This document shows, one piece after another, positions 1 to 38,798 of a stretch of 38,798 bases of DNA. Positions within the stretch are counted from its first letter, which is position 1. Every line of letters begins with the position of its first letter. Where the stretch lies: sequence record OR896850.1; one strand, given 5' to 3'. The notes below the pieces were generated by a model that searched no databases, was not told the origin of the DNA, and was given only the letters and a program-made list of their open reading frames with translations. Made by a program: the position numbers and the translations under genes. The stretch is from Klebsiella phage ViciousJeremy.

Positions 1-1764
1 ATGAGCGACACCCAAGCAAACCGTAATGCGCTAATCATCGCGCAGCTTAAGGGCGACTTTGTGGCCTTCCTGTTCGTATTGTGGAAGGCTTTGGCTCTCC
101 CGCCACCGACTAAGTGTCAGATTGATATGGCCCGGTGTCTAGCTAATGGAGACAACAAGAAGTTTATCCTACAGGCTTTCCGTGGTATTGGTAAGTCATT
201 CATCACCTGTGCGTTCGTTGTGTGGACGCTATGGCGTGACCCTCAGTTGAAGATACTAATTGTCTCTGCATCAAAAGAACGTGCGGACGCTAACTCCATC
301 TTCATCAAGAACATCATTGACCTGCTGCCCTTCTTGGCTGAGCTAAAGCCTCGCCCCGGTCAGCGTGACTCTGTGATTAGTTTCGATGTTGGCCCTGCCA
401 AGCCTGACCACTCTCCGTCTGTGAAGTCGGTGGGTATCACTGGTCAGTTGACTGGTAGCCGTGCTGATATCATCATAGCGGATGACGTTGAGATTCCGTC
501 TAACTCCGCAACTCAAGGTGCCCGTGAGAAGCTGTGGACTCTGGTGCAGGAATTTGCTGCGCTTCTGAAACCACTGCCGACTTCTCGCGTTATCTACCTT
601 GGTACGCCTCAAACCGAAATGACCTTGTACAAGGAACTCGAAGATAACCGTGGGTACACCACAATCATCTGGCCTGCGCTCTATCCGCGTAGCCGTGAGG
701 AAGACTTGTACTATGGCGACCGTCTGGCCCCGATGCTCCGCGAAGAGTTCAACGATGGGTTCGAGATGCTCCAAGGTCAACCGACTGACCCCGTGCGCTT
801 CGATATGGAAGACCTGCGTGAGCGTGAGTTGGAATACGGTAAGGCTGGCTTCACTTTGCAGTTCATGCTCAACCCGAACCTGAGTGATGCCGAGAAGTAC
901 CCCTTACGCCTCCGTGACGCTATCGTGTGCGGTCTGGACTTCGAGAAAGCCCCAATGCATTACCAGTGGCTTCCGAACCGTCAGAATCGCAATGAAGAGC
1001 TTCCTAACGTTGGCCTTAAGGGTGATGATATTCATAGCTATCATTCGTGCAGCCAGAACACTGGACAGTACCAGCAACGCATCCTCGTGATTGACCCTAG
1101 TGGTCGCGGTAAGGATGAGACTGGTTACGCAGTGTTGTTCACCCTGAACGGCTACATCTATCTGATGGAAGCTGGCGGGTTCCGCGATGGTTATTCCGAT
1201 AAGACCCTTGAGTCCCTCGCTAAGAAAGCGAAGCAGTGGAAGGTTCAGACAGTGGTCTTCGAGAGTAACTTCGGGGATGGTATGTTTGGTAAGGTATTCA
1301 GCCCTGTGCTCCTGAAACACCATGCAGCGCAACTTGAAGAGATTCGTGCTCGTGGTATGAAGGAACTACGCATTTGTGATACGCTGGAGCCTGTACTCTC
1401 TACGCACCGCCTTGTGATTCGTGACGAGGTGATTCGTGAGGACTACCAGACTGCCCGTGACGCTGATGGTAAGCATGACGTTCGCTATTCGCTGTTCTAC
1501 CAATTAACCCGTATGGCCCGTGAGAAGGGCGCTGTGGCACATGACGACCGACTTGATGCGTTAGCATTGGGTGTAGAGTTCTTACGCTCTACGATGGAAC
1601 TGGACGCCGTGAAGGTGGAAGCTGAGGTGCTTGAGGCGTTCTTAGAGGAACACATGGAGCACCCAATCCATTCGGCTGGTCACGTAGTCACCTCTATGGT
1701 TGACGGTATGGAACTCTATTGGGAGGATGACGATGTGAATAGCAACAGGTTCATTGACTGGTAG
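1..1764 (+). CDS. 19: Large terminase subunit (DNA maturase B), gene 19
   Basis: 587-aa [28 protein letters not shown]... colinear and highly similar to remembered T7 gp19 (586 aa) along the whole length; window begins exactly at its ATG. Confidence 0.95.
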
Positions 1765-1844
1765 TTATGCATATTGAGTGCATAAGGATTCAATTAGACC
1801 ACGGATGGTCACTTTAAGAAATTCCTTAAGAATCAATGAGTTTG

Positions 1845-1867
1845 AATTAACCCTCACTAAAGGGAGA
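1845..1867 (+). promoter_or_regulatory. T3-type phage promoter (phiOR-like, right end)
   Basis: AATTAACCCTCACTAAAGGGAGA perfect consensus, +1 G at 1862. Confidence 0.85.
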
Positions 1868-2008
1868 GAGGGGACTTAAAGCTACTATATAGGTTAGTCA
1901 TTCAGGTTATGCAATGACCCTTTATGCACTTTAAGTCTACCTCTGTGATTGGTGATATTATCATTGTATAATCACCCTACCTTAGAGCAACTGAAAGGAG
2001 GTGGCTCA

Positions 2009-2158
2009 ATGTTACGCTTGCTGATTGCCCTGCTGCGTCATAGAGTCACTTGGCGATTTCTTCTGGTACTTACTGCTACCCTTGGGTACGCAGGTCTTAC
2101 TGACCACCTCGGTCAACTGGAAGTGGCCTTTTGCTCTATACTCTCTTGTGGGGATTAA
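2009..2158 (+). CDS. 19.5: Gene 19.5 small protein (49 aa)
   Basis: MLRLLIALLRHRVTWRFLLVLTATLGYAGLT... matches T7 gp19.5 (MFRLLLNLLRHRVTYRFLVVL...); GGAGGTGG Shine-Dalgarno (SD) 6 nt before ATG 2009; the longer ORF from 1949 is rejected. Confidence 0.7.
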   Translation: MLRLLIALLRHRVTWRFLLVLTATLGYAGLTDHLGQLEVAFCSILSCGD

Positions 2159-2240
2159 ATTATTGTTGATGAACGACAAGCGGCTCTGAGGGATTCGTAG
2201 GTATAGTTTCACTACACCAACTCATCCCTGTAGAGTCAAC

Positions 2241-2341
2241 CCTAAAGGTTATACCTAAAGATGCCCTGTAGTTCGTAATGGTCTTACAGGGTCTTCTGGT
2301 GTCTCCTGTGGTGTGGCCTTACCTAAAGTGGTTGCCTAAAG
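2241..2341 (+). repeat. Right-end short-repeat array (CCTAAAG heptamers, SRR-like)
   Basis: CCTAAAG at 2241, 2254, 2322, 2335; same 7-mer array flanks the T7 terminal repeat. Confidence 0.6.
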
Positions 2342-2380
2342 AGACCCTTTAAGAATTTACCACAAAAATCTGAATGGGTA

Positions 2381-2611
2381 TCTCACAGTTCAAGAACCCA
2401 AAGTACCCCCATAGCCCTCCTAAAGCCACCTAAAGCCAGCCCTACCCCTAGGGTTTAACCTTCGGTTAACCTTGGGTATTTCCTCAAGTGGCCTATAGGA
2501 TAGCCTAAAGTGTTGCCTAAAGTCAATACCTAAAGTGGTGGCTGCCTATTGGAGACTTAAAGAGTGTCCTAGTGTACCAGTTCGATAGTACATCCCTATG
2601 TGTCCCTATCT
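2381..2611 (+). repeat. Terminal repeat (single copy at concatemer junction); predicted genome left end at 2381
   Basis: TCTCACAGTTCAAGAACCCAAAGTACCCCCATAG... is homologous to the T7 left terminus TCTCACAGTGTACGGACCTAAAGTTCCCCCATAGGG; end coordinate assumes a T3-like TR length of about 230 bp (from memory). Confidence 0.5.
2455..2469 (+). other. Hairpin inside terminal repeat (pac/concatemer-processing hairpin homolog)
   Basis: TTAACC-TTC-GGTTAA perfect 6-bp inverted repeat; T7 has GTCAACCTTCGGTTGAC at the equivalent place in its TR. Confidence 0.5.
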
Positions 2612-2631
2612 GTTAGCCTCTCAAAGTAAAC

Positions 2632-2703
2632 CCTAAAGCCACCACCTAAAGACCAGACCTAAAGCCACCACCTAAAGACCAGACCTAAAGCCATCACCTA
2701 AAG
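2632..2703 (+). repeat. Left-end short-repeat array (ACCTAAAG / ACCAGACCTAAAG units, SRL-like)
   Basis: about six CCTAAAG copies, including two copies of a 25-nt unit CCACCACCTAAAGACCAGACCTAAAG; equivalent array in T7 left end. Confidence 0.6.
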
Positions 2704-2785
2704 AGCGACACTATCTTAAAGACAACCAGACCGATAGACCCATTGTTAACCTGTAGTGATGCCTTGTAGTTGTCTGTAGTCAATT

Positions 2786-2808
2786 CAATTACCCTCACTA
2801 AAGGGAAT
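2786..2808 (+). promoter_or_regulatory. T3-type phage promoter variant (phiOL-like)
   Basis: CAATTACCCTCACTAAAGGGAAT; core -11 to +4 conserved, upstream part deviates from consensus; same variant as the gene 2.5 promoter. Confidence 0.55.
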
Positions 2809-2862
2809 AAGGGATACTTAAAGAGGGAATTAAAGATTTAATAAAAAGATTTAAATTAATGG

Positions 2863-2893
2863 TTGACTTTAAGTGACCCTTAAGGCTATTATT
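2863..2893 (+). promoter_or_regulatory. Host sigma70 early promoter (A1-like)
   Basis: TTGACT -35 at 2863, 17-18 nt spacer, TATTAT-like -10; position matches the T7 A1 region. Confidence 0.5.
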
Positions 2894-2991
2894 CATCACG
2901 TCAACGGGACAACGGCCTTAAAGCCACTCCCTGAGATACCGGAGTCAACCGGATAAGTAGACAGCCTGATAAGTCATACGAAAAACAGGCA

Positions 2992-3027
2992 TTGACAACA
3001 TGAAGTAAACGCAGTAAGATGTACCAC
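2992..3027 (+). promoter_or_regulatory. Host sigma70 early promoter (A2-like)
   Basis: TTGACA-ACATGAAGTAAACGCAG-TAAGAT, 17-nt spacer; near identical to remembered T7 A2. Confidence 0.8.
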
Positions 3028-3101
3028 ATGACGTTAACCACCGATTCGGTGTCTTCTAGGTGACTTAAGCGCACCACGGCACATAAAGCGAAACAAAATG
3101 G

Positions 3102-3137
3102 TTGACAACATGAAGTAAGCACGGTACGATGTACCAC
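3102..3137 (+). promoter_or_regulatory. Host sigma70 early promoter (A3-like)
   Basis: TTGACA-ACATGAAGTAAGCACGG-TACGAT, 17-nt spacer; near identical to T7 A3. Confidence 0.8.
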
Positions 3138-3252
3138 GAAATGACGGAACAGTGAGGCGGGACACTGAAAGCCGCTAGGGTCTAACGAAACCAGACCGAC
3201 ACGCTCTTTAACAATCTGGATAATAGCTCTTGAGTGTACCGATGTATAAGCG

Positions 3253-3305
3253 AATAACTAAAGGTCGCACTAAAAGCGTGGCCTTTATGATATTCACTTA
3301 ACACG
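3253..3305 (+). ncRNA. RNase III processing hairpin (R0.3-like)
   Basis: ACTAAAGGTCGCACTAAAAGCGTGGCCTTTATGATATTCACTTAACACG; the GGTCGC...GGCCTTTATGAT bubble hairpin recurs 8 times in the window at T7 RNase III site positions. Confidence 0.7.
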
Positions 3306-3327
3306 AACTAACATGAGGTAACACCAA

Positions 3328-3786
3328 ATGATTTTCACTAAAGAGCCTGCTAACGTCTTCTATGTACTGGTGTCAGCATTCCGTTCTAACCTCGACGATG
3401 AGGTGAACATGAGTCGCCACCGCCACATGGTAAGCACTTTACGTGCCGCACCGGGTCTTTATGGCTCCGTTGAGTCAACCGATTTGACCGGGTGCTATCG
3501 TGAGGCAATCGCAAGCGCACCAACTGAGGAAAAAACGGTTCGTGTACGCTGCAAGGACAAGGCGCAGGCACTCAATGTTGCACGCTTAGCTTGCAATGAG
3601 TGGGAGCAAGATTGCGTACTGGTATACAAATCACAGACTCACACAGCGGGATTGGTGTACGCTAAAGGTATCGACGGTTACAAGGCTGAACGTCTGCCGG
3701 GTAGCTTCCAAGAGGTGCCTAAAGGCGCACCGCTTCAAGGTTGCTTCACGATTGACGAGTTCGGACGCCGCTGGCAAGTACAATAA
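3328..3786 (+). CDS. 0.3: Gene 0.3 S-adenosylmethionine lyase/hydrolase (SAMase, anti-restriction)
   Basis: 152-aa ORF MIFTKEPANVFYVLVSAFRSN... matches remembered T3 SAMase (152 aa); first gene after A1-A3, GAGGT SD. Confidence 0.85.
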   Translation: MIFTKEPANVFYVLVSAFRSNLDDEVNMSRHRHMVSTLRAAPGLYGSVESTDLTGCYREAIASAPTEEKTVRVRCKDKAQALNVARLACNEWEQDCVLVYKSQTHTAGLVYAKGIDGYKAERLPGSFQEVPKGAPLQGCFTIDEFGRRWQVQ

Positions 3787-3787
3787 G

Positions 3788-3842
3788 TGTTAAACTCAAG
3801 GTCGCTCCAAGCGAGTGGCCTTTATGATTATCACTTAGCACG
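3788..3842 (+). ncRNA. RNase III processing hairpin (R0.5-like)
   Basis: TAAACTCAAGGTCGCTCCAAGCGAGTGGCCTTTATGATTATCACTTAGCACG. Confidence 0.7.
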
Positions 3843-3858
3843 TTATAGGACTAACACC

Positions 3859-4059
3859 ATGAGTAAACTTCTGGCAACATCTAAAATAGAAGGCCAATGC
3901 ACCGTAACACTGCGTGAGTATTACCACGGGTCAATGGGAAGCACCTACGTTGTGCGATACGGTAAACAGGTCACACATTGGGTAAACCCGATTTTAGCAC
4001 AAGAGGATTATCAAGCCTGTGTGATACACCAAGCAACGTGTGCGGGCTGGAATGATTGA
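3859..4059 (+). CDS. Hypothetical early protein (66 aa)
   Basis: ATG 3859 with AGGA SD 8 nt upstream, downstream of an RNase III site; MSKLLATSKIEGQCTVTLREYYHG...; no recognised family. Confidence 0.45.
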   Translation: MSKLLATSKIEGQCTVTLREYYHGSMGSTYVVRYGKQVTHWVNPILAQEDYQACVIHQATCAGWND

Positions 4060-4078
4060 CATTACAGGAGGATTAGCA

Positions 4079-4237
4079 ATGGCTATATTTATCACTATCG
4101 CACTCTTTGCGGTTGCTGGCTGGTACTCTGAGTCACGCAAGGCCGCTCGCTATCATCGCAAGATGGTTAAACTCATGGAACATTTGGACGCAGAAGGGCG
4201 AGGCCGCGAGGCTATCGAACTGGTGAAACACGCATGA
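4079..4237 (+). CDS. Small early membrane protein (52 aa, one TM helix)
   Basis: CAGGAGGA SD 6 nt before ATG 4079; MAIFITIALFAVAGWYSESRKAARYHRKMVKLMEHL... hydrophobic N-terminal helix then basic tail. Confidence 0.5.
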   Translation: MAIFITIALFAVAGWYSESRKAARYHRKMVKLMEHLDAEGRGREAIELVKHA

Positions 4238-4431
4238 TGATTCTCTTTATCGCACTGGTCTATCTGTGCATCGCAATGTACTTTATGCGAGACTTTAAGC
4301 GCGGTCTGGCAATACACAAGGCAACGCTGAGTTACTTTAAGTGGGGATTCATCCCACGGTTTACGGTTCGTGAACGCAACGGACGCTTTAAGGCCAACAA
4401 GGTAGGAGTATTCTACATTGCTACGCACTAA
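4234..4431 (+). CDS. Small early membrane protein (65 aa)
   Basis: ATGA start/stop overlap with previous ORF; MMILFIALVYLCIAMYFMRDFKRG... N-terminal TM helix. Confidence 0.45.
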   Translation: MMILFIALVYLCIAMYFMRDFKRGLAIHKATLSYFKWGFIPRFTVRERNGRFKANKVGVFYIATH

Positions 4432-4462
4432 CTCAAAGCACGTAAAGACCGCACTGTATGCG

Positions 4463-4588
4463 ATGGCGTATGGTGCATCGAAACGCAAGGTCAAACGCAT
4501 CTTAACGAGACACCGCAAGATGACCGCACGACAGGCTGCAAGCGCTGTCAAATGGGCTGAATTTACTCTTTACTCTTCTTACAGATAA
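4463..4588 (+). CDS. Possible small very basic ORF (41 aa)
   Basis: MAYGASKRKVKRILTRHRKMTARQAASAVKWAEFTLYSSYR fills the gap before 0.7; no clear SD. Confidence 0.2.
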   Translation: MAYGASKRKVKRILTRHRKMTARQAASAVKWAEFTLYSSYR

Positions 4589-4602
4589 CAGGACACTGAA
4601 CG

Positions 4603-5712
4603 ATGACTTTCACCGAAGCACAAGCCGCACTCGAAGCTATCCGCAACCTACCGATTGAGCGCCTGAACGAACGCCAGCCCATGCTGGTGGCTCTTGCGGC
4701 TGCTATAGTGAACGCTGAGACTCAAGACGGCGAACTGACGCAGGCCAAGGGCAATTGGGGTCTGGAGTCTATGGACTACTGGCAGACACTGGCTGAGCGT
4801 ATGCGTGATGTTGGATTTGTACGCTTGGGTAACGGTCACTTTAGCGCAGCATATGAGCACGCATTGTTACCGGGCAAGGTTATCAAGGTAGGCTTTAAGA
4901 AAGAGGATTCAGGCGCTGCCTATGCTGCATTCTGCCGCATGAATCAGGGTCGTGAGGGTATCCCTACGGTGTACGACATTCAGCGTCATACAGGCTGCTA
5001 CACGGTGGTCTTGGACTATCTGACACCGCTTAACGATTGGTGCTACGGTGAAAGCGATAAGATTCGCCACCACTTTCAGGCCGCACGGGAAATCATTGAG
5101 GAGGATTGCTTCGACACCGCCGAAGAGTACCCGATAAGCGAGGGCTTCATTGAGACCTGCAAGGATATCCGCAAGTTCTTCTTAGGCATCGCATCGTTCG
5201 ACTGTCACAGCGGGAACATGATGAAAGACCAGATGGGACGCCTGATTATCACAGACCCGGTATCATTCAGCGCAGACGACAAGTTAAAGCCGGGTGAGTT
5301 CCACTGTGACCCGGATGAACTAATCGCTGAGATTGAGGCGCTGAGGGCGCAGGAAGCGATTGACCGCTGTAAGGCACGCAAGGCACGCCGTGACCCTAGA
5401 GGAGACTTTCAGGCAGCACGTAAAGCCCGTGCCAAATGGCGCAGAAAGGCCTCTAAGCGTGCTAAACGTGACGCTAAGGTACTCGCTAAGATGCGCATGG
5501 ACGCCAATCAGAATCGCAGGGATGAGCCTAGGGCGCGTATGGTGTGGGGCGATAAGCACTGGCGTAACGCTTGGATGCACCACAATAACCTAAACTTTGC
5601 AGAACTGGAGCGCCGCGCTGCTGCGGCAATGATGATGCACGACGAGGTGCGCATTCAGTGGGGCAAACCGTTACACATAGACGCATACCTTGACAAGCGT
5701 CTACAAGGCTGA
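4603..5712 (+). CDS. 0.7: Gene 0.7 serine/threonine protein kinase (host shut-off)
   Basis: 369 aa; ...LGNGHFSAAYEHALLPGKVIKVGFKKEDSGAAYAAFCRMNQGREGIPTVYDIQRHTGCYTVVLDYL matches the T7 gp0.7 kinase core. Confidence 0.9.
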   Translation: MTFTEAQAALEAIRNLPIERLNERQPMLVALAAAIVNAETQDGELTQAKGNWGLESMDYWQTLAERMRDVGFVRLGNGHFSAAYEHALLPGKVIKVGFKKEDSGAAYAAFCRMNQGREGIPTVYDIQRHTGCYTVVLDYLTPLNDWCYGESDKIRHHFQAAREIIEEDCFDTAEEYPISEGFIETCKDIRKFFLGIASFDCHSGNMMKDQMGRLIITDPVSFSADDKLKPGEFHCDPDELIAEIEALRAQEAIDRCKARKARRDPRGDFQAARKARAKWRRKASKRAKRDAKVLAKMRMDANQNRRDEPRARMVWGDKHWRNAWMHHNNLNFAELERRAAAAMMMHDEVRIQWGKPLHIDAYLDKRLQG

Positions 5713-5714
5713 TA

Positions 5715-5772
5715 GAGTCTTATCTTACAGGTCATCAATCGGTGGCCTGAATAGGTACGATTTATTCACAAT
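5715..5772 (+). ncRNA. Probable RNase III hairpin upstream of gene 1 (R1-like)
   Basis: CAGGTCATCAATCGGTGGCCTGAATAGG... contains the GGTC...GGCC hairpin core in the 0.7-1 intergenic region. Confidence 0.4.
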
Positions 5773-5782
5773 GAGGTAAGCA

Positions 5783-8437
5783 ATGAACATCATCGAAAAC
5801 ATCGAAAAGAATGACTTCTCCGAAATCGAACTGGCTGCTATCCCGTTCAACACACTGGCAGACCACTACGGCAGCGCATTGGCTCGTGAACAACTGGCTT
5901 TAGAGCATGAGTCTTATGAGCTGGGCGAGCGCCGCTTCCTCAAGATGCTTGAGCGCCAAGCGAAAGCTGGCGAGATTGCAGACAACGCAGCCGCTAAGCC
6001 ATTACTCGCTACTCTTCTCCCTAAGTTAACCGCACGCATCGTTGAGTGGCTCGAAGAGTACGCCTCTAAGAAGGGCCGCAAGCCTGTAGCCTATGCACCA
6101 CTCCAGTTACTCAAGCCGGAGGCGTCCGCGTTTATCACGCTCAAGGTTATCCTTGCGTCACTGACCAGCACGAACATGACAACCATTCAGGCCGCTGCTG
6201 GTATGCTGGGGAAGGCCATTGAGGATGAGGCACGTTTCGGGCGAATCCGTGACCTCGAAGCGAAGCACTTCAAGAAGCACGTTGAGGAACAACTCAACAA
6301 GCGCCACGGGCAAGTCTACAAGAAAGCCTTTATGCAGGTGGTTGAGGCAGACATGATTGGTCGCGGGCTGCTGGGAGGCGAGGCGTGGTCTAGCTGGGAC
6401 AAGGAAACCACGATGCACGTAGGGATTCGCCTGATTGAAATGCTGATTGAATCCACAGGTCTGGTGGAATTACAGCGCCATAACGCAGGCAACGCAGGCT
6501 CTGACCATGAGGCACTGCAACTGGCCCAAGAGTACGTCGATGTGTTAGCGAAGCGTGCAGGAGCACTGGCTGGCATCTCTCCGATGTTCCAACCGTGTGT
6601 CGTACCGCCGAAACCTTGGGTATCAATCACAGGTGGCGGCTATTGGGCGAACGGTCGCAGACCTTTGGCGCTCATTCGCACTCACTCTAAGAAGGGACTG
6701 ATGCGCTATGAGGATGTTTACATGCCAGAAGTATACAAGGCGGTCAACATCGCACAGAACACCGCATGGAAAATCAACAAGAAAGTCCTCGCGGTTGTCA
6801 ACGAGATTGTGAACTGGAAGAACTGCCCGGTCGCAGACATTCCATCGCTGGAGCGCCAAGAGTTACCACCTAAGCCGGACGACATTGACACCAACGAGGC
6901 AGCACTCAAGGAGTGGAAGAAAGCCGCCGCTGGTGTCTACCGCTTGGACAAGGCGCGAGTGTCTCGCCGTATCAGCTTAGAGTTCATGCTGGAGCAGGCC
7001 AACAAGTTTGCAAACAAGAAAGCAATCTGGTTCCCTTACAACATGGACTGGCGCGGTCGTGTGTACGCTGTGCCGATGTTCAACCCGCAAGGCAACGACA
7101 TGACGAAAGGTCTGCTGACCCTAGCTAAAGGCAAGCCAATCGGTGAGGAAGGTTTCTACTGGCTGAAAATCCACGGTGCGAACTGTGCGGGTGTCGATAA
7201 GGTTCCTTTCCCTGAGCGCATCGCGTTCATTGAGAAGCACGTAGACGACATTCTGGCTTGCGCTAAAGACCCAATCAATAACACTTGGTGGGCCGAGCAG
7301 GATTCACCTTTCTGTTTCCTCGCGTTCTGCTTCGAGTATGCAGGCGTTGCGCACCACGGTCTGAGCTACAATTGCTCTCTGCCGCTGGCGTTCGACGGGT
7401 CTTGCTCTGGTATCCAGCACTTCTCCGCGATGCTCCGCGATGAGGTAGGCGGTCGTGCGGTTAACCTGCTGCCAAGCGAAACCGTGCAGGACATTTACGG
7501 CATCGTTGCACAGAAGGTGAACGAGATTCTCAAACAGGATGCAATCAACGGCACACCTAACGAGATGATTACCGTGACCGACAAGGACACCGGGGAAATC
7601 TCAGAGAAGCTCAAGCTGGGAACCTCAACGCTGGCGCAACAGTGGCTGACATATGGTGTAACCCGTAGCGTAACTAAACGTTCGGTCATGACGCTGGCTT
7701 ACGGTTCCAAGGAGTTCGGCTTTCGTCAACAGGTACTGGACGACACCATTCAGCCTGCGATTGACAGCGGTAAGGGCTTGATGTTCACCCAACCGAACCA
7801 AGCGGCTGGCTATATGGCTAAGCTGATTTGGGACGCGGTGAGCGTGACCGTAGTCGCAGCGGTTGAGGCGATGAACTGGCTCAAGTCTGCCGCTAAGCTG
7901 CTGGCTGCTGAGGTCAAGGACAAGAAGACCAAGGAGATTCTACGCCACCGTTGCGCGGTTCACTGGACTACGCCGGACGGCTTCCCGGTCTGGCAGGAAT
8001 ACCGCAAGCCACTCCAGAAGCGTCTCGATATGATTTTCTTAGGGCAATTCCGTCTGCAACCGACGATTAATACCCTCAAGGATTCAGGCATTGACGCACA
8101 CAAGCAGGAGTCTGGCATCGCGCCTAACTTTGTTCACTCACAGGATGGTAGCCACCTCCGCATGACAGTCGTTTATGCTCACGAGAAGTATGGTATTGAG
8201 TCCTTTGCGCTCATCCATGACAGCTTTGGGACTATTCCGGCAGACGCTGGTAAGCTCTTTAAGGCTGTGCGTGAAACGATGGTTATCACCTATGAGAACA
8301 ACGATGTGCTGGCAGACTTCTATGACCAGTTTGCAGACCAGCTACACGAGACCCAACTGGACAAGATGCCTCCGCTTCCGAAGAAAGGGAACCTGAACCT
8401 CCAAGACATTCTCAAGTCTGACTTTGCCTTTGCATAA
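5783..8437 (+). CDS. 1: Gene 1 single-subunit DNA-dependent RNA polymerase (T3 type)
   Basis: 884 aa (T3 RNAP length; T7 is 883 aa); MNIIENIEKNDFSEIELAAIPFNTLADHYG... colinear with T7 RNAP; every promoter in the window is the T3 CCCTCACTAAAGGGAGA type. Confidence 0.97.
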   Translation: MNIIENIEKNDFSEIELAAIPFNTLADHYGSALAREQLALEHESYELGERRFLKMLERQAKAGEIADNAAAKPLLATLLPKLTARIVEWLEEYASKKGRKPVAYAPLQLLKPEASAFITLKVILASLTSTNMTTIQAAAGMLGKAIEDEARFGRIRDLEAKHFKKHVEEQLNKRHGQVYKKAFMQVVEADMIGRGLLGGEAWSSWDKETTMHVGIRLIEMLIESTGLVELQRHNAGNAGSDHEALQLAQEYVDVLAKRAGALAGISPMFQPCVVPPKPWVSITGGGYWANGRRPLALIRTHSKKGLMRYEDVYMPEVYKAVNIAQNTAWKINKKVLAVVNEIVNWKNCPVADIPSLERQELPPKPDDIDTNEAALKEWKKAAAGVYRLDKARVSRRISLEFMLEQANKFANKKAIWFPYNMDWRGRVYAVPMFNPQGNDMTKGLLTLAKGKPIGEEGFYWLKIHGANCAGVDKVPFPERIAFIEKHVDDILACAKDPINNTWWAEQDSPFCFLAFCFEYAGVAHHGLSYNCSLPLAFDGSCSGIQHFSAMLRDEVGGRAVNLLPSETVQDIYGIVAQKVNEILKQDAINGTPNEMITVTDKDTGEISEKLKLGTSTLAQQWLTYGVTRSVTKRSVMTLAYGSKEFGFRQQVLDDTIQPAIDSGKGLMFTQPNQAAGYMAKLIWDAVSVTVVAAVEAMNWLKSAAKLLAAEVKDKKTKEILRHRCAVHWTTPDGFPVWQEYRKPLQKRLDMIFLGQFRLQPTINTLKDSGIDAHKQESGIAPNFVHSQDGSHLRMTVVYAHEKYGIESFALIHDSFGTIPADAGKLFKAVRETMVITYENNDVLADFYDQFADQLHETQLDKMPPLPKKGNLNLQDILKSDFAFA

Positions 8438-8448
8438 CAAGCACTTAG

Positions 8449-8471
8449 CATTAACCCTCACTAACGGGAGA
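8449..8471 (+). promoter_or_regulatory. T3-type class II promoter (phi1.05)
   Basis: ATTAACCCTCACTAACGGGAGAC (A to C at -1). Confidence 0.75.
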
Positions 8472-8600
8472 CTACTTAAGGTCTCCCACTTTAAGACACT
8501 TTAGGTACTAAGAGATTAAATTTATGATTAACATTAAGACTTTCTTTAAGAACATCTTTAAGTTAAACCGCTTGACTTCCATTAAGTTCTACGCTTGGAT
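8449..8600 (+). other. Candidate primary origin of replication (promoter plus AT-rich region downstream of gene 1)
   Basis: the T7 primary origin lies just after gene 1 and consists of phi1.1A/B plus an AT-rich tract; here phi1.05 is followed by an AT-rich stretch 8470-8600 with CTTTAAG x3 and CTTAAG. Confidence 0.4.
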
Positions 8601-8796
8601 GCCCGGTAGTGATGACCTCCGCAAGACTGAATTTAAGTTAGGCTTAGGGCCGTGCGGCAAGGTGGTCACGAAGTTGGAATGTTACTCAACGTCCTCCGGG
8701 ATGGTCATCTTCCAGACCACTGAGGACAACGAAACGAAATCCTTCTACTACCCGAAAGGTTCAACGTGTGGTCGTATCGAACGGACATACAGTTAA
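8524..8796 (+). CDS. Gene 1.05-like hypothetical protein (90 aa)
   Basis: ORF between two phage promoters; AT-rich 5-prime end; its stop TAA lies inside the next promoter; weak SD. Confidence 0.45.
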   Translation: MINIKTFFKNIFKLNRLTSIKFYAWMPGSDDLRKTEFKLGLGPCGKVVTKLECYSTSSGMVIFQTTEDNETKSFYYPKGSTCGRIERTYS

Positions 8797-8813
8797 CCCT
8801 CACTAACGGGAGA
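8791..8813 (+). promoter_or_regulatory. T3-type class II promoter (phi1.1)
   Basis: AGTTAACCCTCACTAACGGGAGA. Confidence 0.75.
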
Positions 8814-8814
8814 G

Positions 8815-8868
8815 TTAGCCTCAATGTCGTCCAAGCGGGTGGCCTTTGTGATTAACTTTCAACACACA
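8815..8868 (+). ncRNA. RNase III processing hairpin (R1.1-like)
   Basis: GTTAGCCTCAATGTCGTCCAAGCGGGTGGCCTTTGTGATTAACTTTCAACAC. Confidence 0.65.
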
Positions 8869-8888
8869 TCAACACGAGGTAAGATACT

Positions 8889-9029
8889 ATGCGTACCAAC
8901 TTTGAGAAATTTACCAAGCGCGATTCAGTGGTCAACGAGCATGGCGAACAGTGGCAAGAGCGCCGTGACCGCATGAAGAAACGCCACAAGCAACAGCGCG
9001 GTAACTCACAGAAACGGGAGTGGAACTAA
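8889..9029 (+). CDS. 1.1: Gene 1.1 small basic protein (46 aa)
   Basis: MRTNFEKFTKRDSVVNEHGEQWQERRDRMKKRHKQQRGNSQKREWN resembles T7 gp1.1 (MRNFEKMTKRSNRN...KRSWEGQ); GAGGTAAG SD. Confidence 0.65.
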   Translation: MRTNFEKFTKRDSVVNEHGEQWQERRDRMKKRHKQQRGNSQKREWN

Positions 9030-9304
9030 TGATGGGACGTATCTATAGCGGCAACCTGAACGATTACAAAGATGCGGTAGCGCGTCTACAGGAAGACCAT
9101 GACGTGACCGTGAAGGTGGAGTCATTCAGCTATGAAAACCCAGCGAAGATGTGCAGGTCATCCGGTGAGGTTCTCCGTGTGTTCACACGCTCCGGGCATC
9201 CGGTGGCATCCAGAACCTTCGAGCACAGCGACAGTGATGTGCAAATCAACGCGCAGACTGCATGGCTCCGTAAGGTTCACAGCGATTTGAAACACTGGAA
9301 GTAA
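9029..9304 (+). CDS. 1.2: Gene 1.2 inhibitor of host dGTP triphosphohydrolase
   Basis: M(M)GRIYSGNLNDYKDAVARLQ...HSDLKHWK colinear with T7 gp1.2 (MGRLYSGNL...DQLKDWK); start may be 9029 or 9032. Confidence 0.8.
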   Translation: MMGRIYSGNLNDYKDAVARLQEDHDVTVKVESFSYENPAKMCRSSGEVLRVFTRSGHPVASRTFEHSDSDVQINAQTAWLRKVHSDLKHWK

Positions 9305-9324
9305 TAACCCTCACTAACAGGAGA
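9302..9324 (+). promoter_or_regulatory. T3-type class II promoter (phi1.3)
   Basis: AATAACCCTCACTAACAGGAGAA; overlaps the 1.2 stop codon. Confidence 0.7.
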
Positions 9325-9326
9325 AT

Positions 9327-9378
9327 CCTCAAGGTCACTTTAACGAGTGGCCTTTGTGATTCGAACTGATTAACTTTC
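9327..9378 (+). ncRNA. RNase III processing hairpin (R1.3-like)
   Basis: CTCAAGGTCACTTTAACGAGTGGCCTTTGTGATTCGAACTGATTAAC. Confidence 0.65.
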
Positions 9379-9398
9379 AACCAATGAGGAACAACCGT

Positions 9399-10415
9399 AT
9401 GAACATCTTCAAGACCAACCCATTCAAAGCTGTGTCATTCGTAGAGTCTGCCGTTAAGAAAGCGCTGGAGACCTCCGGCTACCTAATGGCTGATATCAAA
9501 TATGATGGTGTGCGCGGTAACATTGTGGTTGACAACGTGGCTGAGGCCGCATGGCTGTCCCGTGTGTCCAAGTTCATCCCGGCGCTGGAACATCTGAACG
9601 GTTTCGATAAGCGCTGGCAGCAACTACTGAACGATGACCGCTGCATTTTCCCGGACGGCTTCATGCTGGATGGTGAACTGATGGTCAAAGGCGTAGACTT
9701 CAACACAGGGTCTGGCCTGCTGCGTACCAAGTGGCTCAAGAAGAACAACTTCATGTTTGACAGTGGTGGTGTTGAGCCGCTGAAAGGTTCAAAAGTAGCC
9801 TTTGAGTTAGACCCTAAGCGCCTGAGTGTGCGCCTGTATGCGGTCATGCCGATTCACATTGCGGAGTCTGGCGAGGACTACAATGTACAGAACCTGCTGA
9901 TGCCGTATCATGTGGAAGCCATGCGCTCTCTTCTGGTTGAATACTTCCCGGAAATCGAGTGGCTTATCGCTGAGACCTACGAGGTCTACGATATGGATTC
10001 GCTGAGTGAACTGTACGAGGCCAAGCGTGCCGAAGGTCACGAGGGTCTCATTGTGAAAGACCCGCAGGGCATCTATAAGCGAGGCAAGAAGTCTGGCTGG
10101 TGGAAATGCAAGCCTAATGACGAAGCCGATGGTATCATTCAGGGTGTCAATTGGGGTACGCCGGGTCTTGCAAACGAAGGTAAAGTTATCGGGTTCTCTG
10201 TGCTTCTTGAGACTGGTCGTCTGGTTGACGCCAACAACATCTCTCGCGCATTGATGGATGAGTTTACCGCGAATGTTAAAGAACATGGCGAGGATTACTA
10301 CAACGGGTGGGCCTGCCAGATTGGATATATGGAGGAAACACCTGATGGCTCATTGCGACACCCTTCATTCACCTGCTTCCGAGGAACTGAGGACAATCCA
10401 CAAGAGAAAGTATAA
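9399..10415 (+). CDS. 1.3: Gene 1.3 ATP-dependent DNA ligase
   Basis: MNIFKTNPFKAVSFVESAVKKALETSGYLMADIKYDGVRGNIVVD... has the KYDG adenylation motif and is colinear with T7 ligase; an upstream in-frame ATG at 9384 is possible, but the SD favours 9399. Confidence 0.92.
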   Translation: MNIFKTNPFKAVSFVESAVKKALETSGYLMADIKYDGVRGNIVVDNVAEAAWLSRVSKFIPALEHLNGFDKRWQQLLNDDRCIFPDGFMLDGELMVKGVDFNTGSGLLRTKWLKKNNFMFDSGGVEPLKGSKVAFELDPKRLSVRLYAVMPIHIAESGEDYNVQNLLMPYHVEAMRSLLVEYFPEIEWLIAETYEVYDMDSLSELYEAKRAEGHEGLIVKDPQGIYKRGKKSGWWKCKPNDEADGIIQGVNWGTPGLANEGKVIGFSVLLETGRLVDANNISRALMDEFTANVKEHGEDYYNGWACQIGYMEETPDGSLRHPSFTCFRGTEDNPQEKV

Positions 10416-10818
10416 GTTAGACCGGGAGGCTCCTTCGGGAGTCGTTTCCGCCTCTGGTAAACCTTTAGGGTATAAGCGGAAAGATGGCTACTGGATTCTC
10501 TCTTATGGTGGCAAACAAATGCTGGCACATCGTGTGGTCTGGATGTTGACCCACGGTGAAATCCCGGAAGGTATGGTCATTGACCACATCAACAGGAACC
10601 CTAGTGATAACCGTATCGAAAACCTTCGGTGTGTCACTCAAGCTGTTAACTTATCGAATGTTGACGTCCGGTCTCATTGTTTAAGTGGCGAGAAGTATAT
10701 TGCCCTTGACAAGAGAACCGGACGTTTTTCCGTTCGTATCAAGCGCAAATCCCACGGAACCTATGGAACCCTTGAGGAAGCTATAGCCGTGCGAGATGCT
10801 GCCATTAACCCTCACTAA
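10345..10818 (+). CDS. HNH (HNH_3) plus AP2-domain homing endonuclease-like protein; ORF overlaps the 3-prime end of the ligase gene
   Basis: frame open from 10258; GGAGGA SD at 10331 then ATG 10345 inside the ligase; ...KDGYWILSYGGKQMLAHRVVWMLTHGEIPEGMVIDHINRNPSDNRIENLRCVTQAVN is an HNH_3 motif; C-terminal GEKYIALDKRTGRFSVRIKRKSHGTYGTLEEAIAVRDAA is an AP2 domain; stop TAA lies inside the next promoter. Confidence 0.7.
   Translation: MAHCDTLHSPASEELRTIHKRKYKLDREAPSGVVSASGKPLGYKRKDGYWILSYGGKQMLAHRVVWMLTHGEIPEGMVIDHINRNPSDNRIENLRCVTQAVNLSNVDVRSHCLSGEKYIALDKRTGRFSVRIKRKSHGTYGTLEEAIAVRDAAINPH
10425..10450 (+). terminator. Early terminator TE-like hairpin (UUCG tetraloop) just after the ligase stop, inside the HNH ORF
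   Basis: GGCTCC-TTCG-GGAGTC stem with one G.U pair, followed by GTTTCC; resembles T7 TE (GGCTCACCTTCGGGTGGGCCTTTCTGCG), which lies after gene 1.3. Confidence 0.45.
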
Positions 10819-10825
10819 CAGGAGA
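10803..10825 (+). promoter_or_regulatory. T3-type class II promoter (phi1.5)
   Basis: CATTAACCCTCACTAACAGGAGAC. Confidence 0.7.
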
Positions 10826-10833
10826 CACACACC

Positions 10834-10911
10834 ATGTGGCTTATCCTATTCGCTATCGTCGCAACGATTAGTTTAATGGCTGCCGACGACAACATTTGGC
10901 CTGATTGTTAA
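10834..10911 (+). CDS. Possible 25-aa hydrophobic peptide
   Basis: CAGGAGACACACACC ATG; MWLILFAIVATISLMAADDNIWPDC; too short for homology assessment. Confidence 0.25.
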   Translation: MWLILFAIVATISLMAADDNIWPDC

Positions 10912-10923
10912 GGAGACAACATC

Positions 10924-11181
10924 ATGCGTTTACACTTCAACACATCAAACGGTATCTTTTCGGTTCGCCGTGAAGACCGCTCTACAGCAGTGGCCTCTGA
11001 GCGTAACGCCAAGCTGCCGCTGATTGGTTCGGTCGTTCCACTGTCGCCGCGTGTTCACCTACTGATAACTCGTGGAGAGTTCATTAAGGCGATGAACAAA
11101 GAGCGCCCACATCTGGAAGCCGTGGTCACTTACTGGCCTCGCATCCGTCTGTTCGTTAAGTGGATTAAGGAGGTGCTGTAA
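10924..11181 (+). CDS. 1.6: Gene 1.6 protein (85 aa)
   Basis: MRLHFNTSNGIFSVRREDRS... resembles T7 gp1.6; AAGGAGA SD. Confidence 0.7.
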   Translation: MRLHFNTSNGIFSVRREDRSTAVASERNAKLPLIGSVVPLSPRVHLLITRGEFIKAMNKERPHLEAVVTYWPRIRLFVKWIKEVL

Positions 11182-11672
11182 TGTTACAACATCATTGGAA
11201 CAAACCAGACTTAGAGGCTCGCTTCCCGGTTAACTCTGTTGTGCGATACTCCGGCGGTGGCCTCAAGCGCATCTTAGGGATGAGCGGAGTGGTCACTGGT
11301 CACTCGCACACAGGTCGCGTTAAGGTTCGCTTCGGTACTCAGCACGCTGAGGTTCTTCCTGACAATCTGATTCCGCTGCCTAAAGCTGACGTTAAGACTC
11401 CGAACGTGGAAGCACCGAAGACAGAAGTCAAGTCTGACGTGACCCATCCGAACCACTACATGCTGTTCGACAACGTGGAAGCCATTGAGGTTATCGCCCG
11501 GTCAATGACCGTCGAGGCGTTCCGTGGGTACTGCCTTGGGAATATTTTGAAGTACCGCCTGCGTGCTGGCAAGAAATCCGAACTGGCAACTATGGAGAAA
11601 GACCTCAATAAAGCTGCATTCTATCAGGAACTCTTTGACAAACATAAGGGGCTGTGTTATGACGCTTCGTGA
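11181..11672 (+). CDS. 1.7: Gene 1.7 nucleotide kinase-like protein (DUF3310-type C-terminal domain)
   Basis: C-terminal ...HPNHYMLFDNVEAIEVIARSMTVEAFRGYCLGNILKYRLRAGKK is the conserved motif of T7 gp1.7. Confidence 0.75.
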   Translation: MLQHHWNKPDLEARFPVNSVVRYSGGGLKRILGMSGVVTGHSHTGRVKVRFGTQHAEVLPDNLIPLPKADVKTPNVEAPKTEVKSDVTHPNHYMLFDNVEAIEVIARSMTVEAFRGYCLGNILKYRLRAGKKSELATMEKDLNKAAFYQELFDKHKGLCYDAS

Positions 11673-11796
11673 ATGCTGCGATTGGTGTGCCGCTAAGTGG
11701 AGCCAAGCTATTGAGGATGGTGACAAGGCGGCTGCTGACGCTTATCAACAACTGTACGCGCTGTGGGAGCGGCGCTTTAAGGAGGCCAATAAATGA
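11659..11796 (+). CDS. 1.8: Gene 1.8 small protein (45 aa)
   Basis: ATG overlaps the 1.7 stop; [45 protein letters not shown]. Confidence 0.5.
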
Positions 11797-12029
11797 GCCA
11801 GTGTAACAACGGGTGCCAGTATGCGAAGGACGTAGGGATGGAGAACCACTCCTGTGCGAATCGCTGCATGTACTCAGAACAGAAATACCTTCTGACGATA
11901 GAAGGCAACACCGAGTCCTTTGAGGTTCCGGTATTCGCCCGGTCTCTCGAAGAGGCAGCGCTACAGGCTGAACATTATGAGGACGCTGGGTTCGTAGTGA
12001 CTCGCATCCGTCCAGAAGTGAAAGCCTAA
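11793..12029 (+). CDS. 2: Gene 2 inhibitor of host RNA polymerase
   Basis: C-terminal ...[34 protein letters not shown] matches T7 gp2 (...[31 protein letters not shown]). Confidence 0.8.
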
Positions 12030-12049
12030 TTACCCTCACTAAAGGGAAC
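12027..12049 (+). promoter_or_regulatory. T3-type promoter variant (phi2.5)
   Basis: TAATTACCCTCACTAAAGGGAAC; overlaps the gene 2 stop. Confidence 0.65.
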
Positions 12050-12081
12050 AACCCAATCATTAACCACAAAGGAGAAACATT

Positions 12082-12780
12082 ATGGCTGGTTTCAAGAAGA
12101 AAATTTACACCTCTGGTCTTGGCACTGCTGAGCCTTATGCTTACCTGAGTAAGCCGGATTATGGCAACGAAGAGCGTGGCTTCGGCAACCCTCGTGGTGT
12201 CTATAAGGTAGACCTGACTCTTTCCAATAAAGACCCGCGCTGTCAGGCAATGGTCGATGAAATCGTGAAGTGTCACGAAGAGGCTTATGCTGCTGCCGTG
12301 GAAGAGTTCGAAGCTAACCCGCCGCAGGTACAGCGTGGTAAGAAACCACTGAAACCTTACGAGGGCGACATGCCGTTCTTCGATAACGGTGATGGCACGA
12401 CTACCTTCAAGTTCAAATGCTATGCGTCTTTCCAAGATAAGAAGACCAAAGAGACCAAACACATCAATCTGGTCGTGGTCGATAGTAAAGGTAAGAAGAT
12501 TCAAGAAGTGCCAATTATCGGTGGCGGCTCCAAGCTGAAAGTGAAATACTCTCTGGTGCCTTACAAGTGGAACACCGCTGTGGGTGCAAGCGTCAAGCTG
12601 CAACTGGAGTCCGTGATGCTGGTCGAACTGGCTACCTTCGGTGGTGGCGGTGAAGATGAGTGGGCCGATGAAGTCGAAGATGGTGGTTACACTGCGAGTG
12701 AATCCCGTCAGTCCCGCGATGAGCAGGAGTGGCAGGAAGACGAGCACGAAGAAACCCCGGATGACGACGAGGACTTCTAA
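12082..12780 (+). CDS. 2.5: Gene 2.5 single-stranded DNA-binding protein
   Basis: 232 aa (same as T7); MAGFKKKIYTSGLGTAEPYAYL... with acidic C-terminal tail ...DDDEDF. Confidence 0.95.
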   Translation: MAGFKKKIYTSGLGTAEPYAYLSKPDYGNEERGFGNPRGVYKVDLTLSNKDPRCQAMVDEIVKCHEEAYAAAVEEFEANPPQVQRGKKPLKPYEGDMPFFDNGDGTTTFKFKCYASFQDKKTKETKHINLVVVDSKGKKIQEVPIIGGGSKLKVKYSLVPYKWNTAVGASVKLQLESVMLVELATFGGGGEDEWADEVEDGGYTASESRQSRDEQEWQEDEHEETPDDDEDF

Positions 12781-13241
12781 TGGCTGGCGCATACGCTGCG
12801 CGAGGTGTACGCAAGGTCGGGGCTTTCCGCTCCGGCCTAGAAGATAAAGTCTCAAAGCAGCTTGAGAGTAAGGGAATTAAGTTCGACTATGAACTTTGGC
12901 GTATCCCTTACGTCATCCCTGCGAGTGACCACTTATACACTCCAGACTTCCTGCTACCTAATGGCATCTTCATTGAGACCAAAGGGCTGTGGGATTCCGA
13001 TGACCGCAAGAAACACCTTTTGATTCGTGAGCAACACCCTGAACTGGATATTCGCTTGGTCTTCTCAAGCAGCCGCTCAAAGCTCTACAAAGGTAGCCCA
13101 ACAAGCTACGCCGAGTGGTGTGAGAAGCATGGCATTCTGTTTGCTGACAAGTTAATTCCGGTGGAGTGGCTCAAAGAACCCAAGAAGGAGGTTCCGTTCG
13201 ATAAATTTAAGACTAAGAAAGGAGTAAAGAAAAATGGCTAA
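12780..13241 (+). CDS. 3: Gene 3 endonuclease I (Holliday-junction resolvase)
   Basis: 153 aa; ...YVIPASDHLYTPDFLLPNGIFIETKGLWDSDDRKKHLLIREQHPELDIRLVF matches T7 endo I. Confidence 0.92.
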   Translation: MAGAYAARGVRKVGAFRSGLEDKVSKQLESKGIKFDYELWRIPYVIPASDHLYTPDFLLPNGIFIETKGLWDSDDRKKHLLIREQHPELDIRLVFSSSRSKLYKGSPTSYAEWCEKHGILFADKLIPVEWLKEPKKEVPFDKFKTKKGVKKNG

Positions 13242-13689
13242 AGTTCAATTCAAACCACGAGAAACCACGGAGGCAATCTTTGTGCATTGCTCAGCAACCA
13301 AGCCAAGCCAGAACATTGGCGTTCGTGAGATTCGTCAGTGGCACAAAGAGCAGGGCTGGTTAGACGTAGGATATCACTTCATCATCAAGCGTGATGGCAC
13401 TGTGGAAGCAGGCCGCGATGAACTGGCTGTAGGTTCCCACGTTAAAGGTTACAACCACAACTCCGTAGGCGTATGCCTCGTGGGTGGGATTGATGATAAA
13501 GGCAAGTTCGACGCCAACTTTACACCTGCGCAAATGCAAGCGCTGCGTAGTCTGCTGGTCACGCTGCTGGCGAAGTATGAGGGTTCAGTCCTTCGTGCTC
13601 ACCATGACGTTGCACCCAAAGCCTGCCCGTCCTTCGACTTGAAGCGCTGGTGGGAGAAGAACGAACTGGTTACATCTGACCGAGGGTGA
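13234..13689 (+). CDS. 3.5: Gene 3.5 lysozyme (N-acetylmuramoyl-L-alanine amidase, also RNAP inhibitor)
   Basis: 151 aa (same as T7); MAKVQFKPRETTEAIFVHCSATKPSQNIGVREIRQWH... matches T7 lysozyme. Confidence 0.95.
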   Translation: MAKVQFKPRETTEAIFVHCSATKPSQNIGVREIRQWHKEQGWLDVGYHFIIKRDGTVEAGRDELAVGSHVKGYNHNSVGVCLVGGIDDKGKFDANFTPAQMQALRSLLVTLLAKYEGSVLRAHHDVAPKACPSFDLKRWWEKNELVTSDRG

Positions 13690-13693
13690 TACC

Positions 13694-13799
13694 ATGAGGA
13701 TGATTTGTATTCGCTGTGATAAGCCGTTGAAGAGTCGTGTACCGTCACGTCAGTGTCAGTGCAAAGACCCAATCAAGGCGGAGGAACACACCGAGGAAT

Positions 13800-13801
<2 letters not shown>
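13694..13801 (+). CDS. Small Cys-rich ORF (35 aa, gene 3.7-like)
   Basis: GAGGGTGA SD; MRMICIRCDKPLKSRVPSRQCQCKDPIKAEEHTEE has a CxxC...CxC arrangement; stop inside the next promoter. Confidence 0.35.
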
Positions 13802-15568
<1,767 letters not shown>

Positions 15569-15615
15569 AGGATGCCCGTGTGGGCATTCCGATTGCGATG
15601 GAATCATGTACCACT

Positions 15616-15638
15616 AATTAACCCTCACTAACGGGAAC
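15616..15638 (+). promoter_or_regulatory. T3-type class II promoter (phi4.3)
   Basis: TAATTAACCCTCACTAACGGGAACAACC. Confidence 0.7.
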
Positions 15639-15663
15639 AACCTCAAACCATAGGAGACACACC

Positions 15664-15876
15664 ATGTTTAAACTCATTAACGCTTTAGGTAAGCTGGTAG
15701 TTAAACTGTACTTCATCGAAGCCAAGAAGCTGGACAAGAAGGCCAAAGCTGATTCACAGCGAGCCATTGAGTTGGCGAAACAGTCCCGCGAGAAATCCGA
15801 TGCGGCTGTTAGTGGCATCCACAAGTCGGCAGCGATTGCAGCCAAAGCACAGTCCATGAGCAAATTCTTTGAGTAA
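15664..15876 (+). CDS. 4.3: Gene 4.3 protein (70 aa)
   Basis: MFKLINALGKLVVKLYFIEAKKLD...KAQSMSKFFE matches T7 gp4.3 (MFKLIKKLGQLLVRMY...KAQQLSKFFE). Confidence 0.75.
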   Translation: MFKLINALGKLVVKLYFIEAKKLDKKAKADSQRAIELAKQSREKSDAAVSGIHKSAAIAAKAQSMSKFFE

Positions 15877-15888
15877 GGAGCGAACACT

Positions 15889-16173
15889 ATGAGTAAGTCA
15901 ATCACCCACGCAAACACCATCCGTCTGCCAGACACCGCCGACCAGTTCTCCCGCCGAGTACACATCAATGTGCGTGGTGAGAAGGTAACGATGGTCTACC
16001 GCTGGAAAGACCACAAGTCTCCGAAAGCACACACTCAACGAATGACCTTGGATGACAAGCAGGTCGGTCGCCTGATGGGTGCCCTGACTATGGCTGCTGA
16101 CAAGGTGGTCGGTGACAACCGTGAGCGTCTGGTAGAGTTCGGCGCTGGTATGCAAGAGATTATCGAGAAGTGA
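15889..16173 (+). CDS. 4.5: Gene 4.5 protein (94 aa)
   Basis: position and size as T7 gp4.5; GGAG SD. Confidence 0.65.
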   Translation: MSKSITHANTIRLPDTADQFSRRVHINVRGEKVTMVYRWKDHKSPKAHTQRMTLDDKQVGRLMGALTMAADKVVGDNRERLVEFGAGMQEIIEK

Positions 16174-16222
16174 TAAACTCAAGGTCGCCTAAGGGTGGCC
16201 TTTATGATTATCATTTAGCACG
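16174..16222 (+). ncRNA. RNase III processing hairpin (R4.7-like)
   Basis: TAAACTCAAGGTCGCCTAAGGGTGGCCTTTATGATTATCATTTAGCACG. Confidence 0.7.
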
Positions 16223-16240
16223 AAACCAAAGGAGGGCATT

Positions 16241-18355
16241 ATGCTCGTAAGTGACATTGAGGCCAACAACCTCTTAGAGAAAGTCACCAAGTTTCACTGT
16301 GGCGTTATCTATGACTACCGTGATGGTGAGTATCATAGTTATCGTCCGGGCGACTTCGGGGCGTATCTGGATGCGCTGGAAGCCGAGGTGAAGCGAGGTG
16401 GGCTTATTGTTTTCCATAACGGTCACAAGTATGACGTTCCGGCTTTAGAGAAACTCGCAAAGCTGCAACTCAATCGTGACTTCAAGTTACCTCGTGAGAA
16501 TTGTATTGACACATTGGTACTCTCGCGTTTACTTCATGCGAACCTTAAAGACACAGACATGGGGCTTCTTCGTTCCGGGAAACTACCCGGTCGTCGCTTC
16601 GGGTCTCACGCTCTTGAGGCATGGGGTTATCGCTTGGGCGAGATGAAAGGTGAATACAAGGACGACTTCAAGGCTATGCTGGAAGAGCAGGGTGAAGAAT
16701 ATGTTGAGGGTGCTGAGTGGGTTTCGTTCAACGAGCCGATGATGGCGTATAACGTTCAAGACGTTGTGGTCACTGTCAAGCTCTTAGAGAAATTCCTTAC
16801 AGACCTCCACTACTTCCCTGCGGGTATGGACTTCACGAAGTATGATGCGGATTTATTCTGGCGAGAAGCTGGCGAGTCTGTGGATATTGAACATCGTGCA
16901 GCGTGGCTTTTAGCGAAGCAGGAGCGTAACGGCTTCCCGTTCAACACCAAGGCAATTGAGGAACTTTATGTAGAACTGGCAGCGAAACGCGCAGAACTTC
17001 TGCGAAAGTTAACCGAAACGTTTGGCTCGTGGTATCAACCGAAAGGTGGTAAGGAACTCTTCAAGCACCCACGTACAGGCAAGCCGCTGCCGAGTTATCC
17101 TCGTGTGGTCTATCCGAAACAGGGTGGCGTGTACAAGAAGCCTCGTAATAAGGCACAGCGCGAAGGTTTTGAACCTTGCGACTTGGACACGAGGGATTAC
17201 ATGGAGGGTGCTCCGTACACTCCGGTCGAGTTCGTTACGTTCAAGCCAAGTAGCCGTGACCACATTCAGAAGAAACTACAGGAGGCCGGATGGGTTCCTG
17301 AGAAGTTCACCGAGAAGGGTGCGCCTGTGGTGGACGATGAGGTCTTGGAGCATGTACGAGTGGATGACCCTGAGAAGCAGGCGTGCATTGACTTGATTAA
17401 AGAGTACCTGATGATACAGAAGCGTATCGGTCAGGCGGCAGAAGGTGACAAAGCGTGGTTACGTTATGTTCAAGATGATGGTAAGATTCATGGAGCCGTT
17501 AACCCTAACGGTGCAGTTACTGGTCGTGCTACTCATAGTTTCCCAAACCTTGCACAAGTACCCGGCGTTCGTTCTCCTTACGGGGAGCAGTGTCGTAGCG
17601 CTTTTGGTGCTGAACATCATTTGGATGGGATTACTGGCAAGCCGTGGGTTCAAGCGGGGATAGACGCCAGTGGCTTAGAGTTGCGCTGTCTGGCACACTT
17701 CATGGCTCGCTTCGATAACGGAGAGTATGCGAATGAGATTCTCAACGGTGACATTCACACCAAGAACCAGAACGCTGCGGAACTCCCAACGCGAGACAAC
17801 GCCAAGACCTTCATTTACGGGTTCCTTTACGGAGCAGGAGATGAGAAGATTGGTCAGATTGTTGGGGCCGGGAAGGAGCGCGGGAAGGAACTCAAGAAGA
17901 AATTCTTAGAGAACACCCCGGCGATTGCAGCGCTACGAGAAGCTATCCAACAGTCTCTCGTTAAGTCTTCCGCTTGGATTGGCGGTGAGCAGAAAGTCCA
18001 GTGGAAACGCCGTTGGATTAAGGGTCTGGATGGTCGCAAGGTTCACGTCAGGTCTCCACACGCAGCGCTCAACACATTGTTGCAGTCTGCTGGTGCTCTG
18101 ATTTGTAAGCTGTGGATTATCAAGACCGAAGAGATGCTCATTGAGAAAGGCTTGAAGCACGGCTGGGATGGTGACTTTGCGTACATGGCTTGGGTTCATG
18201 ATGAGATTCAGGTGGCCTGCCGTACCGAGCACATCGCTCAGATTGTTATTGACACCGCGCAGGAAGCTATGCGTTGGGTCGGAGAGCATTGGGCTTTCCG
18301 TTGTCGTTTAGATACCGAGGGTAAGATGGGGCCGAATTGGGCTGTCTGCCACTAA
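16241..18355 (+). CDS. 5: Gene 5 DNA polymerase (family A, thioredoxin-dependent)
   Basis: 704 aa, same length as T7 gp5; MLVSDIEANNLLEKVTKFHCGVIYDY... near-colinear identity with the T7 DNAP exo and pol motifs. Confidence 0.97.
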   Translation: MLVSDIEANNLLEKVTKFHCGVIYDYRDGEYHSYRPGDFGAYLDALEAEVKRGGLIVFHNGHKYDVPALEKLAKLQLNRDFKLPRENCIDTLVLSRLLHANLKDTDMGLLRSGKLPGRRFGSHALEAWGYRLGEMKGEYKDDFKAMLEEQGEEYVEGAEWVSFNEPMMAYNVQDVVVTVKLLEKFLTDLHYFPAGMDFTKYDADLFWREAGESVDIEHRAAWLLAKQERNGFPFNTKAIEELYVELAAKRAELLRKLTETFGSWYQPKGGKELFKHPRTGKPLPSYPRVVYPKQGGVYKKPRNKAQREGFEPCDLDTRDYMEGAPYTPVEFVTFKPSSRDHIQKKLQEAGWVPEKFTEKGAPVVDDEVLEHVRVDDPEKQACIDLIKEYLMIQKRIGQAAEGDKAWLRYVQDDGKIHGAVNPNGAVTGRATHSFPNLAQVPGVRSPYGEQCRSAFGAEHHLDGITGKPWVQAGIDASGLELRCLAHFMARFDNGEYANEILNGDIHTKNQNAAELPTRDNAKTFIYGFLYGAGDEKIGQIVGAGKERGKELKKKFLENTPAIAALREAIQQSLVKSSAWIGGEQKVQWKRRWIKGLDGRKVHVRSPHAALNTLLQSAGALICKLWIIKTEEMLIEKGLKHGWDGDFAYMAWVHDEIQVACRTEHIAQIVIDTAQEAMRWVGEHWAFRCRLDTEGKMGPNWAVCH

Positions 18356-18374
18356 TTCTATAGGAGAAATTATT

Positions 18375-18680
18375 ATGGCTATGACCAAGAAATTTAAAGT
18401 GTCATTCGACGTTACCGCTGTGATTGACAGCGAATCCGAGAAGAATCTGAACGAGTTGCTGGTAGACCTAGCTAAGAAGGCCGGGGCTGGCGAGAAGCTG
18501 AATCCGTTCAAACAAGAACTGCTTATTCAAGGCCTGACACACGGGCCGGAAGGCGCTGCTGCGTTCTGTATCAAGCAAGGTCTCCGTGAGTTTATCCGTG
18601 ATGGTCACAGTGAGTTAAGCTCTACAGAGCAGAAGCTGATGAAATTCTCACCTGCAACTGTACGCGAGGTGTTCAAATGA
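18375..18680 (+). CDS. 5.5: Gene 5.5 protein (H-NS-binding family)
   Basis: MAMTKKFKVSFDVTAVIDSESEKNL...FSPATVREVFK resembles T7 gp5.5. Confidence 0.7.
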   Translation: MAMTKKFKVSFDVTAVIDSESEKNLNELLVDLAKKAGAGEKLNPFKQELLIQGLTHGPEGAAAFCIKQGLREFIRDGHSELSSTEQKLMKFSPATVREVFK

Positions 18681-18886
18681 GTGAATACCTGAAAGTTCTG
18701 GCAGCTATCAAAGGCTGCCCTAAGTCCTTTCAGTCGAACTATGTGCGAAACAATGCGGCTCTCGTAGCTGAGGCCGCTTCTCGTGGACACATTAGCTGTT
18801 TGACTGTGGGCGGTCGCAATGGTGGAGCATGGGAGGTCACAGCCTCTGGTGTGCGCTTCCTGAAACGAATGGGAGGTTGCGTATGA
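18677..18886 (+). CDS. 5.7: Gene 5.7 protein (69 aa)
   Basis: MSEYLKVLAAIKGCPKSFQSNYVRNNAALVAEAASRGHISCLT...FLKRMGGCV almost identical to T7 gp5.7. Confidence 0.85.
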   Translation: MSEYLKVLAAIKGCPKSFQSNYVRNNAALVAEAASRGHISCLTVGGRNGGAWEVTASGVRFLKRMGGCV

Positions 18887-19065
18887 TTATGCCTAAGAGT
18901 GACACCGTAACGATGACCCGTGATGCGTTGAACGATGTTAGCGCGTACATTGATAAGCTGGAGAAAGACCTAGAGTTCCTGAATGCGCTTAAGGCGTGTG
19001 GTGTGGATAATTGGGACGGATACTCTGATGCAGTCGAAATGGTTTACGGGGAGGATGACGAATGA
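18883..19065 (+). CDS. 5.9: Gene 5.9-position acidic protein (candidate RecBCD inhibitor)
   Basis: ATGA overlap with 5.7; 60 aa, strongly acidic (...[15 protein letters not shown]), at the position of T7 gp5.9; sequence divergent from T7. Confidence 0.5.
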   Translation: MIMPKSDTVTMTRDALNDVSAYIDKLEKDLEFLNALKACGVDNWDGYSDAVEMVYGEDDE

Positions 19066-19976
19066 GCCTAATCACATTGAAAGACTTCGCGGAGATGCGT
19101 GAAGGTAAGCCTATGGAGAAGGGATTGCTGGTCATGGATGGTGACTGGTTGGTATATCAGTCAATGGCTGCTGCCGAAGTTGAGACGGATTGGGGAGACG
19201 ACATTTGGACTCTTGAGTGTGACCACGCCAAGGCACGGAGCATTCTCGATTCTGCAATCGAATCATACCGAACCCGTAAGAAGGCTTGGAGTGACGCTAT
19301 GGTTGTTCTGGCGTATACCGACGATGTGAACTGGCGTAAGGTACTGGTTGATGAGACCTATAAGGAGAACCGTAAGGCGACCCGTAAGCCTGTGGGCTAC
19401 CGTGACTTCCTGTCGAAGCTGTGGGAGCGCGATGAGTTCATTCACATCAAAGAGGACATGCTGGAAGGTGATGACGTTATGGGCATCATTGGGTCTGGTC
19501 ACGAGGTCTTCGGCTTCAAGAAAGCCGTATTGGTCTCCTGTGACAAGGACTTCAAGACTATCCCGGACGTTGACTTCCTGTGGTGTACCACTGGTAACAT
19601 CTTGACGCAGACCAAAGAGACCGCTGATTGGTGGCATCTCTTCCAGACCATCAAGGGTGATATGACCGATGGCTACTCCGGGATTCCCGGCTGGGGCGAT
19701 ACGGCAGAAGGTTTCCTGAATGACCCGTTCATTGTGGAGCCTGTAGAGTCCGTGTTGAAGTCCGGTAAGAACAAGGGGCAGACAGTAACCAAGTGGGTGA
19801 AGCGTGCTCCTGATGCGACTGAGACGCTGTGGGACTGCATTAAATCCATTGGTGCCAAAGCTGGGATGACCGAGCAGGAAATCATCAAGCAAGGCCAGAT
19901 GGCTCGCATTCTTCGCTTCGAGGAATACAATTACATTGACAAGGAGATTTACTTATGGACGCCGCAAAGTACATAA
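19062..19976 (+). CDS. 6: Gene 6 5-prime to 3-prime exonuclease
   Basis: 304 aa; ...[17 protein letters not shown]...[24 protein letters not shown]... colinear with T7 gp6. Confidence 0.95.
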
Positions 19977-20068
19977 CCATCGCTGTGCTGGTAGGTATGC
20001 TGGCGCGAGGTCTCTGGATGTTCGCTCTCATAGTCCGAGACGTGAAGCGAGACTCCGAGATTAAGTGA
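19955..20068 (+). CDS. 6.3: Gene 6.3-like small membrane peptide (37 aa)
   Basis: AAGGAG SD 8 nt before ATG 19955 (inside the gene 6 end); [37 protein letters not shown]; same length as T7 gp6.3. Confidence 0.45.
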
Positions 20069-20137
20069 TAAACTCAAGGCTCTCTGCATTAACCCTCACT
20101 AAAGGGAAGAGGGAGCCTTTATGATTATTACTTTAAG
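20067..20137 (+). ncRNA. RNase III hairpin R6.5-like with the phi6.5 promoter embedded in its loop
   Basis: TAAACTCAAGGCTCTCTGC[ATTAACCCTCACTAAAGGGAAGA]GGGAGCCTTTATGATTATTAC; same arrangement as T7 R6.5/phi6.5. Confidence 0.65.
20087..20109 (+). promoter_or_regulatory. T3-type class III promoter (phi6.5)
   Basis: ATTAACCCTCACTAAAGGGAAGA. Confidence 0.8.
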
Positions 20138-20160
20138 ACTTAACCTTAAGAGGTGAATTT

Positions 20161-20406
20161 ATGTTACAACCAATTAATCATGTTTTATCTCATCCCGACG
20201 ATATTCCTAGTGTGCCTCGTGCAGCTAAAGAGTATCTACAGGTGCGCTTCAATCAGACCTATGTGATGGAGTCCGGGGAGTACCGTGCGCTACGCGCTGC
20301 TGGATACTCTGAGTCTTTCATTGCGGGTGTGATGCATGGTCTGTACCTTGCCTCTCGAACACTTGATGAGATTGAGGTGCGTAAAGAGCAACTGAGACAG
20401 GAGTAA
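20161..20406 (+). CDS. 6.5: Gene 6.5 protein (81 aa)
   Basis: position and size as T7 gp6.5; AAGAGGTGA SD. Confidence 0.6.
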   Translation: MLQPINHVLSHPDDIPSVPRAAKEYLQVRFNQTYVMESGEYRALRAAGYSESFIAGVMHGLYLASRTLDEIEVRKEQLRQE

Positions 20407-20410
20407 TTAT

Positions 20411-20662
20411 ATGTGCTGGAAACCGAAGGTGAAAGTCCCTAAGATGGACACTAACCAGATTCGCGCTGCCGAACCAGCACCTTTGACTGAGCCACCGAAA
20501 TCTGTGGTATGGGGAGGCGATGACGATGAGGACACCAGCGTGTCTTCCTCTGAGGTGCCAACCTCACCGAGCAGCGGTAAGAGCAGTCTCAAGGTAAAGC
20601 TGGATGACAACGCAGCCAAGAACAAGAGTAAATCCTCCATTCGCTCCAAGGCGTTTGGGTAA
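20411..20662 (+). CDS. 6.7: Gene 6.7 virion protein (83 aa)
   Basis: basic N-terminus then acidic, Ser-rich; position and size as T7 gp6.7. Confidence 0.65.
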   Translation: MCWKPKVKVPKMDTNQIRAAEPAPLTEPPKSVVWGGDDDEDTSVSSSEVPTSPSSGKSSLKVKLDDNAAKNKSKSSIRSKAFG

Positions 20663-20689
20663 CTGAGTCATAGCATAGGGAGAAACATC

Positions 20690-21010
20690 ATGGGATTCTT
20701 CAAGAAAATCAAGAAGGCCGTTAAGAAAGTAGTTAAGGAAGTCGGTAAACCGATCGAGAAGGCTGGTAAGGAAGTCGGTAAGGCGGTTGGTGGTGCGCTT
20801 GGTGCAGGTAAGCAGGAGATTATCCAACAAGAGGCTCCAGCACCAGTAGTGACTGCGCCGCCTCCAGCACAGATTGTAGATGTACCTGAACAGGATAAGG
20901 CTGAGGGTGAGGATGAGGCGCAAACCGAAAGCGCACGTAAGAAAGCACGCGCTGGCGGTAAGAAGTCTCTGAGTGTAGCCCGTAGCTCCGGCGGTGGCAT
21001 CAACATCTAA
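20690..21010 (+). CDS. 7.3: Gene 7.3 tail/adsorption protein
   Basis: C-terminal ...AQIVDVPE...DEAQTESARKKARAGGKKSLSVARSSGGGINI identical to the T7 gp7.3 C-terminus. Confidence 0.85.
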   Translation: MGFFKKIKKAVKKVVKEVGKPIEKAGKEVGKAVGGALGAGKQEIIQQEAPAPVVTAPPPAQIVDVPEQDKAEGEDEAQTESARKKARAGGKKSLSVARSSGGGINI

Positions 21011-21020
21011 GGAGGACTGA

Positions 21021-22628
21021 ATGGCTGATTCAAAACGTACAGGATTGGGCGAAGACGGTGCTAAAGCTACCTATGACCGCCTAACGAACGACCGTAGAGC
21101 CTATGAGACTCGTGCGGAAAACTGTGCGCAATACACCATTCCGTCCTTGTTCCCGAAGGAGTCCGATAACGAATCTACCGACTACACGACTCCGTGGCAG
21201 GCTGTAGGTGCGCGGGGTCTTAACAATCTGGCCTCTAAATTAATGCTGGCACTATTCCCGATGCAGTCGTGGATGAAGCTGACCATTAGTGAATATGAGG
21301 CGAAGCAGCTTGTTGGAGACCCTGATGGACTCGCTAAGGTGGACGAAGGTCTGTCTATGGTTGAGCGTATTATCATGAATTATATCGAATCCAACAGCTA
21401 CCGTGTGACACTCTTTGAGTGCCTCAAGCAGTTGATAGTGGCAGGCAACGCACTGCTTTACTTACCGGAACCAGAAGGCAGCTACAATCCGATGAAGCTG
21501 TACCGATTGTCTTCTTATGTTGTCCAAAGAGACGCATACGGCAATGTGTTACAGATTGTCACTCGTGACCAGATAGCCTTTGGTGCTCTCCCGGAAGACG
21601 TTCGGTCTGCGGTAGAGAAAGCTGGTGGTGAGAAGAAGATGGACGAAATGGTCGATGTGTACACCCATGTGTATCTCGATGAAGAGTCCGGCGATTACCT
21701 CAAGTACGAGGAAGTAGAGGACGTTGAGATTGATGGCTCCGATGCCACCTATCCGACTGACGCTATGCCCTACATTCCGGTTCGCATGGTTCGCATTGAT
21801 GGCGAGTCTTACGGTCGCTCCTACTGTGAAGAATACTTAGGTGACTTAAGGTCGCTTGAGAATCTCCAAGAGGCTATCGTCAAGATGAGCATGATTAGCG
21901 CTAAGGTCATCGGTCTGGTTAACCCGGCTGGCATTACGCAGCCCCGTAGATTAACCAAAGCTCAGACTGGTGACTTCGTTCCCGGTCGTCGAGAAGACAT
22001 TGACTTCCTGCAACTGGAGAAGCAAGCTGACTTTACCGTAGCGAAAGCTGTGAGTGACCAGATAGAAGCACGCTTATCGTATGCCTTTATGTTGAACTCT
22101 GCGGTACAGCGCACAGGTGAACGTGTTACCGCCGAAGAGATTCGATACGTTGCGTCAGAACTGGAAGATACGCTTGGTGGTGTCTATTCGATTCTGTCTC
22201 AAGAACTGCAATTGCCTCTGGTTCGTGTGCTCTTGAAGCAACTCCAAGCAACCTCGCAGATTCCTGAGCTACCGAAAGAAGCCGTTGAGCCGACTATCAG
22301 CACAGGTCTGGAAGCAATCGGGCGTGGTCAAGACCTCGATAAGCTGGAGCGCTGTATCTCCGCTTGGGCTGCTCTGGCTCCTATGCAGGGAGACCCGGAC
22401 ATTAACCTTGCTGTCATTAAGCTGCGCATTGCTAACGCCATTGGTATTGATACTTCTGGTATCCTACTGACGGACGAGCAGAAGCAAGCACTGATGATGC
22501 AGGATGCGGCCCAAACAGGTATCGAGAACGCTGCCGCCACTGGTGGGGCTGGTGTGGGTGCTCTAGCGACCTCAAGTCCAGAAGCTATGCAGGGTGCAGC
22601 AGCACAGGCTGGCCTAGACGCCACCTAA
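21021..22628 (+). CDS. 8: Gene 8 portal (head-tail connector) protein
   Basis: 535 aa (T7: 536); AAGGAGG SD; position between 7.3 and the scaffold gene. Confidence 0.93.
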   Translation: MADSKRTGLGEDGAKATYDRLTNDRRAYETRAENCAQYTIPSLFPKESDNESTDYTTPWQAVGARGLNNLASKLMLALFPMQSWMKLTISEYEAKQLVGDPDGLAKVDEGLSMVERIIMNYIESNSYRVTLFECLKQLIVAGNALLYLPEPEGSYNPMKLYRLSSYVVQRDAYGNVLQIVTRDQIAFGALPEDVRSAVEKAGGEKKMDEMVDVYTHVYLDEESGDYLKYEEVEDVEIDGSDATYPTDAMPYIPVRMVRIDGESYGRSYCEEYLGDLRSLENLQEAIVKMSMISAKVIGLVNPAGITQPRRLTKAQTGDFVPGRREDIDFLQLEKQADFTVAKAVSDQIEARLSYAFMLNSAVQRTGERVTAEEIRYVASELEDTLGGVYSILSQELQLPLVRVLLKQLQATSQIPELPKEAVEPTISTGLEAIGRGQDLDKLERCISAWAALAPMQGDPDINLAVIKLRIANAIGIDTSGILLTDEQKQALMMQDAAQTGIENAAATGGAGVGALATSSPEAMQGAAAQAGLDAT

Positions 22629-22648
22629 TAACCCTCACTAAAGGGAGA
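22626..22648 (+). promoter_or_regulatory. T3-type class III promoter (phi9)
   Basis: TAATAACCCTCACTAAAGGGAGACC; overlaps the gene 8 stop. Confidence 0.8.
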
Positions 22649-22729
22649 CCTCATCTTTGAAATGAGCGATGACTAAAGGTTGGAGTCCTTTGGTTTCCCT
22701 TTATCTTTAACAACTTAGGAGATTTAACA

Positions 22730-23662
22730 ATGGCTGAATCTAATGCAGACGTTTATGCGTCCTTCGGTGTGAACAACGCGGTAATGACCGGAAGCACACC
22801 TACTGAACACGAACAGAATATGCTGAGTCTCGATGTTGCTGCCCGTGATGGCGATGATGCAATCGTACTTAGCGAGGAACCGAGTTCTCATAACGATGAC
22901 CCTTATGCGGCTGGTGAAGACCCATTCGCTGAGGGCGAGGATGATGAGGGCCGTATTCAGGTTCGTATCAGTGAAGATGGTAGTGAAGCTGAGTTCGACA
23001 CTGGTAGCGATAACGCTGAGGTGGAGACCGAAGGTGAAGCCGCTGAGTTTGAGCCGCTGGGTGACACTCCAGAAGAACTGAGCCAAGTGACTGAACAATT
23101 AGGTCAGCACGAAGAAGGCTTTCAGGCGATGGTCGAGCAGGCCGTTGAGCGTGGACTGAGCGCAGAGTCTGTGACTCGCATCTACGAAGAGTACGAAGCC
23201 GATGGTATCTCTGAGAAATCCTACGCGGAACTCGAAGCTGCTGGCTATAGTCGTGCCTTTGTGGACTCCTACATCTCCGGTCAGGAAGCCCTTGTAGACC
23301 AGTACGTCAATCAGGTAGTTGCCTTTGCTGGTGGTAAGGAGCGCTTTAGCGCAATCCATACGCACCTTGAAGCGACAAACCCGGCTGCGGCTGAGTCCCT
23401 TGAGGCTGCCATGATGAACCGAGACTTGGCGACTGTCAAAGCAATTATCAATCTGGCTGGTGAGAGTTACACGAAGAAATTCGGTAAGCCCGCCAACCGT
23501 AGTGTTACCAAGCGTGCTACTCCGGTTAAACCTGTAGCTCGTCAGAAAGAGGGCTTTACGAATCAGGCTGAGATGATTAAAGCTATGAGTGACCCGCGTT
23601 ACCGTAGTGATGCTGCCTACCGTCAAATGGTAGAACAGAAGGTTATCGACTCCAGTTTCTAA
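22730..23662 (+). CDS. 9: Gene 9 capsid assembly (scaffolding) protein
   Basis: 310 aa, very acidic and Ala/Glu-rich; at the T7 gp9 position. Confidence 0.9.
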   Translation: MAESNADVYASFGVNNAVMTGSTPTEHEQNMLSLDVAARDGDDAIVLSEEPSSHNDDPYAAGEDPFAEGEDDEGRIQVRISEDGSEAEFDTGSDNAEVETEGEAAEFEPLGDTPEELSQVTEQLGQHEEGFQAMVEQAVERGLSAESVTRIYEEYEADGISEKSYAELEAAGYSRAFVDSYISGQEALVDQYVNQVVAFAGGKERFSAIHTHLEATNPAAAESLEAAMMNRDLATVKAIINLAGESYTKKFGKPANRSVTKRATPVKPVARQKEGFTNQAEMIKAMSDPRYRSDAAYRQMVEQKVIDSSF

Positions 23663-23683
23663 TTAACCCTCACTAAAGGGAGA
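23661..23683 (+). promoter_or_regulatory. T3-type class III promoter (phi10)
   Basis: AATTAACCCTCACTAAAGGGAGA perfect consensus; overlaps the gene 9 stop. Confidence 0.9.
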
Positions 23684-23818
23684 GACCATAGATGACTACA
23701 ATGGTTGAATCACCTGAGCACAGAACTTTGTGGTCACTCCCGTAGGTGAAACATTGAGAACCAACTCGATTCAAGTAGTAACCAAACTTTTCTTTAAATT
23801 AACATAAGGAGATTCAAC

Positions 23819-24862
23819 ATGGCTAACATTCAAGGCGGACAGCAAATTGGTACTAATCAGGGTAAGGGTCAGTCCGCAGCGGACAAATTGGCGCTGTTCC
23901 TGAAAGTGTTCGGCGGTGAAGTCCTGACTGCTTTCGCTCGCACCTCCGTGACCATGCCTCGTCACATGCTGCGCTCTATTGCTTCCGGTAAGTCCGCACA
24001 GTTCCCTGTGATTGGTCGCACCAAAGCTGCTTACCTGAAACCGGGTGAGAACCTCGATGACAAACGTAAGGATATCAAACACACCGAGAAGGTAATCCAC
24101 ATTGATGGCCTGCTGACTGCGGACGTGCTGATTTACGACATTGAGGACGCGATGAACCACTACGACGTTCGCGCTGAGTACACCGCACAGTTGGGTGAAT
24201 CTCTGGCGATGGCGGCTGACGGTGCTGTACTGGCTGAACTGGCTGGTCTGGTTAACCTGCCGGACGCCTCCAATGAGAACATCGAGGGTCTCGGTAAGCC
24301 TACCGTACTGACTCTGGTTAAGCCGACCACTGGCGACCTGACTGACCCGGTTGAGCTGGGTAAAGCGATTATCGCTCAGTTGACCGTTGCTCGTGCTGCT
24401 CTGACCAAGAACTACGTTCCGGCTGCTGACCGTACTTTCTACACCACTCCTGATAACTACTCCGCGATTCTGGCTGCTCTGATGCCGAACGCTGCAAACT
24501 ATCAGGCACTGATTGACCCTGAGCGCGGTACTATCCGTAACGTGATGGGCTTCGAAGTGGTTGAGGTTCCGCACCTGACTGCTGGTGGTGCTGGTGATGA
24601 CCGTGAGGACACTCCGGCTGGCCAGAAGCACGCTTTCCCGGCGACTTCCAGCACTACCGTTAAGGTTGCTCTGGATAACGTTGTGGGCCTGTTCCAGCAC
24701 CGCTCTGCGGTTGGTACGGTCAAGCTGAAAGACTTGGCTCTGGAGCGCGCTCGTCGTGCGAACTATCAGGCTGACCAGATTATCGCTAAATATGCGATGG
24801 GTCACGGCGGTCTGCGTCCAGAAGCTGCTGGCGCTATCGTTCTCCCAAAGGTGTCGGAGTAA
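23819..24862 (+). CDS. 10: Gene 10A major capsid protein
   Basis: 347 aa; AAGGAGA SD; highly expressed codon usage; colinear with T7 gp10A. Confidence 0.97.
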   Translation: MANIQGGQQIGTNQGKGQSAADKLALFLKVFGGEVLTAFARTSVTMPRHMLRSIASGKSAQFPVIGRTKAAYLKPGENLDDKRKDIKHTEKVIHIDGLLTADVLIYDIEDAMNHYDVRAEYTAQLGESLAMAADGAVLAELAGLVNLPDASNENIEGLGKPTVLTLVKPTTGDLTDPVELGKAIIAQLTVARAALTKNYVPAADRTFYTTPDNYSAILAALMPNAANYQALIDPERGTIRNVMGFEVVEVPHLTAGGAGDDREDTPAGQKHAFPATSSTTVKVALDNVVGLFQHRSAVGTVKLKDLALERARRANYQADQIIAKYAMGHGGLRPEAAGAIVLPKVSE

Positions 24863-25134
24863 TTCCCGACCCCACTGGAGTTACTCTTAGTCAGAAGACT
24901 ATGAGCTTAGACGTTGGGGCTTCTAAAGCCCTGACTTCTACGGTAACTCCGGCTGATGCAGTACAGACAGTGACCTTTACGTCTTCCAATGCGAAGATTG
25001 CCACGGTCGATGCCTCTGGTACTGTAACTGCTGTGGGCGCTGGCTCCGCTGATATCACTGCGACTACTGTGAATGGCCTGACGGCTGTCTGCAAGGTCAC
25101 TGTGAAAGCAGTAGAGCCTCCCGTAGAAGGCTAA
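23819..25134 (+). CDS. 10: Gene 10B minor capsid protein (10A residues 1-344 plus 94-aa -1 frame extension with Ig-like Big_2 domain)
   Basis: extension ...GVGVIPDPTGVTLSQKTMSLDVGASKALTSTVTPADAVQTVTFTSSNAKIATVDASGTVTAVGAGSADITATTVNGLTAVCKVTVKAVEPPVEG has the Big_2 signature; T7 and T3 both make 10B by a -1 frameshift. Confidence 0.55.
24844..24850 (+). other. -1 programmed ribosomal frameshift heptamer C CCA AAG, 10 nt before the 10A stop
   Basis: canonical X XXY YYZ slippery site in the 10A frame; the -1 frame is open from 24790 and continues to 25134. Confidence 0.55.
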
Positions 25135-25175
25135 GGTCTTTACCGGGGATTTACTTTCCTTCATTACTTTATGAA

Positions 25176-25214
25176 CCCCTTGGGTGCCCTCTGAGGGTAT
25201 CTGAGGGGTTTTTT
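25176..25214 (+). terminator. Tphi-like rho-independent terminator for phage RNAP
   Basis: CCCCTTGGGTGCCCTC...GAGGGTATCTGAGGGG long G.U-rich hairpin followed by TTTTTT; analogous to T7 Tphi (AACCCCTTGGGGCCTCTAAACGGGTCTTGAGGGGTTTTTTG) after gene 10. Confidence 0.8.
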
Positions 25215-25216
25215 GC

Positions 25217-25239
25217 TTTAAACCCTCACTAACAGGAGG
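25217..25239 (+). promoter_or_regulatory. T3-type promoter (phi11)
   Basis: TTTAAACCCTCACTAACAGGAGG. Confidence 0.65.
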
Positions 25240-25246
25240 TAACATC

Positions 25247-25837
25247 ATGCGCTCTTATGAGATGAACATTGAGACCGCAGAAGAGCTATCAGCCGTCAAC
25301 GACATTCTGGCTTCCATCGGTGAGCCACCAGTATCAACCCTTGAGGGTGATGCAAACGCTGATGTTGCAAACGCTCGACGTGTGCTCAACAAGATTAACC
25401 GACAGATTCAGTCACGAGGATGGACATTCAATATTGAGGAAGGTGTGACTCTTCTACCGGATGCGTTCTCTGGCATGATTCCATTTAGCTCTGACTACCT
25501 GTCCGTAATGGCAACCAGCGGTCAGACCCAATATATCAACCGTGGTGGCTATCTCTATGACCGCTCTGCGAAGACCGACAGATTCCCTTCTGGTGTTCAG
25601 GTCAACCTGATTCGTCTGAGAGAGTTCGACGAGATGCCAGAGTGCTTCCGAAACTACATCGTTACCAAGGCTTCCCGTCAGTTCAACAACCGCTTCTTCG
25701 GTGCGCCGGAGGTAGACGGAGTGTTGCAGGAAGAGGAACAGGAAGCGTGGCGTGCGTGCTTCGAGTACGAACTAGACTACGGCAACTACAACATGCTGGA
25801 TGGTGACGCATTCACCTCTGGTCTACTTAACCGCTAA
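25247..25837 (+). CDS. 11: Gene 11 tail tubular protein A (gatekeeper)
   Basis: 196 aa, same length as T7 gp11; position. Confidence 0.9.
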
Positions 25838-25852
25838 TAACAAGGAGGCTCT

Positions 25853-28258
25853 ATGGCTCTCATTAGTCAATCAATCAAGAACCTCAAGGGTGGTATCAGC
25901 CAACAGCCAGATATTCTCCGGTTCGCTGAACAAGGTAGCGTGCAGATTAACGGTTGGTCTTCTGAGTCCGAGGGTCTCCAGAAGCGCCCACCGATGATTC
26001 ACCTTAAGACCCTTGGCCCTGCTGGGTATGTGGGTGCGCAACCTTACGTGCATCTTATCAACCGTGATGAGTTCGAGCAGTATTTCGTCGTGTTCACTGG
26101 TGAAGACATTAAGGTGTTCGACCTCGATGGTAAGGAGTATCTAGTACGTGGAGACCGCTCTTATGTGCGCACAGCTAACCCACGGGAAGACCTTCGGATG
26201 GTAACGGTGGCTGACTATACCTTTGTGACTAACCGCAAGGTGGTTGTGCAGAGTAACGACCAATCGGTCAACCTTCCGGGCTTTAAAGACCAAGGCGATG
26301 CGCTGATTAATGTTCGTGGTGGGCAATATGGGCGTAGACTCTCAATCGAGTTCAACGGGGCTGAGCGTGCTGCTATTCAACTACCAGACGGCTCACAACC
26401 AGCACACGTCAATGAGGTTGACGGTCAGGCCATCGCTGAGAAGCTGGCGGCTCAGCTGCGGAATAACCTAGGGAACCCAAACAATGAACAAGACCCAAAT
26501 AAGTGGCGGTTCAATGTTGGCCCCGGATTCATCCACATCCTTGCGCCTAATAACGATAACGTTTGGGGACTACAGACTAAGGATGGTTACGCAGACCAGC
26601 TAATCAACCCTGTAACCCACTACACTCAGTCGTTCCAGAAGTTGCCCATTAACGCTCCAGATGGGTACATTGTGAAGATTGTAGGTGACACCTCAAAGAC
26701 TGCCGACCAGTATTACGTTAGGTTCGACCTCAACCGTAAGGTATGGGTAGAAACAATCGGCTGGAACACAAGGACTCACCTGCACTACCACACGATGCCT
26801 TGGGCGCTGGTACGTGCTTCTGACGGGAACTTTGACTTCAAGTACCTTGAGTGGGGTGCTCGTACTGTGGGTGATGATACAACTAACCCATACCCATCGT
26901 TTACCGGACAGACAATCAATGATATTTTCTTCTTCCGTAACCGTTTGGGGTTCCTTAGTGGGGAGAACATCATCTTGTCTCGCACCTCGAAATACTTCAA
27001 CTTCTTCCCGGCCTCCGTGTCAAACTACTCCGACGATGACCCAATCGACGTTGCGGTTAGCCACAACCGGGTGTCAACCTTGAAGTATGCCGTTCCGTTC
27101 TCCGAAGAGTTGCTCCTGTGGTCTGACCAAGCGCAGTTCGTTCTGACAGCCTCTGGAATCCTTTCGAGTCGCTCCGTAGAGTTGAACCTTACGACTCAGT
27201 TCGACGTACAAGATAGGGCACGACCACATGGTGTAGGACGTAATGTATACTTTGCGTCACCTCGCGCTTCCTTCACATCCATTAACCGATACTATGCGGT
27301 ACAGGATGTAAGCTCTGTGAAGAACGCAGAGGACATGACGGCTCACGTTCCGAACTACATACCGAATGGAGTATTCAGTATATCGGGGACAACCGCTGAG
27401 AACTTCGCGGCTATCCTTACGAGCGGAGCACCGAACCGAGTGTATATCTACAAGTTCCTCTATATTGATGAGGAAATCAGGCAGCAGTCGTGGTCTCATT
27501 GGGACTTTGGGGACAACGTTACGGTGTTTGCAGCACAGGTGATAAACTCAACAATGACTGTATTGATGAGCAATGAACATGCTGTGTGGATGGGACGCTT
27601 ACACTTCACGAAGAACTCCATAGACATTCCGGGAGAGCCTTACAGATTATACATCGACGCTAAGAGGAAATACACCATCCCTGCCGGGACGTATAATGAT
27701 GATACCTACCAGACGTCCATAAGCCTCGCAACAATTTATGGGATGAACTTCACTAGGGGCAGAGTGTCTGTGGTCTTTCCTGATGGGAAGATTGTAGAGA
27801 TAGACCAGCCAATCAACGGGTGGAGTAGCGACCCAATACTGAGACTTGATGGAAACCAAGAGGGACAAGTAGTCTACATTGGGTTCAACATCCCGTTCAC
27901 TTATACGTTCTCGAAGTTCCTCATCAAGAAGACTGCTGAGGACGGCTCGACGGCTACCGAGGATATTGGTCGTTTACAGCTTCGGCGTGCGTGGGTAAAC
28001 TATGAGGACTCTGGAGCGTTCACCATCCGTGTGAACAACCTGTCCCGTGAGTTCATCTACACAATGGCTGGTGCTCGCTTGGGTTCTGACAATCTGCGTG
28101 TTGGTAGGTCGAACATTGGCACAGGGCAGTACCGCTTCCCGGTTGTTGGAAACGCTCAGACGAACATAGTAACTATCGAGTCAGATGCGTCAACACCGCT
28201 GAACATCATTGGGTGCGGCTGGGAGGGGAACTACCTTCGTCGTTCTTCGGGCATTTAA
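25853..28258 (+). CDS. 12: Gene 12 tail tubular protein B (nozzle)
   Basis: 801 aa (T7: 794); MALISQSIKNLKGGISQQPDILRFAEQG... colinear with T7 gp12. Confidence 0.95.
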   Translation: MALISQSIKNLKGGISQQPDILRFAEQGSVQINGWSSESEGLQKRPPMIHLKTLGPAGYVGAQPYVHLINRDEFEQYFVVFTGEDIKVFDLDGKEYLVRGDRSYVRTANPREDLRMVTVADYTFVTNRKVVVQSNDQSVNLPGFKDQGDALINVRGGQYGRRLSIEFNGAERAAIQLPDGSQPAHVNEVDGQAIAEKLAAQLRNNLGNPNNEQDPNKWRFNVGPGFIHILAPNNDNVWGLQTKDGYADQLINPVTHYTQSFQKLPINAPDGYIVKIVGDTSKTADQYYVRFDLNRKVWVETIGWNTRTHLHYHTMPWALVRASDGNFDFKYLEWGARTVGDDTTNPYPSFTGQTINDIFFFRNRLGFLSGENIILSRTSKYFNFFPASVSNYSDDDPIDVAVSHNRVSTLKYAVPFSEELLLWSDQAQFVLTASGILSSRSVELNLTTQFDVQDRARPHGVGRNVYFASPRASFTSINRYYAVQDVSSVKNAEDMTAHVPNYIPNGVFSISGTTAENFAAILTSGAPNRVYIYKFLYIDEEIRQQSWSHWDFGDNVTVFAAQVINSTMTVLMSNEHAVWMGRLHFTKNSIDIPGEPYRLYIDAKRKYTIPAGTYNDDTYQTSISLATIYGMNFTRGRVSVVFPDGKIVEIDQPINGWSSDPILRLDGNQEGQVVYIGFNIPFTYTFSKFLIKKTAEDGSTATEDIGRLQLRRAWVNYEDSGAFTIRVNNLSREFIYTMAGARLGSDNLRVGRSNIGTGQYRFPVVGNAQTNIVTIESDASTPLNIIGCGWEGNYLRRSSGI

Positions 28259-28278
28259 CTTAAAGTCTCCCTGCGGTG

Positions 28279-28301
28279 AATTAACCCTCACTAAAGGGAG
28301 A
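28279..28301 (+). promoter_or_regulatory. T3-type class III promoter (phi13)
   Basis: AATTAACCCTCACTAAAGGGAGA perfect consensus. Confidence 0.9.
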
Positions 28302-28330
28302 CACTAATAGATACGAGGGGTTAAAGCATT

Positions 28331-28741
28331 ATGTACATTACAAAGTGTTTACAAATCCATGCCGACAACTTTCAGCCGTCCATAGAGGACATTCTGGAAG
28401 CTGAGGCACTAGGTGTTGAACCAAAGGTAATTCCTGATGAGAACACTGTGGCAATGCTTAGCGATAACGCTGTGTTGGCAATCGGTGGCAATCAGGGAGA
28501 CCGAGTGTGGTTCCTTACCTCTAAGTACGTCCCATTGTTTACCTTGAGGGAGCGCTTAGAGTTTCGTAGACTTATCATTGAATATCGTGATATGATGCTG
28601 AGCCAGTACGAGTCCATTTGGAATTTCGTTTGGGTAGGTAATAAGTCACACATTCGTTTCCTAAAGACCATAGGCGCGGTATTCCATAATGAGTTTACCG
28701 CTGATGGTCAATTTCAATTATTCACTATCAGTAGGAGGTAA
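28331..28741 (+). CDS. 13: Gene 13 internal virion protein A
   Basis: 136 aa (T7: 138); position. Confidence 0.8.
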   Translation: MYITKCLQIHADNFQPSIEDILEAEALGVEPKVIPDENTVAMLSDNAVLAIGGNQGDRVWFLTSKYVPLFTLRERLEFRRLIIEYRDMMLSQYESIWNFVWVGNKSHIRFLKTIGAVFHNEFTADGQFQLFTISRR

Positions 28742-28743
28742 CT

Positions 28744-29337
28744 ATGTGCTGGATGGCAGCGATTCCTATTGCTATGGCTGGTGCCCAAGCTCTAAGTAGC
28801 CAGAACAGTGCTGACAAGGCGCGAGTGGCACAGACCGAAGCTGGACGCAGACAGGCAATGGAGATGGTCAAAGAGATGAATATCCAAAATGCCAACGCCT
28901 CGCTGGAACAACGGGACGCCCTTGAAGCTGCATCCTCTGAGTTGACTTCACGTAACATGCAGAAGGTACAAGCTATGGGAACCATCCGTGCAGCTATCGG
29001 CGAGAGTATGCTAGAAGGCGAATCCATGAAGCGCATCAAGCGTATCGAAGAGGGCAACTACATTCGGGAGGCAAATAGCGTCACCGAGAACTACCATCGA
29101 GACTACGCGAGTATCTTTGCGCAACAGTTGGGACGCACTCAGTCAACAGCAAGTCAAGTCGATGCAATGTACAAGAGCGAGGCCAAGGGTAAGTCTGGTC
29201 TGATGCGTGTACTAGACCCTCTGTCCATTATGGGTCAGGAAGCTGCAAGTCAATATGCGGCTGGTGGATTTGACAAGAAAGGTGGAAACCAAGCAGCACC
29301 TATCAGTGCCGCCAAAGGAACCAAGACCGGGAGGTAA
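28744..29337 (+). CDS. 14: Gene 14 internal virion (core) protein B
   Basis: 197 aa (T7: 196); position. Confidence 0.85.
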   Translation: MCWMAAIPIAMAGAQALSSQNSADKARVAQTEAGRRQAMEMVKEMNIQNANASLEQRDALEAASSELTSRNMQKVQAMGTIRAAIGESMLEGESMKRIKRIEEGNYIREANSVTENYHRDYASIFAQQLGRTQSTASQVDAMYKSEAKGKSGLMRVLDPLSIMGQEAASQYAAGGFDKKGGNQAAPISAAKGTKTGR

Positions 29338-29339
29338 TA

Positions 29340-31583
29340 ATGGCTAGTAAACTAAATAGTGTTTTAGGCAACATGGCGACTCCCGGTATGGAACGACTCC
29401 GGGGCGTCAAAGGTATGGATTACCGGGCAGCAACCATTCAGGCTGAACAACCAAGAGCGAGTCTTCTGGACTCCCTAGGTCGATTCGCTAAGGCTGGTGC
29501 CGATATGTACATGGCGAAAGAGGAACGTGATAAGCAACGAGCCGATGAGCGCTCCAACGAGATTATCCGTAAGCTGACCCCTGAGCAGCGCCGACAGGCT
29601 ATCCAGAATGGTACACTGCTGTATCAGGATGACCCATACGCAATGCAAGCCTTGAAGTTCAAGACCGGGCGTAACGCTGCGTTCCTTGTTGACGATGAGG
29701 TTCAACAGGCCATCAAAGAGGGCCGCTTCCGTACTCGTGAAGAGATGGAGCAGTATCGTCACTCGCGCCTACAGGAGCACTCGAAGTCGTTCGCTGAGCA
29801 GTTCGGCATCAATGAGATGGACGAGGAATACCAGAAGGGTTTCAATGCGAACATCACCGAGCGCAACATCGCTCTGTATGGGGCACATGATACCTTCCTG
29901 AGTGACCAAGCGCAGAAGGGTGCAATCCTGAACTCGAAGGTTGAACTCAATGGTGTCCTGTCTGACCCTGACCTACTGTCTCGTCCTGAATCCGGTGAGT
30001 TCTTCCAGAACTACATCGACAACTCCTTGGTGACAGGGATGACTGACAATCAGGCTCAACAGGTTATCTCTTCGTCCCTGAATGACGTGCTACAGCGTCC
30101 GGGTGGTGCCGCCTTCTTGCAGAACATTGAGAACCGCAAGGTAACTCTAAATGGCGCTACGACTACCTATCGTGAACTGATGGGTGATGAACAGTGGCAG
30201 GCCATGATGATTAAGGCACAGCACACTCAATTCCAGAACAACGCGAAGTTAACAGAGAAGTTCCGACTGGATATTAACTCAGCGCTTAACCAAGCGGACA
30301 CTGGTAAAGGTTGGGAGACTCTTCAAGGCATCAAGGCCGAACTCGATAAGATTCAGCCGGGTGAAGAGATGACTCCTGAGCGTGAGTGGCTGATTTCCGC
30401 ACAGGAACAGATGCGCACCCGCTTCAAGCAGGAACAAGCTGAGACAGCCAAGCTGATGGACAAGCAACAGAAGACCCTGAATAAATCTTTGGTCATCGAC
30501 AAGCAGTTCCAGAAGCGCCTCAACGGTGAATACGTCTCGACCAACTATAAGGACATGCCGACCAACGAGAACACTGGTGAGTTTACACATAGCGATATGG
30601 TCAACTACGCGAACCAGAAGTTAGCAGAAATCGAAGCGATGGACTTAACGCCAGAACAGAAAGACAAACTGAAATTGGACTACCTACGGGCAGACTCCAA
30701 GGAGGGTGCTTTCCGTGCAGCGTTTGGTGAGATGATTACTGACGCGGGTAACGAATGGCAGGCTGCGGTGATTAACGGTAAGATGCCTGAGAGCACACCA
30801 GCGATGGACAACCTTCGTCGCATCCGCAACACTGACCCTGACCTGATTGCCTCTCTGTATCCTGACAAGGCCGAGTTATTCCTGACGATGGACATGTTGG
30901 ATAACCAAGGCATCGACACGCAGGTTCTTATCGACGCTGATAAGGCCCGCGCACAGAAGACCAAGGAGATGCAGTTTGAGGATGACCGAGCGTGGGCTGC
31001 TATGATGAACGATTCAACGAATCCTCAAATCAAGTACATGCCTTCGAGTGTCCAAGGGTATGCCCGGAAGATTTATGATTCCGTGAAGTACCGGACAGGG
31101 AACCCTGACATGGCAACCGAACAGGTCGCAAAGTTCCTCTCCGATTCGACGACCACGTTCTCCAGTAGCGATGTTGAGGGTGATACCTACGGCGTCCTAC
31201 CGAAGAACATCCTGACTGTTTCGGATGACCCTAAGTCGTGGGAGCAAGGGAAGAACATTCTGGACGAAGCCATTAAGGGAATCACAGCGGCGAACCCTTG
31301 GATTACCAACAAGCAACTGTCGGTGTACCAGCAAGGTGATTCAATCTACCTGATGGACACAACCGGACAGGTTCGCATTCGGTATGACCAAGAGTTGCTC
31401 AAGCGTGAGTATCAGCGCACCGCACAGATGCAAGCTGAGGCAGCACGAGAGAAAGCCCTCAAAGAGGCCAACAAGCGTGCCCCAATCAGTCGTGTATCAC
31501 AGGCGCGCGAAGAAGCGCGTAAACGTGTCCAAGAGAAGCGGAAGAAGACTCCGAAGTACATCTATGGACGTAAAGAAGACTAA
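29340..31583 (+). CDS. 15: Gene 15 internal virion (core) protein C
   Basis: 747 aa (T7: 747). Confidence 0.9.
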   Translation: MASKLNSVLGNMATPGMERLRGVKGMDYRAATIQAEQPRASLLDSLGRFAKAGADMYMAKEERDKQRADERSNEIIRKLTPEQRRQAIQNGTLLYQDDPYAMQALKFKTGRNAAFLVDDEVQQAIKEGRFRTREEMEQYRHSRLQEHSKSFAEQFGINEMDEEYQKGFNANITERNIALYGAHDTFLSDQAQKGAILNSKVELNGVLSDPDLLSRPESGEFFQNYIDNSLVTGMTDNQAQQVISSSLNDVLQRPGGAAFLQNIENRKVTLNGATTTYRELMGDEQWQAMMIKAQHTQFQNNAKLTEKFRLDINSALNQADTGKGWETLQGIKAELDKIQPGEEMTPEREWLISAQEQMRTRFKQEQAETAKLMDKQQKTLNKSLVIDKQFQKRLNGEYVSTNYKDMPTNENTGEFTHSDMVNYANQKLAEIEAMDLTPEQKDKLKLDYLRADSKEGAFRAAFGEMITDAGNEWQAAVINGKMPESTPAMDNLRRIRNTDPDLIASLYPDKAELFLTMDMLDNQGIDTQVLIDADKARAQKTKEMQFEDDRAWAAMMNDSTNPQIKYMPSSVQGYARKIYDSVKYRTGNPDMATEQVAKFLSDSTTTFSSSDVEGDTYGVLPKNILTVSDDPKSWEQGKNILDEAIKGITAANPWITNKQLSVYQQGDSIYLMDTTGQVRIRYDQELLKREYQRTAQMQAEAAREKALKEANKRAPISRVSQAREEARKRVQEKRKKTPKYIYGRKED

Positions 31584-31601
31584 CAGTGATAAGGAGGCTC
31601 C

Positions 31602-34600
31602 ATGAGCTACGATAAGAACAAACCTAGCGAGTTCGATGGGTTATTTCAAAAAGCGGCAGACAATCATGGGGTCTCCTATGACCTGCTTCGTAAATTAGCA
31701 TTCAACGAATCCAGCTTTAATCCAAAGGCCAAATCCCCAACTGGCCCGAAGGGTCTCATGCAGTTCACCAAAGGTACAGCCACTGCGCTTGGCCTCAAGG
31801 TTACTGACGATGATGACGATGACCGTTACAACCCTGAGTTGGCTGTGGATGCAGCCGCTCGCCACCTGAGTGACCTCATTCGGAAGTACGATGGGGATGA
31901 ACTCAAAGCTGCCTTGGCGTATAATCAGGGCGAGGGGCGCAACGGTGCTCCACAGATACAGGCTTATGACAAAGGCGATTGGGCTTCAATCTCTGAGGAA
32001 GGTCGTAACTATATGCGTAACCTGATGGACGTAGCTAACAGTCCTCGCAAGGGGGACTTGGAGGCGTTCGGCGGCATCACCCCAAAGGCTAAGGGCATTC
32101 CATCTGGGGATGCATTTGCTGGAATCGGGAAGAAGCAGACGGTAGGCACTGACCTGCCGGAGTCAACTGGATTCAAAGTGGAGGGTAAGGAGCAGAAAGC
32201 ACCTAACGTGCCGTATGCTAAGGACTTTTGGGAAAAGACTGGAACAACACTGGACGAGTTTAATTCTCGTTCAACCTTCTTCGGAATCGGAGATGCCACA
32301 AGTGCAGAACTTCACAACTCTGTATTGGGTGTGGCTTTTCGTGCCGCTCGTAGTGATGACGGTTTTGATTTATTCAAGGACACCATTACGCCGACTCGCT
32401 GGAACAGCCATACGTGGACTCCAGAAGAGTTAGAGCGTATCCGTAAGGAAGTGAAGAACCCATCGTACATCAACGTAGTCACTGGAGGCTCTCCTGAGAA
32501 TCTGGACGCCCTCATTAAGATGGCGAATGACAACTACGAGATGGACGCGCGGTCTGCCGATGCTGGTGTTGGTGCCAAACTTACTGCTAGCATCGTCGGT
32601 GCTGGTGTAGACCCGCTGAGTTACGTGCCGCTAGTAGGCGTAGCCGGGAAGGGTCTCAAGGTGGTCAACAAGGCTTTCATTGTTGGTACTCAAAGTGCTG
32701 GCCTCGCTGTTGCCTCTGAGGGTATCCGTACATCAATCGCTGGTGGAGAAGCCCACTATGCTGATGCTGCTTTAGGCGGTCTGATGTTCGGTGCCGGGAT
32801 GAGTGCAATCAGTGACGCTATCGCCGCTGGTATTCGCCGTTCCCGTGGGACTGAGGTTGTTAATGACTTCGCTCCTATGGCACACCGCTTGGAAGCCCGT
32901 GAGACCGCTCTGAACACTGGTGGTGAAGACCTGACCCGTATGCCTAGCGAGAACCGTGTGTTCGACCGTGAGCACGCTGGCGTTGAGTATTCACCTCTGG
33001 AGACCGAGCCGGGTGCCGTTGTGTTGCCTCAAGGTCAAATCCTTAGCGACACCAACCCACTGAACCCTCAGACTCTTAGCGAGTTCGAGGCGGTCAACCC
33101 TGAGCGTGCCTCTCGTGGTATCTCTTTGGGCGGTTTCACTGAGATTGGCTTGAAGACTCTCCGCTCTGAGAACCCGACTGTTCGCTCCATTGCGAGTGAC
33201 CTTGTGCGTTCTCCAACAGGGATGGAATCAGGCTCTAATGGTAAGTTCGGTGCGACAGCTTCTGACATTAAGGAGCGACTCCACGCGAACAATCAGCGCA
33301 CCTACAATCAGCTTTATGATGCTGTGCGTACTGCAATGAAAGACCCTGAGTTCTCCACAGGTGGGGCCACAATGAGCCGTAAGGAAATCCGACAGGAAAT
33401 CTACAAGCGTGCAGCCTTGGCGATTGAGCGACCTGAGCTTCAAGCAAACCTGACAAAGGGTGAGCGGAACGTGATGAACATCCTTAAGCAGCACTTTGAC
33501 CTCAAACGTGAAATCATGGAGAACCCGTCAATCTTCGGCAACACCAAGGCGGTCAGTATCTTCCCCGGCTCACGCCACAAGGGAACCTACGTGCCAAACG
33601 TGTACGACCGCGCTATCAAGATTGAGATGGTTAAACGTTACGGTAATGATGGCTTGCAGCGAGCAATCGCGGAGTCATGGTTGACGTCTTATCGTGCTCG
33701 TCCAGAAGTCAAGGCGAGGGTCGATGAGTACCTGATGGAACTTAACGGTCTCAAATCCGTGCAGGAAGTTACGCCTGAGATGGTGCAGAAGCACGCGATG
33801 GATAAGGCGTATGGTATTTCACACACTGACCAGTTCTCTGCCTCCTCTGTCATTGAGGATAACATTGAGGGTCTGGTGGGTATCGAGAACAACAACTTCT
33901 TGGAAGCCCGTAACATGTTCGACAGCGACATGGCGGTGACTCTCCCTGATGGTAACACGTTCTCTGTGAATGACCTGCGTACCTATGACATGGCTGAAAT
34001 TCTGCCTGCATACGACCGAAGAGTAGATGGTGATGTTGCAATCATGGGCGGTTCCGGTAAGACTACCAAAGACCTGAAAGATGAAATCATGGCGCTGGAT
34101 AAGCAGGCTGAGGGTAACGGCACACTGAAAGGTGAAGTGGAAGCCCTCAAGGACACCGTGAAGATTCTGACTGGTCGTGCCCGTAGGAACCCGGAAGGCG
34201 CTTGGGGTACAGCCCTGCGCTCCGTAAATGACCTCACGTTCTTTGCTAAGAACGCCTATATGGGCGCACAGAACGTTACTGAAATCGCTGGTATGTTGGC
34301 GAAAGGTAACGTCTCTGCGATAACTCATGGCATCCCTGTGATTAACGATTGGGTCAACCGTGGTAAACCGCTTCGTGCCTCTGAGATTAAGGAGATACAC
34401 GGGATGGTGTTCGGTAAGGAACTAGACCAACTAATCCGTCCGGGACGTGAAGACCACGTGCGCCGACTCCGGGAGTCTACGGACACCAGCGCTGCGGTTG
34501 CCAATGTGGTCGGCACGATTCGTTTCGGCACTCAAGAGTTGGCTGCACGCTCTCCTTGGACAATGCTCCTAAACGGAACATCAAACTACATTCTTGATGC

Positions 34601-35564
34601 TGCCCGTCAGGGTGTGCTTGGGGATGTGGCTGGAGCGGCCCTTGCTGGGAAAGCCTCTAAGTTCGGTAAGGCAAACTACCTTAAGTCTGCCTCTATCAGC
34701 CCTGAGCAGTGGAATGGAATCAAGCAGTTGTTCAGAGACCATGCGACTCGTGGAGAAGACGGTAAGTTCACCATTCGTGACAAACAGGCTTTCGCTAACG
34801 ACCCTCGTTCGATGGACTTGTGGCGACTGGCTGACAAGGTGGCGGATGAGACTATACTGCGCCCTCACAAGGTTTCCTCACAGGACTCCAAAGCGTTCGG
34901 TGCAGGGGTGAAGATGGTGATGCAGTTTAAGAACTTCGTCATCAAATCCCTTAACTCCCGGTTCGTCCGTAGCTTCTACGAGGCAACTAAGAACAACCGT
35001 GCGTTAGACCAAGCGTTGACTCATATCATCTCTTTGGGTCTAGCTGGTGGCTACTACGTTGCGCAGGCGCACCTTAAGGCTGCAAGCCTACAGGAGCACA
35101 AACGTAAGGAGTACCTTAAGAACGCACTTGACCCTAAGATGATTGCTCATGCGTCAATCTCTCGTAGTTCACACTTAGGCTCACCATTGAGTATCTACGA
35201 CATGTTCGCTGGGATGGTTGGTAGCGATACCTATAAGTACACCCGCTCTACTGTACTCCCTAAAGAGTCCGAGAAGCGAGACCCTAACAAGGCAGTGACA
35301 GGCAGACAGGTGGCTTCAACTATCGCAGGTGCAATTGGTGAGCAGGTTCCGGGTTTAGGTTTTGTTGGCTCTGTGGGTGCAACAACTATTAACGCCGCTT
35401 CCCTGCTGTCTTCTCCAAACAAGGCTACCGCTCTGGAGTTTCGTACAGGACTCTTCAACACCTCTCGTGAGTTGATTCCTAATGACCCGCTATCGCAGCA
35501 ACTCATTATGAAAATCTACGAGGCCAACGGTATCCGCATAAAGGAGACGCCGAAGAAACAATAA
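31602..35564 (+). CDS. 16: Gene 16 internal virion protein D with N-terminal lytic transglycosylase domain
   Basis: 1320 aa (T7: 1318); N-terminal ...LRKLAFNESSFNPKAKSPTGPKGLMQFTKGTA is an SLT motif with the catalytic Glu. Confidence 0.95.
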   Translation: MSYDKNKPSEFDGLFQKAADNHGVSYDLLRKLAFNESSFNPKAKSPTGPKGLMQFTKGTATALGLKVTDDDDDDRYNPELAVDAAARHLSDLIRKYDGDELKAALAYNQGEGRNGAPQIQAYDKGDWASISEEGRNYMRNLMDVANSPRKGDLEAFGGITPKAKGIPSGDAFAGIGKKQTVGTDLPESTGFKVEGKEQKAPNVPYAKDFWEKTGTTLDEFNSRSTFFGIGDATSAELHNSVLGVAFRAARSDDGFDLFKDTITPTRWNSHTWTPEELERIRKEVKNPSYINVVTGGSPENLDALIKMANDNYEMDARSADAGVGAKLTASIVGAGVDPLSYVPLVGVAGKGLKVVNKAFIVGTQSAGLAVASEGIRTSIAGGEAHYADAALGGLMFGAGMSAISDAIAAGIRRSRGTEVVNDFAPMAHRLEARETALNTGGEDLTRMPSENRVFDREHAGVEYSPLETEPGAVVLPQGQILSDTNPLNPQTLSEFEAVNPERASRGISLGGFTEIGLKTLRSENPTVRSIASDLVRSPTGMESGSNGKFGATASDIKERLHANNQRTYNQLYDAVRTAMKDPEFSTGGATMSRKEIRQEIYKRAALAIERPELQANLTKGERNVMNILKQHFDLKREIMENPSIFGNTKAVSIFPGSRHKGTYVPNVYDRAIKIEMVKRYGNDGLQRAIAESWLTSYRARPEVKARVDEYLMELNGLKSVQEVTPEMVQKHAMDKAYGISHTDQFSASSVIEDNIEGLVGIENNNFLEARNMFDSDMAVTLPDGNTFSVNDLRTYDMAEILPAYDRRVDGDVAIMGGSGKTTKDLKDEIMALDKQAEGNGTLKGEVEALKDTVKILTGRARRNPEGAWGTALRSVNDLTFFAKNAYMGAQNVTEIAGMLAKGNVSAITHGIPVINDWVNRGKPLRASEIKEIHGMVFGKELDQLIRPGREDHVRRLRESTDTSAAVANVVGTIRFGTQELAARSPWTMLLNGTSNYILDAARQGVLGDVAGAALAGKASKFGKANYLKSASISPEQWNGIKQLFRDHATRGEDGKFTIRDKQAFANDPRSMDLWRLADKVADETILRPHKVSSQDSKAFGAGVKMVMQFKNFVIKSLNSRFVRSFYEATKNNRALDQALTHIISLGLAGGYYVAQAHLKAASLQEHKRKEYLKNALDPKMIAHASISRSSHLGSPLSIYDMFAGMVGSDTYKYTRSTVLPKESEKRDPNKAVTGRQVASTIAGAIGEQVPGLGFVGSVGATTINAASLLSSPNKATALEFRTGLFNTSRELIPNDPLSQQLIMKIYEANGIRIKETPKKQ

Positions 35565-35582
35565 ACCCTCACTAAAGGGAGA
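35560..35582 (+). promoter_or_regulatory. T3-type class III promoter (phi17)
   Basis: AATAAACCCTCACTAAAGGGAGA; overlaps the gene 16 stop; followed by a GAGAGAGG...CCTCTTCTCTC hairpin in the leader. Confidence 0.8.
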
Positions 35583-35637
35583 GAGGTCACATTCTGGCCT
35601 CTTCTCTCTCTTAATGCTAATTTACAAAGGAGGTCAC

Positions 35638-37347
35638 ATGGCTACAACTATTAAGACCGTGATGACTTACCCGCTGGATGGCTCCACTACGGACTTCAAT
35701 ATTCCGTTTGAGTATCTGGCTCGTAAGTTCGTCCGAGTGACCCTTATCGGTGTTGACCGAAAGGAACTCATCTTGAATCAAGACTATCGTTTTGCAACTA
35801 AGACCACAATCTCCACAACGAGAGCATTGGGGCCAGCGGACGGTTATAACCTTATCGAGATTCGTCGGTACACCTCAGCGACTGAACGTCTGGTTGACTT
35901 TACGGATGGCTCAATCCTCCGTGCGTATGACCTGAACATCTCGCAGGTGCAGACCCTCCACGTTGCTGAGGAAGCGCGTGACCTTACCGCTGATACGATT
36001 GGTGTTAACAACGATGGTGACTTGGATGCTCGTGGTCGTCGTATCGTGAACGTTGCGGACGCTAAAGACCCCGGTGACGCAATCAACTTAGGTCAAGTCC
36101 AGAAGTGGAACGACTCTGCGTTGAACTCTGCGAACCGCGCACGGGCTGAGGCCGACCGTGCAACTGCGCGTGCTTCCGAGGCTGCTACCTCTGCGGGTAA
36201 CTCTGCGAGTTCTGCAAGCCTGTCCCGTGATTGGGCTATCAAGGAATCTCCGGTGGAAGGAACCTTTAAGTCTTCCCGGTCGTATGCCCTTGACTCTATG
36301 GCGTACAGGGATGCGTCCAAGAGTTCTGCTGATGCTAGTGCTGCAAGTGCTGGTGCCGCTAAGACCTCTGAGATTAACGCGAATAACTCAAAAATAGCTG
36401 CGAAGACCTCTGAGACCAACGCGAAGACCTCTGAGACCAACGCTAAGGCTTCCGAGGAACGAGCCATTGAGGAAGCAAATAAGCTGGAGAACATGAATGA
36501 TTTGGCTGGTGCAATCAAAGAGGTTCTCAAGCCAGAAGGTGTCACTTCGGGCAAGGTTGTGTGGAAATACGATATTGATAGTAAAGTCCTCCGCGCCTAC
36601 AACGGTATGTCGCTTGGTTGGGATTGGGATGGTAAAGGTTCCTCTCCGTTCTTCAACTTCTACCGTGGGCAAGGTGAGCCATCTGGTTCACTACGGCTGG
36701 ATGCTAACAAGGTTGTTCGCTTCAATGGGATGAACTCTGTTGACTTCGACTCAACCATTAACGCTCAGGCCATCAACGGCTCATGGATTCACTCTACAGG
36801 CGATTTGGTTGCAGACGAGACTCTGTACGTGCATGGTGGTAACTATATTATTAAGGACAAGTGGGTTCCATCTGGTGTAAACAAGATTACAAACCTCATT
36901 CGAGGCTCTGTGGGCGGTTTTGCTTGCGATGAATACTTTACCGAGATTGTGGGTTATTATATTGAGCGTGGCTGGCACCTTGTTGGTGGGGATAATGATA
37001 CATGGATGCGCATCAAAGGAAATGGTAACTTTGAGATCAGCGGCAACCGAGGCGCAAGAATCGTCATCAATGGTGGGGCGATTGTCGAACAGGATGGTAA
37101 CATTCATGGAGCTATCTGGGACGGTAAGTGGTTGAAGGACTTCATGGAAGATCGCTACCTTACCAATATCTGGATTGGCGCGGGTCGTTCTCGACACGTT
37201 GGTCAGCAAACTTGGGAAGGTTGGATTGACAACGGGTGCGTAATGCGGGGAATCAAACAGATTCGTTCTGGTGGGGACAGCTTCATCGAAGAGTTGTACT
37301 TCAACGAGATATGGAAAGCAACCGCCCGTGGTCAGTGGATTATCTAA
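35638..37347 (+). CDS. 17: Gene 17 tail fibre protein
   Basis: AAAGGAGG SD before ATG 35638; MATTIKTVMTYPLDGSTTDFNIPFEYLARKFVRVTLIGVDRKEL... N-terminal tail-attachment domain near identical to T7 gp17; the distal roughly 270 aa diverge from T7. Confidence 0.92.
   Translation: MATTIKTVMTYPLDGSTTDFNIPFEYLARKFVRVTLIGVDRKELILNQDYRFATKTTISTTRALGPADGYNLIEIRRYTSATERLVDFTDGSILRAYDLNISQVQTLHVAEEARDLTADTIGVNNDGDLDARGRRIVNVADAKDPGDAINLGQVQKWNDSALNSANRARAEADRATARASEAATSAGNSASSASLSRDWAIKESPVEGTFKSSRSYALDSMAYRDASKSSADASAASAGAAKTSEINANNSKIAAKTSETNAKTSETNAKASEERAIEEANKLENMNDLAGAIKEVLKPEGVTSGKVVWKYDIDSKVLRAYNGMSLGWDWDGKGSSPFFNFYRGQGEPSGSLRLDANKVVRFNGMNSVDFDSTINAQAINGSWIHSTGDLVADETLYVHGGNYIIKDKWVPSGVNKITNLIRGSVGGFACDEYFTEIVGYYIERGWHLVGGDNDTWMRIKGNGNFEISGNRGARIVINGGAIVEQDGNIHGAIWDGKWLKDFMEDRYLTNIWIGAGRSRHVGQQTWEGWIDNGCVMRGIKQIRSGGDSFIEELYFNEIWKATARGQWII
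36358..36441 (+). repeat. Tandem 21-bp repeats in the fibre shaft (GCGAAGACCTCTGAGACCAAC x2 perfect plus one degenerate copy)
   Basis: 36400-36420 and 36421-36441 identical; encodes AKTSETN heptad repeats. Confidence 0.8.
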
Positions 37348-37358
37348 AGGAGGACGAC

Positions 37359-37769
37359 ATGGAAAAGATTTATGAGAACTTCAAGCAGCGAGAAGTTACC
37401 GATGAGTATCGTAAGGCCGTGGGCGCCCCTTCGGATGCCCGGTTCTTCATGGACGATGAGGGTAATGATTGGTATGACCTGATGTATAAGCTGGACAGTA
37501 CCGGGAAGTATACCGTGGCATTCTACCCTGATGGCTACGTTTCCTACGCGGCTACCACGGTGGCTGGTCGTCATGGTTGTGATGGTTGCTCTGTGACACA
37601 GGTAGACACCCTTCCGGGAGAGTTCAAGACAGGCGTCTATTGGTTCTTCAACCGCGAGACACATTCGGTGGAAGAGCGCGAGCGTCCTACATATGAGGAA
37701 CCTAAGCGCACCAAGGAAGACATTATGGCCGACCTACTTAAACTACAGAAGGAGCTACAGGCTATGTAA
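37359..37769 (+). CDS. Hypothetical 136-aa protein inserted between tail fibre and holin
   Basis: AAAGGAGG SD 7 nt before ATG 37359, right after the gene 17 stop; MEKIYENFKQREVTDEYRKAVGAPSDARFFMDDEGNDWYDLMYKLDSTGKYTVAFYPDGYVSYAATTVAGRHGCDGCSVTQVDTLPGEFKTGVYWFFNRETHSVEERERPTYEEPKRTKEDIMADLLKLQKELQAM; no equivalent gene remembered in T7 or T3. Confidence 0.6.
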   Translation: MEKIYENFKQREVTDEYRKAVGAPSDARFFMDDEGNDWYDLMYKLDSTGKYTVAFYPDGYVSYAATTVAGRHGCDGCSVTQVDTLPGEFKTGVYWFFNRETHSVEERERPTYEEPKRTKEDIMADLLKLQKELQAM

Positions 37770-37808
37770 CGCCGGAGCAACTGATGACTAACACATAAGG
37801 AGAACACT

Positions 37809-38012
37809 ATGTTATCTTTCGACTTCAATAACGAGGTCGTTAAGGCTGCGCCGATTGTTGGCACAGGGGTCGCTGATGGTGCGGCCCGACTCTTTTGGGG
37901 ACTATCGTTAAACGAATGGTTCTACGTTGCAGCTATCGCCTACACAGTGGTTCAGATTGGTGCCAAGGTAGTCGATAAGATGATTGACTGGAAACGTGCA
38001 AATAAGGAGTAA
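37809..38012 (+). CDS. 17.5: Gene 17.5 holin
   Basis: 67 aa; MLSFDFNNEVVKAAPIVGTGVADGAARLFWGLSLNEWFYVAAIAYTVVQIGAKVVDKMIDWKRANKE near identical to T7 gp17.5. Confidence 0.92.
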   Translation: MLSFDFNNEVVKAAPIVGTGVADGAARLFWGLSLNEWFYVAAIAYTVVQIGAKVVDKMIDWKRANKE

Positions 38013-38015
38013 CCT

Positions 38016-38282
38016 ATGAGCGACAAGACTTTAATCAAGCTGCTGGAGATGCTGGACACGGAGATGGCACAGCGTATGCTTGCTGACCTCCAGAGCGAGG
38101 AACGCCGAACGCCGCAGCTTTACAACGCAATCGGCAAACTATTAGACCGCCATAAGTTCCAAATCAGTAAGCTGACCCCGGATGAGAACATCCTTGGCGG
38201 TCTCGCGGCTGGTCTGGAAGACTACAACAAAGTGGTCGGCCCTAATGGTCTGACTGACGATGAGACTATCACGCTACAGTAA
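38016..38282 (+). CDS. 18: Gene 18 small terminase subunit (DNA maturase A)
   Basis: 88 aa; ...LEMLDTEMAQRMLADLQSEERRTPQLYNAIGKLLDRHKFQISKL... matches T7 gp18. Confidence 0.9.
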   Translation: MSDKTLIKLLEMLDTEMAQRMLADLQSEERRTPQLYNAIGKLLDRHKFQISKLTPDENILGGLAAGLEDYNKVVGPNGLTDDETITLQ

Positions 38283-38338
38283 GTGACATACTCAAGGTTC
38301 TCCACGCGGGGAGCCTTTATGGATGTTATTCGGTGCAT
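38283..38338 (+). ncRNA. RNase III processing hairpin (R18.5-like)
   Basis: GTGACATACTCAAGGTTCTCCACGCGGGGAGCCTTTATGGATGTTATTCGG. Confidence 0.6.
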
Positions 38339-38371
38339 CTACGTGAAATCTAAAAATTGATGGGAGGTGTT

Positions 38372-38798
38372 ATGCTAAAACTTTTACGCAGCGCACTCCC
38401 TTGGGTACTCGCCGGGACACTCTTTATGGGTGGCTGGCACTTAGGGTCAACCCATGAGAGAGCAAACTGGAAGGAGGTAATCCAAAATGAATACATTGCG
38501 AAAACAAAAGCAACCGCAGCAACTCAGGCAGAGGTCAGTCGGGTATCCCGTGAGTACCAAGAAGAGATTGCAGCCATTGAAGGCAGCACTGATAGGATGC
38601 TTAATGACCTGCGTAGTAATAATAAGCGGCTGTCAGTCCGCATCAAGACCCTTACCGGACTACCAGAAGATAACGGTAGATGCGAGTTTAATGGTCGAGC
38701 CGAACTACACGAGTCAGATGCTAAGCGTATTATCGGAATAACCCAAGCTGCTGATGCTCACGTAAGAGCGCTCCAGCGTACTATTAAGGAGATGCAGA
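38372..38798 (+). CDS. 18.5: Gene 18.5 Rz-like i-spanin (3-prime end truncated by the window edge)
   Basis: GGGAGG SD; MLKLLRSALPWVLAGTLFMGGWHLGS... N-terminal TM anchor then coiled coil; runs to the window end, directly upstream of gene 19 at the window start. Confidence 0.85.
   Translation, partial: MLKLLRSALPWVLAGTLFMGGWHLGSTHERANWKEVIQNEYIAKTKATAATQAEVSRVSREYQEEIAAIEGSTDRMLNDLRSNNKRLSVRIKTLTGLPEDNGRCEFNGRAELHESDAKRIIGITQAADAHVRALQRTIKEMQ
38487..38741 (+). CDS. 18.7: Gene 18.7 Rz1-like o-spanin lipoprotein embedded in the +1 frame of 18.5
   Basis: MNTLRKQKQ...LIGCLMTCVVIISGCQSASRPLP: signal peptide with lipobox ISGC and Pro-rich mature part; 84 aa (T7 Rz1: 83 aa). Confidence 0.7.
   Translation: MNTLRKQKQPQQLRQRSVGYPVSTKKRLQPLKAALIGCLMTCVVIISGCQSASRPLPDYQKITVDASLMVEPNYTSQMLSVLSE

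Follow-up and report, generated by a model that had tools for sequence, protein, structure and literature searches.

The gene 10 locus of Klebsiella phage ViciousJeremy raises the question of how an immunoglobulin-like (Ig-like) domain, encoded in the -1 frame behind the major capsid gene, is produced, and in what protein it would end up. The window, by which we mean the whole stretch of DNA that was analysed (38,798 nt, sequence record OR896850.1), is by its sequence a Teetrevirus of the T3-like kind; in a nucleotide comparison gene 10 and the DNA around it share 97-99% identity with many Teetrevirus genomes, from phages whose hosts include Klebsiella, Yersinia, Shigella, Enterobacter, Pantoea, Serratia, Citrobacter, Erwinia and Salmonella. 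All features described below lie on the + strand. The promoter of the gene 10 mRNA, phi10 (23662-23683), is recognized by its exact match to ATTAACCCTCACTAAAGGGAGA, the perfect T3 consensus for the phage RNA polymerase, and occupies the position at which phi10 is annotated in phiYeO3-12. The mRNA ends at Tphi (25173-25211), an 18-bp stem with a T run behind it, the counterpart of the terminator annotated under this name in T3 and phiYeO3-12. With phi10 upstream and Tphi downstream, gene 10 and the extension behind it therefore belong to a single late transcript. A Shine-Dalgarno sequence, AAGGAG (23806-23811), read directly from the sequence and giving an anti-SD duplex of -9.3 kcal/mol, precedes gene 10A, which in the open reading frame list runs from 23819 to 24862 and encodes the major capsid protein (347 aa, 36.9 kDa) with the C-terminus ...GAIVLPKVSE*. 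This protein matches the Pfam family Gp10A-like (PF21703) with an E value of 9.5e-111 and, through its N-terminal 342 residues, two solved T7-type capsid proteins in the PDB (E 4e-180 and 1e-171); by both kinds of match the upstream frame is a major capsid protein of the T7 group.

After a TAA at 24787-24789 the -1 frame stays open from 24790 to its stop codon at 25132-25134, leaving an overlap zone (24790-24862) in which this frame and the zero frame of 10A are both open. In this zone lies the slippery heptamer C_CCA_AAG (24844-24850), at which a tandem -1 slippage of tRNA-Pro and tRNA-Lys is predicted. The zero-frame codons at the site, in the phase set by the ATG at 23819, are CTC CCA AAG, which places the heptamer in the canonical X_XXY_YYZ register, and 9 nt (GTG TCG GAG) stand between it and the 10A stop codon (24860-24862). 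The sequence-only reading of this DNA had put the end of 10A at 24862, the open -1 frame at 24790-25134 and the heptamer at 24844-24850, and had proposed a -1 shift there. Coordinates and register were verified, and the proposed shift agrees with the records of T3 and phiYeO3-12, which annotate their 10B frameshift at the same heptamer: the "frameshift at 19084" of the T3 record X17255 corresponds to window position 24847, within the heptamer, and the phiYeO3-12 record carries a "ribosome slippage ... -1 frameshift" at the identical place. The sequence around the slip site in T3 and phiYeO3-12 is identical to that of the window, and the heptamer and the linker that follows it are common to all three.

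In the 38 long + strand open reading frames of the window (11,432 codons), in-frame heptamers of the form X_XXY_YYZ, where Y is A or T, occur only nine times, and only the one at 24844-24850 combines a position at a gene end with a long open -1 frame after it. One more apparent gene-end case belongs to a spurious reading frame nested out of frame in the 31602-35564 ORF, and a second in-frame CCCAAAG, at 32081 in that same ORF, meets a -1 stop one codon later. By itself, an open -1 run of 94 codons or more is not rare, being found at 3.2% of codon positions; the weight is therefore carried by the heptamer, the domain match and the conservation pattern combined. According to a review, C_CCA_AAG is among the highly shift-prone heptamers in E. 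coli, and the slipping of its A_AAG core is attributed to the single tRNA-Lys, which pairs better with AAA. Any -1 event inside 24790-24862 would nevertheless give a 10B-like protein, be it ribosomal slippage elsewhere in the overlap, where a G_GGU tetramer is present at about 24798-24801, or transcriptional slippage by the phage RNA polymerase. Polymerase slippage, however, needs runs far longer than three bases, and the longest homopolymer at the slip site is three bases (CCC or AAA). C_CCA_AAG is moreover the sole canonical heptamer of the overlap, conservation across lineages centres on the heptamer or its A_AAG core, and the T3 annotation falls inside the heptamer; an origin of the shifted product in polymerase slippage, or at another site of the overlap, is accordingly very improbable.

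A shift at the heptamer would join the two frames as ...VLPK-GVGVIPDPTG... (predicted 10B junction ...GAIVLPKGVGVIPDPTGVTLSQK, with the predicted tryptic junction falling between ...GAIVLPK and GVGVIPDPTGVTLSQK). The part specific to 10B consists of 94 codons of the -1 frame and the stop codon at 25132-25134 (24850-25134). It begins with the linker GVGVIPDPTGVTLSQKT (24850-24900), which precedes every start codon in the extension and shows coding constraint in comparison with Pifdecavirus, and it contains a Big_2 domain (PF02368) over extension residues 9-82 (24874-25095). The 94-residue extension reaches 58.2 bits against the Big_2 profile (E 7.8e-16, profile positions 3-78 of 79), for which the Pfam gathering cut-off is 22.8 bits, and the Gp10A-like and Big_2 matches are both found on the single fused protein. 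The best PHROG for the extension is 215, "structural protein with Ig domain" (E 1.2e-26), and Big_2-bearing chains of tail-fibre, surface and carbohydrate-binding proteins in the PDB are matched with E values from 6e-9 to 4e-6. A single-sequence AlphaFold2 prediction of the extension is all-beta with six strands, but its mean pLDDT of 50.6 and pTM of 0.38 are poor, too poor for a fold search with this model, and the Ig fold is therefore assigned on the strength of the match to the sequence profile. Both the 94-residue Big_2 extension and the capsid product of roughly 438 aa that had been read from the letters were borne out, the Pfam search by the match just given and the computed 10B by its 438 aa and 45.6 kDa, against 36.9 kDa for 10A. 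Two other ways past the 10A stop codon were considered and rejected: readthrough would continue the zero frame for only 13 codons past the TAA, where the domain is not encoded, and the +1 frame is open for just 9 codons beyond the stop.

It must also be asked whether the Big_2 domain is made independently of the capsid protein. An ATG-initiated reading frame of 77 aa (24901-25134) exists, and many GenBank records carry it as a separate CDS under the names "hypothetical protein", "major tail protein" or "structural protein with Ig domain", so that a separate small protein started at ATG 24901 is the explanation implied by these annotations. Against it, this ATG has no usable Shine-Dalgarno sequence: its anti-SD duplex reaches only -1.0 kcal/mol, compared with -7.3 to -12.0 kcal/mol for the neighbouring genes 8, 9, 10, 11 and 12, and 87% of the 765 ATG triplets on the + strand of the window score at least as well. 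The 17 codons of the linker, all upstream of this first ATG of the extension, are under strong purifying selection in the same frame, differing from those of Pifdecavirus at 2, 0 and 11 first, second and third codon positions, respectively (pN 0.066, pS 0.81). Indels also respect the frame relation between the Big_2 reading frame and 10A, which survives both a 3-nt indel between the window and Pifdecavirus linkers and a 15-nt deletion at a metagenomic locus (L015). The linker is conserved as protein and its indels keep the frame, which would not be expected of an untranslated leader. A free Ig domain of 8 kDa would, in addition, have no evident way into the capsid. Independent production from ATG 24901 is for these reasons unlikely, although somewhat less so than the polymerase-slippage alternative considered above, and the comparisons support translation of the -1 frame from the slip site and not from this internal start.

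The same kind of evidence bears on whether the extension is expressed at all, since the -1 reading frame could be a decaying relic, or its displacement the result of a sequencing or assembly indel in what had been an in-frame fusion. Relatives without the extension, such as SH1 and AP5, are viable, and the authors who described phiIBB-PF7A predicted a frameshift but did not find proteomic evidence for the shifted product. A relic, however, would be expected to gather stop codons and frame-breaking indels, whereas the Big_2 domain shows purifying selection and has no internal stops despite saturated synonymous divergence; across the full length of the extension, the alleles of the window and of T3 differ at 22, 23 and 58 first, second and third codon positions (pN 0.28, pS 0.67). 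As the codon-position pattern shows, the -1 frame has been under purifying selection beginning at the slip site. The same -1 arrangement recurs, moreover, in 41 records with the window allele and 16 with the T3 allele, as well as in Pifdecavirus, where the slip site is a different one, A_AAG. An unexpressed relic or an indel artefact consequently has a very small probability.

A candidate 3' stimulatory hairpin was found by RNA folding at 24856-24887, 5 nt behind the heptamer. It has an 11-bp stem (arms 24856-24866 and 24877-24887) and a 10-nt loop, the 10A stop codon lies within its 5' arm, and when only the RNA behind the slip site is folded, it is the structure of lowest energy (-14 kcal/mol). 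Its stability relative to shuffled sequences is modest (z = -2.59; 4 of 200 shuffles fold equally well). The Pifdecavirus stem has the same 5-nt spacing. When the two stems are aligned by codon, its five outermost pairs coincide with those of the window, among them one compensatory pair, an exchange of A-U for C-G. In T3 the stem is shortened to 8 bp by the loss of three outer pairs, and at L015 the 5' arm is deleted. A scan of 24600-25300 against Rfam returned no family, the lone match being at chance level (E 0.95) and outside the site. A degenerate DNA pattern of the linker, run across IMG/VR to widen the covariation test, yielded only 9 loci, nearly all of them part of the comparison already. 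Owing to these few additional loci and to the variable stem of T3 and L015, the hairpin stays suggestive, and its role as a frameshift stimulator is plausible. Published statements on RNA structure at sites of this type disagree: phiIBB-PF7A was predicted to form a pseudoknot, whereas none could be identified for phage AP5.

Taken together, these data make it very probable that the feature is the gene 10A/10B programmed -1 ribosomal frameshift of a T3-like phage, yielding a minor capsid protein extended by a Big_2 domain. On the mRNA that spans phi10 to Tphi, the majority of ribosomes would read 23819-24862 and release the 347-aa 10A. A minority would slip by -1 with tRNA-Pro and tRNA-Lys on C_CCA_AAG, possibly helped by the hairpin, re-pair on CCC_AAA and continue with GGU GUC GGA... 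up to the stop codon at 25132-25134. The 438-aa 10B so made would consist of 10A residues 1-344, the 17-residue linker and one Big_2 Ig-like domain, and by co-assembly with 10A it would lead to a fraction of the subunits displaying the Ig-like domain outside the shell. That such slippage takes place in ViciousJeremy, and how efficient it is, are matters of inference.

How the domain has been distributed among related phages was approached through the boundaries of its coding segment. An identity profile against phiYeO3-12, computed in 30-nt blocks, gives 97-100% DNA identity up to 24899, about 50% over a mosaic segment at 24900-25180 that comprises the domain cassette and the 3' untranslated region, and again 97-100% from the terminator on; in this profile the Big_2 segment is a clean cassette replacement. 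The window allele is about 56% identical to that of T3 over the domain (64% over the extension) and 57-64% identical to the Pifdecavirus domains, the T3 domain being no closer than these. In the phage collection 41 records carry the window allele, at a membership threshold of at least 90% identity, and 16 the T3 allele; no obvious host association of either allele was seen among these 41 and 16 records. In some close relatives (SH1, AP5) the extension is absent or truncated, and it is therefore dispensable. The window allele is thus no closer to that of T3 than to those of the Pseudomonas phages, and its flanks are near-identical. A wider proposal, that the Big_2 domain is exchanged by recombination as a cassette across T7-like genera and hosts and that the stop-codon hairpin is a hitherto undescribed conserved stimulator of the lysyl-site group, is put forward tentatively, and we consider it possible but rather doubtful. 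If cassette exchange of this kind were true, it would point to diversifying selection, with different surface ligands as its target.

The variety of extensions is wider still in a survey in which the 10A C-terminus served to retrieve 80 T7-like viral contigs. Nearly all of them have an open -1 frame after the capsid gene, and only a few are without any extension. Three kinds can be distinguished: the Big_2 domain, which follows C_CCA_AAG or A_AAG; a short basic tail of the T7 type (...LTPQQKAARTRAANKA...), mostly after G_GUU_UUC; and a domain of about 90 residues, likewise after G_GUU_UUC, which belongs to PHROG 7473 (unknown function) and gave no Pfam match. Slip-site type and extension type assort independently, as illustrated by one locus (L013) in which G_CCA_AAG precedes a T7-type tail. 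The swapping of cassettes and the presence of several extension types behind one conserved frameshift make the capsids of T7-like phages a natural display platform, a background of use to phage engineering and to the question of what the Ig-like domains of capsids bind.

The closest of the known systems is T3 itself, whose gene 10A/10B was reportedly treated by Condreay, Wright and Molineux in 1989 (J Mol Biol 207:555). In the T3 sequences (GenBank X17255 and AJ318471) the length of 10A (347 aa), its C-terminus ...GAIVLPKVSE, the CCCAAAG and the linker GVGVIPDPTGVTLSQKTM are all identical to those of the window, the shift is likewise -1, and the extension is likewise a single Big_2 domain (E 4.2e-10 for T3); the difference lies in the length of the extension, 89 residues in T3 against 94 in the window, and in the allele of the domain. 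The presence of both 10A and a larger 10B in infected cells and virions is documented in the literature for T3 and T7, and a 2016 review states that frameshifting gives the T3 major coat protein an Ig-like extension. The authors of the Kvp1 paper set T3 and phiYeO3-12, which shift at lysyl residues, apart from other phages, which do so at polyU. Among the phages with the window allele, Klebsiella phage Patroon (MK608335) has the joined product annotated as "Frame shift product", with one residue differing from the window allele, and phiYe-F10 has an extension identical to that of the window; in these two, and in others such as Citrobacter phage SH2 and Enterobacter phage KNP3, gene 10 DNA is 97-99% identical and the arrangement biologically equivalent. 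Given the T3 literature and the joined annotation of Patroon, the frameshift feature is therefore already known. Its mechanism and site, like the Ig-like character of the T3-type extension of 10B, are on record in both the literature and GenBank. Most of the listed public genomes with the window allele nevertheless annotate the extension as an unrelated small reading frame, even as "major tail protein", and the comparative evidence supports re-annotating such records to a joined 10B. The residual value of the present analysis is confined to the cassette exchange, the candidate hairpin and this widespread mis-annotation.

A more distant counterpart is provided by the Pifdecavirus Pseudomonas phages phiIBB-PF7A, UNO-SLW1, PFP1 and Torve, in which a homologous linker, GVSVPDPTGVTLSQKTM, and a -1 frame Big_2 domain directly follow the capsid gene. 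They differ from the window in having as slip site only the A_AAG tetramer (GAA_AAG or GCA_AAG), and the extension of Torve runs on into a GDSL-type hydrolase domain.

In T4 the protein Hoc offers a functional analogy, in that it would share with 10B an Ig-like domain on the capsid surface that is dispensable for growth and for which weak adherence to glycans has been proposed. The "bacteriophage adherence to mucus" model is associated with T4 Hoc. By this analogy, which the sequence-only reading had also drawn, the Big_2 domain of ViciousJeremy may confer a weak adherence to carbohydrates or mucus, or more generally to glycans or surfaces. The two systems differ in construction: Hoc, with its several Ig-like domains, is a decoration protein in its own right and attaches to capsomers once these have assembled, whereas in 10B one Big_2 domain would be covalently joined, by way of the frameshift, to a sub-population of the major capsid protein, so that it is not a separate decoration protein. 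Ig-like domains on phage structural proteins are said to have been described by Fraser et al. in 2006 (J Mol Biol 359:496). Additions of this Fraser type often arise by frameshifting, as the 2016 review has it. With respect to function, a 2026 preprint on Peru-2 credits the T3 domain, with reference to earlier work, with an interaction with mucin; its references include Fraser et al. 2006, Condreay et al. 1989 and Barr et al. 2013, and it reports no demonstrated enhancement of adsorption for T3.

T7, finally, resembles the window in its homologous capsid protein, in a shift to the -1 frame that takes place a few codons ahead of the 10A stop, and in a minor capsid species with a C-terminal extension; in T7 the shift accounts for about 10% of translations according to a published source. 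The T7 type is distinguished by its slip site, G_GUU_UUC, with a Phe codon, and by an extension of 41-53 residues of the basic ...LTPQQKAARTRAANKA... kind, for which no Pfam match was obtained. The statement made from the sequence, that the T7 10B extension is shorter and not Ig-like, is in accordance with these lengths and with the 2016 review, which likewise describes the T7 extension as not Ig-like. Capsid display in T7 and K1F relies on C-terminal fusions to the frameshift-derived 10B, and it is therefore a sound inference that the Big_2 domain at the C-terminus of the ViciousJeremy 10B would be displayed externally on a fraction of the subunits.

Across the segment of the window that encodes the Big_2 (PF02368) Ig-like domain together with the 3' untranslated region (24900-25180), DNA identity to the T3-like phage phiYeO3-12 is about 50%, while both flanks are 97-100% identical to that phage. 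This pattern marks a cassette-like exchange of the decoration domain. The Pseudomonas-phage domains stand at 57-64% to the window's Big_2 allele, which is as near as the T3 domain. Records carrying the same allele (e.g., OR896841, NC_047755, MW600722, KT008108) treat the 10B extension as a small ORF of its own, and its label varies: 'major tail protein', 'hypothetical protein', 'structural protein with Ig domain' or, as a 54-aa product, 'minor capsid protein 10B'. Of the GenBank records inspected, only that of Patroon (MK608335) joins it to 10A.

Other capsid extensions were found in T7-like phages. In Pseudomonas phage vB_PpuP-Torve (PP496433, 1465-2913; L006), 471 codons are open in the -1 frame downstream of the capsid gene; this reading frame encodes a Big_2 domain, a GDSL/SGNH-type acylhydrolase domain (Pfam Lipase_GDSL_2, E 2.4e-9) and an additional C-terminal region, and is annotated as a separate CDS; should this extension arise by the same A_AAG frameshift, an enzyme would be displayed on the capsid. 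A third type, of about 90 residues (...SVNTFSAR..YEVQTVAI..FKLVVTN), follows the capsid gene in the -1 frame of IMG/VR T7-like contigs (loci L021, L024, L025, L044, L047 and L054-L088, with a related variant in L022) and is preceded by a G_GUU_UUC site. It corresponds to PHROG 7473, of unknown function, and had no match in Pfam or PDB sequences. At the capsid gene end of contig L013 (IMGVR_UViG_2706796511_000001), a T3-like capsid gene with the lysyl site G_CCA_AAG is followed by a basic, T7-type extension (...LTPQQKAAITRARNKALKSQ), and therefore slip-site type and extension type assort independently.

Between 1846 and 35582, the + strand of the window carries twelve T3-type phage RNA-polymerase promoters that deviate from ATTAACCCTCACTAAAGGGAGA at 0-3 positions, where none was expected by chance, confirming that the window is a nearly complete T3-like genome. 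A second in-frame CCCAAAG (32081-32087) is located within the long ORF 31602-35564; its -1 frame is shut after one codon, so slippage there could only truncate the protein. After the capsid slip site, an 11-bp hairpin (24856-24887) begins 5 nt past the slippery heptamer, with the 10A stop codon inside its 5' arm. The T3 hairpin is shorter, and in the metagenomic locus L015 the 5' arm is deleted, whereas the Pseudomonas phages of the genus Pifdecavirus have a stem at equal spacing, with one compensatory pair relative to that of the window.
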